The notes under the pieces are model-generated. The model was not told the DNA's origin. It was given only the letters and a program-made list of their open reading frames with translations, and searched no databases. The position numbers were made by a program, and so were the translations under genes. This document shows positions 1-6,759 of a stretch of DNA of 6,759 nucleotides, piece after piece. Location: the IMG/VR virus record IMGVR_UViG_3300012155_000195; one strand, written 5' to 3'. How positions within the stretch are numbered: the stretch's first letter is position 1; each line of letters starts with the position of its first letter. The DNA is from a virus (taxonomy: Duplodnaviria; Heunggongvirae; Uroviricota; Caudoviricetes).

Positions 1-249
1 AACTGCAGTCAGTGAACCGATAAGCGTAGCAAACGTCGCTGAAAACACCGCCATCGTCAATGAATGCTGAGCTGCCTGCAACAGACTGTCGTTGTTCATC
101 AGCAGGCTATACCATTTAGTGGTAAAACCCTGCCAGTTGATGCCAAAGCGCGAGCTGTTGAAAGAGTTCACAATCAAAATAATGATTGGAATATACAGGT
201 ACGCGTAGATAGCGGTCATAAAACCGCCGCGAAGCAGTCGACCGATCAT
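1..249 (-). CDS. potC: Spermidine/putrescine ABC transporter permease PotC, N-terminal 83 codons (partial, runs off window at position 1)
   Basis: Minus-strand ATG at 249-247 preceded by AAGGTGGA RBS. Translation MIGRLLRGGFMTAIYAYLYIPIIILIVNSFNSSRFGINWQGFTTKWYSLLMNNDSLLQAAQHSLTMAVFSATFATLIGSLTAV matches my recollection of E. coli PotC N-terminus; hydrophobic TM1 present. About 50% GC, unlike adjacent AT-rich DNA. Not in the supplied ORF track because it is truncated by the window edge. Confidence 0.8.
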   Translation of the reverse strand, partial: MIGRLLRGGFMTAIYAYLYIPIIILIVNSFNSSRFGINWQGFTTKWYSLLMNNDSLLQAAQHSLTMAVFSATFATLIGSLTAV

Positions 250-300
250 TCGAGTTCCACCTTTTTATTCATAAGGTGGAGCACTTTCAGGATTTTGAAT
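246..300. other. Putative host-prophage junction (attL core region)
   Basis: Upstream reading frame ends KKVELE-TGA with the TGA overlapping the potC ATG (ATGA at 249-246), as expected for the potB-potC junction, but that frame is open for only 39 codons and is AT-rich. Perfect 7-bp inverted repeat ccacctt (257-263) / aaggtgg (273-279) with 9-nt loop. Abrupt compositional shift to AT-rich DNA to the right. Confidence 0.4.
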
Positions 301-318
301 TTATTCAACTTTTTCTCT

Positions 319-352
319 TCTCCAAAATCTCTCCAAAACTTTTCCCCAAAAA
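319..352. repeat. Three tandem ~11-bp direct repeats (tctccaaaatc / tctccaaaact / tttccccaaaaa), candidate arm-type integrase binding sites
   Basis: Direct repeats seen at 319-329, 330-340 and 341-352, about 70-100 bp from the putative core, on the int-proximal side. Lambda-type attP has three tandem arm-type sites at a comparable position. Confidence 0.35.
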
Positions 353-551
353 CAAGCCATGCATTCTACAGTATTTTCATTTATGCACGAATCTTACTAT
401 CCATTGACAATATTACTATTTTATCAAATCAAGTCATGCGGTTAGTGAACTTTGTGTGTTCGTTTTTTGTTCATTTACGATGATGATACTGACAATAGTG
501 GCTAGCTACGCAGGCATATAGAACAAATTAAAATCAATTTCAAGGAATTTA

Positions 552-580
552 TTGACGCTCTTCACGTTTTGTATGATACT
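552..580 (+). promoter_or_regulatory. Putative sigma70 promoter for the ATPase-TOPRIM operon
   Basis: TTGACG (552-557), 17-bp spacer, GATACT (575-580; 4/6 to TATAAT). About 30 bp upstream of the ATG at 611, which has a GGA-containing RBS at 599-603. Confidence 0.3.
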
Positions 581-610
581 AAATTCAACTTCCAAAAAGT
601 GGAAATAATT

Positions 611-1804
611 ATGATTTTTACTAGATTGAAATTTGTAAACCTTTGCGCATTTTCTGATGCAGAATTAAACCTTTCATTTCCCAGAAAGCTGGTTAACTCA
701 CCAATTGATGGTGAATTTTTGTTCGGGAGACCGAAGTTTTATTATCGCAAAGTATGTATCCTCACTGGAGCTAATGCTTCGGGAAAGACTTCCCTTGGTC
801 GTATGTTATGGGGGATTCAGCTTTTCTTGTCCCGGAAAAATTTGTATCAATCAGCTTTTCCTGTAAATGACAAAACCAAGAGTGCTTCCTTTGAGGCAGA
901 TTTTGCAACGGAAGGATTTTTGCATCATCGTATTTTCGTGAAGTTTAGATCCGATAAGTCTGGAACATATTTAATAAGTGAAGTTAAATACGCATCCGTA
1001 TTTATAGGAGAAAATGACTCTTGTGTCAAAACAACAAGAAAATTGGACAGAGTATTTCAAGAGTCAGGTCAGTATATTGCGAATAGCTATTACCATGCAG
1101 TGGCTGCTGATGGGGAATCTGTTTCTTTAGAGAATTTCAAGAAAAATGTGTTTCTTGGTGGATGGTATTATTTATTATCAAAAACAAAGGAAGAAACAAC
1201 AGAAATCTCTGGTTTAGATAAGAATATATTAGAACTTATCATGAAAACCTTTGATCCTAGTATAAAATCAGTTCTTGAATTAAGGGAAAATGATGGTGAA
1301 GAAAATGATAAAGATGTGTTAACGGGGTTTTCTATTCGTTTTCACAATAATGATAATGTTATTGTAACTAACTCTGGAGAAGTTGCTAATTGTGATCGGC
1401 TTTCACGTGGTACATACGATGCTGTAAAATTATCTCATTTTATTAGTTCTATAAATAGTGATTATATGGCATCGTCTGAAACAAATAATATAGCATGTAT
1501 GCTCTATTTTCTTGACGAAAGCATGGCTTATGTTCACTCAGAACTTGAAAGAGCTATCATAACTCTTATTATATCTAAATTGAAGATTAATAGTCAATTT
1601 TTCTATACAACGCATAATTGCGATATTTTTAAATTGGATTTGCCCATTCATTCGTATATTTTCATAAAGAAAGAGCATGATAGCTCAGTATTTGTAGATG
1701 CAAGTGAAATTCTTAAAAAGAATGACAGGAATTTAGCTAAATATGTTGAGAATGATGTTTTTGGTGTTCTTCCCGATTTGTCTTTGATTGAGGCGTTAAT
1801 ATAA
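611..1804 (+). CDS. ABC-type P-loop ATPase (AAA_21/AAA_15-like, OLD/AriA/AbiLi-like ATPase component), 397 aa
   Basis: ORF-track ORF 569..1804; I prefer ATG 611 (RBS 7 nt upstream) over the TTG at 569. Walker A GANASGKTS (767-793), signature-like LSRGT (1400-1414), Walker B MLYFLDE (1499-1519), H-loop TTH (1607-1615). About 200-aa insertion between Walker A and signature. Visibly AT-rich codon usage. Stop TAA overlaps the next ATG. Confidence 0.85.
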   Translation: MIFTRLKFVNLCAFSDAELNLSFPRKLVNSPIDGEFLFGRPKFYYRKVCILTGANASGKTSLGRMLWGIQLFLSRKNLYQSAFPVNDKTKSASFEADFATEGFLHHRIFVKFRSDKSGTYLISEVKYASVFIGENDSCVKTTRKLDRVFQESGQYIANSYYHAVAADGESVSLENFKKNVFLGGWYYLLSKTKEETTEISGLDKNILELIMKTFDPSIKSVLELRENDGEENDKDVLTGFSIRFHNNDNVIVTNSGEVANCDRLSRGTYDAVKLSHFISSINSDYMASSETNNIACMLYFLDESMAYVHSELERAIITLIISKLKINSQFFYTTHNCDIFKLDLPIHSYIFIKKEHDSSVFVDASEILKKNDRNLAKYVENDVFGVLPDLSLIEALI

Positions 1805-2346
1805 TGTCAAAAAATCAGAACGCAAAAATTATTTTTGTTGAAGGTGAAACAGAGTATGCCTTGTTTCAAAAGATGAAGCAAAAAGGTTTGATTAAATTCA
1901 AAAAAATTGTCAAGAAGAATTTTTGGGTTGATGATATAAAGAAATATGCAGTTAACATACCTAAAAATTGTGATTTAATAGTTGTTTTTGATAGTGATGT
2001 TATTGATAGAGTTGATAGATTTATTCAGAATGTTAATTACTTAGCAAGCAGAAAACATTCGATTTTTTTATTGCAACAGACCAGAAATTTCGAAGAGGAA
2101 ATCGCGTATTGCTGCTCTGTAACTTTAAATAAATTGATCGCTTCGTTTTGTAAATGCAAGACATCTGGAGTTGCAGATTTTAAGCGAGATTTTATATCTT
2201 CATCTAATCCTTTTGATAAGCTAGTGGCTTTAGGAATTAACCAGGATAAGTGGTTCAAAAGGGAGTTACATCATTCATTGTTAAGTTTATCAAAGTATAA
2301 ATCAGATTTTTCAACATATTTTAATGCGGATGTTATTAATTTATGA
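1804..2346 (+). CDS. Small TOPRIM-like putative nuclease (DUF4435 / DUF4276 / RloB-like effector component), 180 aa
   Basis: ATG at 1804 overlaps upstream stop (TAATG), indicating translational coupling. N-terminal KIIFVEGETE (E13 at 1840-1842, E15, E17) and LIVVFDSDVID (D63 at 1990-1992, D65 at 1996-1998) match the TOPRIM glutamate and DxD signatures. GAGG RBS at 1790-1793. Confidence 0.8.
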   Translation: MSKNQNAKIIFVEGETEYALFQKMKQKGLIKFKKIVKKNFWVDDIKKYAVNIPKNCDLIVVFDSDVIDRVDRFIQNVNYLASRKHSIFLLQQTRNFEEEIAYCCSVTLNKLIASFCKCKTSGVADFKRDFISSSNPFDKLVALGINQDKWFKRELHHSLLSLSKYKSDFSTYFNADVINL

Positions 2347-2369
2347 TATCTGTGTACTAATGTTATTCG

Positions 2370-2434
2370 TTACTATGGGAGAATTTCATTGTGCTGCTAA
2401 GAAATACAAAGCATAGTAAATCTCCTATTCTCCC
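2370..2434. repeat. Interleaved inverted repeats in the convergent intergenic region between the TOPRIM gene and int
   Basis: ttactatg (2370-2377) pairs with catagtaa (2412-2419); gggagaat (2377-2384) pairs with attctccc (2427-2434). No GC-rich stem plus T-run typical of an intrinsic terminator. Confidence 0.25.
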
Positions 2435-2526
2435 ACATAAGTTAAACGACAGTGCAAGTTTAAATTCGAATCATACTATCAGTATACCTTCAAGATGGCA
2501 ATTATGTTTTTATGGCAAATATCTTA

Positions 2527-3645
2527 TTAAATAACCAATTTAACCCATTCCTGACCACGAGTATCGTTATAACGATCGGTGGTTGCCTGGACTTTATGTC
2601 CCAGTAATGTTTTTGTATCAATACCCTGCGCGCGGTACAGTCGTTCTGACAGGGAGCGTTGTTCATGAAATGTTGGCGGAGTTTTTCCTGCTGGTGGAAT
2701 TATCCCTGCCAGATCCCGTGCTTTGGCAAAGTAGTCGCTCAGGTTGTCTTTACTCATCGGCTTTGGTTGTTTCTGGTGCCGACTATGGATTAGATATGGA
2801 CTTAATATTCTGTCTCGGCACCCATCAATAACTTCTTTTAACGTTATCCCAATGGCATCACAGCGTAGTGTAAGCGGTAACGCCAGACGCATTCCGGTTT
2901 TTCCCTGGGTGATATGCAAGTGTTCGTTCCACACATCTGAAAAACGCATGTGGCAAATGTCATCACGGCGCTGACCAGTAACAATCGCAAGAAGCATTGC
3001 GTTACGGATAAAGTGTTTTTCAGGCGTTGCGTTGTAAATTTTTTGCCAGTCTTCCAGGGTGAGTCTGGCTCTGGTTACTTTAGGGATCGGTTTACGGGTA
3101 GCCTCCGGAGGATTCCATCCAGGAGGAACTTCCCCTGCATGCTGTGCTTCTTTATAAATATCAACCCATAATCCACGATTTACTCTCGCTGTGCTGACCA
3201 TGTCTTTATCCAGCCACTCATCCAGTATTAATGCAAAGTCTCTTACTTCCAGTTCTTTCAATGGGTGGTTTCCCAGACGGGAAACCAGGTATGCAGCCAT
3301 TCGGGCTTTTTCTTTGTGAGTTGTAGCTGCAATATCTCCATTTTTCAGTCGCGTGTCCTGTATTTTCAGATATCGATCAACCCATGCCTTTAATCTGATA
3401 CCCCGACGTTTTGTTGCTGACGGACTTTCATCAATTTTGCGCATGAAATATTCAGCTTCTGCTGCAGCTATTCGCTGATTGGCTGTGGAAGCGATTTTTT
3501 CTGCCTTACCTTTGTCTGTTCCGAGTCCGTGAAATTTTCCAGTCACAGGATTTTTATACTGGTAGTAAACTCTGCCAGTTCTGCGATCAAACTTTTCGTA
3601 AAGACCAGCTACGTCAGTGCTGTTTTTTCGTGGCCTCGGTGACAT
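2527..3645 (-). CDS. int: Lambda-family tyrosine integrase (site-specific recombinase), 372 aa
   Basis: Clear collinear similarity to lambda Int by recall: N-terminal arm-binding region (YYQYKNPVTGKFHGLGTDK vs lambda YCYRDPRTGKEFGLGRDR), catalytic motifs TGQRRDD (Arg), QGKTG (Lys), TFHEQRSLSERLY (His/Arg), LLGHK (His), TDRYNDTRGQEW (Tyr nucleophile). AAGGAGA RBS 9 nt upstream of the ATG at 3645. Confidence 0.95.
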   Translation of the reverse strand: MSPRPRKNSTDVAGLYEKFDRRTGRVYYQYKNPVTGKFHGLGTDKGKAEKIASTANQRIAAAEAEYFMRKIDESPSATKRRGIRLKAWVDRYLKIQDTRLKNGDIAATTHKEKARMAAYLVSRLGNHPLKELEVRDFALILDEWLDKDMVSTARVNRGLWVDIYKEAQHAGEVPPGWNPPEATRKPIPKVTRARLTLEDWQKIYNATPEKHFIRNAMLLAIVTGQRRDDICHMRFSDVWNEHLHITQGKTGMRLALPLTLRCDAIGITLKEVIDGCRDRILSPYLIHSRHQKQPKPMSKDNLSDYFAKARDLAGIIPPAGKTPPTFHEQRSLSERLYRAQGIDTKTLLGHKVQATTDRYNDTRGQEWVKLVI

Positions 3646-3883
3646 GAGTTAAAATCTCCTTCAGTGCATCATCATCGCCAGTATGAATTTCCGGCGCAAT
3701 TCCCGTTTCACCAGGTCCAACAAATACTGCTCGGCGATCTATCAGCCAACGCCCACGAATTTTTTGTGGCCTTGGAACGATGTATCCTAGTTTTCCGTAT
3801 TTCACCAGGGTAGTGTTTGTTATTGGGAGACTGAACCGTTTTGGTTTCCACTCGTCGAGCGTTATCAGGTACTGTTCGCTCAT
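3614..3883 (-). CDS. xis: Excisionase (Xis-like recombination directionality factor), 89 aa
   Basis: Immediately upstream of int and overlapping it by 32 nt, as in lambda. N-terminal MSEQYLITLDEW resembles lambda Xis MYLTLQEW. Start chosen at ATG 3883 (GGAG RBS) rather than the GTG at 3892 used by the ORF track. Confidence 0.8.
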   Translation of the reverse strand: MSEQYLITLDEWKPKRFSLPITNTTLVKYGKLGYIVPRPQKIRGRWLIDRRAVFVGPGETGIAPEIHTGDDDALKEILTHVTEATKKQH

Positions 3884-3944
3884 GGCTATCACTCCGGAAC
3901 GCGCCAGTTGCAGAATACCAACGACAACTGGCGACGGTTGAACA

Positions 3945-6410
3945 TTAAAAATCAGCCTGACTCGGGATCAGTTTTTGCCAGATAGCTGAAACGTATTTTG
4001 CCTGGTAACGGGCGTCATCAAGTGCATTGTGGCGCACCCCTTCGAACGGAATAGCCGTTCTGGCATCGAAGTCTATGGCTTTCCCCAGCTCAACGATTGT
4101 GCGTACATCGCGATCGTTGGACCAGCGCCACGGGCAGGGGATACCATGTCGCTCATATGAACGGCGTAAAATCACGTTGTCGAAGTTGGCTCCATTCCCC
4201 CAGACCCGGACAAAAAATTCACCGGAGTTTTCGTCGATAAATTCCCGCAGTTGCAGCAGTGCATCGTCTAACGGGATTTGATTTACCAAAGTTGCAGATC
4301 TGGCCTCGCTGGACTGTGCCAGCCACCATTCGATGGTGGAACCATCAGGAACAGCACCTTTGTCCATTGCGTCAACTAGGCTGATGACAACATAAAATAT
4401 TGGTCCAATTTCTCCGGTCTGCGGATCGAAAAATATTGCACCTATTGAGATGATCGGGGCATCTGGATTTTTTCCCATGGTTTCAAGGTCGATCATCAGA
4501 TGGTGCCACACCCTGCTGGTGGATGTGATTTGGTGATGACCGTTCATATTAATTAAGGGATCTGTCGCCTCGCCAGTTTCATTATCGCTGGCGTGATGCT
4601 GATTGCCGCCAGGGTTCTCCTTGTGTGGATGTTCAGCGCCTTCCATTTCCTCTGGATCATTTTCCTGAACTTCAACCTGATTCTCTTCATCGAATGTTTC
4701 CTGGTATGTTGCAGCGCCCATCACCGCGCCACAATCAGGGCAGTTGTCACCGCCGGTCTGACCGCAGGCGGTGCAGACTTTTTCCGCTTCCTGTTGCGCT
4801 ACTGGCTCAGGTTGTTTCGTTTCTGGCTCGTTTTGTAACGCATTTGGGCTGTTGTGTTTCGCTTTCTGGTCGTTCTGTTCCGTTTCTTGCTGGTTCTGGT
4901 TCACTGAATCGCGGGGGTCAATCCCCTTCACCCATTTCGGATCATTCGGGTCGCTAATCCCTGCAACAAATTCACCGCGAGAGGCAGCAAGCAACTTATC
5001 GGCGTCAGGCTGGCTGATATTGGCTGCCTGCATAATTTTGTTTACTTCGTCAGCGGTAACTTTTACCTGATTAACTGGATCTACCTGTTTCTGAGTATCC
5101 AGCGATTGCGTGTCCTGGCGATGTTCAGTTGTATCCGGTTCCATTGTTTCAGCCGTTGCCTGTTCATCTGCCATTGCGTCAGACGGTTGTGATTTTTCCT
5201 CATTATTTTTTTCTTCTTCTGTTTCGCGTTCAGCAGCCAGTTCGCGGTTAACTTCTTCCAGGATATCTTTTTCCGGTGTATGTCGTGCAGCAGCGAGAGT
5301 TTCCTCGGTAGGGTTCTCGTGATCAGTCTCTGTTAAATAGGCGTTAATATACCCCTGAAGGCGCCCCGGGTAGTGATAAAACTCAGGGTGTGCGCTTCGG
5401 ATAAGTGCAAAAATAGCGGCACGGGAATAATCCAGAATACCCGGGGTTGAGCGAAGTGCTGCGGACCATTCTTTGAACGGACTTTCTTTCTTCCGGACGA
5501 CTTCTTTTGCGCGACGATAAACGCTGCCCGGGATTTCATAAATATTAAAATCCATCGGAAGTGTGGCCGCTGCAATCTCCACATCCAGCGTATCGAGGGT
5601 GTGCACTAAATTCGGATTGCGATCGGTTTTGTTCCCGCCGCCAGCATTAGCACCGGAAGCCGTGCGGGTGATGCGTGAAACACGATTCCCCTTCATCCAC
5701 TCTTTTGTAAGCAGACCGCGATCGGTGTAGTCAGTGTCAAGGTATGCTTCGATGAAAGCAGTCATCACCCCCAGTTCTGAATTTACGGGGGCGGGAAAAA
5801 CACTGCCAGTATCCCGAACCAGTTTGTATAAATCCCGAATCTCCAGTGGCTCCAGTTGAGCTGCTTTATTTGAAATGGCACGGATTGTAACTGCAGGGAG
5901 TTCCTCATCCAGCGCACTATGTAATGCCCGAAGTTCTTCCCGTGAAACGTGCGTTACTGGTTTTTCGTTGCCGCGTTGAGCAAGCCAGCGAATGGGCAGC
6001 TCCTGACCGGAAACCGGCAGGAGCATGTTCTCCTCAATCTCTGTCATTTCTTCGCCGTTGACGTTGGTATTGTCAGTGCTGGCTGGTTTGTCCTGAACAG
6101 AGGGGGAGGGCGCGATAAGTACCATTGTGATACCATCTTCCCCGCCTTTTTCGTATCGGTTGCAGAATTCGGTATCAAACACGCCTTCCGGAGGAAGGTC
6201 ATTCACAACGGGTAAATGGACGCGAACAGGTTTTTTAAAATCCTCTTCGTCAAATCCGGCATCGTCCATTGCGACAACACCGCGTGATATTGCAACCGAT
6301 AATTTTTTTGCTGTGCGCCAGTAAAAACCGCCTTTAATCCCAAGGCGTTTTCTGACTTTGTCATTTTTGGCTTCGTAATATAGTGCAATTTCTTCTTTAT
6401 CAGTGCTCAT
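3945..6410 (-). CDS. Exodeoxyribonuclease VIII-like mosaic protein with acidic linker, zinc-ribbon-like CxxC..CxxC motif and C-terminal DnaQ-type DEDDh 3'-5' exonuclease domain, 821 aa
   Basis: Long ORF with GAGG RBS upstream of ATG 6410. C-terminal domain has Exo I MIDLETMG (D641 at 4488-4490, E643 at 4482-4484), Exo II GNGANFD (D744) and Exo III HNALDDARYQAKY (H794, D799; 4014-4031). CTACG..CPDCG at residues 546-560 (4731-4775). Glu/Asp/Gln-rich low-complexity regions around residues 360-440 and 500-620. The N-terminal ~350 aa resemble prophage exonuclease VIII (RecE-family) N-terminal regions by recollection only. Confidence 0.85.
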   Translation of the reverse strand: MSTDKEEIALYYEAKNDKVRKRLGIKGGFYWRTAKKLSVAISRGVVAMDDAGFDEEDFKKPVRVHLPVVNDLPPEGVFDTEFCNRYEKGGEDGITMVLIAPSPSVQDKPASTDNTNVNGEEMTEIEENMLLPVSGQELPIRWLAQRGNEKPVTHVSREELRALHSALDEELPAVTIRAISNKAAQLEPLEIRDLYKLVRDTGSVFPAPVNSELGVMTAFIEAYLDTDYTDRGLLTKEWMKGNRVSRITRTASGANAGGGNKTDRNPNLVHTLDTLDVEIAAATLPMDFNIYEIPGSVYRRAKEVVRKKESPFKEWSAALRSTPGILDYSRAAIFALIRSAHPEFYHYPGRLQGYINAYLTETDHENPTEETLAAARHTPEKDILEEVNRELAAERETEEEKNNEEKSQPSDAMADEQATAETMEPDTTEHRQDTQSLDTQKQVDPVNQVKVTADEVNKIMQAANISQPDADKLLAASRGEFVAGISDPNDPKWVKGIDPRDSVNQNQQETEQNDQKAKHNSPNALQNEPETKQPEPVAQQEAEKVCTACGQTGGDNCPDCGAVMGAATYQETFDEENQVEVQENDPEEMEGAEHPHKENPGGNQHHASDNETGEATDPLINMNGHHQITSTSRVWHHLMIDLETMGKNPDAPIISIGAIFFDPQTGEIGPIFYVVISLVDAMDKGAVPDGSTIEWWLAQSSEARSATLVNQIPLDDALLQLREFIDENSGEFFVRVWGNGANFDNVILRRSYERHGIPCPWRWSNDRDVRTIVELGKAIDFDARTAIPFEGVRHNALDDARYQAKYVSAIWQKLIPSQADF

Positions 6411-6500
6411 TGATAAACCTCATTACAGATTTAAGGGTGAACAAATCCCTGCCATTGCTGGCATATAAAAATGAAACCGGATATTAATTACGGTACTGGT

Positions 6501-6692
6501 TTAAAGCCCTGCCGGGACTTCGTTATTATCCATGCGAATAACTTTATCGACCGGATAACAGTTACCGGGAATTTTCTGTTCCGCTGCAGCAGCCATGCAT
6601 TCTTTCATTGAGCCATATATACCAGTAACCACATCAACCGGTTCACCTGTATTAAGAAAAACTGTCAGAACGAGTGCAAATGCTGTATTCAT
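6501..6692 (-). CDS. Small hypothetical prophage protein (63 aa) with hydrophobic N-terminus
   Basis: ATG at 6692 with AAAGGA RBS 8 nt upstream. N-terminus MNTAFALVLTVFL looks like a signal peptide or membrane anchor. The ORF track extends it to 6746 but that extension lacks this support and reaches the window edge. Confidence 0.45.
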   Translation of the reverse strand: MNTAFALVLTVFLNTGEPVDVVTGIYGSMKECMAAAAEQKIPGNCYPVDKVIRMDNNEVPAGL

Positions 6693-6759
6693 TGTCAGCG
6701 TCCTTTTTGCATCAGGCGTAAACGGGCCAGCATTGAAACAATGCATATTTGATTTAATA

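Follow-up and report, generated by a model that had tools for sequence, protein, structure and literature searches.

The stretch of DNA analyzed here, which we call the window, is the whole 6,759-nucleotide virus record IMGVR_UViG_3300012155_000195 (Caudoviricetes). Its left end holds the beginning of the host gene potC and a few codons of potB, and the remainder carries one arm of a phage attachment site, a two-gene insert, and the genes for an integrase, an excisionase, and an exonuclease. The features are as follows, with positions counted from the first nucleotide of the window.

1 to 249, minus strand: 5' part of potC (spermidine/putrescine ABC permease), recognized from its translation, with the start codon ATG at 249 to 247 and truncated by the left end of the window
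246 to 271, minus strand: host-derived 3' remnant of potB, made up of the NKKVELE codons with their stop, TGA (246 to 269), and of 2 nt from the Leu codon before them
256 to 263: left arm of an inverted repeat, TCCACCTT, in host DNA; putative core-type Int half-site B, CACCTTY, at 258 to 264
264: synonymous host polymorphism at the third position of a Lys codon (AAA/AAG), which goes with attB and attL and not with the phage and is the left bound of the crossover
265 to 271: TTATTCA, the putative overlap (strand-exchange) region and the only block common to attB, attP, attL, and attR
272 to 370: attachment-site arm P', which is conserved between prophages inserted here, regardless of the DNA between the arm and int
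273 to 280: right arm of the inverted repeat, AAGGTGGA, in phage DNA; putative core-type half-site C', TAAGGTG, at 272 to 278
320 to 351, plus strand: three direct repeats, candidate arm-type Int sites P'1 to P'3 (CTCCAAAA at 320 to 327, CTCCAAAA at 331 to 338, and CCCCAAAA at 344 to 351)
371 to 2528: variable cargo slot with 31% GC, from the end of the P' arm to the int stop codon; homology to other lysogens stops at 370 to 380 and resumes at 2529
611 to 1804, plus strand: AbiLi-like AAA_15/AAA_21 ATPase of 397 amino acids (PADLOC AbiLi, E = 1.4e-24; Pfam AAA_15, E = 3.6e-8), for which RefSeq gives the same start
1804 to 2346, plus strand: partner protein of 180 amino acids, weakly AbiLii- or OLD-TOPRIM-like (PADLOC AbiLii, E = 5e-4; Pfam OLD-like_TOPRIM, E = 0.01, below the cutoff)
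2527 to 3645, minus strand: lambda-type tyrosine integrase with arm-binding and catalytic domains (Pfam PF09003, E = 3.7e-21; PF00589, E = 2.1e-18), transcribed toward attL
3614 to 3892, minus strand: excisionase (Pfam Exc, E = 7.8e-5, at the cutoff); relatives carry the annotation "excisionase" at 3614 to 3883
3945 to 6410, minus strand: exonuclease of the early left operon, with a RecE N-terminal region and an Rv2179c-like 3'-5' exonuclease domain (Pfam PF16473, E = 3e-68; PF06630, E = 1.4e-25)

The genes int, xis, and that of the exonuclease all lie on the minus strand, which is the usual early-left arrangement of lambdoid prophages. The integrase belongs to the lambda family: residues 26 to 371 aligned with the lambda Int structures 1z1b and 5j0n (best E = 3.6e-54). 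The exact Int protein was present in 519 blocks of the sequence collection, and among the matches listed it adjoined potC in six of six places. The exonuclease, which is 821 amino acids long, has an exonuclease VIII (RecE) region at its N terminus and an Rv2179c-like 3'-5' exoribonuclease domain at its C terminus, with a long, acidic stretch of low complexity in between; its relatives differ mainly by insertions and deletions in this middle part. The closest complete genome with an attL identical over positions 200 to 400 is that of 2011C-3911, which has the same gene order; its lambdoid prophage of about 54 kb lies between potC and potB and includes terminase, portal, capsid, and tail genes. 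None of the complete Escherichia coli genomes was identical to the window (best, 95%), and the window copy could be a defective remnant.

To locate the host limit, we searched positions 1 to 620 against 5,426 complete E. coli genomes and obtained a match in 5,425, with annotated potC beneath the match in all of these. On the minus strand, the potC start at 249 to 247 reads MIGRLLRGGFMTAIY. In genomes with an uninterrupted potC-potB junction, the alignment ended at 271; in nine genomes, it covered 80% or more of the query, and in another group, it reached 370 to 380. The K-12 alignment showed identity through potC to GAGTTCCACCTT(C/T)TTATTCA and total divergence from 272. The first-pass annotation had placed a prophage at the potB-potC boundary and had proposed an alignment with an uninterrupted pot locus to find its edge. 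Both proposals proved sound: positions 1 to 271 are collinear with K-12 potC-potB, the exact host limit is 271, and lambda-type int, xis, and exonuclease genes follow, while in 2011C-3911, which has the identical attL, potB lies about 54 kb away beyond a complete lambdoid prophage. The AT-rich character ascribed to the flank was also evident, with a GC content of 36% at 272 to 366 and 31% at 367 to 610, compared to 47% in the potC part.

The potB remnant ends at a stop codon (248 to 246) that overlaps the potC start as ATGA, and the frame ending NKKVELE-TGA is open for exactly 39 codons; translation confirmed both statements as they had been made initially. The accompanying proposal that the phage supplies a look-alike tail did not survive comparison with attB. 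NKKVELE-TGA (246 to 269) is host potB DNA: positions 246 to 271 are the same as the attB of K-12 and DETEC-S586, except for the synonymous T/C at 264, and the phage-derived tail sits at attR and differs from it. Only the Leu-to-Met codon at 270 to 272 and everything upstream of NKKVELE is phage or junction sequence. The upstream remainder of the 39-codon frame is phage-arm sequence that is fortuitously open, not a gene; the ORF list (minimum, 30 amino acids) reported no ORF for this frame. The junction converts the potB Leu codon CTG into ATG, the A being phage base 272 (246 to 272, minus strand). This creates an eight-codon mini-ORF, MNKKVELE, which has no Shine-Dalgarno sequence of its own, has its AUG (272 to 270) in the loop between the two repeat arms, and has a stop codon that overlaps the potC start.

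Comparison of lysogens, empty host sites, and phage-type junctions yielded four attachment sites, aligned here on the shared heptamer.

attB: CCACCTT(C/T) TTATTCA GCA(A/G)ACG
attP: GTTGCCTTC TTATTCA TAAGGCG
attL: CCACCTT(C/T) TTATTCA TAAGG(T/C)G
attR: GTTGCCTTC TTATTCA GCAGACG

These sites relate as B-O-B', P-O-P', B-O-P', and P-O-B', respectively, and their flanks swap across TTATTCA as expected. The window is a lambda-type attL, with host DNA up to 271 and the P' arm from 272. The attR of 2011C-3911 reads CATCTATTTCGGTTGCCTTC TTATTCA GCAGACGAG, and about 10 IMG/VR proviruses had the same attR. A 16-mer scan of IMG/VR gave 62 hits, approximately three-quarters of which were chance matches, and only hits with P-arm context were kept. 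A complete attP was found on a metagenome contig (L093), which runs from the P arm through GTTGCCTTC TTATTCA TAAGGCGGGACA to the P' arm, int, and xis; a tandem lysogen would yield the same junction. A second attP-type example (L006) is truncated. The "phage" records vB_EcoS-640R1 and 813R8 were considered as a further source of attP and set aside, as they are prophage predictions with host flanks and thus contain attL only. In three other IMG/VR records (L047, at about 7775 to 7870, L053, and L063), what follows this P arm and TTATTCA is not potB but a different right flank (GAAGATGGAGTTATCG), and an ORF resembling D12-type DNA methyltransferases lies about 900 bp beyond. This junction may reflect a tandem arrangement with another element at this core, or else use of a secondary attachment site.

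The polymorphism at position 264 allowed the crossover to be bounded on its left side. This position is T in the window and C in K-12, and the 25 attL sequences were divided between T (11) and C (14). The base varied independently of the type of phage arm, even within one cargo type (C in L088; T in L089 to L091). All attR and P-arm sequences read had C, as did the two attP-type junctions (L006 and L093). An empty attB with T at 264 occurred at 100% identity in many genomes, e.g., that of ATCC 8739. Since T is carried by empty attB sites and attR and attP always carry C, position 264 is a host allele and the exchange lies within 265 to 271. The same two observations rule out a crossover to the left of 264, as well as a position for 264 within the overlap followed by heteroduplex resolution.

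The heptamer lies within a perfect inverted repeat. The repeat finder gave arms of 8 bp, TCCACCTT and AAGGTGGA, separated by 9 nt. The original description of a perfect repeat at 257 to 279 with a 9-nt loop was right as to perfection and loop; the arm length given there, 7 bp, was 1 bp short. The suggestion that it may mark the crossover region was also upheld, as the loop holds the 7-bp segment common to all four sites. The repeat is the dominant local fold (−11.1 kcal/mol for 250 to 286; z = −3.2; 0 of 200 shuffles as stable). By itself, an 8-bp repeat would be unsurprising in AT-rich DNA a few hundred bases long. Its dyad axis, however, is at 268, which is exactly the center of the independently mapped heptamer, and the repeat is therefore not random. 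One arm is host DNA and the other is phage DNA, and the hairpin is therefore present only in the lysogen. On the potC-sense strand, its left arm reads AAGGTGGA, which is the Shine-Dalgarno region of potC.

Conservation of the repeat was uneven. The perfect form was found in 10 of the 25 attL sequences, and the other 15 carry TAAGGCGGG(A/G), which is complementary at 6 of 8 positions at the DNA level; six of these 15 encode an Int identical to that of the window. The right-arm variant TAAGGCGGGA occurred in relatives whose Int protein is identical. CCTT-N9-AAGG was invariant across all attL and attP sequences read, and this motif plus two further pairs are the only general features of the repeat. 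The perfect repeat is not conserved, and thus its perfection here is partly incidental. What had been noted as a hairpin is best explained as a pair of putative Int half-sites, B and C', placed around a 7-bp overlap. The assignment of half-sites and overlap draws on the comparison of the four sites and on analogy with lambda, as would any statement of which bases Int contacts and cleaves.

Beyond the core, homology to lysogens that have no cargo or a different cargo ends at 370 to 380, and the same P' arm is present in the complete attP on L093. The three P'-arm repeats lie at +52 to +83 from the overlap center and were invariant in all attL sequences and relatives read. Exact copies of CTCCAAAA in the window are limited to the two at 320 to 327 and 331 to 338, and L003 has a single copy in 49 kb, located in the P arm at −134 to −127. 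At the position equivalent to P2, there is only an imperfect match (TTTTATGGA). The P arm is conserved over about 220 bp. Within it, at about −93 to −60, is a 14-bp palindrome, GGCATGCTTTTTAC(n6)GTAAAAAGCATGCC (L003, 33803 to 33836; L093, 1066 to 1099), of which a variant in L007 has two noncompensated mismatches. This palindrome could be a sib/tI-like element on int transcripts of the unintegrated phage or a protein-binding site. A promoter in the P' arm that drives potC was also considered and rejected, as the one match (9 of 12 positions, at 639 to 611) is weak and not above background.

The attachment site shares its plan with that of lambda. Both integrases are heterobivalent and have the lambda arm-binding domain, the one here with the match to lambda Int structures noted above (E = 3.6e-54), and in both cases, int and xis adjoin the P' arm and are transcribed toward att. 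In lambda, as established by Landy and colleagues, TTTATAC is the overlap and its flanks are the core-type sites C and C'; the AGGTCACTAT-type copies are P'1 to P'3 and P1. In each system, a 7-bp overlap is set between inverted half-sites, CACCTTT/TTATTCA/TAAGGTG here and CAGCTTT/TTTATAC/TAAGTTG in lambda attP (NC_001416), and each half-site matches its lambda counterpart at 6 of 7 bases. The lambda arm motifs are at +53 to +83 and −143 to −134 (NC_001416), and the three arm-type-like repeats at +52 to +83 and the single copy at about −130 in this system occupy similar places. The conserved P arm of about 220 bp is a further likeness. There are also differences. The target is the 3' end of potB rather than an intergenic attB between gal and bio, the overlap sequence is distinct, and the candidate arm-type motif is CTCCAAAA instead of C/AAGTCACTAT. 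Here, attP and attB have 7 bp in common (12 bp if the host has C at 264), compared to 15 bp in lambda. The window copy has a 2.2-kb cargo slot between the P' arm and int. No IHF site was seen in the window at 278 to 318, where both strands were read by eye and gave no match to WATCAANNNNTTR with fewer than two mismatches.

Collectively, these data make it very probable that positions 246 to 370 are the attL (B-O-P') of a lambda-like temperate phage integrated in the last codons of potB and that the repeat arms are putative Int half-sites around the overlap. Integration would occur by Int-mediated site-specific recombination into these codons, 16 to 22 bp upstream of the potC start codon, with strand exchange within the 7-bp overlap TTATTCA (265 to 271). 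The hybrid repeat would then be made up of two inverted Int core-binding sites, namely, the host half-site B, CACCTTT, as its left arm and the phage half-site C', TAAGGTG, as its right arm. Int molecules on the three candidate arm sites of the CTCCAAAA type (320 to 351) would bridge to the core during excision, with help from the adjacently encoded Xis. Excision from a host with T at 264 would be expected to release attP as GTTGCCTTC TTATTCA TAAGGTGGAG, with C, and to restore attB as CCACCTTT TTATTCA GCAG, with T.

The same bases can be read as RNA. In transcripts that run from the prophage into potC, the phage-derived 5' arm, UCCACCUU, would pair with the potC Shine-Dalgarno sequence, AAGGUGGA, and block translation of potC, such that lysogeny silences spermidine uptake or expression of potC by phage read-through is prevented. 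Several details are consistent with this reading: the 3' arm of the 8-bp stem (−11.1 kcal/mol; z = −3.2) is the Shine-Dalgarno-like AAGGUGGA, which stops 6 nt short of the AUG; nothing comparable forms at the native potB-potC junction (z = +0.45); the commoner CGGGA-type phages keep 7 of 8 pairs on the potC-sense strand by means of a G·U pair; and the AUG made by the junction (272 to 270) falls in the loop and opens the mini-ORF MNKKVELE, whose stop overlaps the potC AUG. However, every one of these features is already demanded by the explanation at the DNA level, because the complement of the lambda-type half-site consensus CAnCTT is AAGnTG, which is itself Shine-Dalgarno-like. Moreover, the single A-to-G change that preserves pairing is one event and shows no covariation, and from the arm into potC, there is no notable promoter-like site, only the 9-of-12 match at 639 to 611. 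A search of positions 1 to 2700 against Rfam gave no match at an E value of 1 or less. We consider this RNA role unlikely.

Coincidence is a still weaker account of the palindrome. In this view, it arose by chance in the AT-rich DNA of the junction and plays no part in recombination or expression. By our estimate, about 0.3 repeats of 8 bp, with loops no longer than 60 nt, are expected per 400 bases, and the perfect form occurs in just 10 of 25 attL sequences. Against this, the dyad axis falls on the crossover center to the base, both arms match lambda core-type sites at 6 of 7 positions, and CCTT-N9-AAGG never varies in the attL and attP sequences read, making mere chance very improbable. It is harder still to see the hairpin as an intrinsic terminator that shields potC from the prophage or the prophage from potC. 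Although a stable stem-loop does stand between two transcription units, neither strand has a U/T run after the stem, and a terminator role is rejected for this reason; the stem also has only four G-C pairs and a 9-nt loop, and a scan of positions 1 to 2700 did not report it. We regard this last reading as scarcely credible, and a pair of Int half-sites at the crossover remains the preferred explanation of the repeat.

The potC/potB locus is an insertion site for phages in the literature (PMC8065619, PMC11052207, PMC9997748, and PMC3486847). At potC, Stx phages of LEE-negative STEC (PMC8065619, citing Steyert et al.) and a compound prophage (PMC10925052) have been described; other examples are PP_potB in O157:H7 clade 8 (PMC9997748) and prophage J, "potB/potC," in O104:H4 (PMC3486847). 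As described in the relevant passages of these papers, the prophages share the site and the potC/potB flanks and are lambdoid elements of about 47 to 55 kb (PMC9997748, PMC3486847, PMC8065619, PMC11052207, and PMC10925052); those passages name the locus and do not give the anatomy of the core or the Int sites. The O157:H7 strain 3-5-1 has the same attL and P' arm as the window. In contrast to the published potB/potC prophages, the window has a two-gene AbiL-like cargo between attL and int, and no stx genes are visible in it. The Stx1a-converting phage record LC744186 and its six sisters (L007/L008) end with the same P arm and potB and start with an unrelated sequence in place of potC and the P' arm; therefore, their left boundary or integrase module differs.

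The cargo slot between the P' arm and int varies among prophages at this site. In the window, positions 611 to 2346 (plus strand) encode a putative two-gene AbiL-like abortive-infection system, in which the ATPase and partner genes overlap and have a GC content of 32%. The AbiL-like cargo was found in eight or nine of the 5,426 complete E. coli genomes, and the exact ATPase was found on only four public contigs of 3 to 7 kb, from metagenome or sequencing-run assemblies. In 640R1, 21AR0173, and O157:H7 3-5-1, the slot holds no cargo and spans about 47 bp (e.g., L004, 3953 to 4000), and in UTME-14 and one IMG/VR record, it holds genes for a small protein and a DUF2335 protein (L010, 2880 to 3788; L006, about 130 to 1020).

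Phage 21 and e14 integrate in the 3' end of icd and replace it. The prophages at potB are similar in that they insert in the 3' end of a coding sequence and the phage arm gives an in-frame substitute, so that the gene stays open. At attR, potB ends with LLNKKATEIDD, compared to LLNKKVELE natively in K-12, which fits the annotated PotB of the lysogen being two residues longer. Unlike in the icd phages, only four codons are replaced here, and the new tail, ATEIDD, does not resemble VELE, such that the phage DNA does not recreate the potB C terminus, and an operon is split, with potCD parted from potAB. PotB would thus retain 271 of its 275 codons and gain a phage-encoded tail, and the prophage would separate potC-potD from the potA promoter; an effect on potCD expression may follow from this arrangement. 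Insertion at potB/potC splits the potABCD operon and changes the PotB C terminus. An intact 100-nt attB was present in 3,800 of the 5,426 complete E. coli genomes, and thus about 30% are interrupted at this exact site. One could speculate that the attL hybrid hairpin serves beyond recombination, with the phage arm kept complementary to the potC Shine-Dalgarno sequence so that, together with loss of the potA promoter, synthesis of PotC and PotD is shut off. We hold this to be quite unlikely; if true, lysogeny at potB/potC would lower spermidine uptake and constitute a form of lysogenic conversion.

The junction is a lambda-type attL at an already published insertion site, real but ordinary, and the base-level anatomy of att is a refinement, not a discovery. 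As the junction follows the lambda paradigm, it has little importance beyond annotation. In that role, the att map, with the overlap TTATTCA, the putative half-sites CACCTTY and TAAGGYG, and the candidate arm motif CTCCAAAA, permits exact prophage boundaries to be called at potB/potC. The analysis adds that lysogeny alters the PotB C terminus and splits the potABCD operon and that a rare AbiL-like defense pair occupies the variable slot between attL and int.

Follow-up and report, generated by a model that had tools for sequence, protein, structure and literature searches.

Among the described defenses that combine an ABC ATPase with a TOPRIM protein, AbiL is grouped with PARIS, OLD, and MADS (PMC11464382, PMC13064643). 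AbiL of Lactococcus lactis, which is represented as a family in PADLOC and DefenseFinder, is a plasmid-borne two-gene operon that encodes an ABC/AAA_21 ATPase followed by a small TOPRIM/OLD-like protein. PARIS follows the logic of an ATPase sensor (the ABC ATPase AriA) with a separate TOPRIM effector (the DUF4435 tRNase AriB), and is carried by phages and satellites beside integrases. In the OLD family, comprising P2 Old, the Thermus and Burkholderia OLD proteins, and GajA of the Gabija system, a single polypeptide carries both domains, and GajA additionally requires the helicase GajB. Both AriB and P2 OLD have been described in the literature as tRNases. As for the genomic setting of such systems, the hotspots of P2, P4, and PICI elements are variable slots with alternative cargo between conserved phage flanks, and a location between int and att, which accounts for about 3% of the defense systems of P2 and is also seen in PICI, has been termed atypical (PMC13586616).

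The stretch of DNA analyzed here (the window; 6,759 nucleotides of the IMG/VR virus record IMGVR_UViG_3300012155_000195) carries a rare, divergent gene pair resembling the ATPase plus TOPRIM systems of the AbiL, PARIS, and OLD kind, with a presumed defense function and nuclease target. The pair belongs to a lambdoid (Rac-like) prophage of Escherichia coli that is integrated at the potB/potC junction. The window opens on the minus strand with the 5' part of host potC (positions 1 to 249, start codon at 247 to 249), a spermidine/putrescine ABC permease gene according to the RefSeq annotation of matching loci, which shares 95% identity with potC of K-12 and 98-99.6% with that of some other E. coli lineages. 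It is followed by a 14-bp attL core, CACCTTTTTATTCA (258 to 271), which was delimited by alignment with K-12 and IMG/VR loci and is common to the attB of K-12, where it forms part of the last codons of potB, to attL, and to attP-like phage contigs; three IMG/VR loci (L033, L099, and L083) part from the host sequence beyond the opposite edge of the 14-mer. The conserved phage P' arm (272 to 380) contains three direct repeats of the form T(C/T)(C/T)CCAAAA (319 to 327, 330 to 338, and 343 to 351), read directly from the letters, which are candidate arm-type sites that Int may bind.

On the far side of the cargo, the phage genes lie on the minus strand. A lambda-type tyrosine integrase of 372 aa (2527 to 3645; Pfam Arm-DNA-bind_1, 3.7e-21, and Phage_integrase, 2.1e-18) is followed by an excisionase of 89 aa (3614 to 3883; Pfam Exc, 7.8e-5, and named excisionase by RefSeq in relatives), whose exact protein sequence is widely recorded among assemblies (49,121 index blocks). 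The prophage early-left gene at 3945 to 6410 encodes an 821-aa exonuclease that combines a RecE N-terminal region with an Rv2179c-like 3'-5' exonuclease domain (Pfam Rv2179c-like, 3e-68; Exonuc_VIII, 1.4e-25), and the next gene of the early-left operon is an ORF of the DUF1482 family (6501 to 6746; Pfam, 2e-21) with an uncertain start codon.

The segment between the P' arm and the int stop codon (381 to 2526), delimited by composition, breakpoints, and a census of E. coli genomes, is a two-gene unit acquired horizontally and placed in an optional slot of the prophage. Its GC content is 31.7% (681 of 2,146 bases), compared with 47.7% in the phage backbone (2527 to 6759; chi-square 148, p = 4.7e-34) and 47.4% in the potC fragment. 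The lowest-GC stretch of 2,146 bp in the whole window begins at position 398, and 200-bp windows range from 0.245 to 0.415 GC inside the segment (mean 0.318) against 0.38 to 0.55 outside it (mean 0.48). The same is seen at third codon positions, where GC3 is 0.26 in both cargo genes, 0.38-0.48 in int, xis, and exo, and 0.59 in potC. An earlier note on this DNA had judged by eye that an island of roughly one-third GC stands apart from its flanks and had named composition and codon usage beforehand as measures on which the idea could fail; the strong difference from the backbone leaves it standing. The note also had the cargo operon transcribed convergently with the early-left genes, which agrees with their strands (plus for the cargo, minus for int, xis, and exo). 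Its interval, 256 to 2526, is exact at the right end, where the stop codon of int follows immediately, whereas about 125 bp at the left are att and P'-arm sequence rather than cargo. With the att core at 258 to 271, the start at 256 nearly coincides with the junction of host and phage; the acquired segment proper spans about 381 to 2526, because positions 258 to 380 are shared with cargo-free relatives. The breakpoints fall at about 378 to 400 on the left and at the int stop codon on the right, and when the flanks were searched for repeats, direct or inverted, of the kind left by transposon- or integron-like insertion, only short AT-rich matches at chance level were obtained. With the attL P' arm on one side of the slot and the end of int on the other, the cassette is part of the phage genome and moves with the phage. 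A placement of the AT-rich segment in host DNA outside the prophage was considered and rejected in view of the conserved P' arm on its host-proximal side.

The integrase is present in 1,632 (30%, STEC lineages included) of the 5,426 complete E. coli genomes in which the occupancy of this slot was surveyed. In about 1,406 of the 1,632 carriers (about 86%), the slot is empty and int adjoins the P' arm; in the empty-slot relatives compared, int stops 167 bp short of the start codon of potC and about 48 bp from the beginning of the shared P'-arm sequence. About 210 carriers contain a hypothetical gene with a DUF2335 gene, at least one contains a hypothetical gene with an ORF6N gene, and nine of the 5,426 genomes contain the AbiL-like cassette, each time between the P' arm and int; the prophages bearing it differ in their immunity regions. 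The P' arm is common to all of these alleles. Int also retrieved 80 IMG/VR loci, of which 62 end precisely at the int stop through trimming and are hence uninformative; the remainder are empty or DUF2335 alleles or attP-like. The expectation that all cargos of the slot are low in GC was rejected, the other two having 0.43 and 0.47 GC. The matches of the DUF2335 and ORF6N cargos to defense models, namely PD-T4-6 and candidate (PDC-S05) models, were all weak, so that enrichment of the slot in defense systems was not found, just one rare allele (the AbiL-like one) resembling a defense.

The slot is thus a modest hotspot of low diversity, with about four alternative contents, one of them absence, between one P' arm and one int stop codon. 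Several claims of the earlier note can be read against these counts. The lambda-like layout that it took as reference, with int next to att, is that of the empty-slot relatives, and the predicted variability among prophages sharing int and xis at one site, whose absence the note had set as a second ground for failure, is borne out. Its term "defense hotspot" is apt insofar as the slot is variable and one allele is defense-like, but goes too far for a slot that is largely empty and whose other cargos are not recognized as defense. The broader description as accessory or defense cargo fits, because the cargo is a predicted two-gene ATPase plus TOPRIM system of the AbiL/OLD kind, with presumed anti-phage activity. 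Outside the slot, no match to the cassette was obtained in plasmid collections, and the sole match in phage collections was to Acinetobacter phage Ab105-3phi (72% identity over 258 nt).

The first cargo gene (611 to 1804, plus strand) encodes an ABC-type ATPase of 397 aa that is AbiLi-like and related to AAA_15/AAA_21, as assigned by PADLOC, Pfam, PHROG, and fold. It matches the PADLOC AbiLi model at 2.6e-25 (protein residues 9-406, profile positions 42-289 of 326), AriA models at the far weaker values of 3e-9, 1.7e-7, and 3e-4, PtuA at 1.3e-7, Pfam AAA_15 at 3e-8, which is above the Pfam cutoff, and phrog_5836 at 8e-81. Across 71 homologues, the residues of the Walker A, signature, Walker B, and H-loop motifs do not vary. 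An AF2 model (pLDDT 89) retrieved PtuA, SMC, Rad50, GajA, and OLD with Foldseek at 1e-10 to 1e-8, so that the structural neighbors are defense ABC ATPases together with Rad50/SMC; searches of PDB sequences, with the single sequence and with a profile, returned nothing. Alleles of the ATPase differ by 20-23 synonymous versus 1-2 nonsynonymous changes, a pattern of strong purifying selection, and in none of the 11 copies examined is either cargo ORF disrupted.

The second gene (1804 to 2346, plus strand) overlaps the ATPase stop codon by 1 nt (TAATG) and encodes a predicted OLD-type TOPRIM nuclease of 180 aa, AbiLii-like, which is recognized by its conserved catalytic residue set. RefSeq names the pair only "AAA family ATPase" and "hypothetical protein". 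The family of the small protein comprises 348 representatives at 50% identity, is about 175 aa in length, and has no Pfam model. Comparison of 133 diverse members shows no variation at D63, D65, and E97 and hardly any at E13, G14, E17, E99, and K127, each residue of the TOPRIM/OLD set (E13, E17, D63xD65, E97/E99, K127) being invariant or at least 90% conserved. E13 and E17 follow the strand at residues 8-12, D63xD65 ends the strand at 57-63, and E97/E99 lie within the helix at 96-103. This order matches E400, E404, D455xD457, E508, and K562 of Burkholderia OLD, including the E-x3-E spacing (PMC6755086), and the small protein is predicted to carry the OLD-type TOPRIM catalytic set.

The AbiLii match of this protein itself is marginal, with E = 5e-4 over profile positions 30-53 of 170 only, and the match to OLD-like_TOPRIM (E = 0.01) is under the Pfam cutoff; across the 133 members, AbiLii is matched by 82 (best 1e-7), OLD-like_TOPRIM by 17, and Pfam RloB by three. 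The protein also matches PHROG family phrog_10204, while NCBIfam gave no meaningful matches, and DUF4435 (PF14491) showed no match in the protein and is outside the 25 Pfam families most matched by the 133 members. Profile searches against PDB gave nothing significant, the best entry being 1t6t, a 118-aa "putative protein" of A. aeolicus (E = 0.14), which we take to be a Toprim/RNase M5-like domain; Foldseek searches of the small-protein model against PDB gave only generic Rossmann, SIS, and CheY folds (E > 0.02).

In comparison with the described systems, the cassette shares with AbiL its layout of adjacent, co-oriented genes, and the pair is kept in diverged homologues of 53-60% identity located elsewhere, in other E. 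coli, Citrobacter, and Leclercia prophages; the cassette differs from AbiL in its enterobacterial prophage setting. Membership in AbiL predicts little about the nuclease target, since the mechanism of AbiL itself is not established (PMC13064643). PARIS differs in size (AriB about 35 kDa versus 180 aa here, AriA about 55 kDa versus 397 aa), and no PARIS chains are among the best 50 structural neighbors of the ATPase. The OLD family shares both domain families, its two-metal site (E, E+4, DxD, helix Glu, Lys) matches the conserved residues here, and GajA, Ts OLD, and class 2 OLD turn up in fold searches of both cargo proteins. In contrast to OLD and GajA, two separate genes encode these domains here, and unlike Gabija the cassette has no helicase; the likeness to OLD is at the superfamily level only. 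The slot itself resembles the P2, P4, and PICI hotspots but differs from them in being lambdoid, located at potB/potC, limited to about four alleles, mostly empty, and provided with one recognizable defense allele.

The reading that we favor, with a probability of roughly two in three, is that the cassette combines an ABC ATPase with a minimal OLD-type TOPRIM nuclease in a defense, most likely of the abortive-infection type. For this pair we infer expression, complex formation, trigger, nuclease target, and anti-phage phenotype as follows. The operon would be transcribed within the lysogen from its own promoter, for which a consensus scan, weak in AT-rich DNA (17 sites found versus 11.3 expected), offers a candidate sigma-70 site on the plus strand at 552 to 580 (TTGACG, 17-nt spacer, GATACT; 9 of 12 consensus positions), about 30 nt upstream of the ATPase start codon. 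The nuclease would be translationally coupled to the ATPase, in a layout like that of AbiL, PARIS (AriA/AriB), and split OLD, and the ATPase would assemble with it and hold it in check. A signal from an infecting phage, either a phage protein or aberrant nucleic acid, might free or activate the nuclease, which would then cleave nucleic acid by two-metal catalysis, with tRNA (as for AriB and P2 OLD) or DNA (as for GajA) as its possible target, and the infection would be halted.

The same coupled, overlapping genes could instead be mainly a toxin-antitoxin-like addiction module, in which the ATPase restrains a TOPRIM toxin and the prophage, or its end, is kept from loss. The position beside int and att, where loss by excision would be felt, is in keeping with such a role, and the PARIS nuclease with its restraining ATPase has been described as type II TA-like (PMC13064643). 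However, deletion of either PARIS gene is non-toxic, which argues against a simple TA (PMC9122126), and the empty-slot prophages, with the same int, persist without any such module. We consider this explanation unlikely, while noting that TA and defense readings can both hold.

Somewhat less probable again is that the cassette serves the lytic cycle of the phage or conflict between elements, through host takeover, an anti-defense nuclease, or interference with satellites or prophages at induction, rather than the immunity of the lysogen. The PHROG assignments of both genes and the occurrence of homologous pairs within early or structural regions of prophages are compatible with this. Nevertheless, the orientation opposite to the early-left operon, together with the candidate promoter, is the classic moron layout for expression in a lysogen, the characterized ABC ATPase plus TOPRIM pairs are all defenses, and the cassette is dispensable for the phage, because most relatives are without it. 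That the segment is an inert hitchhiker, either decaying foreign DNA or a functionless host island abutting the prophage, might be suspected from its extreme AT content, rarity, and want of annotated function, but is highly improbable, being largely refuted by the selection pattern in the ATPase and further opposed by the intact ORFs, the catalytic motifs invariant across hundreds of distant homologues, and the location between P' arm and int, within the element.

As a defense, the pair would introduce no new principle, being a known kind of prophage-carried cargo, yet it adds an uncharacterized and probably under-detected branch to the ABC ATPase plus TOPRIM (AbiL/PARIS/OLD) superfamily, with an effector that is unusually small and hidden behind its database name, and the counts document that a very common prophage family of E. 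coli has room for optional cargo between attL and int. At 2.1 kb the cassette is easily cloned and might serve in finding out if AbiL-type systems act on tRNA in the way AriB and P2 OLD do. A further-reaching proposal, which we regard as doubtful, is that the family of about 175 aa forms a distinct class of minimal OLD-type TOPRIM effectors working with a compact ABC ATPase, whose triggering signal and target might not be those of PARIS, OLD, and Gabija, and that the convergent, unterminated placement could tie defense expression to antisense control of int and hence to prophage excision. The non-coding spacer at 2347 to 2526, which separates the cargo operon from the stop codon of int, contains no recognizable terminator-like site; folding of 2335 to 2535 gave no terminator or stable structure, with an energy like that of shuffled sequences (z = -0.36), and an Rfam scan of the whole window returned no RNA family. 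The final 40 nt or so of this spacer loosely resemble the spacer of the empty alleles.

The window takes in the left end of a Rac-like, lambdoid prophage inserted at the potB/potC junction of E. coli, which is well known in STEC as a site of prophage integration. The 5' part of potC lies at 1-249 on the minus strand, and in alignment with the uninterrupted K-12 potB/potC junction (attB) identity to the window stops at base 271. Three attP-like IMG/VR contigs (L033, L099 and L083) have the phage side in common with the window and are non-host beyond the 14-mer CACCTTTTTATTCA; because K-12 identity ends at 271 and these contigs diverge from the host at the opposite edge of this sequence, the att core is placed at 258-271. 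The stretch that follows (272-380) is conserved across all relatives of the prophage, irrespective of what comes next, and is predicted to be the P' arm, where we infer that Int binds. Three direct repeats at 319-351 (TCTCCAAAA, TCTCCAAAA and TCCCCAAAA, with 11-13 nt spacing) lie within this conserved core-to-cargo stretch; they resemble integrase sites of the arm type (P'1-P'3), their consensus differing from that of lambda. The same three contigs carry this int and continue beyond the core in non-host DNA (GGTGAACGAATTAGATGATTAA); they probably represent attP of the phage in its circular form, or else another context of integration, and all three have an empty slot between the P' arm and the int stop codon.

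In the window this slot is filled by a low-GC cassette, with a GC content of 31.7% in 381-2526 versus 47.7% in 2527-6759 (chi-square 148, p = 4.7e-34). The lowest-GC interval of 2146 bp begins at 398, 200-bp intervals average 0.318 inside the segment (maximum 0.415) and 0.48 outside (minimum 0.38), and GC3 is 0.26 in both cargo genes compared with 0.38-0.48 in the phage genes and 0.59 in potC. The low-GC island that the earlier note had described by eye between attL and int is thus real; its proposed interval of 256-2526 does begin at the host/phage junction and end on the last base ahead of the int stop codon, and ~125 bp at its start belong to the att core and P' arm, not to the cargo. By alignment, the left cargo breakpoint falls at ~378-400, and the right one coincides with the stop codon of int (TAA in the window, TGA in the other alleles). 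A repeat search found no transposon-like terminal repeats of the cassette. The note was also right that the cargo is convergent with the early-left genes, its operon lying on the plus strand and int (2527-3645), xis (3614-3883) and the gene for an 821-aa RecE-N/Rv2179c-type exonuclease (3945-6410) on the minus strand, as does a DUF1482 ORF to the right of the exonuclease gene.

The segment is variable among relatives at the same site, as had been anticipated. Among 5,426 complete E. coli genomes, 1,632 (30%) contain the int gene of this prophage, and four slot states were found across them. The contiguous P' arm-int junction of an empty-slot relative occurs in 1,406 genomes, so that about 86% of carriers have nothing in the slot; an unrelated 0.9-kb cargo, consisting of a 67-aa ORF and a DUF2335 protein, occurs in 210-211 genomes, and the AT-rich cassette in nine, each time at the same site. 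The fourth state, a small ORF followed by an ORF6N protein, was found in E. coli strain A8. As the allele counts total about 1,625-1,627 of 1,632, few additional alleles are possible in this collection. The GC content of the other cargos is not low (0.43 and 0.47), and no recognisable defence genes were found in either. The slot is therefore truly variable yet a modest hotspot, and the label "defence hotspot" overstates the case; otherwise, the interpretation of the cassette as accessory or defence cargo is supported.

The DUF2335 cargo, the commonest in the slot (L003 3558-4206; also L015 and L045), has the 67-aa ORF overlapping a 155-aa DUF2335 protein at 43% GC, gives a single weak PADLOC match (PD-T4-6, E = 0.002) and occurs in lineages that include STEC O26 and O121. 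In the A8 strain, from mouse (L106 3674-4493), the same small upstream ORF region is followed by the ORF6N-domain protein in the opposite orientation, which matches the PADLOC candidate family PDC-S05 (6e-7).

The first cassette gene (611-1804, plus strand) encodes an ABC-type ATPase of 397 aa, which matches the PADLOC models AbiLi (2.6e-25), mad3 (8e-13), AriA (3e-9) and PtuA (1.3e-7), exceeds the Pfam cutoff for AAA_15 and also matches phrog_5836 (8e-81). Among 71 homologues, the most distant at 35% identity, there is little or no variation in the Walker A residues (G53, N55, G58-K59-T60), the signature motif (R263, S265, G267, T268), Walker B (D302-E303) or the H-loop (H335). The AlphaFold model is confident (pLDDT 89.1); at E = 1e-10 to 1e-8, the solved structures closest to it are PtuA from Septu and from retron systems, the heads of SMC and Rad50, GajA, and OLD from Thermus.

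The second gene (1804-2346, plus strand), whose first base is also the final one of the ATPase stop codon (TAATG), encodes a predicted TOPRIM nuclease of 180 aa with no Pfam family. It matches phrog_10204 (2e-63), and an exhaustive profile search returned 348 cluster representatives, almost all of 165-190 aa. In 133 of these, with a mean column identity of 21%, D63, D65 and E97 are invariant, and conservation is 90% or higher at E13, G14, E17, N39, N76, Q92, N95, E99 and K127. In the structural model (pLDDT 87.8), E13 and E17 follow strand 1, D63xD65 stands at the end of strand 3, and E97 and E99 lie in the helix following strand 4. This pattern, including the E-x3-E spacing, follows the two-metal site of Burkholderia OLD, formed by E400, E404, D455xD457, T506/E508 in the helical domain's first helix, and K562 (PMC6755086). 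Scanned individually, 82 of the 133 members match PADLOC AbiLii (best 1e-7) and 17 match Pfam OLD-like_TOPRIM (best 1e-6), with a few matching GajA, mad4, HEC-01B, RloB or Toprim models; the window's own protein reaches E = 5e-4 over a short stretch of AbiLii and 0.01 for OLD-like_TOPRIM. Foldseek gave no significant match for the model. The best PDB profile match (E = 0.14) is 1t6t, a 118-aa "putative protein" of A. aeolicus that we take to be a Toprim/RNase M5-like domain, and to which the EG and DxD motifs align. Several weak but convergent lines and a strong conservation pattern thus predict a TOPRIM fold, the direct evidence for the window's own protein being weaker.

AbiL is classed alongside PARIS, MADS3-4, Gabija and OLD among systems that pair an AAA_15/21 ABC ATPase with a TOPRIM nuclease (PMC11464382; PMC13064643). 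Gene 1 qualifies as AbiLi, and the relation of gene 2 to AbiLii appears at the level of its family, its own match being marginal; PARIS calls for a DUF4435 effector, which the cassette does not have, and the OLD and Gabija architectures are fused or helicase-dependent. The cassette is accordingly filed as a putative divergent AbiL/OLD-like ATPase and TOPRIM pair with an unusually small effector and a predicted defence function. It adds an uncharacterised branch, of putative function, to systems whose underlying principle is already established. Some defence systems of P2 and PICI, a minority, have been reported from between int and att, a location termed atypical (PMC13586616).

In PARIS, AriB is held by an AriA hexamer and, once freed by a phage trigger, cleaves tRNA; P2 OLD was recently reported as a tRNase activated by destabilisation of its tetramer (bioRxiv 10.64898/2026.07.10.737580), and GajA cuts DNA. 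By analogy, the gene 1 ATPase would sense infection and keep the 180-aa nuclease inactive until then, and the activated nuclease would cleave tRNA or DNA by a two-metal mechanism, with abortive infection as the outcome. In the lysogen, expression would start at a promoter of the operon's own, for which TTGACG-17-GATACT at 552-580 is a weak candidate. Site scanning and folding of the spacer that separates int from the operon revealed neither a terminator nor a stable structure, so cargo transcripts may run antisense into int.

The cassette carriers differ from one another in their immunity and early regions and have a common P'-arm allele, which over 250-380 is 94-98.5% identical to the window, against 88-92% in non-carriers, in a comparison with L016-L025 and L002-L015; this suggests that the cassette travels with its immediate flank by homologous recombination between related prophages. 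The ORFs are intact in all 11 copies retrieved. Relative to the window, ATPase alleles have 20-23 synonymous and only 1-2 nonsynonymous codon changes, and the small gene has 12-14 and none, a figure biased because an exact protein match was the basis on which the loci were retrieved. Homologous pairs, alike in gene order and in gene sizes, lie at other positions in other prophages: an E. coli variant (53% identity; L107-L109, 6637-12534), convergent with an adjoining giant 2,792-aa LPD/MuF polyvalent protein; one in Citrobacter (60%), with baseplate genes on one side and replication genes on the other; and one in Leclercia (59%), in the neighbourhood of a lysozyme gene and of an integrase-family ORF of only 179 aa. 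As read from sequence, the occurrence and conservation of the pair are those of a moron or defence cassette.

In its carriers the cassette is 97.4-99.8% identical to that of the window, exceeding the surrounding backbone; int is 96-99% identical in carriers and non-carriers alike, and the mosaic exonuclease region is 86-92% identical and often alignable in part only. The 821-aa protein joins an N-terminal RecE (Exonuc_VIII) region to a C-terminal Rv2179c-like 3'-5' exoribonuclease domain; in relatives its N-terminus is either RecE-type or YdfE_N/YdfE_C, which makes the gene itself mosaic.

On the host side, the prophage interrupts the potABCD operon between potB and potC (window 246-290; L005 2617-2650; L033 7255-7300). 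The 14-bp core falls within the final potB codons, and the potB C-terminus encoded in the attP-like sequence is a different one (…KKVSELDD* versus …KKVELE*). At attL, potC retains its ATG and ~25 bp upstream, and the whole prophage separates it from the potA promoter; read-through from int or a promoter within the P' arm are conceivable routes of potCD expression there, and in the window the 2.1-kb cassette puts potC still further away.

Follow-up and report, generated by a model that had tools for sequence, protein, structure and literature searches.

Three short direct repeats lie back to back at positions 319–352 of the 6759-bp stretch of DNA analysed here (the window), and they raise the question of which protein reads them. 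The repeats are very likely the P′1–P′3 arm-type sites of a lambdoid potB/potC phage attachment site (attP), to which the phage integrase (Int) would bind. This assignment to Int is made because of the position of the repeats relative to the core, the occurrence of copies in both arms, the domains of the integrase and the co-variation of motif and integrase. The repeats are very probably an ordinary and expected part of attP with a mechanism of the textbook lambda kind, and those of their features that can be tested in sequence place the array in the phage 21/e14 integrase subfamily.

Genome alignments identify the window as an attL, in which a lambdoid prophage meets the E. coli potB/potC boundary with its int-proximal end. 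The 5′ end of host potC occupies positions 1–250 on the minus strand, with its start codon at 250–248, as in the K-12 annotation; the potC annotation was matched in 5425 of 5426 E. coli genomes. In genomes with an empty site, the alignment to the window is restricted to positions 1–271, and in K-12 potB follows directly at the empty site. The closest match among complete genomes is E. coli A19, at 95% identity. A tRNA target was not found in the window by ARAGORN, and Rfam gave no match in 1–2600 at E values up to 1. potC has been named as an insertion site of Stx phages (PMC8065619). Other potC-site prophages of E. coli, Stx phages included, have the P′ arm, the core and the integrase in common with the window, which differs from them at position 352 (A instead of C) and in carrying AbiL-like cargo.

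The core was delimited by comparing the K-12 attB, the attL of the window, the A19 attR and the intact attP of IMG/VR contigs L015, L065 and L081, which have in common the 14-mer CACCTT(C/T)TTATTCA at 258–271. A repeat search found a perfect 8-bp inverted repeat, TCCACCTT-N9-AAGGTGGA (256–263/273–280), that encloses the common core, has its centre near 268 and supplies the candidate core-type Int sites; it is arranged around the crossover region in the same way as the C-O-C′ core of lambda, CAGCTTTTTTATACTAAGTTG. Within the potC family the right arm of this inverted repeat varies, reading AAGGCGG in most members. Placed from the dyad centre, the 7-bp overlap would fall at about 265–271 (TTATTCA). 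A palindrome, TTGAAT-TT-ATTCAA, at 295–308 (+27 to +40 from the dyad centre) is invariant in the potC family and occupies the position of lambda H′, but is put forward only as a candidate site for a bending protein.

A phage-side T makes an ATG on the minus strand (the reverse complement of 270–272, within window positions 246–280), and the mini-ORF that begins there, MNKKVELE*, takes up the final PotB codons once more and stops in an ATGA that overlaps the potC start. The inverted repeat 256–263/273–280 could pair with the potC Shine–Dalgarno sequence AAGGTGG in a minus-strand transcript. At the other junction, the A19 attR (L006 10359–10418), the C-terminus of PotB is replaced by the phage P arm, changing ...LNKKVELE* to ...LNKKVSELDD*; the 46 core-adjacent bp that encode the new PotB end are nearly invariant between otherwise divergent P arms.

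Beyond the core, all on the plus strand, P′1 is TCTCCAAAATC at 319–329 (+51 to +61), P′2 is TCTCCAAAACT at 330–340 (+62 to +72) and P′3 is TTTCCCCAAAAA at 341–352, the core of the last unit being 343–352 (+75 to +84). Written as 10-mers, the units are TCTCCAAAAT, TCTCCAAAAC and TCCCCAAAAA at +51 to +60, +62 to +71 and +75 to +84, so that the array spans +51 to +84 overall. P′1 is invariant in 12 potC-family copies, the 10-mer of P′2 is identical to a copy in the P arm, and P′3 is offset from P′2 by 13 bp; the A-runs start at 324, 335 and 348, a spacing of 11+13. The shared motif, TCYCCAAAAY, lies outside the core and is distinct from the core-type sequences. These are the sequences given for the three back-to-back repeats in a preliminary description of the locus, which had put them 70–100 bp from the core; measured from the core edge they lie 48–81 bp away, about 20 bp nearer. 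In the window, P′3 ends in CAAAAA, whereas the other 11 potC-family copies end in CAAAAC, a single change at a position where C or T is usual in all motif classes.

The array stands out from its surroundings by its exactness. TCYCCAAAA occurs in three exact copies in the whole window, all on the plus strand, at 319, 330 and 343, against an expectation of 0.23, and three copies were reached in none of 200 dinucleotide shuffles. Three copies within 40 bp were found in none of 3300 shuffles, 3000 of them of the local AT-rich region and 300 of the whole window. The region around the repeats is 68% A+T, and with one mismatch allowed the motif count across the whole window was not above chance, both of which would suit a low-complexity feature that arose by chance in an AT-rich intergenic region. 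Since the exact count is non-random and the one-mismatch count ordinary, the signal lies in exactness and clustering. The array is, moreover, kept across genera and in E. coli, where the P′ arm is present in 1635 of 5426 complete genomes. Chance is excluded by the exact-copy shuffles, the clustering shuffles and the multi-locus search described below, and its probability as an explanation is negligible. Because of its shortness the array stays below the score threshold of Tandem Repeats Finder, whose sole match is an unrelated 21-bp repeat at 4791–4902.

The position of the array is that of the P′ arm of lambda. Measured on J02459 with the overlap centre as 0, lambda carries direct sites P′1 at +53 to +62, P′2 at +63 to +72 and P′3 at +74 to +83, a direct P1 at −144 to −135 and an inverted P2 at −112 to −103. 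In both phages, three tandem direct repeats thus occupy the int-proximal arm, at +53 to +83 in lambda and at +51 to +84 in the window, and the geometry agrees with lambda P′1–P′3 to within 1–2 bp, as expected of the P′-type position first proposed for them. The motifs themselves are unrelated, the lambda arm motif being (C/A)AGTCACTAT, and the spacing is 10+11 bp in lambda and 11+13 bp in the window. The proteins are homologous, with about 35% identity over residues 27–372 and the PF09003 domain in the window Int, and the order xis-int-attP is the same. In lambda P′3 abuts the int stop codon, whereas in the window a 2.1-kb cargo intervenes.

The window encodes an integrase of the heterobivalent tyrosine type (int, 2527–3645, minus strand, 372 aa), with an Arm-DNA-bind_1 domain at residues 1–64 (PF09003, E = 3.7e-21) and a catalytic domain (PF00589, E = 2.1e-18); the lambda-like N-terminal region that had been ascribed to it is therefore present. 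Near full-length matches were obtained to the lambda Int structures 1Z1B, 1Z1G and 5J0N, with E about 1e-54. All six catalytic residues, which are invariant in the lambda Int alignment, are kept (R226, K249, H327, R330, H350 and Y359). The excisionase gene xis (3614–3883, minus strand; PF07825 Exc, E = 7.8e-5) overlaps the start of int and is annotated as excisionase in relatives; from a 270-nt homologue in L001, its ATG start is predicted to lie at 3883. Genes for an 821-aa exonuclease and for a DUF1482 protein also belong to the int-proximal end of the prophage.

A bivalent integrase of this kind would be expected to meet its motif in the other arm as well, and the same motif was sought there, a search that the preliminary description had also called for. 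The attR of the prophage lies outside the window, and the P-arm evidence comes from relatives with 95–100% identical Int, the arm being taken from the A19 genome and a few intact attP contigs. Most IMG/VR contigs end at the int stop codon, and vB_EcoS-640R1 and ST13-OXA48phi12.4 are prophage cut-outs that end before attR. With a position weight matrix derived from the P′ copies, an exact direct copy of TCTCCAAAAC was found at −135 to −126 in the attR of A19 and L183 and in the attP of L015, L065, L081 and L184; when 20000 shuffled 300-bp arms were scored, 15–20 of them (about 0.1%) reached the score of this copy. Viral contigs supplied five further P arms that retain the copy at the same position. 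The exact copy is thus present in two divergent versions of the P arm (A19 attR; attP in L015, L065, L081 and L181–L186), which differ over much of their length. Outside the 46 core-adjacent bp, they have no invariant block longer than TTCTCCAAAAC.

Just inside the P-arm copy, at −118 to −106, lies an IHF consensus with no mismatch in L081 and one in A19. This resembles lambda, where a direct P1 (−144 to −135) is followed by H1 (−126 to −114) on the same strand. An IHF-like site with one mismatch at −49 to −37, found in L081 only, corresponds to lambda H2 at −48 to −36. An IHF consensus with at most one mismatch was not found between the core and P′1 by a scan that does detect lambda H′ at +32 to +44, and over the whole P arm the matrix scan gave no inverted copy of the lambda P2 kind with a score of at least 5 bits. 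In these two respects the potC family appears to differ from lambda, which has an inverted P2 and an H′ consensus.

Weaker direct copies, TCTCGAAAAA, ACTCAAAAAC and CCCTCAAAAT, were noted in the P arm at −149 to −140 in one arm type and at −64 to −55 in both (−65 to −56 in the A19 attR); they could be additional arm-type sites or sites for excisionase (Xis). In L180 (about 5322–5900) and L185, this P arm runs into unrelated DNA right after CACCTTCTTAT. The join is more likely a rearrangement between prophages than a clean secondary attB, because the flanking sequence is of a multi-copy, prophage-like kind that most E. coli genomes contain.

The arrangement in the two arms bears on whether Xis, and not Int, binds the repeats. 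Lambda Xis covers three closely spaced tandem sites, X1-X1.5-X2. The array, with its three direct repeats set roughly one helical turn from each other, resembles them, and a lambda-type xis adjoins int in the window. In lambda, however, Xis sites are confined to the part of the P arm that separates P2 from H2, whereas the array lies in the int-proximal P′ arm at the coordinates of lambda P′1–P′3, and the order of the genes and the polarity of the arms are homologous to those of lambda. Furthermore, the lone exact copy is distant from the core in the other arm and stands beside an IHF site, in the manner of lambda P1-H1, and such an isolated far copy fits a bridging bivalent integrase and not a filament protein confined to one arm. 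Binding by Xis in place of Int is accordingly considered very improbable, even though Xis is inherited together with Int, so that co-variation of motif and lineage cannot by itself separate the two proteins.

Recognition of the repeats by Int would lead one to look for the array beside related integrases at other sites. The closest characterised integrases are those of the phage 21/e14 subfamily (icd insertion), at 44–45% identity. Dodecamers repeated in phage 21 and e14 have reportedly been proposed as arm recognition sites; a description of the arm-type sites of a potC-targeting integrase was not found in the accessible literature. In a Klebsiella prophage at dcp, whose Int is 43% identical and whose flanks are unrelated, TTCCCCAAAATC / CCTCCAAAACT / TTTCCCCAAAAT stand in the interval from the host gene to the stop codon of int. 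Further lineages were obtained by tblastn of a phage collection: the phage-21 type 1H12 (44.8% identity to the window Int) has the P′ triple TCTTCCCCAAAAC / TTTCCCCAAAAC / CCTTCCCCAAAAC, the e14-type PPompW (44.7%) has three copies of CTCTGCAAAAC, Klebsiella Kp4865-4 (50%) has three of TTATCAAAAY, and Providencia PSTCR8lys (44%) has a triple of the CCCCAAAA type. Correspondingly, in relatives at dcp, icd and ompW (Int 43–50% identical), a triple of the relative's own motif (TTCCCCAAAAC, CTCTGCAAAAC or TTATCAAAAY) abuts the int stop codon. The triple repeat is therefore kept despite a different insertion site and entirely different flanks, which bears out the comparison with related attP regions that the preliminary description had called for.

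The matching of the two arms recurs as well. In 1H12, Kp4865-4 and PPompW, the three of these lineages with an identifiable P arm, each phage's own variant of the motif is found again in its own P arm, and in PPompW a perfect IHF consensus comes after this copy. In Providencia PSTCR8lys, where the core could not be placed, a P-arm copy was not found at up to two mismatches. Six of the seven lineages share an A-run spacing of 11+13; the phage-21 type has 12+13, and lambda has 10+11.

The window has the P′ layout of the phage 21/e14 subfamily, in which three tandem units of about 11–12 bp ending in CAAAAY, spaced 11(12)+13, lie between the core and the int 3′ end. In 1H12 the triple abuts int and TTCCCCAAAAT occurs in the far arm, so that motif and layout are almost those of the window, and the e14 type has the same layout with CTCTGCAAAAC. 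In the phage 21/e14 type and the potC family alike, the phage provides a replacement 3′ end for the host gene that it interrupts. The two differ in the homology used, which is a long stretch of icd in phage 21/e14 and a 14-bp identity at the potB/potC junction in the window; in extent, the outermost repeats of 1H12 being about 400 bp apart and the potC-family attP spanning about 220 bp; and in spacing, 12+13 in the phage-21 type and 11+13 in the window.

A broader, motif-free search scanned the 300 nt downstream of int for any 6-mer with three or more copies inside 45 bp, and was applied to 80 Enterobacterales integrase loci (L100–L179), of which 66 were analysable. A triple repeat was present at 53 of the 66, with 11+13 spacing at 45 of these 53 and 12+13 at five; several loci scored as having none hold imperfect copies. 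The third copy is not a degenerate 11-mer, given that its 13-bp offset recurs at these 45 loci and in six of the seven lineages above. The genome loci fall into the motif classes YCCCAAAA, TTATCAAAA, CTGCAAAA and CAGTAAAA, and motif class follows integrase lineage whatever the insertion site.

This pattern also bears on two readings in which Int makes no sequence-specific contact. The first takes the repeats for a phased A-tract bend or the site of a host architectural protein, in keeping with runs of A4–5 that recur at 11 and 13 bp (near the helical repeat), with the CAAAA part common to all motif classes and with the lack of a clear IHF H′ site nearby. The 3–4 bases 5′ of CAAAA nevertheless form discrete classes by integrase lineage, matched between both arms, and a pure bending element would need no single matched copy at −135. 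An A-tract reading of the low-complexity kind is rejected on the same grounds, the non-A part of the motif changing with integrase lineage and being matched between the arms of each phage. Bending by the A-tracts can coexist with Int binding; as a substitute for it, bending has a very low probability, on a par with that of Xis binding.

The second reading makes the repeats a promoter, UP element or operator, either for potC, which the insertion cuts from its operon, or for the cargo genes. In the lysogen the repeats precede the minus-strand potC start by 70–100 bp, and AT-rich phased tracts can serve as UP elements. The same array stands beside int in phages inserted at dcp, icd, ompW and elsewhere, however, where the surroundings are unrelated, and in relatives that have no cargo. 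A promoter scan found no sigma-70-like site at or adjoining 280–360 on either strand, with an overall count not above that of shuffles, and the promoter and terminator scan gave nothing at the repeats. A regulatory role in place of Int binding is therefore regarded as extremely improbable, more so than either Xis binding or bending alone.

With the repeats read as Int sites, the motif classes can be set against the arm-binding domain. Int residue 29 is Q in 32 of 32 integrases of the YCCCAAAA class, and R in 14 of 15 of the TTATCAAAA class and in 18 of 18 of the CTGCAAAA class; Q29 thus accompanies C-rich boxes, and R29 accompanies TAT and CTG boxes. Residues 16 and 18 of the arm-binding domain (window numbering) also separate the motif classes. 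The correlation is supportive but not decisive because it is confounded by descent and by the co-inheritance of xis with int, and residues 16, 18 and 29 are accordingly put forward as candidate specificity determinants. A more speculative proposal, which is less likely to be right than wrong, is that the phage 21/e14/potC subfamily uses a constant CAAAAY anchor (11+13) joined to a 3–4-nt box (TCC/CCC, TAT, CTG or AGT) that is read by residues 16, 18 and 29. Were this rule true, arm specificity would be predictable from sequence and could be reprogrammed, and the substitution Q29R, with or without K18L, could switch Int to TTATCAAAAC or CTGCAAAAC boxes. The combination of constant spacing, changing motif and matching changes in the arm domain provides a data set for the study and engineering of integrase arm specificity.

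From the likeness to lambda, the following course of events is proposed. The N-terminal domain of Int (residues about 1–65) would bind each TCYCCAAAAY unit, while the C-terminal domains of the same Int protomers would bind the core-type inverted repeat at 256–280. P′1–P′3, the P-arm copy at −135 to −126 and IHF-induced bends would together fold attP, or attL with attR, into an intasome, which would then perform and direct integration and excision as in phage lambda. Int binding, the use of individual copies in integration versus excision and the exact positions of cleavage are all predictions from DNA sequence.

Conservation within the potC family helps to set the outer limit of the site. In 12 aligned P′ arms, positions 318–339 and 343–351 are invariant, but such conservation has little power to single out the repeats because the stretch that leads from the core to the repeats is invariant too. 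The outer edge of the conserved P′ arm lies at 353–372, of which 353–360 is hypervariable in the same alignment. Between prophages with and without cargo, homology stops near 372, and the cargo sits beyond this edge. The attachment-site map is thereby completed for a very common family of potB/potC prophages, found in about 30% of complete E. coli genomes, and the core (258–271), the P′ arm (319–352) and the P-arm copy (−135) allow prophage boundaries at potB/potC to be called precisely.

The AbiL-like pair, a putative defence system, is accessory cargo that was inserted just beyond the functional edge of attP, and it accounts for the distance to int. The repeats are on the int side of the core, as had been stated, but int itself is 2.2 kb away because the two cargo genes come between. 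The first encodes an AbiLi-like AAA ATPase (611–1804, plus strand; Pfam AAA_15/AAA_21; PADLOC AbiLi, 1.4e-24), and the second an AbiLii/TOPRIM-like protein of 180 aa (1804–2346, plus strand; weak OLD-like TOPRIM; PADLOC AbiLii, 5e-4). This 2.1-kb cargo lies between the P′ arm and int, outside the recombination site, and is absent from most relatives, in which the int stop codon is 4–65 bp from P′3; in vB_EcoS-640R1, which lacks the cargo, the distance is 65 bp. Only about 8–9 genomes hold the cargo with the full region. The segment 611–2346 is probably an abortive-infection or defence cassette at a hotspot between int and attP.

Two further repeats in the window are separate from the arm-type array. 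A direct repeat, AATCTTACTAT / AATATTACTAT at 390–400 and 409–419 (19 bp spacing), lies in the AT-rich, cargo-specific leader that precedes the ATPase gene and may be a regulatory element of the cargo. The 21-bp tandem repeat at 4791–4902 (5.3 copies, 67% matches) falls within the gene for the 821-aa exonuclease and encodes a repetitive Q/E/P/K-rich linker that joins an ExoVIII-like N-terminal part to an Rv2179c-like 3′–5′ exonuclease domain.

What the first reader, a model, noticed from the sequence alone, without database searches (positions are those of the whole stretch)
552..2346. Compact two-gene ATPase + TOPRIM operon: candidate anti-phage defense system of the split-OLD / PARIS / AbiL type
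Two translationally coupled genes (TAATG overlap at 1802-1806) with their own promoter-like sequence encode (i) an ABC-type ATPase with a full motif set (Walker A GANASGKTS, signature LSRGT, Walker B LYFLDE, H-loop TTH) and (ii) a 180-aa protein with the two defining TOPRIM signatures (VEGETE glutamates; DSD aspartates). An ABC ATPase coupled to a TOPRIM nuclease is the architecture of P2 Old and Gabija GajA (fused) and of PARIS AriA/AriB (split; AriB is a DUF4435 TOPRIM effector). Small RloB/DUF4276-like partners of AAA_21 ATPases are a further possibility. Both proteins look shorter than the PARIS components as I recall them, so this may be a minimal or undescribed subfamily. I cannot assign it to a named family from sequence reading alone.
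Basis: partly seen in the sequence, partly recalled or inferred. Interest (0 to 1): 0.9.

Follow-up and report, generated by a model that had tools for sequence, protein, structure and literature searches.

The report
Prophage ATPase plus small TOPRIM nuclease pair
A lambdoid prophage of E. coli carries, between its attachment site and its integrase gene, a two-gene cassette encoding an ABC-type ATPase and a small OLD-type TOPRIM nuclease; it is most likely an untested, AbiL-like anti-phage system of an already known kind.

Summary
Two genes overlap by one base (TAATG, 1802-1806). They encode a 397-aa ABC-type ATPase with all motifs intact and a 180-aa protein with TOPRIM topology.

- **The nuclease.** E13, E17, D63, D65, E97, E99 and K127 are invariant or nearly so across more than 100 diverse relatives. 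They match the two-metal catalytic set of OLD nucleases.
- **The pairing.** The partner lies directly downstream in 43 of 44 viral contigs and in 69 of 80 genome loci (about 58 intact). Both genes are under strong purifying selection in E. coli.
- **The setting.** The cassette (381-2528, about 30% GC) is cargo in the attL-int slot of a prophage next to potC. It occurs in 9 of 5426 complete E. coli genomes. Relatives sit in other prophage accessory positions, in phages and on a small plasmid.
- **Nearest known.** The ATPase matches AbiLi (E 1e-24), then mad3, AriA and PtuA. It is not PARIS, because no DUF4435 is found. The partner is only marginally like AbiLii, RloB and OLD-like TOPRIM, and belongs to no Pfam family.

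Best reading: an ATPase sensor coupled to a nuclease effector, acting as a defence system by analogy with PARIS and OLD. Function, trigger and target are untested.

The parts
381..2528 (.). Variable cargo module in the attL-int slot of the prophage integrated next to potC. GC is about 27-38%, against about 46-53% in the flanks.
   Evidence: blastn against a sister prophage (L002) aligns window 1-380 and 2529-5067 but not 381-2528. Other strains have the slot empty, or holding a hypothetical gene plus a DUF2335 gene.
552..580 (+). Promoter-like site TTGACG-17 nt-GATACT upstream of gene 1. This is a weak consensus match only.
   Evidence: It matches 9 of 12 positions. The region holds 17 such sites against 11.3 expected, so it is not significant on its own.
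611..1804 (+). Gene 1: a 397-aa ABC-type (AAA_15/21, AbiLi-like) ATPase, the presumed sensor or regulator.
   Evidence: Pfam AAA_15 3.6e-8; PADLOC AbiLi 1.4e-24, mad3 7e-13, AriA 1e-9, PtuA 1e-7. AF2 model pLDDT 86.9. Foldseek matches PtuA, Rad50, SMC, OLD and GajA. phrog_5836 8e-81. pN/pS 0.01-0.20.
767..793 (+). Walker A / P-loop GANASGKTS (aa 53-61, K59).
   Evidence: Read from the sequence. G53, N55, G58, K59 and T60 are invariant in 40 homologues.
1400..1414 (+). ABC signature motif LSRGT (aa 264-268).
   Evidence: R263, S265, G267 and T268 are invariant in 40 homologues.
1502..1519 (+). Walker B LYFLDE (aa 298-303).
   Evidence: D302 is invariant and E303 nearly invariant.
1607..1615 (+). 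H-loop TTH (aa 333-335).
   Evidence: Q329, Y332, T333, T334, H335 and N336 are invariant.
1802..1806 (+). TAATG stop/start overlap that couples the two genes.
   Evidence: Read from the sequence. In 52 related loci the gap between the genes is -50 to +26 nt, and 24 of them overlap.
1804..2346 (+). Gene 2: a 180-aa stand-alone OLD-type TOPRIM protein, the presumed metal-dependent nuclease effector.
1840..1854 (+). E13-G-E-T-E17: the TOPRIM glutamate at the end of beta1 plus a second glutamate four residues later (ExxxE).
   Evidence: E13, G14 and E17 are invariant. The spacing is the same as E400/E404 of BpOLD (PMC6755086).
1990..1998 (+). D63-S-D65: the DxD motif at the end of beta3.
   Evidence: Invariant. 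Corresponds to D455/D457 of BpOLD.
2092..2100 (+). E97-E-E99 at the start of the helix after beta4 (family motif QQxxNFE[DE]E); the candidate metal-B ligands.
   Evidence: E97 is invariant and E99 is invariant or nearly so. The position is analogous to T506/E508 of BpOLD. This correspondence is inferred.
2182..2184 (+). K127 in the helical tail ([DE]FK motif); the candidate catalytic lysine.
   Evidence: Nearly invariant. Analogous to K562 of BpOLD. This correspondence is inferred.
2527..3645 (-). Lambda-type integrase of the host prophage. Context, not part of the system.
   Evidence: Arm-DNA-bind_1 3.7e-21 and Phage_integrase 2e-18. This integrase type occurs in 1627 of 5426 E. coli genomes.
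1..249 (-). 5' part of the host gene potC. It marks the chromosomal side of attL and is context only.
   Evidence: RefSeq annotation of identical loci. The start codon is read at 247-249 on the minus strand.

Best explanation
The cassette is a self-contained two-gene anti-phage (or inter-phage competition) module carried as accessory cargo by a lambdoid prophage.

Gene 1 makes a compact ABC-type ATPase that can probably hydrolyse ATP. Gene 2 makes a 21-kDa stand-alone TOPRIM nuclease with an OLD-type two-metal active site.

The most likely mechanism, by analogy with PARIS, P2 Old and Gabija, has three steps:
1. The ATPase binds the nuclease and holds it inactive in the lysogen.
2. A cue from an infecting phage is sensed through the variable insert of the ATPase (aa ~76-260).
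3. The nuclease is released or switched on and cuts nucleic acid (tRNA or DNA). This stops translation or replication and aborts the infection.

**Shown here by computation:**
- the domain identities
- conservation of the catalytic residues
- the near-universal pairing and translational coupling of the two genes
- purifying selection on both genes
- carriage on mobile elements

**Inferred only:**
- complex formation
- the sensor and effector roles
- the trigger
- the substrate
- the abortive outcome
For: **Architecture and motifs.** The genes, the overlap and the motifs are as described.

**ATPase.**
- Nearest HMMs are AbiLi, then mad3, AriA and PtuA. All 40 homologues hit AbiLi.
- The fold matches PtuA, Rad50, SMC, TsOLD and GajA at E 1e-11 to 1e-8.

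**Partner.**
- The strand order fits TOPRIM, with E at the end of beta1 and DxD at the end of beta3.
- The invariant E13/E17, D63/D65, E97/E99 and K127 mirror the BpOLD set E400/E404, D455/D457, T506/E508 and K562.
- The recurrent weak hits are OLD-like_TOPRIM, DUF3226, RloB and AbiLii.

**Pair conservation.**
- A partner lies directly downstream in 54 of 80 genome loci on first pass. Most of the rest have GTG starts, decayed copies or contig ends.
- 43 of 44 IMG/VR contigs have the partner downstream.
- Similarity of the ATPases and of the partners to the window proteins is correlated (Spearman 0.63).

**Selection.** Against strain 52F4 there are 32 synonymous differences and 1 nonsynonymous difference.

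**Mobile, variable context.**
- The attL-int slot has three states.
- Relatives lie in the nin region of a lambdoid prophage, in other prophages, next to the integrase of Acinetobacter phage Ab105-3phi, between the portal and terminase genes of a gut phage on the opposite strand, and on a 12.7-kb mobilizable plasmid.

**Literature.** ABC ATPase plus TOPRIM pairs (PARIS, AbiL, MADS3-4, OLD, Gabija) are established defence systems.
Against: - No experiment exists for this family. HEC-01, another ATPase plus TOPRIM pair, gave no protection when tested.
- The window's partner is below every curated threshold. OLD-like_TOPRIM scores 16.8 bits against 23.2. AbiLii scores 5e-4 over only 24 of 170 profile positions.
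- HMM searches of PDB sequences found no AriB, GajA or OLD.
- In 36 non-enteric genomes the immediate neighbours are mostly housekeeping genes, with only a minority of restriction-modification, MADS or ATPase genes. No formal enrichment test was possible.
- The 30%-GC DNA may be silenced by H-NS in E. coli (inference).
- The promoter call is not significant.
Confidence: 0.65

Rival explanations
1. The pair is an addiction or toxin-antitoxin-like module. The TOPRIM nuclease would be the toxin and the ATPase its neutraliser, and the main role would be to stabilise the prophage or plasmid rather than to defend against phages.
For: - It is a compact two-gene operon with overlapping genes.
- It is found on a small mobilizable plasmid and on prophages.
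- The lactococcal Abi review, citing Deep et al. 2024, describes PARIS as behaving like a type II TA system.
- The partner has decayed in a few loci while the ATPase persists (L047, L064, L060).
Against: - In PARIS, deleting either gene was non-toxic and abolished defence (PMC9122126).
- The gene order and the large ATPase with all catalytic motifs conserved fit a sensor better than a simple antitoxin.
- The two roles do not exclude each other.
Confidence: 0.12
2. The pair is a restriction-linked or anti-plasmid accessory of the RloAB or MADS3-4 type. It would back up or cooperate with restriction-modification systems, or act against plasmids, rather than act alone against phages.
For: - The ATPase hits mad3 (36 of 40 homologues, best 2e-13).
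- Some family loci neighbour type III restriction-modification genes, ResIII helicases or mads2/3.
- RloB gives sub-threshold hits.
Against: - The window copy and all enterobacterial, phage and plasmid copies examined stand alone, with no restriction-modification or MADS genes beside them.
- Most neighbours are unrelated housekeeping genes.
Confidence: 0.08
3. The pair is a recombination or repair pair that serves the prophage itself. It would resemble RecF/RecR (ABC ATPase plus TOPRIM protein) or Rad50/SbcC and would work on phage DNA ends.
For: - RecF plus RecR is a classic ABC ATPase plus TOPRIM pair (established knowledge).
- The ATPase model resembles Rad50 and SMC heads.
- The cassette lies near the prophage recombination genes int, xis and a RecE-like exonuclease.
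Against: - No RecF, RecR, Toprim_4 or zinc-finger hits were found.
- The partner has the OLD nuclease catalytic set, including the lysine.
- The cassette is absent from more than 99% of prophages with this integrase (9 of 1627), so it is dispensable cargo.
- It sits in different, non-homologous positions in other phages.
Confidence: 0.04
4. The cassette is inert hitch-hiking DNA, silenced or decaying, with no current function in E. coli.
For: - It is very AT-rich foreign DNA.
- It is rare, in 9 of 5426 genomes.
- No significant promoter or terminator was found.
Against: - Both ORFs are intact in all copies examined, and differences are almost all synonymous (pN/pS 0-0.2).
- The pair and its catalytic residues are conserved across phyla.
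Confidence: 0.06

Closest known systems
AbiL (AbiLi + AbiLii) of Lactococcus lactis plasmid pND861, and the AbiL models in PADLOC
   Same: - Both are two-gene operons with the ATPase first and a small TOPRIM-type protein second, carried on mobile DNA.
- AbiLi is the best-scoring defence HMM for the ATPase (1.4e-24), and all 40 homologues hit it (best 2e-30).
- AbiLii is the only defence HMM that recurs for the partner family (25 of 54).
   Different: - The scores are those of a distant relative, not a member. For comparison, phrog_5836 gives 8e-81.
- The window partner hits AbiLii at only 5e-4, over 24 of 170 profile positions.
- RloB (PF13707), which as I recall is the Pfam family that holds AbiLii, is below threshold.
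- The host range differs (Enterobacterales prophages, not lactococcal plasmids).
- No authentic AbiLi or AbiLii sequence was available for a direct comparison.
PARIS (AriA + AriB)
   Same: - It is a split AAA_15/21 ABC ATPase plus a TOPRIM effector, often carried by phages or satellites in variable hotspots next to int.
- Weak AriA hits occur (1e-9; 20 of 40 homologues).
- It supplies the mechanistic template: an ATPase scaffold releases a tRNA-cleaving TOPRIM dimer (PMC11464382).
   Different: - No DUF4435 is found in the partner, so the published PARIS detection rule fails.
- The partner is 180 aa (about 21 kDa) against 35 kDa for AriB. The ATPase is 397 aa (about 46 kDa) against 55 kDa for AriA.
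- The model shows no long helical or coiled-coil insert.
- No sequence-level match to the PARIS chains in the PDB was found.
OLD family nucleases (P2 Old, TsOLD, BpOLD, Gabija GajA)
   Same: - They combine the same two domains.
- The partner carries the same catalytic pattern: ExxxE, DxD, an acidic pair after beta4, and a lysine in the helical part.
- Foldseek places the ATPase with TsOLD and GajA.
   Different: - In OLD proteins the domains are fused in one polypeptide. Here they are separate genes, and none of the 150 best of 348 partner-family clusters is a fusion.
- No UvrD/GajB or reverse-transcriptase partner is present.
- The window protein is below the Pfam OLD-like_TOPRIM cut-off (16.8 against 23.2 bits).
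HEC-01, HEC-04/IbfA and MADS3-4
   Same: - All are ABC ATPases with a separate (HEC-01, MADS3-4) or fused (HEC-04/IbfA) TOPRIM domain, proposed or shown to be defence systems.
- mad3 is the second-best HMM for the ATPase.
- A few partners weakly hit HEC-01B.
   Different: - The ATPase gives no HEC-01A or HEC-04 hit.
- The cassette is not embedded in Hma or MADS loci.
- HEC-01 itself showed no activity when tested.

Membership tests
ABC-type ATPase of the AAA_15/AAA_21 (Rad50/SMC/PtuA/OLD-like) group | Walker A, ABC signature, Walker B and H-loop present in order and conserved | tested here: met
   GANASGKTS, LSRGT, LYFLDE and TTH are present. Their core residues are invariant in 40 homologues.
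ABC-type ATPase of the AAA_15/AAA_21 (Rad50/SMC/PtuA/OLD-like) group | Profile and fold match | tested here: met
   Pfam AAA_15 scores 33.9 bits against a cut-off of 32.1; AAA_21 scores 24.7, below its cut-off of 27. Foldseek matches PtuA, Rad50, SMC head, TsOLD and GajA at E 2e-11 to 1e-8.
ABC transporter nucleotide-binding subunit | ABC_tran profile and a cognate permease in the operon | tested here: not met
   There is no ABC_tran hit, only chance-level CcmA hits (E 0.014, 15 bits against a cut-off of 200). The adjacent potC is a host gene on the other strand, across the prophage boundary.
TOPRIM domain | Four-stranded parallel sheet with a conserved Glu after beta1 and DxD after beta3 | tested here: met
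   The AF2 model (pLDDT 87.8) has beta1 8-12 followed by E13, and beta3 57-63 followed by D63-x-D65. These residues are invariant in the sets of 54 and 58 sequences.
TOPRIM domain | Specific structural similarity to solved TOPRIM proteins | tested here: inconclusive
OLD family nuclease | Two-metal catalytic set (E, E+4, DxD, acidic residue at the start of the helical domain, Lys) | tested here: met
   The invariant E13/E17, D63/D65, E97/E99 and K127 match the pattern of BpOLD E400/E404, D455/D457, T506/E508 and K562. The residue-to-residue correspondence is inferred from order and secondary structure, not from a superposition.
OLD family nuclease | ATPase and TOPRIM in one polypeptide (classes 1-3) | tested here: not met
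   They are separate genes. All 150 listed relatives of the partner are stand-alone proteins of 74-195 aa.
OLD family nuclease | Pfam OLD-like_TOPRIM at the gathering score | tested here: not met
   The window protein scores 16.8 bits against 23.2. Some relatives reach E 5e-7 to 1e-6.
PARIS | AAA_15 at 32 bits or more, or AAA_21 at 27 bits or more, in one gene (detection rule of Rousset 2022) | tested here: met
   AAA_15 scores 33.9 bits. The rule is quoted.
PARIS | DUF4435 (PF14491) at 27 bits or more in the partner | tested here: not met
   The window protein has no DUF4435 hit at E <= 1. DUF4435 is also absent from the family lists for the 16, 54 and 58 relatives (the list for the 54 shows only the top 25 families).
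AbiL | AbiLi-type ATPase | tested here: met
   PADLOC AbiLi PDLC02335 scores 1.4e-24 over profile positions 50-289 of 326. All 40 homologues hit it. The score is that of a distant relative.
AbiL | AbiLii / RloB-type partner | tested here: inconclusive
   AbiLii scores 5e-4 over 24 of 170 positions for the window protein. It hits 25 of 54 relatives at E < 0.1, best 1.5e-5. RloB hits 7/16, 3/54 and 0/58 relatives, all below the cut-off.
AbiL | Abortive-infection phenotype that needs both genes | not testable with these tools
   This needs phage challenge of the cloned operon and of single-gene deletions.
Anti-phage defence system (general) | Carriage in variable hotspots of mobile elements or in defence islands | tested here: met
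   The attL-int slot has three alternative states. Relatives lie in the nin region, next to int, between the portal and terminase genes, and on a plasmid. 44 IMG/VR contigs carry a relative. The defence-island signal in 36 other genomes is weak.
RecF/RecR | RecF or RecR profiles, and the RecR zinc finger or HhH | tested here: not met
   No such hits were found.

The most novel reading that the evidence does not exclude
The pair defines an unnamed, cross-phylum family of 'minimal split OLD' systems, often carried by phages (phrog_5836 plus phrog_10204). It couples a compact ABC ATPase without a coiled coil to the smallest known OLD-type TOPRIM effector (about 170 aa, motifs VEGxxE, DxD, QQxxNFE[DE]E, [DE]FK). 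Its trigger and nucleic-acid target would be distinct from those of PARIS, AbiL and Old, and current Pfam-based and PARIS rules miss it.
Probability: 0.45. Interest if true: 0.5.

Novelty: new variant of a known kind. Interest (0 to 1): 0.4.

Why it matters
If it is active, the pair would add a compact, easily cloned member (1.74 kb of coding sequence) to the ABC-ATPase/TOPRIM defence superfamily.

- **A small model effector.** The effector is small enough to serve as a minimal model for how OLD-type nucleases are held in check and released.
- **A gap in annotation.** A pair found in Proteobacteria, Firmicutes, Spirochaetes, Fusobacteria, phages and plasmids has no Pfam family for its effector, is below the profile cut-offs tested and is annotated only as 'ATP-binding protein' plus 'hypothetical protein'.
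- **A cargo slot.** The attL-int junction of a very common E. coli prophage (the integrase type found in 1627 of 5426 genomes) is shown to be a slot where alternative cargo is swapped.

It would not change the general picture, because this kind of system is already established.

Tried and rejected
- **PDB sequence searches** with both single proteins and both family profiles found no relatives.
- **Foldseek of the partner model against the PDB** found nothing significant. The afdb50 library was unavailable.
- **NCBIfam** gave only chance hits.
- **A profile search of the 5.8-billion-protein database with the partner family** returned 158 clusters. All 120 listed were unannotated, so there was no bridge to RloB or DUF4435.
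- **The exhaustive HMMER search of 1.84 billion representatives** gave 348 clusters. The best 150 are all stand-alone small proteins, so no Rosetta-stone fusion was found.
- **Scanning the weakest listed relatives against Pfam** again gave only OLD-like_TOPRIM and DUF3226.
- **Literature searches by accession** found nothing. No paper was found that tests this family.
- **An authentic lactococcal AbiL sequence** for direct comparison could not be obtained.
- **Rfam, repeat and RNA-fold checks** of the cassette and its flanks found nothing.
- **The transporter-ATPase reading was rejected** because potC is a host gene across the prophage boundary. The RecF/RecR reading was rejected for lack of any profile support.
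- **The neighbour survey of 36 genomes** was only descriptive, because the tool returns pooled counts and there was no background set.
Full report
**1. What is in the window**

The window is the left end of a lambdoid (Rac-like) prophage in Escherichia coli.

- Bases 1-249 (minus strand) are the 5' part of the host gene potC.
- Beyond the cassette lie the prophage integrase (2527-3645, minus strand), an excisionase (3614-3892, minus strand), a RecE-like exonuclease (3945-6410, minus strand) and a small DUF1482/YdfD-like gene.
- The finding occupies the region in between. This stretch has 27-38% GC, while the flanks have 46-53%.
- blastn against a sister prophage at the same site aligns window 1-380 and 2529-5067 but nothing in between. 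So 381-2528 is a discrete cargo module.
- The same integrase type is present in 1627 of 5426 complete E. coli genomes. The cassette is present in only 9.
- In six sampled strains the slot was empty in five, with 166 bp between potC and int. In one, and in a further strain sampled earlier, it held a different cassette: a hypothetical gene plus a DUF2335 gene.

**2. Check of the observation**

- Gene 1 runs from ATG 611 to TAA 1802-1804 (397 aa). Gene 2 runs from ATG 1804 to 2346 (180 aa). TAATG lies at 1802-1806.
- RefSeq uses the same starts.
- The ATPase motifs are Walker A GANASGKTS (K59), signature LSRGT, Walker B LYFLDE and H-loop TTH. Their core residues are invariant in 40 homologues down to 35% identity.
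- VEGETE and DSD in gene 2 are likewise invariant in 54 diverse relatives. They are also invariant in an independent set of 58 drawn from the exhaustive search.
- The promoter-like site at 552-580 is only a 9-of-12 match in an AT-rich region where such matches are common (17 found, 11.3 expected). It carries no weight.
- No terminator or unusual RNA structure follows gene 2.

**3. The ATPase**

- Pfam places it just above the AAA_15 cut-off (33.9 against 32.1 bits) and just below AAA_21.
- In PADLOC the best model is AbiLi (1.4e-24), followed by mad3 (7e-13), AriA (1e-9) and PtuA (1e-7). All 40 homologues hit AbiLi and 36 hit mad3.
- The AlphaFold model (pLDDT 86.9) matches PtuA of Septu and retron systems, Rad50, SMC heads, Thermus OLD and GajA at Foldseek E 2e-11 to 1e-8.
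- It is therefore an ABC-type ATPase of the group used by many defence systems, not a transporter subunit. There is no ABC_tran hit and no permease in the operon.
- The segment between the Walker A helix and the signature motif (aa ~76-260) is a mixed alpha/beta insert without a long coiled coil.
- That insert is more variable than the catalytic core. The mean frequency of the commonest residue is 0.39-0.41 in the insert and 0.63-0.69 in the core.
- No solved structure is detectable by sequence.

**4. The partner**

The window protein has no Pfam family. Its only hit is OLD-like_TOPRIM at 16.8 bits, below the cut-off of 23.2. Four lines of evidence converge on an OLD-type TOPRIM nuclease.

- **(a) Topology.** The AlphaFold model (pLDDT 87.8) has the order beta1-alpha-beta2-alpha-beta3-alpha-beta4 followed by a helical tail. 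E13 comes directly after beta1 and D63-x-D65 directly after beta3, which is the diagnostic TOPRIM arrangement (definition quoted from PMC6755086).
- **(b) Catalytic residues.** Across the family the invariant or nearly invariant residues are E13, G14, E17, D63, D65, E97, E99, K127, Q92 and N76. This reproduces the catalytic set defined for Burkholderia OLD: E400 and E404 (same spacing), D455/D457, an acidic pair at the start of the helical part (T506/E508) and a lysine in that part (K562). The residue-by-residue correspondence is my inference from order and secondary structure.
- **(c) Recurrent weak profile hits.** The Pfam and PADLOC hits that recur are to this clan. OLD-like_TOPRIM hits 13/16, 12/54 and 8/58 family members (best 5e-7). 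OLD-like_TOPRIM_1 hits 9/54. DUF3226 and RloB give sub-threshold hits. AbiLii hits 25/54 (best 1.5e-5).

**5. The two genes form a unit**

- In a scan of one genome per species, 80 loci encode a relative of the ATPase. They come from Gamma- and Betaproteobacteria, Lachnospiraceae and other Clostridia, Spirochaetes, Fusobacteria, Verrucomicrobia, Acholeplasmatales and Campylobacterota.
- In 54 of the 80, an intact partner follows at -50 to +26 nt. Of the 52 distinct pairs, 24 overlap.
- Most of the remainder turned out to have GTG starts, decayed copies or contig ends. Only about five loci with room downstream lack any partner-like sequence.
- In IMG/VR, 44 viral contigs carry the ATPase and 43 have the partner directly downstream. 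The 44th ends 9 bases after the ATPase.
- Similarity of the ATPase and of the partner to the window proteins is correlated across loci (Spearman 0.63).
- Within E. coli both genes are intact, and nearly all differences are synonymous. Against strain 52F4 there are 32 synonymous differences and 1 nonsynonymous difference.
- The exhaustive search of 1.84 billion representatives found 348 partner-family clusters. The best 150 are all stand-alone proteins of 74-195 aa, so no fused forms were seen.

**6. Context**

Every enterobacterial relative examined is prophage cargo, at a different non-essential position in each case.

- One lies in the nin region of a lambdoid prophage, between the replication genes and the Q antiterminator.
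- One lies between tail and regulatory genes of a Citrobacter prophage close to int and xis.
- One lies next to Ead/Ea22 genes and a giant polyvalent protein.

Elsewhere the pair also sits on mobile elements.

- It lies beside the integrase of Acinetobacter phage Ab105-3phi.
- It lies on the opposite strand between the portal and large terminase genes of a human-gut phage.
- It lies on a 12.7-kb mobilizable plasmid.
- Both proteins belong to PHROGs of unknown function: phrog_5836 at 8e-81 and phrog_10204 at 2e-63.

By contrast, the two nearest neighbours on each side in 36 other genomes are mostly housekeeping genes. A minority are type III restriction-modification genes, ResIII helicases, mads2/3 or further AAA_15/21 ATPases. 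No formal enrichment test was possible.

**7. Most likely mechanism**

The literature establishes ABC ATPase plus TOPRIM as a recurrent defence architecture.

- Examples are P2 Old, Gabija, PARIS, AbiL, MADS3-4 and the HEC candidates.
- In PARIS an AriA hexamer holds AriB. Sensing the phage protein Ocr releases AriB, which dimerises and cleaves tRNA-Lys (PMC11464382).
- P2 Old is also reported to cut tRNAs (titles and abstracts listed).

By analogy I propose that the ATPase binds and restrains the small nuclease and senses a phage cue through its variable insert. ATP-dependent release or activation of the nuclease then halts translation or replication.

The domain identities, conserved catalytic residues, pairing, selection and mobility are shown here. 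The complex, the sensor and effector roles, the trigger, the substrate and the abortive outcome are inferred. Confidence is about 0.65.

The rival readings are:
- a toxin-antitoxin or addiction role (0.12)
- a restriction-linked or anti-plasmid role (0.08)
- inert cargo (0.06, contradicted by purifying selection)
- a phage recombination function of the RecF/RecR type (0.04, no profile support)

**8. Comparison with known systems and novelty**

- **PARIS.** The cassette is not PARIS by the published rule. That rule needs AAA_15 or AAA_21 plus DUF4435 at 27 bits or more. The ATPase criterion is met and the DUF4435 criterion is not. Both proteins are also smaller than AriA and AriB.
- **OLD classes 1-3.** It is not one of these, because the domains are split.
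- **AbiL.** This is the closest known system. The ATPase is a clear but distant relative of AbiLi, while the partner is only marginally related to AbiLii and RloB. Membership is therefore inconclusive. I could not obtain an authentic AbiL sequence or run DefenseFinder.

I class the cassette as a new variant of a known kind: an unannotated, cross-phylum, often phage-borne 'minimal split OLD' or AbiL-like family. Specialists would not be surprised by it, but it is a clean and compact candidate for testing. Interest is 0.4.

Noticed in passing
window 3945-6410 (-): The 821-aa prophage 'exonuclease' is a hybrid. Its N-terminal and middle parts match RecE (Pfam Exonuc_VIII over aa 56-189; NCBIfam exodeoxyribonuclease VIII over protein residues 1-621 and profile positions 1-603 of 877, at 895 bits against a cut-off of 1269). 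Its C-terminus is an Rv2179c-like DEDD 3'-5' exo(ribo)nuclease (PF16473, 3e-68) rather than the RecE catalytic domain. The same gene sits beside this integrase in most sampled strains; one O157:H7 copy is truncated.
   Followed up: partly
window 381-2528, compared with L002 6132-7061 and L097-L102: The junction between attL (next to potC) and int of this common prophage acts as a cargo slot with at least three states: empty (166 bp), a hypothetical gene plus a DUF2335 gene, or the ATPase plus TOPRIM pair. The function of the DUF2335 cassette is unknown.
   Followed up: partly
L004 3968-11588; L005; L086 3900-7354: In Acinetobacter the pair lies directly after umuD/umuC-like genes and near an integrase, both in the A. 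bereziniae chromosome and in phage Ab105-3phi. L004 also carries a second, different pair (AAA_21 ATPase of 461 aa plus a 144-aa protein) 2.5 kb downstream, beyond an IS element.
   Followed up: no
L047 ~11098-11607; L064 ~11097-11610; L060 4950-5459: A few partner genes look decayed while the ATPase gene stays intact: the N-terminal VEG motif is lost, or there are in-frame stops. Several Clostridia partners start with GTG. Five loci (L027, L029, L074, L078, L080) have an ATPase with no detectable partner.
   Followed up: partly
window 250-380: The 131 bp between the potC start and the cargo is shared at about 92% identity by about 650 E. coli genomes, but not by all carriers of this integrase (1627). 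It is probably the phage-derived attL arm, which replaces the end of potB. The att core was not mapped.
   Followed up: no
window 6501-6746 (-): A small ORF matches phrog_1092 (3e-37, unknown function) and corresponds to the DUF1482/YdfD-like gene annotated upstream of dicB in sister prophages.
   Followed up: no

Follow-up and report, generated by a model that had tools for sequence, protein, structure and literature searches.

Gene pair and its prophage setting

The window, that is, the whole 6,759-nucleotide stretch of DNA analysed here, contains two overlapping genes on the same strand (Table 1). The upstream gene encodes an ABC ATPase and the downstream one a small TOPRIM-like protein. 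The ATG of the latter overlaps the stop codon of the former by 1 nt (TAATG), and the two genes are predicted to be translationally coupled. All homologues of the ATPase begin with MIFTRL, matching the ATG at 611; therefore this codon was accepted as the real start, and the upstream TTG at 569 was rejected. Residues had earlier been counted from TTG 569, and the numbers used here are 14 lower. The nucleotide coordinates of the motifs were confirmed by translating the window.

Table 1. Features of the gene pair and its surroundings. Residue numbers are counted from ATG 611 unless stated otherwise.
Feature	Position	Strand	Details
Low-GC cargo cassette with both genes	371..2528	.	2,158 bp, 31.8% GC; flanked by the end of the prophage and the integrase gene
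AbiLi-like ABC ATPase gene	611..1804	+	397 aa, ATG start
Walker A GANASGKT	767..790	+	residues 53-60 (67-74 in TTG-569 numbering)
Three long beta-strands	884..1003	+	residues 92-131
Hypervariable patch	1061..1159	+	residues 151-183 (33 residues), pLDDT 71-91
Strand GWYYLLS and 15-residue loop	1160..1219	+	residues 184-190, then loop 189-203
Helix 204-214 (conserved TFDxSI) and strands 218-227, 235-244, 249-253	1220..1399	+	assigned by DSSP
Signature LSRGT	1400..1414	+	residues 264-268 (278-282 from TTG 569); N-terminus of helix 266-290
Walker B LYFLDE	1502..1519	+	residues 298-303 (312-317 from TTG 569); followed by conserved MAYxHSELE
H-loop block QFFYTTHN	1595..1618	+	residues 329-336
H-loop TTHN	within 1595-1618	+	residues 333-336 (347-350 from TTG 569)
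Family-specific conserved C-terminal motif KKNDR...NDVFGxLPD	1715..1780	+	residues 369-390
TOPRIM-like partner gene, AbiLii-like	1804..2346	+	180 aa
Lambda-type prophage integrase gene	2527..3645	-	Pfam Arm-DNA-bind_1 E 3.7e-21, Phage_integrase E 2.1e-18

The pair is carried as cargo by a lambdoid prophage that is integrated at potB/potC, and it lies at the end with the integrase gene. A related prophage of E. coli O104:H4 matches positions 1-370 and 2529-4109 of the window with only 47 bp between the two segments, and genomes that lack the prophage match positions 1-271 only. The integrase annotation is supported by RefSeq in a near-identical genome, and the cassette adjoins the recombination genes int, xis and exonuclease. 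The cassette is optional: it is missing in a sister prophage, and the pair is present in 9 of 5,426 complete E. coli genomes. Relatives were found inside a Citrobacter prophage, in a temperate Acinetobacter phage and, in a P2-like prophage of Klebsiella, at the old/tin position; Rousset et al. described P2-like phages as having a defence hotspot (PMC9122126). The Rfam scan found no RNA, and scans of the cassette for repeats, promoters and terminators gave chance-level matches only.

The association of the two genes is not confined to this prophage. In 61 of 72 ATPase loci from several phyla, the next gene downstream of the ATPase gene, in the same orientation, is a partner gene; in the other 11 none was seen downstream. 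The partner matches PHROG 10204 (E 2.3e-63). Its own match to the PADLOC AbiLii profile is weak and covers a short stretch of the profile (E 5e-4, 18.7 bits), and 59 of 80 members of the partner family match AbiLii, the best with 1e-7. The Pfam OLD-like_TOPRIM profile matches 11 of these 80 relatives (best 1.1e-6), with the window protein staying below the cut-off (E 0.01), and RloB matches seven. DUF4435 gave no match to the partner at E 0.1 or better and is also absent from the top families of the 80 relatives. Fold searches with the partner returned generic Rossmann-like folds and no significant TOPRIM match; comparison of its profile with solved structures produced nothing significant, only a weak match to 1t6t (E 0.17).

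The TOPRIM layout has a glutamate after beta-1, a DxD motif ending beta-3 of a four-stranded parallel sheet, and further acidic residues downstream. In 80 diverse partner sequences, E13, G14, D63, D65, E97 and K127 are invariant, and E99 is conserved in at least 90%. The partner model (pLDDT 94.3; strands 8-12, 34-37, 57-63 and 86-92) places E13 after beta-1, D63xD65 at the end of beta-3 and E97 after beta-4. The protein thus fits the TOPRIM pattern, with invariant acidic residues at the expected places, and the first-pass annotation was right in linking the ATPase to a TOPRIM-type partner.

Motifs and family of the ATPase

Walker A, the signature, Walker B (with its D-E pair) and the H-loop follow one another in the order typical for ABC ATPases, and all are conserved. 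G53, N55, G58, K59, T60, S265, G267, T268, D302 and H335 are invariant among 52 homologues with 35-74% identity; therefore the motif set is not due to chance. In the Walker B region, D302 and E313 are found in all 52 sequences, E303 in 51 and H309 in 47, and in the H-loop block Q329, Y332, T333, T334, H335 and N336 are all invariant. In the stretch from Walker A to the signature, no glutamine that could mark a Q-loop is conserved in the 52 sequences; after the conserved strand 184-188, S190 occurs in 40 of them and E/D191 in 39. All four motifs had been placed correctly in the first-pass annotation, apart from the shift by 14 residues.

That annotation had also described LSRGT as divergent and as separated from Walker A by an insertion of about 200 residues. 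When aligned using hhalign, LSRGT corresponds to LSRGQ of E. coli RecF (91% probability) and to FGHGT of P2 Old, the latter in a local alignment of low probability (9.6%) that is consistent at the motif level. The same low-probability local alignment pairs FIDEPELYLHP of P2 Old with FLDEsMAYvHS and QVIISTHS with QFFYTTHN. Globally, RecF aligned near end-to-end in both proteins (88% probability, stopping at ATPase residue 360), and no global alignment was obtained with the N-terminal 380 residues of P2 Old. Among the 76 ATPases of other-species loci where Walker A was found, 74 have [LF]SxGT located 168-241 residues beyond it. Judged from these sequences, LSRGT is an ordinary variant of the family signature [LF]SxGT, and the word divergent does not apply.

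The distance from the end of Walker A to the start of the signature equals 203 residues, with a family median of 189. This is indeed far above the 96 residues in LolD, an E. coli transporter ATPase encoded nearby on the chromosome; however, the same motifs are 231 residues apart in E. coli RecF and 224 in P2 Old, so the separation is not an insertion relative to these proteins. A spacing of about 200 residues is normal for RecF/OLD/AbiL-type ATPases. Since both the motif and the spacing are normal for the class, this is an ATPase of a known kind and not a new architecture: the spacing and a signature of the LSxGT/LSRGQ type are features of the RecF/OLD/AbiL class and no sign of novelty.

The PADLOC AbiLi profile (PDLC02335) matches the ATPase with E 1.4e-24 (84.8 bits) and all 52 of its 52 relatives, the best with 5.3e-32. 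The best profile matches are all components of defence systems, namely AbiLi, mad3, AriA and PtuA. Pfam AAA_15 reaches 33.9 bits, above its cut-off of 32.1, and AAA_21, aligned over residues 50-336 with profile positions 3-299 of 304, falls just under its cut-off of 27 (24.7 bits). The structural model is closest to Rad50, SMC and RecF, which are nearer than the nucleotide-binding domains of transporters. Searches of solved structures with the ATPase sequence and with the 52-sequence profile gave P-loop matches only, none significant, and NCBIfam gave no meaningful match for either protein. A search for lactococcal AbiLi on plasmids with a Blautia relative as the query found only a weak match, a 608-aa ATP-binding protein of L. 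garvieae, and no pair. Excluding a few truncated entries, the ATPase relatives are 363-432 aa long, and the partner relatives 74-195 aa; no ATPase-TOPRIM fusion was seen among 177 ATPase matches or 348 partner clusters. No literature naming either of the two RefSeq protein accessions of the pair was found.

Region between Walker A and the signature

The AlphaFold model of the ATPase is of good overall quality (pLDDT 88.9, pTM 0.89). Residues 76-263 are predicted, mostly with pLDDT 85-97, to form eight beta-strands and only two helices, 138-150 (13 residues) and 204-214 (11 residues). No coiled coil, long paired helices or helical dimerisation domain between the ATPase halves is present in this part of the model, contrary to the coiled-coil or dimerisation domain suggested earlier. 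An unrelated enzymatic domain, named at that time as the outcome that would contradict the suggestion, was rejected as well because Pfam, PADLOC and PHROGs show no second domain in the central region.

Most of the region can be read in terms of known ATPase heads. The three long strands 92-131 are interpreted as the beta-meander found in lobe I of heads of the Rad50/SMC/RecF type. W185 of the following conserved strand is retained in 49 of 52 sequences. Loop 189-203 would then occupy the site of the coiled coil in Rad50, SMC and AriA, and we infer its equivalence to the Q-loop and coiled-coil exit. Helix 204-214 together with strands 218-253 is read in the model as the lobe II unit of one helix and three strands that in RecF and SMC comes before the signature. 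D215 is invariant here, and F214 and I218 are conserved in at least 90% of the 52 sequences; strand 249-253 aligns with the RecF strand just before its signature and is the only central strand aligned directly. As modelled, the approximately 200 residues are the normal body of such ATPase heads rather than an inserted coiled coil or a foreign domain.

The exception is the hypervariable patch, the only strongly fast-evolving and indel-rich stretch between Walker A and the signature. Its column entropy is 3.3 bits, with indels, and among relatives with at least 55% identity its mean pairwise identity is 0.32, compared to 0.53-0.76 elsewhere. The sensor or partner-binding role once assigned to the whole region is plausible only for this much smaller piece. 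The C-terminal motif extends past the RecF-matched region, which ends at residue 360. In it, R373 and P388 are invariant, and K370, N371 and D372 are conserved in at least 90% of the 52 sequences. It may dock the partner, but this is no more than a guess.

A putative AbiL-like module and its relatives

Modules that pair an ABC ATPase with a TOPRIM protein (Old, Gabija, PARIS, AbiL, RloAB, MADS) belong to the most widely distributed anti-phage systems. To our knowledge, the trigger and the target are known for only some of them, and for AbiL-type systems neither is. The E. coli prophage copy is small (397 and 180 aa) and resides in a genetically tractable host, and its ATPase appears to lack the helical arm that senses or locks in solved relatives. 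The pair could therefore reveal how a bare ATPase head detects infection.

With a probability of roughly 0.8, we consider the locus a putative AbiL-like two-gene module carried as prophage cargo and consisting of a compact, arm-less AbiLi-like ATPase of the Rad50/SMC/RecF type and a TOPRIM-like protein. The ATPase and the small TOPRIM-like nuclease are probably an anti-phage module. PARIS, P2 Old and Gabija suggest, by analogy, how it may work. Two ATPase subunits would dimerise around ATP, with Walker A of each facing the signature of the opposite subunit, and the dimer would restrain or gate the TOPRIM nuclease. A cue from the phage, for which patch 151-183 may be the reader, would shift the ATPase into another state; host or phage nucleic acid would then be cleaved by the nuclease (tRNA, as with AriB and Old, or DNA) and the infection aborted.

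A more specific version is possible, though we hold it tentatively: a minimal arm-less immune module that senses by another route, with patch 151-183, next to the nucleotide-binding core, as one candidate, and whose effector may be controlled via the tail 369-390. The model lacks a coiled-coil or dimerisation region, the part with which PARIS binds its trigger and Old and Gabija lock their oligomers; therefore infection would have to be sensed in another way. The 180-aa effector is about half the size of AriB. If true, the OLD/AbiL/PARIS superfamily would include a distinct mode of activation, and the pair would offer a very small, tractable model system from E. coli.

Three other explanations were weighed against the AbiL-like module. 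The pair may stabilise the prophage as a plain toxin-antitoxin or addiction module, or serve the phage as an accessory in DNA repair or recombination, with no role in defence against other phages. Two small overlapping genes on a mobile element beside int, xis and exonuclease would suit such roles, PARIS itself acts like a toxin-antitoxin pair (PMC10802264), and Rad50, SMC and RecF, to which the ATPase is structurally nearest, are ATPases of DNA repair. However, the best profile matches are defence components without exception, one relative occupies the old/tin position, the cassette is optional and rare, and the hypervariable surface patch fits an arms race; hence we regard this explanation as improbable. 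It is likewise improbable that the partner is a non-catalytic Rossmann-like adaptor or regulator and that the effector is the ATPase itself or another host factor. The generic results of the fold searches and the sub-threshold Pfam score of the window protein speak for an adaptor, but the four acidic residues E13, D63, D65 and E97 are invariant and lie in the model at the expected metal-binding places of a TOPRIM domain, and most of the relatives match AbiLii and some OLD-like_TOPRIM or RloB.

The original proposal, that the approximately 200 residues were inserted as a coiled-coil or dimerisation element comparable to those of SMC, RecF, OLD or AriA, and that this element is the sensor or partner-binding module and holds the novelty, now seems very improbable. 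The spacing is twice that of the transporter ATPase, residues 151-183 are hypervariable, and AriA, Old and GajA do have helical insertions at this place, which serve to bind triggers or to lock the oligomer (PMC10802264, PMC11464382, bioRxiv 10.64898/2026.07.10.737580, PMC10568477). Against this, the confidently modelled region is built of strands with no helix longer than 13 residues, helix 204-214 holds conserved family residues, strand 249-253 has its counterpart in RecF, only about 15 residues (189-203) are found at the inferred coiled-coil exit, and the spacing is shorter than that of RecF or Old.

AbiL, PARIS, RloAB and MADS are recognised systems combining an ABC ATPase with a TOPRIM protein (PMC11464382, PMC10802264, PMC13064643), and AriB and P2 Old are tRNases (PMC12409363, PMC12445682). 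Outside such systems, RecF has a similar length (357 vs 397 aa), an almost identical signature and an alignment covering nearly the whole of both proteins. The ATPase differs from the RecF, Rad50 and SMC heads: it lacks a coiled coil, a hinge, a zinc hook and a helical arm domain, it has no link to Mre11, kleisin or RecOR, and it possesses in addition a conserved tail at the C-terminus (361-397) and a partner of the TOPRIM type. With the OLD family (P2 Old, Thermus OLD, GajA of Gabija and the OLD protein of retron Eco8) it shares the ATPase clade, the aligned motif blocks, the pairing with TOPRIM and a similar spacing (224 in P2 Old vs 203). In OLD proteins, however, one polypeptide carries both domains, and a helical region for dimerisation is inserted in the ATPase; in the window the domains are encoded by two genes, and the ATPase lacks that helical region.

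PARIS resembles the pair in its split ABC ATPase (AriA) and TOPRIM effector (AriB), its occurrence in phage-related elements and its Pfam families AAA_15/21. AriB is a 35-kDa DUF4435 protein, whereas the partner here has 180 aa. The detection rule for PARIS defines the partner by DUF4435 (PF14491; Rousset et al., PMC9122126), and membership in PARIS was rejected because the partner has no match to this family. In AriA, a four-helix coiled-coil bundle builds the hexamer and binds Ocr (PMC10802264). Helices of this type are not predicted in the ATPase model, and therefore trigger sensing could not work as in PARIS.

AbiL (AbiLi and AbiLii), an abortive-infection system of Lactococcus, differs in being carried by a lactococcal plasmid instead of an E. 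coli lambdoid prophage, and the window partner matches AbiLii only weakly. Lactococcal AbiLi has an 'extension' at residues 250-323 (PMC13064643), and no comparable helical extension is seen in the ATPase model. In other respects AbiL and the window pair agree: both are carried by mobile elements, both are two-gene operons in which an ABC ATPase of the AAA_15/21 type is followed by a TOPRIM-like protein of approximately 180-200 aa, and the ATPase and 59 of 80 partner relatives match the respective PADLOC profiles of the two AbiL proteins, the likeness to the Lactococcus prototype being known via these profiles only.

Motif spacing and predicted fold of the ATPase

All homologues of the ATPase have MIFTRL at the N-terminus, therefore ATG 611 is the true start of the gene; the first-pass annotation had placed the motifs correctly, in numbering from TTG at 569. 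The motif residues are invariant across 52 homologues with 35–74% identity. Among ATPases with a recognisable Walker A from other-species loci, 74 of 76 carry [LF]SxGT 168–241 residues (median 189) after it. The observation is thus real and not a chance pattern.

It had been claimed that about 200 residues separate Walker A from LSRGT, far more than in transporters, and that this reflects an insertion. The spacing itself was confirmed: the gap equals 203 residues, versus 96 in LolD, a transporter ATPase whose gene is a few kilobases distant in this genome. However, in the right comparators the gap, measured likewise, is longer (231 residues in RecF and 224 in P2 Old), which argues against an insertion. 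Nor is LSRGT divergent, as had been proposed, given that it aligns with LSRGQ of RecF and is one of the ordinary [LF]SxGT variants of the family (LSSGT, LSKGT, FSRGT, LSRGT). Residues 248–334 of the family profile align with residues 254–331 of E. coli RecF with 91% probability, placing RLSRGT on TLSRGQ, LYFLDE on LYLIDD and SQFFYTT on SQVFVSA. With phage P2 Old the alignment has low probability but is consistent at the motifs: RLSRGT falls on RFGHGT, FLDEsMAYvHS on FIDEPELYLHP and QFFYTTHN on QVIISTHS. Both the signature and the spacing are class features of RecF/OLD/AAA_15/21-type ATPases.

The ATPase structure was predicted by AlphaFold2 on the 52-sequence alignment, and the model is confident (mean pLDDT 88.9, pTM 0.89). 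Between the P-loop helix and the signature it contains neither a helix of coiled-coil length nor a separate helical domain, contrary to the suggested coiled-coil or dimerisation insertion. From the order of the secondary-structure elements we infer that residues 92–131 form the lobe I beta-meander, that residues 204–263 correspond to the helix-plus-three-strand unit preceding the signature in SMC/Rad50/RecF heads, and that a loop of about 15 residues (189–203) lies where these heads extend the arm. The protein is better described as an arm-less Rad50/RecF-type head than as one carrying an insertion. A conserved Q-loop glutamine was not found at the expected place in the 52-sequence family. Following the strand 184–188, S190 occurs in 40 of the 52 sequences and E/D191 in 39; the ATPase studied here has K191, which is unusual within the family (residues 184–191 are encoded by window positions 1160–1183).

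Features of the window and of the ATPase
Feature	Window (nt)	Strand	ATPase residues (from ATG 611)	Remark
potC 5' end	1-249	minus
ATPase gene, 397 aa	611-1804	plus		between prophage end and integrase
Partner gene, 180 aa	1804-2346	plus		between prophage end and integrase
Integrase gene	2527-3645	minus
Excisionase gene	3614-3892	minus
Exonuclease gene, 821 aa	3945-6410	minus
DUF1482 gene		minus
Walker A, GANASGKT			53-60
P-loop helix			59-75	model
Three long strands			92-99, 104-114, 120-131	model
Helix, 13 residues			138-150	model
Short strand			159-164	model
Conserved strand GWYYL			184-188	model; W185 in 49/52 sequences
Helix, 11 residues			204-214	model; conserved TFDxSI at end
Three strands			218-227, 235-244, 249-253	model
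Signature LSRGT			264-268
Helix with signature at N-terminus			266-290	model
Walker B, LYFLDE			298-303
H-loop, TTHN			333-336

The only fast-evolving part of the ATPase is residues 151–183, with column entropy of 3.3 bits and indels. Mean pairwise identity in this patch equals 0.32 versus 0.53–0.76 in every other segment for relatives at least 55% identical overall, and 0.11 versus 0.23–0.58 elsewhere for all 52 sequences. Located between lobe I and the strand 184–188, the patch lies roughly at insertion sequence 1 of AriA (residues 122–180), proposed to participate in trigger recognition (PMC11464382). The whole stretch between the motifs had been regarded as a likely sensor or partner-binding region; by analogy with AriA, the data favour the patch 151–183 alone. 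Among family-specific elements, the one with the strongest conservation lies outside that stretch: the C-terminal tail KKNDR...NDVFGxLPD (residues 369–390, window 1715–1780), with R373 and P388 invariant. This tail extends past the end of RecF and is a candidate partner-docking site.

The partner and the family matches

The start codon of the partner gene (ATG) shares one base with the stop codon of the ATPase gene (TAATG). Residues E13, G14, D63, D65, E97 and K127 of the partner do not vary among 80 diverse members. The partner model (pLDDT 94.3) shows alternating strands and helices, with E13 coming after strand 1, D63xD65 at the end of strand 3 and E97 after strand 4; we take this predicted layout of acidic residues to be the TOPRIM arrangement. 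PADLOC AbiLii is matched by 59 of the 80 members (best E-value 1e-7), and Pfam OLD-like_TOPRIM by 11 (best 1.1e-6), RloB by seven, and DUF3226 by four. These family-level profiles are supportive of a TOPRIM/AbiLii-like assignment; the matches of the window's own partner are weak (AbiLii, 5e-4; OLD-like_TOPRIM, 0.01). The partner family comprises 348 clusters at 50% identity, the near-full-length members being about 145–195 aa long, and no fusions were seen among these clusters.

The ATPase matches PADLOC AbiLi with E-value 1.4e-24, as do 52 of 52 relatives; weaker matches are mad3, AriA (AAA_15/21 models) and PtuA. In PHROG, the ATPase and the partner fall into families 5836 and 10204, respectively, neither with an assigned function. 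The active-site motifs of both proteins are strongly conserved.

Genomic context and distribution

The window originates from an E. coli chromosome. Since prophage-free genomes match only positions 1–271, a lambdoid prophage starts at about 271, with the host junction at the potB/potC boundary. In E. coli O104:H4, a related prophage occupying this site aligns with positions 1–370 and 2529–4109 and has just 47 bp in between; hence 371–2528 constitutes a discrete cargo cassette spanning from the prophage end to the integrase stop codon. The cassette (2,158 bp) has 31.8% GC versus about 47% in the flanks, and is present in 9 of 5,426 complete E. coli genomes.

Several other details of the window were observed. 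The 139-aa ORF 64–483 (plus strand), antisense to the potC 5' end and extending into the prophage end, matched no family and almost certainly does not represent a gene. Between the excisionase and integrase genes there is an overlap of 32 nt (3614–3645). The stop codons of the integrase and the convergent partner gene are 181 nt apart, and no terminator-like site was found in this gap. In the 821-aa exonuclease, an N-terminal region of the ExoVIII (RecE-like) type is followed by a long linker, acidic and of low complexity, and by a C-terminal Rv2179c-like 3'-5' exoribonuclease domain (E-value 3e-68).

The ATPase family (loci L012–L089 from other species) is represented in Gamma- and Betaproteobacteria, Bacillota (many gut Lachnospiraceae), Fusobacteriota, Spirochaetota, Bacteroidota, Campylobacterota, and mussel and sponge symbionts; this range indicates wide spread by horizontal transfer. 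The partner is encoded directly 3' of the ATPase on the same strand in 61 of 72 other-species loci with enough downstream sequence. The two genes are translationally coupled and co-inherited across phyla. In the remaining 11 loci (L073, L075, L081, L084, L086 and others), several from Succinivibrionaceae, the partner was not detected downstream, and some family ATPases may function by themselves or together with a different partner. One locus (L059) encodes a truncated partner retaining VEGEDE and FDTD.

A Citrobacter homologue lies inside a prophage, with tail genes on one side and regulatory genes on the other. The Klebsiella michiganensis pair (48% identity; L009 / L010 6001–7758) is in a P2-like prophage between portal gene Q and replication gene A, which in P2 is where old and tin are located; Rousset et al. 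described P2-like phages as having a defence hotspot (PMC9122126). Further copies are found in a temperate Acinetobacter phage, on a small Acinetobacter plasmid, and on an Acinetobacter chromosome beside another ATPase pair. In Acinetobacter bereziniae (L003 8769–10588) a different second ATPase (461 aa, AAA_23/AAA_21), with a gene of 144 aa downstream, is situated 2.5 kb away from the homologous pair, an IS element being in between; this stretch looks like a small defence island. The module fits horizontally mobile anti-phage cargo.

Comparison with known ATPase–TOPRIM systems

The mechanism may be modelled on PARIS, Old and Gabija (PMC10802264, PMC11464382, PMC12409363, PMC12445682, bioRxiv 10.64898/2026.07.10.737580). 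By analogy, ATP-sandwich ATPase dimers would hold the TOPRIM nuclease in check or gate it, a phage-derived cue would alter the ATPase state, and the nuclease would then cut tRNA or DNA, aborting the infection. In PARIS the trigger binds a coiled-coil interface, and in Old a helical dimerisation region serves as the lock; neither element is predicted in the ATPase studied here, and therefore the sensing surface must differ.

The module does not belong to PARIS because it has no DUF4435 match, nor to the OLD family in the strict sense because its ATPase domain and TOPRIM domain come from two separate genes. It represents a prophage-borne, uncharacterised member of the known ATPase plus TOPRIM kind, and the remaining interest lies in its arm-less architecture and small hypervariable patch. 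The closest named system is AbiL, which consists of an ABC ATPase and a small TOPRIM protein and has been noted to differ structurally from PARIS (PMC10802264, PMC13064643).

Follow-up and report, generated by a model that had tools for sequence, protein, structure and literature searches.

AbiL, described in 1999, is now placed in one group with PARIS, OLD and Gabija, its mechanism being still unsolved in the literature. AbiL and MADS3-4 have both been placed among the defence systems that combine an ABC ATPase with a TOPRIM protein. In BpOLD, the C-terminal region of the OLD nuclease of B. pseudomallei, the active-site residues are E400, E404, D455, D457, T506, E508 and K562 (PMC6755086), and in P2 Old the residues E398, E402, D453 and D455 have been named as part of the catalytic pocket. 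Both AriB and P2 OLD cleave tRNA, and AriB degrades tRNA-Lys. In PARIS and in the NetFlax AAA/TOPRIM pairs, the toxic form is the free TOPRIM protein, which is restrained by the ATPase, whereas P2 OLD, a single polypeptide, loses tRNA cleavage upon mutation of its ATPase domain. HEC-01, a related system of an ATPase and a TOPRIM protein, gave no protection in a phage panel.

The window, by which we mean the whole stretch of DNA analysed (6,759 nucleotides, record IMGVR_UViG_3300012155_000195), contains a two-gene operon with the same order as AbiL, in which an ABC-type ATPase (AbiLi) is followed by a small TOPRIM-like protein (AbiLii, TOPRIM/RloB-like). Positions 371–2528 are probably a horizontally acquired, divergent AbiL-like immune module of the OLD type, composed of an ABC ATPase together with a TOPRIM nuclease and carried as prophage cargo. 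Its second gene encodes a protein of 180 residues, which most likely serves as the small nuclease component of this AbiL/OLD-type anti-phage module on an E. coli prophage. The features of the locus are as follows.

1–249, minus strand: chromosomal potC, 5' part (RefSeq annotation of the syntenic locus)
250–271: interval that contains the att junction
272–370: att-proximal prophage DNA
371–2528, no strand assigned: inserted cassette with the two-gene module, 2158 bp
552–580, plus strand: TTGACG-17-GATACT, a weak sigma-70-like promoter candidate that lies upstream of the ATPase gene
611–1804, plus strand: AbiLi-like ABC ATPase gene, 397 aa counted from the ATG at 611
1802–1806, plus strand: TAATG, in which the stop codon of the ATPase gene overlaps the start codon of the TOPRIM gene (from the sequence and the ORF coordinates)
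1804–2346, plus strand: TOPRIM gene, 180 aa, ATG start; standalone OLD/AbiLii-type, predicted nuclease effector
2527–3645, minus strand: lambda-type integrase gene of the prophage (context, outside the module)

The module is a cassette inserted in a prophage

The cassette belongs to a lambdoid prophage integrated at potC, in which it is flanked by the attachment site on one side and int on the other. Genomes that have no prophage at this junction, where potB adjoins potC, match positions 1–271 of the window, and prophage-bearing genomes match positions 1–370. Because chromosomal homology ends near 271, the att junction lies within 250–271. In prophages lacking the cassette, the match to positions 1–370 is followed by an int match that begins at 2529, and a blastn comparison of the ATCC 25922 junction with the window gave homology blocks at 119–370 and 2529–2628. 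In ordinary potC-integrated prophages, the att-proximal DNA is separated from the int stop codon by 47 bp, which the cassette replaces. The GC content of the cassette is 29–33%, compared with 45–50% in the flanks, and the integrase next to it matched Pfam Arm-DNA-bind_1 (3.7e-21) and Phage_integrase (2.1e-18). The int region is present in 1632 of 5426 complete E. coli genomes and the ATPase/TOPRIM pair in nine of them. No RNA genes were detected in the window by either Rfam or tRNA scanning.

The module is found at varied prophage sites, which include the att-int junction described here, the P2 old/tin hotspot and a lambdoid early-right region. A Klebsiella homolog lies between the portal gene and gpA of a P2-like prophage, at the gpA-gpQ locus that holds old/tin in P2 and is a validated defence hotspot; it thus occupies the P2 locus of old. 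Further homologs reside in lambdoid, Mu-like-tail and Acinetobacter prophages or beside an R-M system. In tblastn searches meant to find canonical lactococcal AbiL, the ATPase matched only two phage records and, of 72,556 plasmid records, a single one from Acinetobacter; no further relative on a plasmid was found at E≤1e-3. The module differs from lactococcal AbiL in its host (Enterobacteriaceae) and in its carrier, a prophage rather than a plasmid.

An AbiLi-like ATPase is encoded directly upstream of the TOPRIM gene

The ORF finder had started the ATPase gene at a TTG at position 569 (569–1804). This start was dropped in favour of the ATG at 611, which is the RefSeq start and opens the conserved N-terminus. 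The MIFTRLK N-terminus is kept in four orthologous partner proteins, together with all four ATPase motifs: Walker A GANASGKT (residues 53–60), the signature LSRGT (264–268), Walker B FLDE (300–303) and the H-loop TTHN (333–336). The ATPase matched PADLOC AbiLi (PDLC02335) with E=2.6e-25 and scored 34.1 bits against Pfam AAA_15, above the cutoff of 32.1. A search of PDB sequences with the ATPase returned no meaningful match, and neither did an NCBIfam scan with either protein.

The same logic of an ABC ATPase with a TOPRIM protein is shared by Gabija GajA, HEC-01 and MADS mad3/mad4, and their models were matched much more weakly than AbiLi/AbiLii. The E-value of the window ATPase was 8.3e-13 for mad3 and 0.019 for GajA, and some members of the TOPRIM family weakly matched the GajA, HEC-01B and mad4 models. 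GajA is a fusion protein, whereas the ATPase and TOPRIM proteins of the window are separate. Gabija identity was rejected because the two-gene cassette encodes no helicase (no UvrD-like GajB). PARIS resembles the module in its split ATPase and TOPRIM genes and in its location on prophages or satellites, but AriA models matched the window ATPase at 3e-9 or weaker, compared with 2.6e-25 for AbiLi, and AriB is about 35 kDa, compared with an estimated 21 kDa or so for the 180-residue protein. This protein has no match to DUF4435, the domain of AriB, and PARIS identity was rejected as well.

In all eight contexts examined, the gene directly upstream of the TOPRIM gene encodes an ABC ATPase of 370–433 aa, and the pairing is obligate at this level. 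AbiLi was matched at E 1e-22 to 1e-28 in the six contexts scanned, the window included. Homologous pairs overlap or are 1–4 nt apart, and the TAATG overlap in the window suggests that translation of the two genes is coupled. The candidate promoter has 9 of 12 consensus matches and lies in a region only slightly richer in such sites than shuffled sequence.

This architecture has to be weighed against a second function. Instead of sensing phage as a defence system, the pair could act mainly in toxin-antitoxin or addiction fashion and thereby stabilise the prophage or the cassette. An antitoxin-like ATPase gene placed first and coupled through TAATG fits such a module; AAA ATPase/TOPRIM_OLD pairs have been validated as toxin-antitoxin systems in the NetFlax toxicity-neutralisation assays, and HEC-01 showed no defence. 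On the other hand, the defence hotspot of P2 old/tin harbours one homolog, others neighbour R-M genes, and the NetFlax authors themselves propose such pairs as Abi defence, so that the two readings are compatible. We consider a mainly addictive role unlikely, and we favour a defence function for the module.

The 180-residue protein belongs to a family of small TOPRIM-type proteins

The ORF at 1804–2346 is a genuine, conserved gene, although RefSeq labels its product at the syntenic locus a "hypothetical protein". Its family of standalone proteins, about 170 aa long, comprises 348 representatives of 50%-identity clusters, nearly all of them 160–190 aa in length; the conservation counts given below are over 139 such representatives. 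In the AF2 model (mean pLDDT 90.1), residues 1–95 form the TOPRIM core, with strands at 8–12, 34–37, 57–63 and 86–92, and residues 96–173 form a C-terminal lobe of six helices. The first-pass annotation had described a protein with little beyond a TOPRIM core, which is half right: the core is present, but it is followed by the six-helix lobe, in which E97, E99 and K127 are near-invariant. Nor is the small size unusual, since the AbiLii model of PADLOC is 170 positions long and the PDB contains standalone Toprim proteins of 115–118 aa.

To relate the family to OLD, we compared its profile with P2 Old by using hhalign. The alignment (E=0.0036, 142 columns) falls inside the Old TOPRIM domain (393–549) and places E13, E17, D63 and D65 on E398, E402, D453 and D455; the probability assigned to it is just 9%, and it is not reliable over its C-terminal half. 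By comparison, 17 unrelated control proteins gave E-values of 0.05 or worse and at most 28 aligned columns. When the C-terminal region of P2 Old was used as a query against protein sequences, five fragments only were retrieved, and the OLD comparison is for this reason one of a profile against a single sequence. The family profile also matched 1T6T, a small Toprim protein, with its EGxxE and DxD motifs aligned and a marginal E-value of 0.038. In this alignment E27, D31 and the DLD motif of 1T6T correspond to E13, E17 and DxD of the family. Both 1T6T (a putative RNase M5 of A. aeolicus) and 2I5R (B. stearothermophilus) consist of a single Toprim domain and are similar in size or smaller; they differ from the protein studied here in that no ATPase partner is reported for them and their role is in rRNA maturation, not immunity. 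The idea of a small TOPRIM-type protein with an ATPase partner has thus held up, with E...DxD in register with both P2 Old and 1T6T and the ATPase gene upstream in all eight contexts.

PADLOC AbiLii (PDLC02337) was matched by 84 of 139 members at E≤0.01 (best 1e-7), and Pfam OLD-like_TOPRIM by 17 of 139 (best 1.1e-6). For the window protein alone, every HMM match was below the curated thresholds: OLD-like_TOPRIM gave 16.8 bits, short of its cutoff of 23.2, and covered residues 8–27 only, and AbiLii gave E=5e-4, with the best stretch at model positions 30–53 of 170. Two of four TOPRIM homologs scanned had no AbiLii match at 1e-3. The likeness to AbiL exists at the profile level only.

RloA/RloB of Campylobacter is similar in that an ATPase is paired with a small protein that is related to OLD TOPRIM and has a motif of the EGxxE type at its N-terminus. 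One clade member (P0028) carries the UniRef name "RloB domain-containing", and weak RloB matches were found for 9 of 40 sequences in a closer alignment (A2) and for 4 of 139 representatives, the best at about 7e-4. The window module lies outside any type I R-M locus, and RloB proper (Pfam PF13707) was rejected because the window protein did not match it even at E≤1. The sole PDB match of the narrower A2 profile, a RAD GTPase, was spurious.

In fold searches, generic Rossmann-like, CheY-like and SIS folds ranked above TOPRIM proteins. This ranking, together with the failure of the window protein to reach any curated HMM threshold, could be taken to mean that the protein is not a nuclease and is instead a generic Rossmann-like alpha/beta protein or a silent TOPRIM-like adaptor of the ATPase. 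However, generic matches are expected because TOPRIM itself is a Rossmann-like fold. Furthermore, among proteins that share only 25–35% identity, seven charged residues remain near-invariant, which would not be expected of a silent adaptor, and four of the seven are aligned with residues of P2 Old whose catalytic role is proven. We regard a non-nuclease as highly improbable, and we treat the protein below as a predicted TOPRIM nuclease.

Conserved residues suggest an OLD-style active site

The codons of the residues discussed in this section are located as follows.

1840–1854, plus strand: E13-G14-E15-T16-E17; E13 is the TOPRIM glutamate and E17 the OLD-like second acid, four positions on
1990–1998, plus strand: D63-S64-D65, the TOPRIM DxD motif
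2092–2100, plus strand: E97-E98-E99, opening the first helix (residues 96–103) that comes after strand 4
2182–2184, plus strand: K127, within the helix of residues 123–132 (AF2 model)

All five acidic residues that had been picked out by eye in the first reading (E13, E15, E17, D63 and D65) are present at their assigned positions. The alignment of homologs separates them: E13 (138/139), E17 (137/139), D63 and D65 (139/139 each) are near-invariant, as is G14 (138/139), whereas E15 is only moderately conserved, with Glu in 97 of 139 representatives. In the AF2 model E13 follows directly on strand 8–12 and the DxD motif closes strand 57–63. The residue E13 aligns with E398 of P2 Old and E27 of 1T6T, E17 with E402 and D31, and D63 and D65 with D453 and D455 of P2 Old. 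The same E-x3-E ... DxD arrangement is seen in BpOLD, in which E400 and E404 have a spacing equal to that of E13 and E17 (PMC6755086).

In the helical lobe, E97 (139/139), E99 (138/139) and K127 (137/139) are conserved to the same degree. The invariant residues of the family follow one another in the order of the BpOLD active-site set (E400, E404, D455, D457, T506/E508, K562), and in both proteins a helical lobe follows the TOPRIM core. In this half of the protein, where hhalign is unreliable, E97, E99 and K127 come after strand 4 in the BpOLD order. We propose that E97 and E99 form a metal-B ligand motif, the counterpart of T506-x-E508 of BpOLD, and that K127 is the catalytic lysine, the counterpart of K562. 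The window nuclease would be the more compact of the two, with 34 residues between DxD and ExE (51 in BpOLD) and 28 between ExE and the lysine (54 in BpOLD). In 1T6T an acid of the C-terminal helix, E110, matches E508 of BpOLD and lies 83 residues from the Toprim Glu, compared with 86 here. In contrast to OLD, the ATPase and the TOPRIM protein of the window are separate polypeptides, and the latter falls below the OLD-like_TOPRIM cutoff.

The classical TOPRIM glycine after strand 2, at the position given in PMC6755086, has no clear match in the 180-residue protein. The window has K33 before strand 2 (34–37) and N39 after it; in the family, Gly occupies position 33 in 110 of 139 representatives and Asn position 39 in 127 of 139.

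The cysteine cluster is specific to one lineage

The first-pass annotation had also pointed to four cysteines within 16 residues, as a possible metal-binding or ATPase-docking elaboration.

2110–2157, plus strand: codons of the Cys cluster (C103, C104, C116 and C118; residues 103–118), lineage-specific

The cysteines of the window protein are at positions 56, 103, 104, 116 and 118. The string quoted for the cluster, CCSVTLNKLIASFCKCK, covers residues 103–119, and the four cysteines still lie within 103–118. If five cysteines were placed randomly in 180 residues, four within 16 residues would be found with P about 0.008, in a test that is post hoc. The cluster is thus present in the window allele, but it is not conserved family-wide: Cys is found at position 103 in 25 of 139 representatives, at 104 in 90, at 116 in 6 and at 118 in one, the window itself. 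Residues 116 to 118 form a three-residue insertion that is missing in 129 of 139 representatives, 14 representatives have no Cys at any cluster site, and 29 have C104 alone. Non-conservation accordingly holds for C116 and C118, largely for C103 and partly for C104, and the suggested metal-binding or docking role is not borne out. The cluster is most likely a lineage-specific quirk rather than a conserved functional feature. The cysteines lie at the C-terminal ends of helices of the lobe, outside the conserved machinery.

Within the enterobacterial clade the pattern is more regular, as C103, C104, C116 and C133 are all present in 23 of 28 sequences and C104, C116 and C133 in 27 of 28. The window allele alone among these 28 has C118 and S133. 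These observations raise the question of a structural zinc site or a redox switch in the helical lobe, specific to this lineage, in which C118 would stand in for C133 here; the loss of C133 and gain of C118 would then be a possible compensating swap. The improbable clustering in the window and the position of the cysteines, which flank the helix of the invariant E97 and E99, agree with such a site. Its restriction to one lineage, the absence of the 116–118 insertion from most of the family and the lack of any CxxC or CxxH of the kind that zinc knuckles typically have do not. In addition, the residues that replace Cys at 103 (Ala or Ser) and 104 (Thr or Leu) are small buried packing residues, and the region is modelled as ordered helices (pLDDT 90–95) without a metal. 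Overall, we hold a zinc or redox site to be quite doubtful. If it were real, a four-Cys site beside E97, E99 and K127 would be a regulatory input undescribed for OLD, AbiL and PARIS nucleases.

Proposed mechanism

The conserved residues are consistent with a model in which the TOPRIM core and the helical lobe together build an OLD-style two-metal active site within 180 residues. E13, D63 and D65 would coordinate metal A, and E17 and E97/E99 metal B, with K127 acting on the scissile phosphate. The 397-residue ATPase may be both sensor and restraint, and most likely keeps the nuclease inactive. A phage cue sensed by the ATPase would release or activate the nuclease, which would then cut host nucleic acid and abort the infection. 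PARIS (AriA/AriB), in which the ATPase sensor frees the TOPRIM tRNase, serves as the mechanistic template.

It had been suggested from the small size of the protein that nuclease activity depends strictly on the ATPase. The PARIS and NetFlax pairs, in which the TOPRIM protein is toxic when free of its ATPase, speak against this view, and P2 OLD, whose tRNA cleavage is lost when the ATPase domain is mutated, speaks the other way.

With regard to the target, tRNA is slightly favoured by analogy with PARIS AriB and P2 OLD, and DNA is the alternative. The same module could have an effector that cuts DNA, as GajA and Burkholderia OLD do in vitro. This is possible but in our judgement not the likelier choice: P2 OLD showed no dsDNA cleavage and no TUNEL signal, and AriB acts on tRNA-Lys, these being the two best-studied in vivo cases. 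Moreover, among small standalone Toprim proteins the closest relative detected was 1T6T, a putative RNase M5.

Significance

The module does not alter the understanding of ABC ATPase and TOPRIM systems as a class. The 180-residue protein and most of its family are below the Pfam cutoff, and therefore at least 348 clusters of a likely immune effector are unnamed by Pfam. The module would be a convenient AbiL-type model, being compact, native to E. coli and prophage-borne, with clear candidate catalytic residues. As a compact, E. coli-native AbiL-type system, it could also have a new specificity, either for a new set of tRNAs or for a new phage trigger.

A low-GC cassette at the potC end of a lambdoid prophage

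The window covers the potB/potC junction of an E. coli chromosome, which is occupied by a lambdoid prophage; because the prophage lies at this junction, potC-potD is cut off from potA-potB of the potABCD operon.

Features of the window
1-249, minus strand: potC, RefSeq-annotated syntenic locus
611-1804, plus strand: ATPase gene, within the AT-rich stretch after potC
1804-2346, plus strand: 180-aa ORF, within the AT-rich stretch after potC
2527-3645, minus strand: int, early-left arm of the lambdoid prophage
3614-3892, minus strand: xis, early-left arm
3945-6410, minus strand: RecE-like exonuclease, early-left arm
6501-6746, minus strand: DUF1482 gene, early-left arm

Comparison with other genomes showed that the two-gene module (ATPase gene and 180-aa ORF) is a discrete low-GC insertion. 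On the minus strand, potC begins with a start codon at 247-249; chromosomal homology ends at about 271, the position at which the match to prophage-free genomes, with potB adjoining potC, stops. In genomes that carry the potC prophage without the cassette, the match runs to 370. Homology to int, which is found in 1632 of 5426 complete E. coli genomes, starts at 2529, and int is 167 bp away from potC in the three cassette-less prophage genomes that were opened. The cassette (371-2528; borders 370/371 and 2528/2529) is 2158 bp long and stands in place of 47 bp that separate the att-proximal prophage DNA from the stop codon of int. Its GC content is 29-33%, compared with 45-50% in the flanks, and it occurs in only 9 of the 5426 complete genomes. 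It also puts another 2.1 kb of AT-rich sequence upstream of potC.

A 139-aa ORF at 64-483 (plus strand), antisense to potC and running into the intergenic region, is very likely spurious. The 821-aa exonuclease has a mosaic architecture: an N-terminal Exonuc_VIII part of the RecE type (residues 56-189), a double zinc-ribbon match that is weak and stays under the cutoff (Pfam DZR, E=0.059, residues 541-564) with CTACGQTGGDNCPDCG nearby, and a C-terminal Rv2179c-like DEDD 3'-5' exonuclease domain (636-811, E=3e-68). The counterpart of its gene in O157:H7 strain G5295 is a truncated pseudogene.

The 180-residue protein belongs to an unnamed family

The first-pass annotation described a minimal TOPRIM effector with a cysteine cluster, and the ORF and every residue that it named are found in the sequence. 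The ORF start overlaps the ATPase stop (TAATG), and the protein has cysteines at positions 56, 103, 104, 116 and 118. Sequence comparisons indicate that the ORF is a real gene in a sizeable family. Its close relatives, at 44-66% identity, come from Escherichia, Citrobacter, Salmonella, Leclercia, Kluyvera and Erwinia, and profile search added Klebsiella and Clostridiales members. An exhaustive HMM search recovered 348 representatives of 50%-identity clusters at E≤1e-3, 124 of them at E≤1e-10, nearly all of which are 160-190 aa long. A length of 180 aa is ordinary for this class: the model for AbiLii spans 170 positions, and solved standalone Toprim proteins have 115-118 aa. Since the window protein shares only 22-40% identity with the 139 representatives in its alignment, the residues that they conserve mark a functional site.

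Conserved residues of the window protein (representatives out of 139)
E13: 138
G14: 138
E17: 137
N39: 127
D63: 139
D65: 139
N76: 134
Q92: 135
N95: 127
E97: 139
E99: 138
K127: 137

Relationship to TOPRIM and OLD proteins

The sequence evidence for a TOPRIM domain is coherent, although each piece is weak. The window protein scores 16.8 bits against Pfam OLD-like_TOPRIM, under the 23.2 cutoff, and E=5e-4 against PADLOC AbiLii. Within the family, AbiLii is matched by 84 of the 139 members (best 1e-7), OLD-like_TOPRIM by 17 (best 1.1e-6), and RloB, DUF3226, DUF4276, Toprim and Toprim_2 by a few; bona fide Pfam RloB membership was rejected for the 180-aa protein. The family profile also aligned with the small Toprim protein 1T6T (E=0.038), pairing lvEGetE with LVEGKND and vfDtD with LFDLD. 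Comparison by hhalign with Old of phage P2, a fused ATPase-TOPRIM protein, gave E=0.0036 over 142 columns inside the Old TOPRIM domain (393-549), while 17 unrelated proteins run against the same profile gave E values of 0.05 or worse and at most 28 aligned columns. This alignment pairs E13, E17, D63 and D65 with E398, E402, D453 and D455, which are exactly the residues of the P2 Old catalytic pocket in a 2026 preprint; there, E402 is critical for nuclease activity and E402A serves as the catalytically inactive control.

The structural evidence does not decide the matter. The AF2 model, which is confident (pLDDT 90.1), shows strand-helix alternation, with predicted strands at 8-12, 34-37, 57-63 and 86-92, after which come six helices, and a Foldseek search of PDB and BFVD returned nothing significant. 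The proposed TOPRIM identity therefore stands at the level of motifs, where TOPRIM/OLD-type homology is well supported, but the fold search gives no proof of it.

The C-terminal region and its cysteines

The structure of the Burkholderia pseudomallei OLD nuclease, BpOLD (PMC6755086), has a two-metal site formed by the Toprim Glu E400 and an acid four residues on (E404), the DxD motif D455/D457, T506/E508 where the helical domain behind the Toprim core begins, and the catalytic lysine K562 deeper in that domain. The family has matching elements in the same order. The spacing of E13/E17 is identical to that of E400/E404, D63xD65 is the family's DxD motif, and in the AF2 model E97xE99 opens the first helix past strand 4 and K127 falls in the third helix. 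Because these elements are present in the same order, the C-terminal region with the cysteines is best interpreted as corresponding, in compact form, to the OLD helical domain and as supplying part of the predicted active site. We infer the equivalence of E97, E99 and K127 to the BpOLD residues from this order; the hhalign alignment with P2 Old is unreliable in the C-terminal half.

A conserved metal-binding or docking cluster, as had been suggested for the cysteines, is contradicted by their distribution; lack of conservation among homologs was the refuting outcome named together with that suggestion. C103 is present in 25 of 139 representatives (the usual residue is A or S), C104 in 90 (otherwise T or L), C116 in 6 and C118 in the window protein itself only; residues 116-118 form a three-residue insertion absent from 129 of the 139, and 14 have no cysteine at any cluster site. 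Within the enterobacterial clade the pattern is consistent, with C103, C104, C116 and C133 occurring together in 23 of 28 sequences, which gives some encouragement to a clade-specific zinc or redox site, an explanation that we nevertheless consider improbable. The window allele alone has S133 (2200-2202) and C118 (2155-2157), C133 being otherwise conserved among the 27 closest clade members; this loss and gain could be drift, or a compensating swap inside a clade-specific cysteine set.

The partner ATPase

The ATPase passes the Pfam AAA_15 cutoff and matches PADLOC AbiLi at 2.6e-25, far better than AriA (3e-9), mad3 (8e-13), PtuA or GajA. Its orthologs keep Walker A (GANASGKT), the signature (LSRGT), Walker B (FLDE) and the H-loop (TTHN). 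Translation starts at ATG 611, in agreement with RefSeq and with the MIFTRLK N-terminus conserved in orthologs; a mechanically listed TTG start at 569 (569-610, plus strand) was rejected, as it adds 14 non-conserved residues. In all eight contexts examined (the window, three other Escherichia/Citrobacter lineages, Klebsiella, a Clostridiales bacterium, an unidentified metagenomic lineage and an Acinetobacter prophage), a gene for a 370-433-aa ATPase directly precedes the homolog in the same orientation, with an overlap or a gap of at most 4 nt. All four partner ATPases scanned matched AbiLi (1e-22 to 1e-28).

The module belongs to the wider group of OLD-type ATPase and TOPRIM pairs, a group recently extended by AbiL and MADS3-4. 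Its nearest relative among the named systems is AbiL, which it would also resemble in its working; the likeness is clear for the ATPase and weak for the TOPRIM-type protein. PARIS was ruled out, since the module has no DUF4435, and so was Gabija, since it has no helicase and is not fused.

Homologous modules in other genomes

In P2-like prophages of Klebsiella (L010-L013, 3774-5531), the module lies between the portal gene gpQ and the replication gene gpA, so that a split ATPase/TOPRIM module occupies the locus of the fused Old of P2, which carries old and tin there. This locus was validated as a defence hotspot by Rousset et al. Further homologous modules occupy the early-right region of a lambdoid prophage, a position between the tail genes and immunity region of a Citrobacter prophage, and a site next to int in Acinetobacter phage Ab105-3phi. 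Near the Clostridiales pair (L006 and L008; 1-1857 and 3889-5516), at a distance of about 2 kb, are genes for a HindVP-type restriction enzyme, a C5 DNA methylase and a Vsr endonuclease; a UvrA-like ABC protein between two radical SAM genes is also nearby, and the whole setting looks like a defence island. A mobile anti-phage module would be expected to have such a distribution.

Several E. coli genomes (L002-L005) have a 53%-identity module head-to-tail with a gene (6637 onward, minus strand) whose product, a giant polyvalent protein, is about 2800 aa long and has LPD1, LPD5, LPD38 and MuF_C domains. Giant polyvalent proteins are typical of mobile elements.

Proposed mechanism and significance

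By analogy with characterized systems, the ABC ATPase may sense an infection cue and control the TOPRIM nuclease, which, once activated, would cleave tRNA (slightly favoured) or DNA and thereby arrest the cell or the phage. In PARIS, AriA releases AriB, and AriB degrades tRNA-Lys; in P2 OLD, the TOPRIM cleft opens and tRNAs are cut, with no DNA damage detected; BpOLD and GajA cut DNA in vitro. Strict dependence of the nuclease on the ATPase, as first proposed, is disfavoured because in the AAA/TOPRIM_OLD pairs of NetFlax toxicity comes from the TOPRIM protein and is neutralised by the ATPase, although the loss of tRNA cleavage upon ATPase-domain mutation in the P2 OLD fusion protein leaves room for such dependence. 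The related system HEC-01 gave no protection when tested. Overall, the assignment of the window module is not surprising, but it is useful as annotation, and the module offers a convenient model in E. coli for systems of the AbiL type.

Follow-up and report, generated by a model that had tools for sequence, protein, structure and literature searches.

The locus and the encoded protein

The window analysed here, a stretch of 6,759 nucleotides taken as a whole, carries on its minus strand a gene for an 821-residue protein that lies immediately upstream of the genes for an excisionase and an integrase. The following features were identified.

2527..3645, minus strand: gene for a lambda-type tyrosine integrase (PF09003 and PF00589)
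3614..3892, minus strand: excisionase gene (Pfam Exc, PF07825, at the cut-off score; PHROG 629 excisionase, E 5e-26)
3945..6410, minus strand: RecE-scaffold/DEDDh exonuclease gene, an ORF of 821 aa with an ATG start (Pfam PF06630 and PF16473)
3978..4505, minus strand: DEDDh exonuclease domain (Rv2179c-like/T4 DexA family), aa 636-811 (Pfam PF16473, E 3e-68)
4488-4490 (D641), 4482-4484 (E643), 4179-4181 (D744), 4029-4031 (H794) and 4014-4016 (D799), minus strand: codons of the catalytic residues
4515..4522, plus strand: Chi site GCTGGTGG at the junction of head and scaffold, in antisense orientation to the gene
4551..5324, minus strand: acidic low-complexity linker, aa 363-620 (from composition and the BLASTP end point)
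4728..4775, minus strand: Cys4 motif CTACGQTGGDNCPDCG, aa 546-561 (from the sequence; the RecE counterpart is CNACGQTGGDNCPDCG)
5301..6410, minus strand: folded part of the scaffold, aa 1-370, with three predicted domains
5844..6245, minus strand: Exonuc_VIII (PF06630), the RecE N-terminal family, aa 56-189 (Pfam E 1.4e-25)
6501..6746, minus strand: DUF1482 (YdfD-like) ORF, immediately upstream in the early-left operon (Pfam E 2e-21)

An earlier note on this DNA had proposed a profile search domain by domain, and this search located PF06630 at residues 56-189 and PF16473, the Rv2179c-like 3'-5' exoribonuclease family, at residues 636-811. The latter match covers the whole profile (1-177 of 177) and scores 229 bits against a Pfam cut-off of 27. 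The PDDEXK domain PF12684 gave no Pfam match in the 821-residue protein, and was matched in two control RecE proteins. The same note had read a complete DEDDh set at the C-terminus, and its residue numbering was found to be exact: the Exo I motif (DxE) is formed by D641 and E643, the Exo II motif (D) by D744, and the Exo III motif (Hx4D) by H794 and D799. These residues align with D7, E9, D119, H186 and D191 of T4 DexA, and each of the five is either invariant or shows at least 90% conservation among 61 diverse family members.

The AlphaFold2 model of residues 621-821 (pLDDT 94.5, pTM 0.89) had T4 DexA as its top Foldseek match in the PDB (8KEL/8KEN, E 4e-11, TM 0.72), with RNase T, Cas2-DnaQ and oligoribonuclease (Orn/REXO2) ranking lower. 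The DexA alignment, Pfam and AlphaFold/Foldseek agree, and they support the assignment of the C-terminus as a DnaQ-like DEDDh domain with the RNase H-like DnaQ fold, and not as a RecE-type PD-(D/E)XK nuclease. Membership of this family makes a 3'-5' exonuclease polarity of the head very probable. Related domains are found in 11,986 representative clusters.

The N-terminal scaffold has no known fold, and a sequence search with residues 1-620 gave no match among PDB sequences. The predicted domains are an alpha/beta domain (residues 1-100) and two helical domains (residues 130-245 and 270-362). The linker that follows, residues 363-620, is also present in RecE; it terminates in ...TGEATDPLI(620), as compared with ...DPVI 591 in RecE, which are the last alignable residues. 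The Cys4 motif within it looks like a zinc ribbon, and zinc binding is suggested by the CxxC...CxxC pattern. All four segments of the protein are under purifying selection, with dN/dS values of 0.16-0.32 (0.25-0.29 for the linker and 0.29-0.32 for the DEDDh domain). Production of a free head from an internal translation start at M639 is not supported, since no convincing Shine-Dalgarno sequence was found before M639.

Relation to RecE and to other DEDDh nucleases

The protein had been described in the earlier note as a mosaic carrying a DEDDh exonuclease in place of the RecE-type nuclease, and the comparison with RecE bore this out. BLASTP against a classical 866-residue RecE, whose gene has recT next to it, aligned residues 58-620 with RecE residues 50-591 at 56% identity and gave no match beyond residue 620, where the RecE homology ends. 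In this RecE, PF12684 occupies residues 615-850. The NCBIfam exodeoxyribonuclease VIII equivalog (PRK09709) matches residues 1-621 only, over positions 1-603 of its 877, with a score of 896 against a cut-off of 1269.

With regard to the Rac RecE proteins, the N-terminal ~620 residues are homologous, with 56% identity to the K-12-type RecE and 44% to the Rac-SA53 RecE, and the PF06630 region, the acidic linker and the Cys4 motif are common to both proteins. Both genes also occupy the equivalent place upstream of xis-int in the leftward operon and point in the same direction. The most significant difference is the head, which in RecE is a PD-(D/E)XK 5'-3' nuclease (PF12684, about residues 606-866), whereas here it is a DEDDh domain with a predicted 3'-5' exonuclease activity. 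In addition, recT adjoins recE in the control loci, whereas no recT follows the gene in the window. In Rac-type phages, recE is found in the corresponding slot together with recT-ralR, which is missing at the loci carrying the DEDDh fusion.

Both heads were found on one scaffold: in protein P0122, a DEDDh head follows a K-12-type RecE N-terminus, and in protein P0281, a PF12684 head follows the scaffold of P0131. At the level of sequence, the nuclease head is exchanged exactly at the RecE domain boundary. This exchange is new here, as are the stand-alone homologs upstream of xis described below, the purifying selection throughout the protein and the scaffold without a known fold. A scaffold that carries either a 5'-3' head or a presumed 3'-5' head provides an entry point to RecE, a widely used recombineering protein whose N-terminal two-thirds are still unexplained. 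The RecE N-terminus is known to enhance linear-linear recombination (review PMC11611040).

Among solved structures, T4 DexA, a member of the DEDDh family, is the best match in both sequence and fold, and its five catalytic residues align with those of the window domain. Nevertheless, the identity is only ~22%, and DexA is a stand-alone protein of 227 residues, whereas in the window the domain forms the C-terminal end of a protein of 821 residues, as its head. The DexA tetramer residue D90, which is an alanine in EcD, aligns with D715, but A716 is adjacent, and a shift of one residue reverses the outcome. DexA and its E. coli homolog EcD ('HREX'; HAK9828821.1) have been characterised, and intron homing, a double-strand-break repair process, involves DexA (Kang et al. 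2025, PMC12153337). Neither EcD primer of that paper matched any of the loci collected here, and a 20-nt stretch gave nothing but chance matches among viral and metagenome contigs; the EcD gene used may have been synthetic.

The window domain also fits the full profile of the family founded by Rv2179c of Mycobacterium tuberculosis, as given above. Rv2179c is a small stand-alone exoribonuclease of an actinobacterium, and it was not retrieved by a phmmer search of PDB sequences. Because the founder is an exoribonuclease, which is also reflected in the Pfam name, RNA is a possible substrate of the head.

Stand-alone homologs of 186-199 residues, 52-60% identical to residues 636-820, were found in the xis-proximal slot of five other Enterobacterales loci. 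Unlike the window protein, they have no RecE-type scaffold. They start with MNHLMIDLETMG, and the fusion point in the window protein reads ...WHHLMIDLETMG. The neighbouring xis and integrase genes are confirmed by Pfam in Izhakiella and Klebsiella, and the ORFs downstream of the homologs in Mixta, Erwinia and Pseudocitrobacter are only xis- and int-sized. Genes for YfdQ (DUF2303) and a YfbR-like protein lie a little further upstream in Izhakiella and Klebsiella, whereas DicB and YdfD are found in the window type.

Operon context and Chi sites

The stop codon of the 821-residue gene is separated from xis by 52 nt, which leaves no recT/bet-like annealase between the two, as the earlier note had stated. 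Upstream of the gene, the window holds the DUF1482/YdfD-like ORF only. The same note had suggested looking for an annealase beyond position 6759, and this was possible in an E. coli contig (L034) that is 99.76% identical across all 6759 bases of the window. From the repressor to int, this contig encodes an HTH repressor, DUF1391, a 124-residue ORF, DicB, DUF1482, the DEDDh fusion, Xis and Int, and no Pfam family of annealases, SSBs or anti-RecBCD proteins was found within this interval. An annealase was likewise absent from the window and from five annotated contexts (E. coli A19, phages 640R1, 813R8 and Tritos, and PPompW).

Since no annealase accompanies the gene, the classical two-component RecET/Red mechanism of single-strand annealing is excluded for this module. 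The function other than RecET recombination suggested in the earlier note is therefore correct as a negative statement, which left the positive role unspecified.

No sigma-70-like promoter was predicted directly upstream of the gene, and scans of the window for Rfam families, repeats, promoters and terminators gave no relevant match. The gene order dicB-ydfD-exo is shared with Qin, Tritos and PPompW, and the best explanation is a lambdoid prophage of the Qin/Tritos type integrated beside potC. An AbiL-like cassette is inserted near the gene, outside the leftward operon.

Tritos is the prototype of the lambdoid modules with a nuclease and without an annealase (class B), which possess a nuclease, lack annealase, SSB and anti-RecBCD genes and have 7-21 top-strand Chi sites (Zheng, Casjens, Davidson, Amundsen and Smith 2025, Genome Res, PMC12315714). 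The same paper lists DnaQ-like nucleases in lambdoid early-left operons. The gene content of the window module, according to contig L034 and the Tritos annotation, is that of this class, with a nuclease present and annealase, SSB and anti-RecBCD absent. The corresponding Tritos protein, TRITO_27, is 64-74% identical over residues 270-821 and has an equal DEDDh head, and Tritos shares the dicB-ydfD-exo-xis-int arrangement, the lack of an annealase and the presence of Chi sites. The difference resides in the first ~270 residues, which form a YdfE-like N-terminal module in Tritos and a RecE/PF06630-like one in the window.

Two Chi sites are present in the 6.8-kb window, where 0.1 would be expected. 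The site at the junction lies within TSTS codons, nine codons before the Met with which the DEDDh domain starts; each of the seven fusion genes compared has it at this relative position (7/7), and it was absent from the two recE genes compared (2/2). The 13.9 kb of contig L034, a stretch shorter than the whole prophage, contain seven Chi sites, six of them on one strand (1/6). Counted by strand, there are 9/2 sites in Tritos, 4/8 in the 813R8 prophage and 5/0 in the RecET phage 673R7, which has no Gam. Chi density was rejected as a discriminator of the nuclease type, given the five top-strand sites of this RecET phage. The occurrence of Chi follows the lack of an anti-RecBCD gene, and not the type of head.

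Possible roles and distribution

We tentatively favour the view that the protein is an early-left-operon nuclease whose scaffold would bring the DEDDh head to DNA ends for 3' trimming, with host RecA and RecBCD/Chi then recombining them. The protein is modular, consisting of a RecE-like scaffold of ~620 residues and an exchangeable nuclease head. This head is a DEDDh exonuclease, presumably metal-dependent and acting by removal of nucleotides from 3' ends, and its RecE counterpart is the PD-(D/E)XK 5'-3' head that feeds RecT. During lytic development, the gene would be transcribed from the repressor-controlled leftward promoter, and the scaffold would deliver the head to the ends of linear DNA for the trimming of 3' tails. 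Blunting of these tails could render the ends loadable by RecBCD, similar to the presumed role of host ExoI, and recombination proper would be done by host RecA and RecBCD/Chi. We infer the preference for DNA over RNA, the timing of expression and the link with RecBCD. As the phage lacks an annealase, an SSB and a RecBCD inhibitor and carries Chi sites, the enzyme is not a strand-annealing recombinase of the RecET/Red type. In favour of this view are the architecture with its swap point, the DEDDh residues and fold, the purifying selection, the intact copies in isolated phages, the place of the gene where Rac-type phages have recE, the lack of a promoter prediction directly upstream, the stand-alone homologs next to xis, the occurrence of both heads on one scaffold, the Tritos class with its Chi sites, and the effects of the RecE N-terminus on recombination and of DexA in intron homing given above.

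Several points speak against end trimming. Zheng et al. 2025 (PMC12315714) point out, citing Lovett 2011, that the usual effect of 3'-5' exonucleases on homologous recombination is inhibitory, and they do not count int-proximal DnaQ-type genes, which often occur with a separate canonical Rec module, as encoding Rec proteins. The abundance of Chi does not set this type of nuclease apart from Gam-less RecET phages, as seen in 673R7 (5/0). The exoribonuclease activity of the family founder, and the damaged copies described below, also count against this view. The only assayed E. coli homolog, EcD, is reported to be an anti-T4 defence nuclease.

The protein could instead act in superinfection exclusion or defence as a nuclease of the 'HREX'/EcD type, which we consider rather unlikely. 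It would then break down the 5hmC-modified DNA injected by T-even phages and leave unmodified DNA intact. DicB, which is encoded in the same operon, blocks some phages, the AbiL-like cassette lies nearby, if outside the leftward operon, and DexA is the closest solved structure to the DEDDh domain. EcD digests T4 DNA and not unmodified dsDNA, plasmid-borne EcD protects cells from T4, and bacterial DexA homologs are listed for Escherichia, Citrobacter and Klebsiella (Kang et al. 2025, PMC12153337), genera that fit the distribution of the prophage family. However, DexA W152, which is required for 5hmC recognition according to the same authors, corresponds to S764 here, with W761 and W763 nearby. 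The second recognition residue, D169, corresponds to A778, in a region where the placement of the gap is ambiguous and D780 and D782 follow. In addition, the start of EcD as given by the published primers (MIDTET...) suggests an apparently stand-alone protein, whereas the head in the window sits on a scaffold of 620 residues, and the protection reported there was obtained by plasmid expression only. Finally, the gene lies in a repressed leftward operon without a predicted promoter of its own, which makes it doubtful that a lysogen would express it.

A role in scavenging or turnover appears unlikely. During lytic growth, the head would then break down oligonucleotides, pieces of DNA or the 3' ends of RNA, either for nucleotide supply or for the removal of host or signalling nucleic acids. 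Temperate lambdoid phages are not known to degrade the host chromosome, and scavenging would leave the conserved and selected RecE-type scaffold without a role. RNase T and oligoribonuclease are among the structural neighbours of the head, PF16473 is named after an exoribonuclease, and host-DNA scavenging is an established role of DexA (Kang et al. 2025, PMC12153337; T4 annotation). Genes of nucleotide metabolism also occur near the stand-alone homologs, namely a YfbR-like 5'-deoxynucleotidase in Izhakiella and Klebsiella, both below the Pfam cut-off, and a dATP/dGTP pyrophosphohydrolase in Klebsiella, but such neighbours are absent from the prophage of the window.

End trimming could also be part of a broader scheme, which must be regarded as a long shot. 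The RecE-type N-terminus would be a general adaptor that brings exchangeable heads of opposite polarity to one and the same target, either DNA or protein, and the DEDDh version would be a 'pro-RecBCD' factor encoded by the phage, in function the opposite of Gam. With it, Chi-rich lambdoid phages without an annealase would blunt their 3'-tailed ends and thereby feed DNA into the host RecBCD/RecA pathway. The junction Chi, if so, would also promote exchange of the head-xis-int cassette between prophages.

The fusion itself is neither rare nor new, having already been annotated and partly described in the literature. An NCBI protein that is 100% identical (P0001) is named 'exonuclease [Escherichia coli]', and many records bear the name 'exodeoxyribonuclease VIII', which would mislead as to both polarity and pathway. 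DNA encoding the DEDDh domain is present in 4040 of the 5426 complete E. coli genomes (74%), in up to seven copies per genome and some 8,000 copies overall, which places the gene among the commonest of E. coli prophages; the RecE nuclease domain is present in 1730. The same fusion was found in Citrobacter, Salmonella, Enterobacter and Atlantibacter, and intact copies are carried by isolated phages including Tritos, HannyBb and mEp460_ev081.

Damaged copies were also observed: that of PPompW is frameshifted, and that of an Stx2a phage is interrupted by an IS element, which indicates that loss of the gene can occur in resident prophages. In K-12, an IS2 insertion has truncated a gene of the Tritos-type variant, and what is left is the Qin pseudogene ydfE. 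Although these three copies would suit a decaying, functionless remnant, in which an accidental in-frame fusion persists in cryptic prophages, such a reading is highly improbable in view of the dN/dS of 0.16-0.32 in every segment, the more than 120 clusters of intact proteins of 805-821 residues with conserved catalytic residues, and the presence of the fusion in plaque-forming phages and several genera. We rejected ydfE as a remnant of the exact variant of the window, since its N-terminus matches the Tritos type and not that of the window. The co-occurrence of the fusion with Red/Gam in the Stx2a phage was set aside as uninformative, the copy being broken by the IS element and split across the ends of the record.

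A two-part protein with a DEDDh exonuclease head

The exonuclease was found to be an intact protein under selection, consisting of a scaffold (aa 1-620) and a head (aa 621-821) with the fold and catalytic set of a DEDDh exonuclease. An earlier note, made from sequence alone, had claimed a RecE-like N-terminus, a DnaQ-like DEDDh C-terminus in place of a RecE-type nuclease, and no annealase. The ORF and the matches from the profile search per domain that it proposed are as follows:

3945-6410, minus strand: exonuclease ORF, one long ORF of 821 aa
aa 56-189: RecE N-terminal family, PF06630 (Pfam)
aa 636-811: complete Rv2179c-like 3'-5' exonuclease domain, PF16473 (Pfam, profile 1-177 of 177, E 3e-68)

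No PDDEXK domain was found in the 821 residues by Pfam, and the NCBI exodeoxyribonuclease VIII equivalog aligned to aa 1-621 only, with a score of 896, below its cut-off of 1269. With a classical 866-aa RecE, whose gene is followed by recT, BLASTP gave 56% identity across aa 58-620, ending at ...TGEATDPLI(620), which corresponds to ...DPVI(591) of RecE. The PDDEXK domain of RecE spans aa 615-850 (Pfam), and the swap point therefore coincides with the border of this nuclease domain. The C-terminus is thus not a RecE-type nuclease, as the note had stated.

The DEDDh set is complete, and D641, E643, D744, H794 and D799 lie exactly where the note had placed them. In the alignment they match the catalytic positions of T4 DexA, and they are invariant or almost so among 61 diverse family members. 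The AlphaFold model of aa 621-821 (pLDDT 94.5) is DexA-like, its best solved-structure match being T4 DexA (8KEL/8KEN, E 4e-11, TM 0.72). Its family strongly suggests that the enzyme removes nucleotides from 3' ends in a Mg-dependent manner.

The exonuclease is already known: an identical NCBI protein exists (P0001), its architecture is precomputed, and it occurs in most E. coli genomes. Of 5426 complete E. coli genomes, 4040 contain DNA of the DEDDh head; there are 8092 such places, with a maximum of seven in one genome, and they are annotated as 'exonuclease', '3'-5' exonuclease' or '3'-5' exoribonuclease domain-containing protein'. The whole gene (at least 80% coverage) was found in 1263 genomes, and the classical RecE nuclease domain in 1730, always with recT. 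All 120 top homologs carry the PF06630 and PF16473 pair as a precomputed annotation. Records from Escherichia marmotae, E. albertii, Atlantibacter, Enterobacter, four Citrobacter species and Salmonella name the same fusion, E. ruysiae has a full-length homolog, and several PHROGs families labelled 'exonuclease' cover it.

The recE position in a phage without annealase

Two genes lie downstream of the exonuclease gene:

3614-3892: excisionase
2527-3645: lambda-type integrase

The sole upstream ORF inside the window is DUF1482/YdfD-like. An E. coli contig carrying the identical protein (L034) matches all 6759 bases of the window at 99.76% identity and adds 10 kb upstream. Its leftward operon comprises an HTH repressor, DUF1391, a 124-aa ORF, DicB, DUF1482, the exonuclease, xis and int, with no annealase, SSB or RecBCD inhibitor from repressor to int; its small ORFs are not long enough to encode one unnoticed. 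No annealase was found either, with the same gene order, in E. coli A19, phages vB_EcoS-640R1 and 813R8 (the latter a whole prophage), the whole genome of phage Tritos, or PPompW. The note's observation that no annealase separates the gene from xis therefore holds in the window and beyond it, and it was right that this is not a RecET-type system. The K-12 Qin prophage shares the arrangement (dicA ... dicF-dicB-ydfD-ydfE-intQ), whereas Rac-type phages carry recE-recT-ralR ahead of xis-int. These results show that the exonuclease gene occupies the recE position in a phage without annealase. No sigma-70-like promoter was predicted immediately upstream of the gene, which fits transcription within the repressor-controlled leftward operon.

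Both the module type and the enzyme family were described in two 2025 papers. In their survey of 325 lambdoid genomes, Zheng, Casjens, Davidson, Amundsen and Smith (Genome Res 2025; PMC12315714) describe sporadic DnaQ-type nuclease genes 'very near int', 'RecE-2' proteins without nuclease domain, and a Tritos-prototype class that has a nuclease, 7-21 top-strand Chi and no annealase, SSB or anti-RecBCD function. Tritos TRITO_27 is a homolog of our exonuclease in the same context. By our count, Tritos has 9 top-strand and 2 bottom-strand Chi, the 32.8-kb 813R8 prophage has 12, and a 13.9-kb part of L034 has 7; the 6.8-kb window has 2, versus 0.1 expected from shuffles. The counts agree with the survey in that such phages carry Chi. 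Five Chi were also counted in a RecET phage that lacks Gam; Chi therefore tracks the missing RecBCD inhibitor rather than the head type.

Possible roles of the exonuclease

The finding raises the question of what a 3'-5' head does on a RecE scaffold. The exonuclease would be expressed with the leftward operon upon induction or infection. Its substrate may be DNA ends, because a recombination nuclease has the same scaffold and DexA takes part in intron-homing break repair. It could act together with RecA and RecBCD/Chi of the host; one possible way is the blunting of 3' tails, a role also proposed for host ExoI. We tentatively prefer this reading, 3'-end trimming of DNA ends in cooperation with host RecA and RecBCD/Chi, which may well be wrong. 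Against it, some resident prophages carry broken copies of the exonuclease. Moreover, according to Zheng et al. (PMC12315714), 3'-5' exonucleases usually depress recombination, and genomes with DnaQ-type genes near int often have a complete Rec module too.

It is unlikely that the exonuclease is an exclusion nuclease of the type of EcD, an E. coli homolog of DexA. Kang et al. (NAR 2025; PMC12153337), who solved the DexA structure and do not mention prophages, reported that EcD digests 5hmC-containing T4 DNA and that plasmid-expressed EcD protects cells. However, W152 of DexA, which they found to be required for 5hmC recognition, aligns with Ser764 in the head; the counterpart of DexA D169 is ambiguous in the alignment. 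After DexA, the next structural matches were RNase T, a Cas2-DnaQ domain and oligoribonucleases; a scavenging or RNA-turnover enzyme is an improbable reading. A dead remnant is highly improbable, and all segments are under purifying selection:

dN/dS of exonuclease segments against three close relatives
aa 58-360: 0.16-0.17
aa 361-620: 0.25-0.29
aa 621-821: 0.29-0.32

Exchange of modules and the prophage end

A search with aa 621-821 yielded 11,986 related clusters among 1.84 billion representative proteins, mostly stand-alone proteins of 180-200 aa; in about 17 of the best 150, the head is the C-terminus of a 450-900-aa protein. Parts of the N-terminal region were common to all 14 related proteins tested by BLASTP, 13 of them long (25-65% identity). 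One scaffold bears either head, DEDDh or PDDEXK: protein P0122 has a DEDDh head on a K-12-type RecE N-terminus, and P0281 has a PDDEXK head, and its scaffold is that of P0131, the fusion from Atlantibacter (77% identity over 76% of its length). The first ~270 aa are exchangeable too, Tritos and its relatives having another N-terminal module. The K-12 pseudogene ydfE (Qin, L047 4079-4999), which is followed by the intQ pseudogene, is an IS2E-cut N-terminal remnant of the Tritos-type variant of the exonuclease, and its N-terminal module led us to reject it as a remnant of the window's variant. This state would explain the statement of Kang et al. (PMC12153337) that K-12 lacks a DexA homolog.

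Stand-alone head genes beginning MNHLMIDLETMG were found in five loci of other Enterobacterales genera, directly followed by a small and an integrase-sized ORF, which are xis and integrase by Pfam in both loci scanned, Izhakiella (L016) and Klebsiella (L013). As the head within the fusion begins ...WHHLMIDLETMG, nearly the whole stand-alone protein was joined to the scaffold. Somewhat further upstream, L016 and L013 carry YfdQ (DUF2303) and YfbR-like 5'-deoxynucleotidase genes (Pfam), and the exonuclease gene of L013 comes right after one for a dATP/dGTP pyrophosphohydrolase; this nucleotide-metabolism neighbourhood lies about 1-5 kb upstream of position 10000. L014, L015, L021 and L024 have a 275-276-aa ORF and then a 179-221-aa ORF at the same relative position, sizes that suggest the same neighbourhood.

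Identity between the head in the window and the common E. coli version is only ~81%. At aa 660-700 (about 4310-4430, FYVVISLVDAMDKGAVPDGSTIEWW), it resembles the heads of P0123 and P0125 rather than those of its closest full-length relatives, so that the head, too, is internally mosaic.

A Chi site, GCTGGTGG, lies at 4515-4522 (+), antisense to the gene, in the TSTS codons nine codons before the first Met of the DEDDh part; this is the scaffold/head junction, ~30 nt beyond the end of RecE homology. It is kept at the same relative position in L001, L002, L003, L004, L005 and L033, and was present in 7 of 7 fusion genes checked, including different N-terminal modules, and absent from 2 recE genes. 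The site could favour exchange of the head-xis-int cassette; it depends on only three synonymous sites, and its conservation may reflect descent. The second Chi (2690-2697, +) has the same orientation and lies within the integrase gene.

Alignment to L034 showed that the start of host potC leaves the window at its left end (1-249, minus strand); the prophage is therefore the direct upstream neighbour of potC-potD, a location it shares with phages 640R1 and 813R8. In these two phages, ~47 bp fill the stretch that runs from the stop codon of int to the prophage junction on its potC side; in the window, a 2158-bp low-GC segment (371-2528, GC 29-32% versus ~50%) takes their place. It contains:

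569-1804 and 1804-2346, plus strand: AAA ATPase and partner ORF pair

The ATPase matches PADLOC AbiLi (E 2.6e-25), and its 180-aa partner has weak matches to AbiLii and an OLD-like TOPRIM domain. The segment has the look of an abortive-infection or defence cassette of two genes that was inserted where the prophage ends.
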